Positions 1 to 18,178 of a DNA stretch of 18,178 nucleotides are shown one piece after another. The translations under genes were made by a program, and so were the position numbers. This DNA is from Octopus sinensis (lineage: Eukaryota). Below the pieces are notes generated by a model, which ran no database searches, had not been told where the DNA came from, and was given only the letters and a program-made list of their open reading frames with translations. The stretch lies in NCBI RefSeq assembly GCF_006345805.1, contig NW_021824396.1:1-18178 (forward strand), in the 5' to 3' direction. Each line of letters opens with the position of its first letter. The first letter of the stretch is position 1.

Positions 1-1060
1 CACCACCACCACCACCATCACCGCCACCACCACTACCATCACCACCACCATCACCACACCACCACTACCATCACCACCACCACCACCATCACCACCACCA
101 CCACCACCATCACCACCACCACACCACCACCATCACCACCACCACCACCATCACACCACCACCACCTCTCCATCACCACCACCATCCACCACACCACCCT
201 ACCATCACCACCACCACCACCATCACCACCACCACCACTACCATCACCACCACCACCACCACCATCACCACACCACCATCGCCATCACCATCACCCAACC
301 ACCACCACCACCACCATCACCACCACCAACCACCATCACCACCACCACCATACCATCACCACCCCACCACTCACCACCACACCTCTACCATCACCACCAC
401 CACTACCATCACCACCACCACCACCATCACCACCACCACCACTACCATCACCACCACCACCACCACCACTACCATCACCGCCACCACCACCACCACCACC
501 ATCACCACCACCACCACCACCATCCCGCACACCACCACCAACCACCACCATCACCACCACCACCACCACCATCACCACCACACCACCACCACCACCCCAC
601 CGCCACCACCACTCCCATCACCACCACCATCACCACCACCACCACTACCATCACCACCACCACCACCACCATCACCACCTCCACCACCACCATCACCACC
701 ACCACCACCACCATCACCACCACCACCACTACCATCACCACCACCATCACCACCACCACCACTACCATCACCACCACCATCAACATCACTATCACTACCA
801 ACAACAACAACGCTGCTATCACCATCACCACTACTAACACCACCACCACCACCACTACCATCACCGCCACCACCAGCGCCAGCACTACCATCACCACCAC
901 CACCACCACCACCATCACCACCGTCACCACTACCACCACCATACATCCACCATCGCCATCACCACCACCACCACCCTCCACACCATTGCCACCACCACTG
1001 CCATTATCACCACCACCCACCACCACCACCCACCACCACGCCTCCACCATTGACCACCAC
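1..1060. repeat. Degenerate (CAC)n/(CACCAT)n trinucleotide array, open at the window start
   Basis: About 1.05 kb of CAC with interspersed CAT/CAA/CAC variants; explains the Gly/Val-rich minus-strand ORFs. Confidence 0.97.
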
Positions 1061-1262
1061 GCTAATCTTTCTTGACATGGTCATAGATCTGGTCGCACCT
1101 CCCCTATGTCCATCTCCCTCCGTCCATCTCAGCCGTCGACACACGGCTATGGTCAAGTCAAGCTCGCCAAACGCCACGGCCAGGGACTTTAAGGCAATGT
1201 TGCATGTTCACGTTCGTTCTTTACATTACAAACCTCAAACACAAACAGATATCAATAACTAT

Positions 1263-1426
1263 GGCGTAGGAGTGGCTGTGTGGTAAGTAGCTTGCTAACC
1301 AACCACATAGTTCTGGGTTCAGTCCCACTGCGTGGCATCTTGGGCAGGTGTCTTCTGCTATAGCCCCGGGCCGACTAATGCCTTGTGAATGGATTTGGTA
1401 GACGGAAACTGAAAGAAGCCTGTCCG
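1263..1426 (+). mobile_element. tRNA-derived SINE, copy 1 (head and body only)
   Basis: A-box-like TGGCTGTGTGG, B-box-like GGTTCAGTCCC, body ending GAAAGAAGCCTGTCCGTATA; near-identical to the copy at 1451. Confidence 0.88.
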
Positions 1427-1450
1427 TATATATGTATATATATATATATA

Positions 1451-1785
1451 GGCGTAGGAGTGGCTGTGTGGTAAGTAGCTTGCTAACCACCACATAGTTC
1501 CGGGTTCAGTCCCACTGCGTGCATATCTTGGGCAGGTGTCTTCTGCTATAGCCCTGGGCCGACCAATGCCTTGTGAATGGATTTGGTAGACGGAAACTGA
1601 AAGAAGCCTGTCGTATATTATATATATATATATATATAATATATATGTGTGTGTATGTGTGTTGTGTGTCTGTGTTTGTCCCCCTAACATTGCTTGACAA
1701 CCGATGCTGGTGTGTTTACGTCCCTGTCACTTAGCGGTTCGGCAAAAGAGCCGATAGAATAAGTACTGGGCTTACAAAGAATAAG
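1451..1785 (+). mobile_element. tRNA-derived SINE, copy 2 (longer, with internal TA/TG microsatellite, 3'-truncated)
   Basis: Same head and body as 1263-1426 at offset 188, then (TA)n(TG)n and a further segment ending GGCTTACAAAGAATAAG. Confidence 0.88.
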
Positions 1786-1801
1786 CCTGTCGTATATATG
1801 C

Positions 1802-1866
1802 GACCCGTTGGACCTTGTTATGAACCCAGATTTGAAAGAAAAATTTAAATCCCTTTTCCCATCACT
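1802..1866 (+). pseudogene. Exon remnant encoding DPLDLVMNPDLKEKFKSLFPS (end of an ankyrin-repeat-like region); 5' part and acceptor not found
   Basis: PLDL resembles the ankyrin TPLxL motif and is followed by an amphipathic helix. Ends in a consensus donor CT|GTAAGT (1867-1872) in phase 2, matching the phase-2 acceptor of the RING exon (CT+A = Leu, giving ...LFPSL-CLFC...). An in-frame TAA lies upstream at 1760-1762 inside the SINE. Confidence 0.55.
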
Positions 1867-2393
1867 GTAAGTATTCCCTAGCAAAGCCAAAACAAATCGG
1901 TGAATTTTCTATTTTGTACATAATCATGTTTATATGCGTGTTTAGTTTTTATTCTACCAATACATTATACTTCACACTGGTGTCTTGAGTAAAGGCCACA
2001 CAACAATAGTAAGAAAACAAACTAAATAGAAAATGGAGTTGATAGGAGATGAAACAAAGAACATCTATTTGATTATATTCACATGACTGGTTCTGTTGAC
2101 AGATATACCTCACACACCACCACTCCGACCTTCGCCTACGTCTCTCATTGCCTGTCTTAAAGGAAACTGTGGTACTAAATAACGAAGGGAATGAACATGT
2201 TTTTGGCATTGTCGTTTCGAAGTCAGTGGAATTTGTCTGTCTGTGCCAATCAGTCACCACAAGTTACGAGAAAATGTTTGGAGATCAATGACTTCTTCAG
2301 ATATACCAAGAACAATTACATCATGTGTGGCAGACAGCATGGCTTACTCTATAAACCTGGATTCAGCTATAACTAGGGGCAGGTTTAAGAGCC

Positions 2394-3884
2394 GGGTGTG
2401 GAAGCAAGGGTTAGAATCAAAGAGCCTTAGAGTAAATGTAGCAAAGACCAAAGTTCTAGTAAGTAGGAAGGCGAACTCAGCACACACCCCCTCAGGCAGG
2501 TGGCCCTGCTCGATCTGTAGGAAAGGTGTAGGTAGAAACTCCATAAGATGCACCCAATGTAAGCTATGGACGCACAAGAGGTGCAGCAACATCAAAGGGA
2601 AATTAACAGATAAGATAGCCTTCATGTGCGGCAGATGCACAGGGACTATAGACACCACAGACACTCAGAAAACAGATTCCATCCACACTCCAGGAGAGAA
2701 ACTAGAAGTAGTTGATAGTTTCCGCACCTGGGTGACCAAGTTAGTAGTGGAGGTGGATGCACAGAGAGTATCACCACTAGAACACGAATAGCCTGGGCAA
2801 AGTTCAGAAAGCTCCTACCCCTACTGGCGACAAGGGTCTCTCCCTCAGAGCGAAAGTAGATTGTATGATGTATGTGTGCGAACTGCCATGCTTCACAGTA
2901 GTGAAACATGGGCTGTGACTGCAGAGGATATGCGTAGACTTGAAAGAAATGAAGCTAGCATGATCCGCTGGATGTGTAATGTCAGTGTGCACGCATGACA
3001 GATTGTAAGCACCCTGAGAGAAATGCTGGATATAAGAAGCATCAGATGTGGTGTGCAAGAGCGATGCTTGCAATGGTATGGTCATGTGCTGCGGATGGAT
3101 GAGGAGAGATGTGTGAAGAAGTGCCACTCCCGAACAGTTGAAGGTATCAGGGGGAGAGGTAGACCCAGGAAGACATGGGATGAGGTAGTCAAGCATGACC
3201 TCAGAGCGTTGGGCCTCACTGAGGCAATGGCGAAGGACCGAGATCTCTGGAGATATGCTGTGACTGCAAAGACCCGGGCTGCTTCCTGCATCAGTTCCAC
3301 ATAGCCCCTGCCCATTCAAAGTACCCCGGATCCCAGAATGTCCCGCTGTGCTTGAGGAGACCTGTTGAGTCAAGTACATGAATATGAACGTTGAAATAAA
3401 TATCAATGGAAATAGTAGTTGTGATGCCTGTGCCGGTGGCACATAAAAAGCATTATCCGAACGTGGCCGATGCCAGCGCCGCCCCGACTGGCTTCTGTGC
3501 CGGTGGCACATAAAAGGCACCATCCGAACGTGGCCAATGCCAGCGCTGCCCCGACTGGCTCCTGTGCTGGTGGCACATAAAAAGACCATCCGAACGTTGC
3601 CAGCGCCGCCTTGGCTGGCTTCCGTACCGCTGGCACGTTAAAAGCTCCAACCGATCGTGGCCGATGCCAGACTCCCCTGGCACCTGTGCAGGTGGCACGT
3701 AAAAAGCACCCACTACACTCGTGGAGTGGTTGGCGTTAGGAAGGGCATCCAGCCGTAGAAACTCTGCCAGATCAGACTAGAGCCTGGAGCAGCCTCCTGG
3801 CTTCCCAGACCCCGGTCGAACTGTCCAACCCGTGCTAGCGCGGAAAACGGACGTTAAACGATGATGATGATGATGATGATGATG
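2394..3884 (+). mobile_element. 5'-truncated, inactivated RTE-clade LINE (C-terminal RT region, 3' UTR tandem repeats, (GAT)n tail)
   Basis: Motifs WKQGLESKSLRVNVAKTKVL, LEVVDSFR(Y)LGD, LQWYGHVLRMDE and GRGRPRKTWDEVVKHDL are seen across three frames. Frameshifts near 2726 and 2856 and a premature TGA near 2996; tail (GAT)n at 3860-3884. Confidence 0.93.
3428..3706 (+). repeat. Tandem array of five 60-67 bp units in the RTE 3' UTR
   Basis: Units start at 3428, 3495, 3562, 3622 and 3684, each with a CTGTGCCGGTGGCACATAAAAAGCACC-like core. Confidence 0.9.
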
Positions 3885-4520
3885 TGCAATTCTGTAATCA
3901 TTTTTTGCTTTAATATCTGTTACACAAATATTCCAAAATTTTCCTGTGGAAGGGTTGTGTTTGTTTGACAACAATAGTTGGAAAGGACGCAGAGGTCAGG
4001 CACTGAAAGGACCAGTTTGTTAGTTGCACCATTTGCTATATTCCACACCATCATAAAACCATTGTCTACCTTTTATTGGACTGGGATCATCAGGATGTTA
4101 GTGGTCATTGAAGGCAGATAGAAGCATGACATTTACTGCAATCAACTCATCAATTTCCAGAAGAGTTCTCTGATTTTCTACATACATACGATTCTTAGGG
4201 CATTGTTCTGTTTTAGAATTGTGACCTGTTATGTTACATATTGTTCATCCATACAAGATGCCATGACAATTGTACCCTGTCTGTCCATCCATACAATTCA
4301 AAATCAAATGCCTAAATACTGATCACTTGTTAAACAGATCAAATTCAAAAAGTGTTTTTAATACACACAACACAAGTGTGTATATACAAATAGGCCTATA
4401 TTTGTTGAGAAGAATTGAGGTCTATGTTCGAAGTGAGATTTCTGGAATGTATGGAGTCATTGTTTCTGTGAACTGCATACTATAGACCAGTTTTTGTACG
4501 TATCAGAGTCAAGACATATT

Positions 4521-4524
<4 letters not shown>

Positions 4525-4583
<59 letters not shown>
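4525..4583. repeat. Perfect (TA)n microsatellite
   Basis: Uninterrupted TA run of about 59 bp. Confidence 0.98.
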
Positions 4584-4588
<5 letters not shown>

Positions 4589-4701
4589 ATTTAGGAATGG
4601 TCATTTTGCCAGTTTAGCCAATAAAAACACACGCACTATATATTTGGTGTTACTTTGCTTCAGTGATATTTTTTTTTACATTAATCGTAATCTTATTTCA
4701 G

Positions 4702-4741
4702 CCAGAGTTCTTTCGTCACACTCCTGTGACCGCATCAGTGG
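4702..4741 (-). ncRNA. Candidate minimal type I hammerhead-like ribozyme variant (better-preserved copy)
   Basis: Minus strand reads CCA CTGATGCG GTCAC-AGGAGT-GTGAC GAAAG-AA-CTC TGG: stem I CCA/TGG, stem II of 5 bp, GAAA, minimal stem III, CUC cleavage triplet. The core deviates from CUGANGA. Confidence 0.5.
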
Positions 4742-4811
4742 TCCTTTGTTTTCTTCTTACTTATTTGTGTCTCTCCTTACTAACCGTCAGACATTTTGTA
4801 TTTCTATTGTA

Positions 4812-5098
4812 TGCAGTAACAAGACAACGACATACGCAGGGGAAACGGCAAGAAGCATAGGAGAGCGGGTAAATGGGCATTGGAGACAACTCAAGGAAGG
4901 TAAAAGCTCATCGATTCTGTACCAACACGCCGAACAGGAACACGGGGGATCAATCAATAACATAGAAATTAAAATATTATCCACACATAGATCAGATGCA
5001 ACAATTAGACAAATACAGAAGCTACACACATAATAGAAAATAAACCTAGCCTGAATAGAAAACTAGAATGGAGCACTAACACACACCACAACATATGA
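4812..5098 (+). pseudogene. Penelope-type GIY-YIG endonuclease fragment with a 1-nt frameshift
   Basis: CSNKTTTYAGETARSIGERVNGH...SSILYQHAEQEHG...IKILSTHRSDATIRQI, then in the shifted frame from 5018 EATHIIENKPSLNRKLEWSTNTHHNI*. Matches the PLE pattern YxGETxR...RxxxH...RxIxEAxxI...LNxxxE. Confidence 0.88.
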
Positions 5099-5549
5099 CG
5101 ATAGAGGATCTGAAAACATAATAAATACACAGATAAATAAATAACTAATAGAAATAAATAACTATATATATATATATATATATATATGTAAATGTATTGT
5201 ATATGTATATATATTATATATATATATATATATTTTCGATTCAATTTATTATTATTATTACTAGTATTGTTGTTATACATACATACATCATACAAGAATG
5301 TAATGATAATAATGGGTGGATGTAACACATGAACAAAATAAGAATAAACAAAACAACAAAACCAAATACAAATCATGAACATATATAAACAGAAGATACA
5401 AATATTACAGGCATCCCCCCACTACACACACTAAATAAACATAACGCACATAGAGATATAAGCATGCGCAAATGAAGACATACAATAGAAATACAAATGA
5501 CTGACGGTTAGTAAGGAGAGACACAAATAAGAAAGAAGAAAACAAAGGA

Positions 5550-5588
5550 CCACTGATGCGGTCGCAGGAGTGTGCCAAAGAACTCTGG
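5550..5588 (+). ncRNA. Degenerate second copy of the hammerhead-like motif
   Basis: CCA CTGATGCG GTCGC-AGGAGT-GTGCC AAAG AA CTC TGG; stem II is mismatched and the G of GAAA is lost. Confidence 0.35.
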
Positions 5589-5685
5589 CGAATAAGATTA
5601 CGATTAATGTAAAAAATAAATATATGTATGTATATATATATGTGTATATATATATATTATATATTATGTATATATATATGTTGTA

Positions 5686-5718
<33 letters not shown>

Positions 5719-6027
5719 TTTTATTGAAATGGATAAATGAATTATCTTGTAAGGATTATTCAAATTTACCGATACCTGGGTAGCAAAATCACAACAGAAA
5801 AACACAGTTGAAGTTACGACCTTGGGGTGTCACAACCGTGCTTAGCGCGGATAATAGCGCTGCGCATTTGTTTTTGGATTTTTAAATCCTGGATTTTCCT
5901 GAAGGAATGCTGCAAATGGTCTTATTCAATCCGAATTTGGAAATTTGCGGCCTTTGAAACATGTTGTAAAAATAATAAAAGGAATTCTGTAGAATCATCG
6001 TTCAGCTCCATTTCTTCCTCTTCACTA

Positions 6028-6043
6028 ATATATATATATGTAT

Positions 6044-6089
<46 letters not shown>

Positions 6090-6192
6090 TACACATATAT
6101 ATATACATATATATATATATAATTATATATATATATTATATATATATATATACATACATATATATACAATATATATATATACATATATATAC

Positions 6193-6224
<32 letters not shown>

Positions 6225-6236
6225 ATGTGTGTGTGT
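6028..6236. repeat. Compound (TA)n/(TG)n microsatellite
   Basis: Imperfect TA tract followed by a TG tract; similar TA tracts at 5164-5232 and 5623-5720. Confidence 0.95.
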
Positions 6237-6536
6237 GGAGGTGCAATGGCCCAGTGGTTAGGGCAGCGGACTCGCGGTCGTTGGATCGCGATTCCCGACC
6301 GGGCGTTGTGAGTGTTTATTGAGCGAAAACACTTAAAGGTCCACGAGGCTCCGACAGGGGGTGGTGATCCCTGCTGTACTCTTTTGCAACAACTTTCTCT
6401 CCCTCTTTCTTCTGTTGGCTTGCTCGCTCAGCCAGCGGGGTGGCGTCATTTGAAGGCTAAAACAATGCGAAGCGCATTGTGACCAGCGATGTGTAGCAAC
6501 ATCTGATAGCCTGGTCGGTCACGTGATCATGTGATA
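6237..6536 (+). mobile_element. tRNA-derived SINE, second family
   Basis: A-box TGGCCCAGTGGTTAG, partly deleted B-box region (GGATCGCGATTCCC), 3' end CACGTGATCATGTGATA before a TA tract. Confidence 0.8.
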
Positions 6537-6560
6537 TATATATATATGTGTGTGTGTGTG

Positions 6561-6895
6561 TATAGTGGTTGGAGCATTGGGCTCCCAATCAGAAGGTAGT
6601 GAGTTCGATTCCTGGACCGGGCTGTGTGTTGTGTTCTTGGGCAAGACACTTTATTTCATGTTGCTCCAGTTCACTCAGCTCCGGAAATGAGTTGCATTGT
6701 CACTGGTGCCGAGCTGTGTCAGCCCCTTTTGCCATTTTCCCTGGATGACATCAGTGGAGAGGGGGAGGCTGGTATGCATGGGCGACTACTGGTCTTTCAT
6801 AAACAACCATGCGTGGACTTTCTAGGTTCAGGGAACTTTCTAGGTTCAGCTCCATGGTCATTGATGACTAAGGGGCCGTGTCTTTACCCTTTACC
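6561..6895 (+). mobile_element. tRNA-derived SINE, third family
   Basis: B-box GAGTTCGATTCC; body GGGCAAGACACTTTATTTCA...GCTCCAGTTCACTCAG; homologous over its length to 15989-16313; internal 15-bp duplication at 6817-6831/6835-6849. Confidence 0.85.
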
Positions 6896-7044
6896 CCTTC
6901 CCTCCCTATGTTCTCTGTGGCACTTATACATACATACATATATATATACATATATTTTTTTTTCTTCTGATTAAATATGGTTCAAATATTTTATTTGAAG
7001 AATTAAAAATTGTCAGTTTTGTAGAGAAAGCTTTAGAAAAACCT

Positions 7045-7135
7045 TGCAGCCTTCCAGTGTGCCAGCCCAGTCAAACCGTCCAACCCATACCAGCATAGAT
7101 AACGGATGTTAAGGGATGAGATAATGATTATGAAT
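7045..7135 (+). mobile_element. Solo 3' tail fragment of the same RTE family
   Basis: GTCAAACCGTCCAACCCATACCAGCATAGATAACGGATGTTAA followed by decayed GAT repeats aligns with 3815-3884 and 15635-15697. Confidence 0.75.
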
Positions 7136-7169
7136 GTTATTGACGAGATGTTTGTATCTTGTTCCACAG

Positions 7170-7310
7170 ATGTCTGTTTTGTGAAGAGAAAGTGTCCACA
7201 CTGAAATGCCAATCTTGTGGACAGATGGTGATCTGTGAGGAATGTGGTACCGAACCTAACTCTACATGTCTTGAATGTCAGCAACCCACAACTAGAAAGT
7301 GGTGTGGTTG
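7170..7310 (+). CDS. Internal exon encoding a RING-like zinc finger (mind bomb-type spacing, 8 Cys)
   Basis: Acceptor TTGTTCCACAG|A and donor TG|GTAAGA; 141 bp open in phase 2/2: CLFCEEKVSTLKCQSCGQMVICEECGTEPNSTCLECQQPTTRKWCG. Confidence 0.85.
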
Positions 7311-8771
7311 GTAAGACTATATTTCATCCTGTTTGTCTCATTGGCCCAGGTCTGTCGTAATCTGGCAGATTTATGAATAAAAACTGTTCCATTTGTCTTT
7401 GTGATGGTGTATCTATCACAACATCCACTAAACATTGTCTTCATCCAGTTACAAGACTCGTCACACTTTAAGAGGGTATTGTCTGCAAAATATGACTAAT
7501 GAATGATACTGAAAGATAAATGGTGACTAACTGAAATATCAATAAATCTCTCTGGTTCTGTTTGTGGTCAATTATGAGTGACTAATGATTTATTAGTATT
7601 TTGTGAATCTGGTCATTAGAGACAATGGTACTTATAAGAATGTCAGTCATCTTTGGAGATTCAATGACAAAATCTCAACTGATTTTTATGGAACGACATT
7701 GCAGAGTTTCACCGTTGAATTATTTGTTCTAGTTGTTATTTGGTGAAAGGTGGTTTAGTAGAAAGTGTTTTAGCAAAGTATTATTGAATGAAAATAAACT
7801 AGTGTTAAGTTCTTTTGGCAGAAATTTGCGAGTAAAGCAAACTTAATTTGAAAGGAATCATTTCATTGGTTGAAAAGTATATAGCTGAAGCCATCTTGGT
7901 TTTTGACTGAAAATTATTCCAAAAGTTTGTTTCTGGACACTTCTAGAAATCTTCAATGAAAGTTATAAAAACCACAATTTTTCTCTGTTTTTTAGTGACA
8001 TTTACGCTGTCCTCACAAAGCAATCTCACTCACAACCTTGCATGTCTCGGAGTGTTGAAATGTCTCTCACACTAACGTAATAGACATGGCATATTTCTCT
8101 TTTATGACTTGAAGTCATTTATCTTAACTTTTTCTTTAGAATACCTTGATGAATTAGGGATTCTAATTCTTGTCCTCTCTTCACGATAAATTATCTGTAG
8201 CGAAAAAAGACAACTTGAAAATGTTTTTCATTACATTGCTTTGGTTTAATCTCCAAGAGAACAGTTTGAGATTACTCCTGGTATTATATTTTGCAATTGT
8301 AATTATTTGTCTCTATAAAATTATTAATCAAAATAATGCAGCTTTGATCTTTTTCCTTTGATAATGGCCGTTCTATTAACTCCTTCCAGTTGCAAGAGAA
8401 AGCCACGGAAGAAAAATATTTATACGTCACATACAACATATCTATTCAACATATTCAGTTTGTTTTCAATTAAAACCTTGCCGAGATGTTGCACCAAGAC
8501 CCATTATTAACTGATCTTGATAGTTGAACTGTTGACCCCCTTAGAAACCATTTATCTAGTTCAGTTAAAGTGGCATCAATAGTTCCAGTATGTTTTTGCA
8601 AAGTTGTCCTCCAGAAATTCTCCATAATTTGTCATCTTATGAAGAACTCCAATAATTACAATACTCTGATGTTTGATATGTGATGTTGTCCCTTATTAAG
8701 GTGTGAACCCAGAATGTCTTGGGTTAGACTACGTTTTGTGGTAGTAGAGAAAATAATTTCTCTAACAATAC

Positions 8772-8952
8772 TGTAGCAACATCTGATAGCCTGGTCGGTC
8801 ATGTGATCACGTGATATATATATATGTGTGTGTGTGTGTATAGTGGTTGGAGCATTGGGCTCACAATCAGGAGGTAGTGAGTTCGATTCCTGGACCGGGC
8901 TGTGTGTTGTGTTCTTGGGCAAGACACTTTATTTCACGCTCCAGTTCACTCA
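8772..8952 (+). mobile_element. Duplicated composite: tail of SINE family 2, microsatellite, head of SINE family 3
   Basis: Near-identical to 6492-6677 (offset about 2280), including the junction microsatellite. Confidence 0.9.
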
Positions 8953-10744
8953 TATGTTTACATTGAAACCAATTATTAAGGTTAACATTTAAAAAAATAC
9001 ACAGACTGGAATAACATATGCGTACCAGGCGTGACTTGAACTCCCAATTCCTTGTTGGTGACTCTAATGTTTGAGTAACATTTACCAGATCCCTACAGAC
9101 ATTCTTAGACTCCCACTTGTTGCCTTCTTGATGATATTAATGCTAATAGAGGTAAGGTCTTCAGAGTGTTTCACCTTTTGGTTTTACTTCTGACTTGATT
9201 ATCCTGTTCAAAGCAGATTATGAAACTTGGTCGTTGTTATTTGACCAAGTAAAGACATTTTTATTAGTATTTGGCACTGAACTTGGTAACAATTTTGTTT
9301 GGTTGCTCATGGGACTACCATATTATTATTTATGCTGAGACACAATCATATTCATTTTAATGAGGGTCACATGTTCTTCACTTGGATTATGATATAATCC
9401 ATATAGATTATCTAGTATTGCACCACCAAGCACAGTGGTAGTGTATCACATATACACCCCATTAACATGATAATTAATCAGCTCTCATTCATTAACTTTC
9501 TTACACATGTCTGAAAAGTAACCTCATTTTGTCATGGCATCATCTTGCACCTAACATTTTACAACTTGTTACCCTCCGTGTAAATATATTGTTTTACTTG
9601 GGTAAAGGGCCACATCCTTACAAACTGGGATTATTGACCCTTATAATCCAGTAAGGTTCAGATGTTAATCTCACTTGGCTTCATTTCATTTATGTGACAC
9701 TCTAATACTTTATAAAATATATCTTAATTAGTGACACTTTTCAATTAGTTGATTTTAATTAGCTTTATTGACAAATGTGGTGGTGGTGGTGGAGTGGGGT
9801 GTGAGTTGGGTCACACATTCCTTGTAATGTTATTCTTGTATTAACAATGATATCAGAAGAACAGTTTCTGTCAGTGAAATCCTCCTGCACAGGTGTAACC
9901 CTTGTGTTTTCAAGTTTGTTGGAAACTGGGTTTTCATCCAATTGAGCTTCACCACATTGATATAGGGGACATCAAAAGGGTATGATTAATGCATAGATGA
10001 GGTTTGATAGAGATGTCCTTTATTCTTGAGAACCAGTTCTTTTCTACCATTTCAGATATTTTTCTTTTGCAATAACGTGTGGATGAACAGTTATATGTAG
10101 TGAATGAGGTTTTGTGCAGTGTTTTAGGACACCTGTTATTATTTTCTGTTCCACCTGTGTAGAACTAATCATCGCTCACCTGAAAAATAGCTGATTTATT
10201 ATGGAAAGGGAATGAAATTCAAATATTTCCTGAATCAGCTGACATTCTGATGAACCGTGATGTGGGGCAGTTAGAATTAAAGATTTCCAGCAGCTCCCTT
10301 CAACAAAGGGATCAGGTGTATGTTTATCCTAGTTGGTGTGTCATGATATTGTGCTCTAGGTCTTTGGAGGACTGACTTGGTTGACATAGGAATTAAGCAG
10401 AAAATGAGAAGAATGTTGGAAGTGAGAGGACAATGCCATGCCATTGACTTGGCAGAGATATAAGAAAGGAAAGACAAAACTAGAAAAGCATTTTCATTAA
10501 GTGATGATAATTAAGAGATAATTGTTACGTTGATTGTGTAGAATGTCTTACTAAAGAGAAGAGGCTGAGGAAGTTTAGTCTGGTGTGGTACCACTGTAGA
10601 AAGTATAAAAATGTTGATCCAAGCCATGGTGGTCACCAATTGACCATTGATAATAGGAATACCGCATGATAATAAAATGTAGATTATTAACAGAGATAAA
10701 GAAATTTTACTACAAATTGCAAAATTTCAACATATTTATTTCAG

Positions 10745-10816
10745 AGAGTCGAAAGCTGAAGGAGAAGGATCTTCTGAAAGTGGCCAAGAAGTTAGGGAAT
10801 AATTGGTGGCAAGTGG
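10745..10816 (+). CDS. Exon encoding the N-terminal part of a death domain
   Basis: Acceptor TTTATTTCAG| and donor G|GTGAGT; 72 bp, phase 1/1: (E)SRKLKEKDLLKVAKKLGNNWWQV(G). Matches the death-domain pattern LxxVAxxLGxxWxxLG. Confidence 0.9.
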
Positions 10817-12899
10817 GTGAGTATGAAATAACCGAATTGCTTTCTGTAAAGTTTACTTCCACCGGAGCTATTTTGTTTATCAAAATGTCTGAGAACCGGT
10901 TCCATTCCTAATTTCCAATTGAAAGGTTAACTCTAAAGATATTAAAGAGATTGATATTACTGGAATTTCATAAAATATCCACCACGGTTAGCACTGTGGT
11001 TGGTAATAATGGCTAAATTAGAAGACGCAATAGAGTTAATATTGTCTTATGGAGCTGGAAAGTAAAATTCATTGTTGTTTAAGAGTAAACAGGTGAGTTA
11101 ATGGACAATGTCTTTGTTTTACATTTTAAGTCTGTTGCTAAATTATTGTAATGAAGGAAATATTTGCTGAGTTAACAACCAGAATAAGTTTTCCTTATTC
11201 CAGCTGAAGACTTAAAGTTTGGTTTTTTTTGAAATGATTGAAAACATTAATTGTATAAGAAGCCGATGAATAATCCTATTTATATCAACCTACTGGAAGA
11301 TGTCCTGCCACAGATCTGGAGATGCCTCAATAAAAAGAGGCTTAATAGAGGTCGCTCTGCTCAATCTATTCTCCCCAGGCAAAAAGAGAGGATTCCCCTG
11401 AGGGAATTTACCGGAAAATGAATATTCACAAGTGAGGCCAAACTGGCAGAGGCTTCTCTCTCTGTGATTGATATAATAATAAATGAATAAGCTCCGGAGA
11501 TGTGATTGAATCCGGAGTTCATTGGAGATTGGTCAAAAGAAATATCACTGATCATTCGATTGTCAGAGTCCTGTTGGGAAGTTTGTAACGTGATAGATTG
11601 CACAGAGAGACACTAATTTCATGACCTGGGTATACTGAGAGAGGGGGTTGATTCAATTAATTCAACCTCATCCACTAAAGGGTCATATTTGGACTCAAAA
11701 TAACAGACCCCGGTTTAGTCAACCAAGTTATGATTGATGTCCCATTTAGAAATTGTCTGGAAAGATTACAAATTTATTCATAGGGAATTACATTACTGTC
11801 CAAAACAGAGAATGGATTGTGTGAAAACAACCTCCTAAAATTTCCGGGTTTTCTAGTGTGGCAGGCAAGTTCTATAGCTTTCAAAGAATACCATTGTATT
11901 GTTCACATTGTCCATTTTTTTCTTGTGTGATGCCGCTGTCTTTTACTTGGGATCACAGGACTACATCATTGACTGTGTCCATTTTAACAGGACAGAGTGT
12001 ATTTTGAGTGACGTGTTGTAGCTTCTCCACTGTCAAGTGTCCATCTAGTTGACGATCACACTTCACTCGCATGCAGTCGTCAGTTGAATGTGGTGCAGCA
12101 TTTTTGCCTCTCCACTGTCCAGTGTTTGTCTAAGTTGAAGAACACACTTTACTCAGATAAAGTGTTTAATTGTATGTAGGTGTATGGCAGAGATGCTGGT
12201 CACTCCTGTCTTCTTTCCTGCTAGCTGAAACTCTAAAACCTCTCCGTTATCAACTTCTCTCTAAATTGTGGCATTCAGCCAGTGAAAGAGGTCCTTATTA
12301 CGAGTCATGAACCCAAAATGGTTAAGCTGGTGTCTTCTAAAATATGTGGTGTGTACCTAACAGTATTATATTTTGTACTTTGTGTAATTAAGACCATTCT
12401 GGTGTCATGCTTATTTGTATTTTAATTGGTCCAGGTGTCCGTAGTATGACTGGTATTGCTTGATGGTTCAGTCTCCACTTTTTCTAAATGCTGAGACGTT
12501 TTTAGTGAAGAAGCCGGCATGTAGGGTTTCTCTTCGCTGTGTTCTGTGGTGCTCGTGTCATGCATAACAAGTAATGAAGTAAAGACAGGTTTTCAGAATG
12601 TATATTACATTGATATTGATAATTTGGAATCTCTTGTTATTGGTATGAGGTGAATGCATGAAACGACAGAATGAATATATATATATATACATACATATAT
12701 ATATATATATATAAACGTGGTGGTTTTGTCTGGTGGTGGCCACTATAAAGAGAGCGACGTTAGTCTAGCTGTGTCTGACCACACGAGTTGAGTAACCAGT
12801 GGATAGGCGAAAAGTTAAGCCTAAAAGAGAAAGTGCCAGAGAGAGCCAGGCAAAAAGAGAGAATTGTGTGGTAGATCACTTTTTATAGTCGAGTGGTGG

Positions 12900-13122
12900 T
12901 AATTGCAAGACGGATATTCTTTAAGCTGAGCCACTTGACCGGAGACCAAGGAATAGACCAAGAATGAGATTGTTGGATAATATCTAAAGTCTTAATTGGT
13001 GAAGCTTGAGAATCCAACTGGACAGTAAGATGAAAGTAACTTTGAAGGGGGTTCCCTGGCGACTCTACCCCCCACAACCCTTTTATGAACAGAGGGTAGA
13101 GAAAATGGATAGATGGATGAGA
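12900..13122 (+). mobile_element. Old RTE-clade 3' remnant resembling Rex3/Expander
   Basis: AEPLDRRPRNRPRMRLLDNI*SLNW*SLRI...LYPPQP resembles the RTE C-terminus GRRPRGRPRxRWxDxVxxLxWxxLxI...LLPPRP. Followed by a hairpin CTCTACCC (13063-13070)/GGGTAGAG (13094-13101) and an ATGG-like tail. Confidence 0.55.
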
Positions 13123-13467
13123 TAATGTGACTCTTTGGGTGATATTAATTGATTCTTTAGGGTCTCATATGCTATTACCCACACAACCATTTTCCCTGCC
13201 ATCTCTTTACCAGAAATTCTCTCAAATGTAATTTTCAATACTTTTAAAACACAATTTTCTCCGTTTTAATCTTCTTTTCCAACAACTTTGTTACTTTTTA
13301 ATCAGAATTCATACAAACAGAGAACAATGTCCTACATTTTCCATATTTCTTGACTATTTTCAAAATTTCTCTCTTGAAGTTTCTTTGTTAGAACAACCTA
13401 CAGGAGACATCTTTTATATTATTGTTGATGTTGTTATAATTATTTCTTCTTTTTGTATCTTTTGCAG

Positions 13468-13667
13468 GGATTTTCTTAGGAGTTGAAACTTCTGAACTGG
13501 AAATTCACGACGATTCTAAAGACACTGTGAAACAGGGCTACATGGTGTTGCACAAATGGTTTAAAAGTTGTGATCCAGAGAAACAAACACTCAAAACACT
13601 TGGAGATGCCCTCGAGGAAGCTGAGTGCCTTGATGCACTCAAATGTCTGTCATCAGATGTAAAGTGA
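13468..13667 (+). CDS. Terminal coding exon completing the death domain
   Basis: Strong acceptor TTCTTTTTGTATCTTTTGCAG|; joins 10816 in frame (G+GG = Gly): IFLGVETSELEIHDDSKDTVKQGYMVLHKWFKSCDPEKQTLKTLGDALEEAECLDALKCLSSDVK*, with TGA at 13665-13667. Confidence 0.92.
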
Positions 13668-13916
13668 AGCTCTGTGTAAATGTTGTTGTTTAGTTTGAGG
13701 TCAATCTCGACCAAATACAGACCTTTGGTTAAATGCATTCCAGTCATGACCATCCTGTCTTTATCCTTACGGTAGAGGAGCTACACAAACATTGTCCAGC
13801 GTATTCTTCTTTAGGGGGATAAGGTATGAATTGTGGTCGATTTGGCTACTACTTCTAGCAGATCTATCACAAAGAAATCCCTTTGCTGGTTCGTCTCCCC
13901 TGTTGTTAACTTTTGA

Positions 13917-13922
13917 AATAAA
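13917..13922 (+). promoter_or_regulatory. Candidate polyadenylation signal of the death-domain gene
   Basis: AATAAA 250 nt after the stop codon, with a downstream GU-rich (GTT)n tract at about 13944-13968. Confidence 0.6.
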
Positions 13923-14077
13923 GATAAACTTTGAACTGTTCATTTGTTGTTGTTGTTGCTATTGTTGTATGCCTCAGCACCTCCCTAAACACTTCTATTG
14001 TTCTAAAACAGTTTTAATATCCTCGCGTATATTCATAGTTATCTCCCTTTATTTCTAGCTAGCGTATATATATATAT

Positions 14078-14196
14078 ATAGAATGGTTGTATACTGTCAA
14101 TCTAACACGAACGTGACAGTACACCACCGTTGTATAGCCCTAGGAAGCATCGACGTTAGATTGACGTGTTAGATTGACAGTATACAACCATTCTAT
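14078..14196. repeat. Perfect 32-bp inverted repeat (fold-back or MITE-like)
   Basis: ATAGAATGGTTGTATACTGTCAATCTAACACG (14078-14109) is the exact reverse complement of 14165-14196; 55-bp spacer. Confidence 0.92.
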
Positions 14197-14250
14197 CGCC
14201 CCACCACCGTACATGTCTCTACGAGAGATTTAGAAATTTAGTATTTCTTA

Positions 14251-14407
14251 TATCCCATTATCTTTCATACCTCATTCGTTACTATTGTTAAACGTCTGTA
14301 CTCATACAATAACTGCTTCGTTTTTCCTATCTTTTCTCTACGAAATTTAACCCTTTAACCCTTCAATCCTTCAATCCTTAATTTCCATCTTTTCCGCCAT
14401 TCTTCTT

Positions 14408-14438
<31 letters not shown>

Positions 14439-14688
14439 GTCGCCATTACGATTTACGGTTCCCAATTTTTAGACTTCCTTTCTTCTCCAACAGCGGCTTC
14501 CGGCCTTCATATTCGCAGCAAGTTGCAAAAACATTTTATCCCTTTATCTTTCGTACCTCATTCGTTACTATTGTTAAACGTCTGTACTCATACAATAACT
14601 GCTTCGTTTTTCCTATCTTTTCTCTACGAAATTTAACCCTTTAACCCTTCAATCCTTCAATCCTTAATTTCCATCTTTTCCGCCATTC
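14251..14688 (+). repeat. 152-bp direct repeat pair separated by (TTC)n and about 100 bp of unique sequence
   Basis: 14251-14402 versus 14537-14688, two mismatches by manual comparison; (TTC)n at about 14400-14437. Confidence 0.93.
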
Positions 14689-14700
14689 GGCGGTGCCCCC

Positions 14701-15697
14701 GAAAGAAGCCAGTATGATCCGATAGATGTGTAATATCAGTGTGCATACTCGACAGAGTGTAAGTACCTTGAGAGAAAAGTTGGACCTAAGAAGCATCAGA
14801 TGTGGTGTGCGCTGGTATGGTCATGTAGTGAGAATGGATGAGGATAGTTGTGTGAAAAAGTGCCACACACTAGCGGTTGAGGGAACCTGTGGAAGAGGTA
14901 GATACAGGAAGACCTGGGATGAAGTGGTGAAGCATGACCTTCGAACTTTGGGTCTCATCAAGGAAATGACTAGTGACCGAGACTTTTGGAAATATGCCGT
15001 GCGTGAGAAGACCCAGCAAGCCAAATGAGACCATAATCTCGTGGCCTATGCCAGGGGCGTTATCAGCCCACATATGTATACCTTTTCCTTCTTTGGACAC
15101 TAAAACTCTGCTTGCGAAGACCTGTTGAGGCAAGTGGAATCAAAATCAAAATCAAATTCGATGACTGGCATCCGTGCTAGCGGGTTGCAAAGAGCACCAT
15201 ACGAGTGTGATCATTGATAGAGCGGCTAACCGGCTTCCGTACCAGTGGCACTTAAAAGGCACCATTCGAGCGTGATCGTTACCAGTGTCGCCTTACTGGC
15301 ACTCGAGCCCCGTGCTTGTAGGGTATTAAGAGCACCATCCGAGCGTGATCATTGCCAGAGCGGCTATCTGGCCTCCGTGCCGGTGGCATGTGAAAGACAC
15401 TATTCGAGTGTGATCGTTACCAGCATCGCCTTACTGGCACCTGTGCCAGTGGAATGTATAAAAGATTCAAGCGAAGTCGTTGCCAGTACCGCCTGACTGG
15501 CCCCTGTGCCAGTGACATGTAAAAGCACCCACTACACTCTTGGAGTGGTTGGTGTTAGGAAAGGCATCCAGCTGTAGAAACTCTGCCAGATCAAGATTGA
15601 AGCCTGGTGCAGCCATCTGGTTTGCCAGTCCTCAGTCATTTGTCCAACCCATGCTAGCATGGAAAGCGGACGTTAAATGATGATGATGATGATGATG
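14701..15697 (+). mobile_element. Second 5'-truncated RTE-clade LINE copy
   Basis: LREKLDLRSIRCGV..RWYGHVVRMDED..GRGRYRKTWDEVVKHDL, homologous to 2941-3300; 3' UTR repeats, shared terminal module, and (GAT)n at 15678-15697. Confidence 0.92.
15166..15530 (+). repeat. Tandem array in the RTE 3' UTR with A-B-A-B-C organisation
   Basis: Units of about 63-72 bp. Units 1 and 3 share GTGATCATTG..AGAGCGGCTA; units 2 and 4 share GTGATCGTTACCAG..TCGCCTTACTGGCAC. Confidence 0.8.
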
Positions 15698-15988
15698 TAT
15701 CTAGGGACATTTCACTTTGTCCTGTTGTGTTTCAGGCTTGGCCATTCCAAAGTGGGGGTCGTGGCACACAAATTCAGGGCGTTTTGAATGCAATTAAGAA
15801 TTATTTTCATTTTTTATTCTAGCTTTAGGATTAATATTTACTGATTTCTGCAGTTTTTCCTGAAAAAAACTTTGTGATTCTACACTTAAAAATAAATCCA
15901 AAACTTTAAAATCCAATAATAAAACTGTGCTGAAAACTCCTTTCATATTAAAATAATGACACAACATTTGTTTATTTTAATTCCATAT

Positions 15989-16313
15989 GAGGCACATGGT
16001 TCAATGGTTAGAGTACCAGGCTTCAAACCATGAGGTAGTAAGTTCGATTCTCAGGCCAGGTTGCGTGTTGTGTTCTCGACACATTATTTCACTTTGCTCC
16101 AGTTCACTCAGATGTAGAAATGAGTTGCAATACCTTTGGTGCCAAGCTGTATTGGCCCCTTTGCCTTTCCCTTGGGTAACATTGATGGCACAAAGAGGGG
16201 CAAGCTAGTATGCTGGCCTTCTATAAACAACCCTGCTCGGACTTGTGCCTAGGAGGGTAACTTTCTAGGTGCAATCTCACGGTCATTCACGACAGAAGGG
16301 AGTCTTTAACGTT
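15989..16313 (+). mobile_element. tRNA-derived SINE, third family, diverged copy
   Basis: A-box TGGTTCAATGG, B-box AAGTTCGATTC; colinear with 6561-6895. Confidence 0.85.
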
Positions 16314-17149
16314 TGTGGAAAATCCTCTTTCCAAAAAATCTTCAGATGATGGAAATGAACCCTTTCCCTCTACAATACTTCAAACTGCTCAACTTTTATT
16401 GCATTTTAATTTGCAATTAAATTCCAAGATTTTTGCATCATATACTCAGATGAAATTGTACGTAAAACCTATGAAACCTCTTAGGACTTCCTTTGGCAAT
16501 AAAATTATGTGACAGGAATCTCACTTCTGCAAAATCAAGTGAAACAAGATGGGAAGATTTGTTATTGTAGTTTTTTTTGTGATAGGAGTGAACAAATCGG
16601 TTTCGAGATTAAATCAAAATTATTTAAATTAGACCAAAAATCTTTATCCAAAAATTGATAGGGAATTACTTTTAAGAATGTTTAGTATTAAACAAATAAT
16701 TTTGTATCAAACATTATATAGAATTATTCTAATATCTCAGTGATTTTTAGCTACAATAACTGGAACTGAAATTATGTTTACACATATATGATGTAAATAC
16801 AAGATCATTTGATGTCAGTTTTCTATGTCATGTTTGGACTAAAAACACAACAAAATAATAATAAATTTGATTTGTCTTCCTGAAAGTTGAATGAAACCAT
16901 AAGTTACTGTTGATACGAATTTATTGGAATATTTTTTGTTTTGAATTTAATATGTAATAATAAAATGTTGCCCATAGATAAGTGGTTGAATTTATCAAAG
17001 CATGAAACCACAGAAAATATTGATGATAAGGCTGAAGAGAGTCACAAACGTCAAGGAGTGTCAGGAACTCACAGGTAAGCAATTCTCTGAGTACAACACA
17101 GTTTTACATCAAAAGCAGGAAGCTATTGTGGATTTACTTTTACTTTGAA

Positions 17150-18178
17150 CATATTGAAAAAAATACCTGTTTGTTTAATTTGTAACGATTGTTTGGTGTC
17201 TTGAAGTGTGAAGCCTACAGAAATTAGAAATATTTTAATTCAAGACATTCCTTCTATAGCAGGAAGCCAGTAAAATTGTTTGAAAGGATATTGGAATCTT
17301 TTAGTGCTCAGAAGCAATCTCTTGAGAACCTTCTAAATATGAAGGTAATTCTGAACATGCCTTTGATGCACAGATATACATAGAGTGACAAGCACAACCC
17401 CGAATAAAGAGAGAAGGGGGCTTTGTTCTTCAGTGATGCCTGCACACCTCCCTTCTGTCTCATCATTACACTAGCACTGTCACCGGCAAATCCTATAAAA
17501 TTTTCAAAAGGAATATCATGTAAGGTGAAGAATCTTTCAATAGAGGAAAAATTCCATTAGCAGAGCAATCCTTGGCTACAATCAATAATATTTTGAGAGT
17601 TACAATCATAAAATCGAGCTAACAAAACAAGGTGTTTTTCTTTTTTGTAATTACATCAGTAATTTCATCAACAATTAATGTAAACTTTCACTCTTTGAAC
17701 TGTTTAATGAGGTTTTCAAAGTAATTAAGGGCTTAAAATATTTCTATATATTTGAGTGGCTTTGGTTCTTGCACATTTAATATCTTTAGTTATTTTGGAA
17801 TCAGTACATGCCTTCTGAATTAGTCCAGGTACATGATCCATAAGTCTTATTGGTAAGTTATGTTCTGCAATGAAGGAACCAAGTTTAAGCTCCGAAGCTG
17901 CTTCGTTCGGAATATGAACAGAAGTTGTTGGCTGCAAAAAGTCGGTCAGGTTTCCACTTTCATGAATTAACATTTTTAATGTTTATCCGTTTTTTCCGTG
18001 CCTCTCCAGATGAGTTACACTGCCTTGAATTTCACAACGACAACATTTGCTGTATGCTCTTTCGATATTTGCTTAATACTTTTCTTTCAAAAGAACTTAA
18101 ATCAAAGTCAGTTTCATCACTGCGTTTCTCTTTCATATTCTTGTTCATCATGAGAGGAATAAATCCCTCGTAATTGAT
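17150..18178 (-). mobile_element. Decayed hAT-superfamily transposase with an N-terminal BED-like finger; probably continues past the window end
   Basis: Minus strand gives AYSKCCRCEIQGSVTHLERH (BED-like), TAA at 17983-17985, ELKLGSFIAEHNLP...DSKI...CARTKAT, FTLIVDEITD (first catalytic D region, about 17655-17669), FIGFAGDSASVM and GCACH (CxxH, 17385-17396). Several stops and frameshifts. Confidence 0.85.

What the first reader, a model, noticed from the sequence alone, without database searches (positions are those of the whole stretch)
1802..13922. Hidden spliced gene with (ankyrin)-RING-death domain architecture
Four short exons missed by the ORF track join into a protein tail: ankyrin-like end, RING-like finger, C-terminal death domain. 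Two of the three junctions are phase-compatible with consensus splice sites (seen). True Mind bomb (MIB1/MIB2) ligases have ankyrin and RING domains but no death domain (established). An E3-like protein with a death-fold recruitment module suggests a lineage-specific ubiquitin adaptor in immune or cell-death signalling (inference). I recall similar expanded 'MIB2-like' predictions in octopus, but their function is uncharacterised as far as I know.
Basis: partly seen in the sequence, partly recalled or inferred. Interest (0 to 1): 0.72.

Follow-up and report, generated by a model that had tools for sequence, protein, structure and literature searches.

The report
Broken octopus ankyrin-RING-death-domain gene
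The four exons are real and come from an octopus-only family of ubiquitin ligases that carry a death domain, but this Octopus sinensis copy has lost its ankyrin part, a zinc-binding histidine and its reading frame, so only the death-domain end is still intact.

Summary
The window is a whole 18-kb contig of Octopus sinensis (VCDQ01012590.1). They are homologous to the last four coding exons of O. bimaculoides XP_014782788.1, a 390-aa protein with ankyrin repeats, an IAP-type RING and a C-terminal death domain (DD). At least about 30 clusters of octopus proteins share this architecture. RefSeq calls them 'MIB2-like', but those scanned lack the Mind-bomb domains. The architecture call and the recollection of octopus 'MIB2-like' genes are therefore right.

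This copy is not an intact hidden gene:
- The ankyrin exons are gone, and the break lies inside the last ankyrin exon, next to a SINE-like repeat.
- The RING histidine, invariant in 12 of 12 relatives, is glutamine.
- A net +1 nt change before the conserved GTAAGA donor makes the RING-to-DD junction read TGA.

The sister species O. vulgaris shares the first two lesions. It keeps the frame but has a nonsense codon in DD exon 1. The DD reading frame here is intact, folds as a death domain, and is already annotated as the DD-only gene LOC115226982.

Most likely this is a recently disabled relic. A DD-only decoy function is the main rival. Interest is modest for this locus and moderate for the uncharacterised family.

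The parts
1263..1799 (.). SINE-like repeat block: a 188-nt unit in two tandem copies, a TA microsatellite and a further SINE-like tail. It abuts the 5' break of the ankyrin-tail exon.
   Evidence: Tandem repeat at 1263-1638. Copies elsewhere in the window and in L003/L004. The alignment with O. bimaculoides loses homology upstream of about 1800.
1802..1866 (+). Relic of the last ankyrin exon (DPLDLVMNPDLKEKFKSLFPSL). It has donor ACT|GTAAGT, no acceptor, and an in-frame stop at 1760-1762 upstream.
   Evidence: Homologous to the 3' 62 nt of L004 exon 5 (12925-13101). The 5' 110 nt of that exon are missing in both O. sinensis and O. vulgaris.
7170..7310 (+). RING exon, IAP/MIB-type C3HC4 finger, degenerate.
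   Evidence: Pfam zf-C3HC4_3 23 bits, below the cut-off of 27. tblastn to the P0004 RING gives E 2e-12. Acceptor and GTAAGA donor are conserved in O. vulgaris, O. bimaculoides and the paralog L002.
7222..7224 (+). CAG (Gln) in place of the RING zinc-ligand His (CAC in O. bimaculoides).
   Evidence: His is invariant in 12 of 12 family members. The window is the only Gln in A7. The change is shared with O. vulgaris.
7294..7310 (+). Net +1 nt rearranged segment (AGAAAGTGGTGTGGTTG) that shifts the exon's exit phase from 1 to 2.
   Evidence: O. bimaculoides has AGAAAAAGTAGAATCG and O. vulgaris AGAGAAAGTGGAATTG, both 16 nt and phase 1. The 7310|10745 junction reads TGA.
9847..9913 (+). First coding exon of the RefSeq model LOC115226982 (MISEEQFLSVKSSCTGVTLVFS + K split). 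Its donor CAA|GTTTGT is weak.
   Evidence: 100% identical in O. vulgaris. The homologous stretch in paralog L002 has no ATG and no GT donor.
10745..10816 (+). Death-domain exon 1 ((E/K)SRKLKEKDLLKVAKKLGNNWWQVG), phase 1 to phase 1.
   Evidence: O. vulgaris has TGG to TGA in this exon.
13468..13667 (+). Death-domain exon 2 with the TGA stop at 13665-13667.
   Evidence: Pfam Death is above the cut-off. AF2 model pLDDT 85 with death-domain matches.
13917..13922 (+). AATAAA, a candidate poly(A) signal 250 nt after the stop.
   Evidence: This rests on the sequence only.

Best explanation
The window holds the 3' remnant of the O. sinensis ortholog of O. bimaculoides XP_014782788.1. That gene belongs to an Octopus-restricted family with this layout: N-terminal ankyrin repeats, an IAP-type RING, a variable linker, and a C-terminal death domain.

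Inferred function of intact members: the ankyrin repeats bind a partner. The RING recruits a ubiquitin-loaded E2. The PIDD/RIPK1-like DD docks the ligase onto, or oligomerises it within, homotypic death-domain assemblies.

Order of events in the O. sinensis / O. vulgaris lineage (shown by comparison):
1. The ankyrin exons were lost by a break inside the last ankyrin exon, next to a SINE-like repeat.
2. The invariant RING histidine became glutamine.
3. After the two species split, each gained its own disabling change: a +1 frameshift at the RING exon's 3' end in O. sinensis, and a nonsense codon in DD exon 1 in O. vulgaris.

The fused E3-DD protein can no longer be made here. The still-open DD reading frame is most likely a young, not yet decayed leftover, which RefSeq models as a DD-only protein. 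This is an unprocessed, unitary pseudogene in the making. The claim that it has no function is an inference.
For: Identity and orthology:
- The contig is identified and carries a single annotated gene.
- Exon-by-exon homology to P0004, in order.
- Identity to the L004 locus is about 88% in DD exons and flanks and 77% around the RING exon. It is about 75-80% to the paralog L002.
- No other O. sinensis protein is more than 49% identical to the P0004 RING-DD segment.

Family architecture.

Lesions:
- No match to P0004 residues 1-234 in the window or in 10 kb upstream in O. vulgaris.
- Collinear homology starts in the middle of exon 5.
- His to Gln at an invariant ligand.
- A +1 nt change giving TGA at the junction.
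- An independent TGA in O. vulgaris DD1.

Weak first exon of the RefSeq model: the donor GTTTGT is weak, and the matching stretch in a paralog has neither ATG nor GT.
Against: - The 89-codon DD reading frame is intact in O. sinensis.
- dN/dS for the DD against O. bimaculoides is 0.24, with dS 0.28.
- Replacements polarised with 20 paralogs split 6 to 5 between the two lineages, so the window's lineage shows no acceleration.
- RefSeq predicts a complete DD-only CDS, and other octopus DD-only models exist.
- No RNA-seq could be examined, so transcription and splicing are unknown.
- The frameshift rests on one unplaced 18-kb contig.
Confidence: 0.55

Rival explanations
1. Neo-functionalised DD-only gene. 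After losing its ligase half, the locus gained a new first exon (9847-9913). It now makes the 112-aa protein that RefSeq predicts. That protein would act as a death-domain-only decoy or adaptor that caps or seeds DD assemblies, in the way CARD-only and PYD-only proteins do in vertebrates.
For: - Intact DD reading frame, Pfam Death above the cut-off, confident death-fold model.
- dN/dS 0.24 and no excess of derived replacements.
- RefSeq model P0001.
- Several other short DD-only octopus models: P0010, P0017, P0022.
Against: - O. vulgaris has an identical first exon but a TGA inside DD exon 1, so the product is not conserved even in the sister species.
- The donor CAA|GTTTGT is weak.
- The matching stretch in paralog L002 has neither ATG nor GT.
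- An 89-codon frame staying open is expected by chance over the 2-3% divergence between O. sinensis and O. vulgaris.
- Some DD-only models are plainly 5'-truncated predictions. For example, P0002 has in-phase ANK-tail and RING exons upstream.
Confidence: 0.28
2. One reading: an intact but unannotated RING-DD or (ANK)-RING-DD protein is made. This would need either the alternative donor at 7306|7307 (GTG|GTTGGT), which restores phase 1 and gives ...TTRKWC-ESRKLKEK..., or the +1 nt being an error of this contig.
For: - Donor 7306 restores the frame and gives a 157-aa peptide with both Pfam hits.
- The O. vulgaris annotation CAI9744465.1 does join E1, the RING exon and DD exon 2.
- The ancestral gene had exactly this splice.
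Against: - GTTGGT is a poor donor lying 4 nt upstream of the strong, conserved GTAAGA.
- The change is a complex multi-base difference, not a homopolymer slip.
- Even in frame, the product would lack the ankyrin repeats and the invariant His.
- E1 has no acceptor and has a stop 40 nt upstream.
- The O. vulgaris model is chimeric. It skips the stop-containing DD exon 1, spans 78 kb and runs into LRR exons and a second DD.
Confidence: 0.08
3. Assembly artefact or haplotig. The 18-kb unplaced contig is an error-rich or alternative-haplotype copy of an intact chromosomal gene in O. sinensis.
For: The contig is short and unplaced. One lesion, the frameshift, is private to it.
Against: - The independent chromosome-level O. 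vulgaris assembly is collinear at about 97% and shares the ankyrin deletion, the breakpoint and the His to Gln change.
- No second O. sinensis protein close to P0004 exists in the protein collection.
Confidence: 0.07

Closest known systems
Octopus bimaculoides XP_014782788.1 (P0004; RefSeq name '26S proteasome non-ATPase regulatory subunit 10', UniProt A0A0L8GA88), the intact ortholog
   Same: Same exon order, splice sites and phases for the ankyrin-tail, RING, DD1 and DD2 exons. DD protein identity is about 85%. Flanking introns are about 88% identical.
   Different: The ortholog has four more ankyrin exons and a complete exon 5. Its RING has CGH. The RING exon leaves in phase 1 (…TRKSRI|ESPKLKEK…). 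The RING-to-DD1 intron is about 360 nt, against 3.4 kb here.
Octopus 'E3 ubiquitin-protein ligase MIB2-like / MIB1-like / ankyrin-3-like' RefSeq proteins (e.g. XP_014776763.1, XP_029656683.1, XP_029652081.1)
   Same: Same family: ankyrin repeats, IAP-type RING, linker and C-terminal DD. The conserved junction motif is TPLDLIKN..LKEKLKTFLPP-C..C.
   Different: Paralogs have DDs 44-67% identical to the window's. Many carry 1-6 copies of a linker unit of about 17 aa (CPKSEEKAVQTVxES). The window has none.
True Mind bomb ligases MIB1/MIB2
   Same: Ankyrin repeats followed by a zf-C3HC4_3-type RING, which is why the name was transferred automatically.
   Different: No MIB/HERC2, ZZ or MIB-repeat domains in any of 10 family members at E<=0.01. 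There is a single RING that is not C-terminal. A DD is present. From my own knowledge, MIB1/2 have no DD.
cIAP1/cIAP2/XIAP, and the oyster IAPs with DD plus RING (PMC8917759)
   Same: The family RING profile is closest to the cIAP1/2 and XIAP RINGs (E 4e-10 to 2e-8). A death-fold module and a RING sit in one chain: CARD in cIAP1/2, and 'death domain architecture' in oyster IAPs.
   Different: No BIR domain. The order is RING then DD, with the DD at the C-terminus, so the RING lacks the free C-terminal tail of IAP RINGs.
PIDD1, RIPK1, TRADD and ankyrin-G death domains
   Same: These are the best sequence and fold matches to the window's DD. PIDD scores E 1.7e-8 and RIPK1 4e-6. By fold, RIPK1 6ac5 gives TM 0.85, TRADD 0.83 and PIDD 2of5_H 0.78.
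   Different: Only 22-26% identity. The host proteins have unrelated architectures: LRR-ZU5-UPA, kinase, or ZU5-UPA.
ANKDD1A/B (vertebrate ankyrin-repeat and death-domain proteins) and CARD-only / PYD-only decoys (own knowledge, not tested here)
   Same: ANKDD1 combines ankyrin repeats with a C-terminal DD. The decoys are single death-fold proteins derived from larger genes, which is the model for the DD-only reading.
   Different: ANKDD1 has no RING. No homology to either group was tested here.

Membership tests
Octopus ANK-RING-DD family (RefSeq 'MIB2-like') | C-terminal death domain of the family subtype | tested here: met
   Pfam Death 25.7 bits, above 22.6. A profile search places octopus ANK-RING-DD proteins as nearest relatives. 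The AF2 model and Foldseek confirm the fold.
Octopus ANK-RING-DD family (RefSeq 'MIB2-like') | IAP-type RING with all eight zinc ligands (C-x2-C…C-x-H-x3-C-x2-C…C-x2-C) | tested here: not met
   His is replaced by Gln (codon 7222-7224). His is invariant in 12 of 12 relatives. Pfam scores 23 bits, below the cut-off of 27.
Octopus ANK-RING-DD family (RefSeq 'MIB2-like') | N-terminal ankyrin repeats | tested here: not met
   Only 21 codons of the last ankyrin exon remain. There is no tblastn match to P0004 residues 1-234 in the window or in 10 kb upstream in O. vulgaris.
Octopus ANK-RING-DD family (RefSeq 'MIB2-like') | Open reading frame continuous from the RING exon (exit phase 1) into the DD exon | tested here: not met
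   Exit phase is 2. The 7310|10745 junction gives TGA.
Octopus ANK-RING-DD family (RefSeq 'MIB2-like') | Descent from a family gene (orthology of exons, splice sites and introns) | tested here: met
Mind bomb (MIB1/MIB2) | MIB/HERC2 domain, ZZ finger and MIB repeats N-terminal to the ankyrin repeats | tested here: not met
   Absent from all 10 full-length relatives at E<=0.01. The window itself has no N-terminal part to test.
Death-domain superfamily, DD subfamily | Six-helix death fold that matches DDs better than CARD, PYD or DED | tested here: met
   pLDDT 85.2. The top 25 PDB matches are all DDs with TM up to 0.85. PYD and DED matches appear only at E>1. The DSSP string resolves five helices of at least 4 residues; helix 3 shows as a short turn.
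IAP family | At least one BIR domain | tested here: not met
   No BIR hit in 10 relatives. Only the RING resembles IAP RINGs.
Unprocessed (unitary) pseudogene | Introns retained, disabling lesions present, no intact copy elsewhere in the genome, no functional product | tested here: inconclusive
   Introns and lesions are shown. No closer O. sinensis protein exists in the collection. The whole assembly could not be searched, expression is unknown, and the DD reading frame is still open.

The most novel reading that the evidence does not exclude
The octopus ANK-RING-DD proteins would be a genus- or family-restricted, tandemly expanding class of death-domain-tethered E3 ligases used in innate immune or cell-death signalling. 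This locus would then show how such a gene is converted into a stand-alone DD-only regulator: loss of the ligase half plus capture of a new first exon. That would be an invertebrate counterpart of the CARD-only and PYD-only decoys.
Probability: 0.2. Interest if true: 0.55.

Novelty: new member of a known kind. Interest (0 to 1): 0.33.

Why it matters
For this locus, the result corrects three annotations:
- The O. sinensis DD-only gene LOC115226982 is the tail of a broken ligase gene.
- The O. vulgaris model CAI9744465.1 is a 78-kb chimera.
- The family name 'MIB2-like' is misleading.

For biology, the interesting object is the family rather than this copy. Octopuses carry dozens of genes that fuse ankyrin repeats and an IAP-like RING to a PIDD/RIPK1-like death domain. 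I found this combination in no other taxon and in no paper of the library searched. The family offers a direct, testable link between ubiquitination and death-domain signalling in a lophotrochozoan whose immune signalling is poorly known. Its turnover is visible: a truncated relic here, duplicated linker exons in a paralog, and tandem arrays. That pattern is typical of fast-evolving defence genes.

Tried and rejected
1. I first treated L002 (O. bimaculoides LGKD02103728.1, protein P0002) as the ortholog. Its 54-57% DD identity and 75-80% DNA identity show it is a paralog. L004 at about 88% is the ortholog. L002 still helped: it shows in-phase ANK-tail, intact RING and linker exons upstream of a RefSeq 'DD-only' model.

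2. A protein search with the L002 ANK-tail plus RING peptide found no candidate at all. Those exons are therefore unannotated there. This search was wasted.

3. BLAST hits at subject positions 13675-16006 and 2867-3699 looked like a second copy inside O. vulgaris. They belong to L004, because L003.fa holds two records. I dropped the idea of a conserved minus-strand DD neighbour in O. vulgaris.

4. RING exon as a terminal exon. The in-frame TAA at 7312-7314 and the AATAAA at 7376 suggested this. I rejected it as the ancestral state, because the GTAAGA donor and the direct splice to DD1 are conserved in the ortholog. It remains possible as an intron-retention product.

5. An extra small exon between 7310 and 10745 to fix the phase is not needed. 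The ortholog has none, and the phase problem traces to a +1 nt change.

6. Exon-versus-intron identity with L002 suggested no constraint. dN/dS against the true ortholog shows constraint on the DD.

7. Pfam scans of other window ORFs gave only a PHD-like hit in a retroelement-like ORF.

8. Five literature searches found no description of the family.
Full report
**Source and annotation.** The window is the complete contig VCDQ01012590.1 of the Octopus sinensis assembly GCA_006345805.1. It is AT-rich, repeat-laden eukaryotic DNA. RefSeq calls one gene on it, LOC115226982. The product is 112 aa (P0001) from three coding exons: 9847-9913, 10745-10816 and 13468-13667. This is a death-domain-only model.

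**Checking the observation.**
- E1 1802-1866: donor ACT|GTAAGT.
- E2 7170-7310: acceptor ccacag|, donor TTG|GTAAGA.
- E3 10745-10816: acceptor tttcag|, donor TGG|GTGAGT.
- E4 13468-13667: acceptor ttgcag|, stop at 13665-13667, AATAAA at 13917.

Junctions E1/E2 and E3/E4 are in phase. E2 leaves two bases and E3 needs one, so the E2/E3 junction reads TG+A = TGA.

Pfam gives Death at 25.7 bits, above the cut-off of 22.6. It gives zf-C3HC4_3 at 23 bits, E 7e-5, below the cut-off of 27. E1 has no acceptor. The frame is closed by a stop at 1760-1762, and the sequence immediately upstream is a SINE-like repeat.

**Relatives.** I searched a profile of the window's DD plus the one close hit (P0002) against 1.84 billion representative proteins. 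It found 409 proteins at E<=1e-3 and 65 at E<=1e-10.

The ten best hits that are full-length with a C-terminal DD all contain ankyrin repeats, a zf-C3HC4_3 RING and the DD. None contains MIB/HERC2, ZZ or BIR domains. A local HMM of the family RING finds it directly upstream of the DD in about 30 of the 150 best representatives.

Every one of these that I looked up is from O. bimaculoides, O. sinensis or O. vulgaris. RefSeq names them 'E3 ubiquitin-protein ligase MIB2(-like)', 'MIB1-like', 'ankyrin-3-like' or '26S proteasome non-ATPase regulatory subunit 10(-like)'. A word-indexed search with a 12-sequence RING-DD profile returned 27 proteins at E<=1e-5, all Octopus.

More distant DD relatives without a RING include:
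- multi-DD proteins of starfish, amphioxus, a gadid fish and a tubeworm;
- an octopus adhesion GPCR with a C-terminal DD;
- an Argonauta fragment.

So is the point that these are not true Mind bomb proteins.

**Ortholog comparison.** P0004 (O. bimaculoides XP_014782788.1, 390 aa) is the closest full-length relative. Its gene (L004 10001-15698) has eight coding exons:
- four ankyrin exons;
- exon 5, ending …NPLDLVENPDLKEKLKSNFPSL;
- the RING exon;
- DD exon 1;
- DD exon 2.

In P0004 the RING exon splices directly to DD exon 1 (…ITRKSRI|ESPKLKEKDLL…).

The window aligns to L004 at about 88% across DD exons and flanks, and about 77% around the RING exon. It aligns to the paralog L002 at about 75-80%. 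The O. vulgaris chromosome (L003) is collinear with the whole window at about 97%.

**Three lesions separate the window from the intact ortholog.**

1. *Ankyrin loss.* Nothing matches P0004 residues 1-234, either in the window or in the 10 kb upstream in O. vulgaris. Collinear homology begins in the middle of exon 5 (L004 13031 = L003 9978 = window about 1800), directly after a SINE-like repeat. The breakpoint is shared by O. sinensis and O. vulgaris.

2. *RING histidine.* The RING reads CGQ (CAG, 7222-7224) where O. bimaculoides has CGH (CAC). That His is invariant in 12 of 12 family members, together with the seven Cys. O. vulgaris shares the Gln. By established RING chemistry this removes one of eight zinc ligands.

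3. *Frameshift.* The last 16 nt of the RING exon are AGAAAAAGTAGAATCG in O. bimaculoides and AGAGAAAGTGGAATTG in O. vulgaris, both leaving phase 1. They are AGAAAGTGGTGTGGTTG (17 nt) in the window, upstream of the same conserved GTAAGA donor. Hence the TGA at the junction.

O. vulgaris keeps the frame but has TGG to TGA in DD exon 1, at the first W of NNWWQVG. This explains the O. vulgaris model CAI9744465.1 (P0003). That model starts at the Met inside E1, includes the RING exon, skips DD exon 1 and joins DD exon 2. It then runs on for 78 kb into LRR exons and a second DD. It is a chimeric prediction.

Two shared lesions followed by two independent, different disabling changes in sister species is the pattern expected of a gene released from selection.

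**What is still intact.**
- The 89-codon DD frame is open in O. sinensis.
- An AlphaFold2 model built with nine octopus DDs has pLDDT 85.2 and pTM 0.75.
- Its 25 best PDB matches are all death domains: RIPK1 TM 0.85, TRADD 0.83, PIDD 0.78, ankyrin-G 0.76.
- By sequence profile the closest solved DDs are PIDD (1.7e-8) and RIPK1 (4e-6).
- dN/dS against O. bimaculoides is 0.24 for the DD (dS 0.28), 0.45 for the RING and 0.62 for E1.
- Polarising the 13 DD replacements with 20 paralogs gives 6 on one lineage, 5 on the other and 2 ambiguous. The window's lineage shows no acceleration.

The DD was therefore constrained for most of the time since the split from O. bimaculoides. Either the loss is recent or the DD still has a use.

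The RefSeq first exon (9847-9913) has a weak donor (CAA|GTTTGT). It is identical in O. vulgaris, where the product would be truncated. In paralog L002 the homologous stretch has neither an ATG nor a GT. The frame-restoring donor at 7306 (GTG|GTTGGT) is equally weak and sits 4 nt from the strong conserved donor.

**Mechanism.**

*Intact family (inference from domains).* The ankyrin repeats give partner recognition. The RING, closest to cIAP1/2 and XIAP (E 4e-10 to 2e-8), recruits an E2 carrying ubiquitin. The DD gives homotypic assembly. An E3 would thus be tethered directly to death-domain signalling platforms, or activated by DD-driven clustering. Between RING and DD, paralogs carry 0-6 copies of a unit of about 17 aa. 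In L002 these linker exons are phase 1-1 and arose by duplication of the DD-exon acceptor region. This explains the many RefSeq isoforms.

*This locus.* The ligase cannot be made. My estimates are:
- about 55% that the whole locus is a young relic;
- about 28% that the DD-only product is used, for example as a decoy;
- about 8% that a RING-DD protein is still made through the weak donor or because the +1 nt is an error;
- about 7% that the contig misrepresents an intact gene.

**Comparison with known systems and novelty.**
- It is not a Mind bomb: no MIB/HERC2 or ZZ domains, a single internal RING, and a DD.
- It is not an IAP: no BIR domain.
- The nearest analogues are cIAP1/2 (CARD plus RING) and the oyster IAPs with DD and RING (PMC8917759).
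- Five full-text searches found no description of the octopus ANK-RING-DD family. [quoted passage not shown]
- The family is annotated but misnamed and uncharacterised. The window adds a degenerate member.

**Verdict.** This is a new, broken member of a known kind, of modest interest as a locus. The family itself deserves attention.

Noticed in passing
window 1-1039: About 1 kb (CAC)n trinucleotide microsatellite, 348 copies at 77% match. It fills the contig's 5' end and aligns to O. vulgaris L003 8369-9827 at 88%.
   Followed up: partly
window 1263-1638; 6492-6677 and 8772-8952; 16005-16314: SINE-like element. One site has a 188-nt unit in tandem duplicate (94% match). There is a 94.6% identical pair in the RING-DD intron region, and many copies in L002, L003 and L004. 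One copy marks the break in the ankyrin exon.
   Followed up: partly
window 2243-3304 (+) and 14702-15028 (+); 3428-3710 and 15190-15440: Two diverged copies (76%) of a retroelement-like fragment. Its ORFs include a PHD-like Cys-rich stretch (Pfam PHD 25.4 bits). Each copy is followed by 67- to 138-nt tandem repeats.
   Followed up: partly
L003 10001-88092 (O. vulgaris OX597843.1; model CAI9744465.1 = P0003): A 78-kb, 278-aa gene model that is chimeric. It joins the relic's E1, RING and DD2 exons to a window 16941-17078 ORF, LRR exons and the DD of another family member about 70 kb away. Several DD-exon-1-like copies lie in tandem at L003 72-88 kb.
   Followed up: partly
L002 1700-1829, 4387-4517, 5858-5905, 8378-8612 (O. 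bimaculoides LGKD02103728.1): The RefSeq 'death domain-containing' protein P0002 (LOC106878668) looks 5'-truncated. An ankyrin-tail exon and an intact CGH RING exon lie upstream, and they are in phase with the annotated first coding exon, whose frame is open from its acceptor. The acceptor region of the DD exon is triplicated (about 5790, 8310 and 9810), which creates linker exons.
   Followed up: partly
L004 3196-6013 (-), O. bimaculoides CM046630.1: A separate 117-aa death-domain-only gene lies head-to-head about 4 kb upstream of the intact ANK-RING-DD ortholog. No counterpart was seen in the 10 kb upstream of the O. vulgaris locus.
   Followed up: partly
P0023 / XP_014788728.1, XP_052821851.1 (O. 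bimaculoides): An adhesion-type GPCR ('GPR126-like', 1283-1535 aa) carries a C-terminal DD of the same subtype (E 2.4e-20). One paper mentions a DD in one octopus aGPCR (PMC6408891).
   Followed up: partly
P0008, P0014, P0016, P0028, P0030: The nearest non-octopus relatives of this DD are proteins with 2-8 tandem DDs. They come from Acanthaster, Patiria, Gadus, Branchiostoma and Ridgeia, and all are uncharacterised.
   Followed up: no
window 4666-4813 vs 5623-5479; 14248-14402 vs 14534-14688: A 149-nt inverted repeat (93%) brackets an AT-microsatellite-rich stretch inside intron 1. A 155-nt direct repeat (98%) lies downstream of the gene.
   Followed up: no
window 7312-7314 and 7376-7381: If the RING exon's donor is not used, the frame ends at TAA straddling the donor. 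An AATAAA follows 62 nt later, so an intron-retaining transcript would encode a 68-aa RING-only peptide.
   Followed up: no
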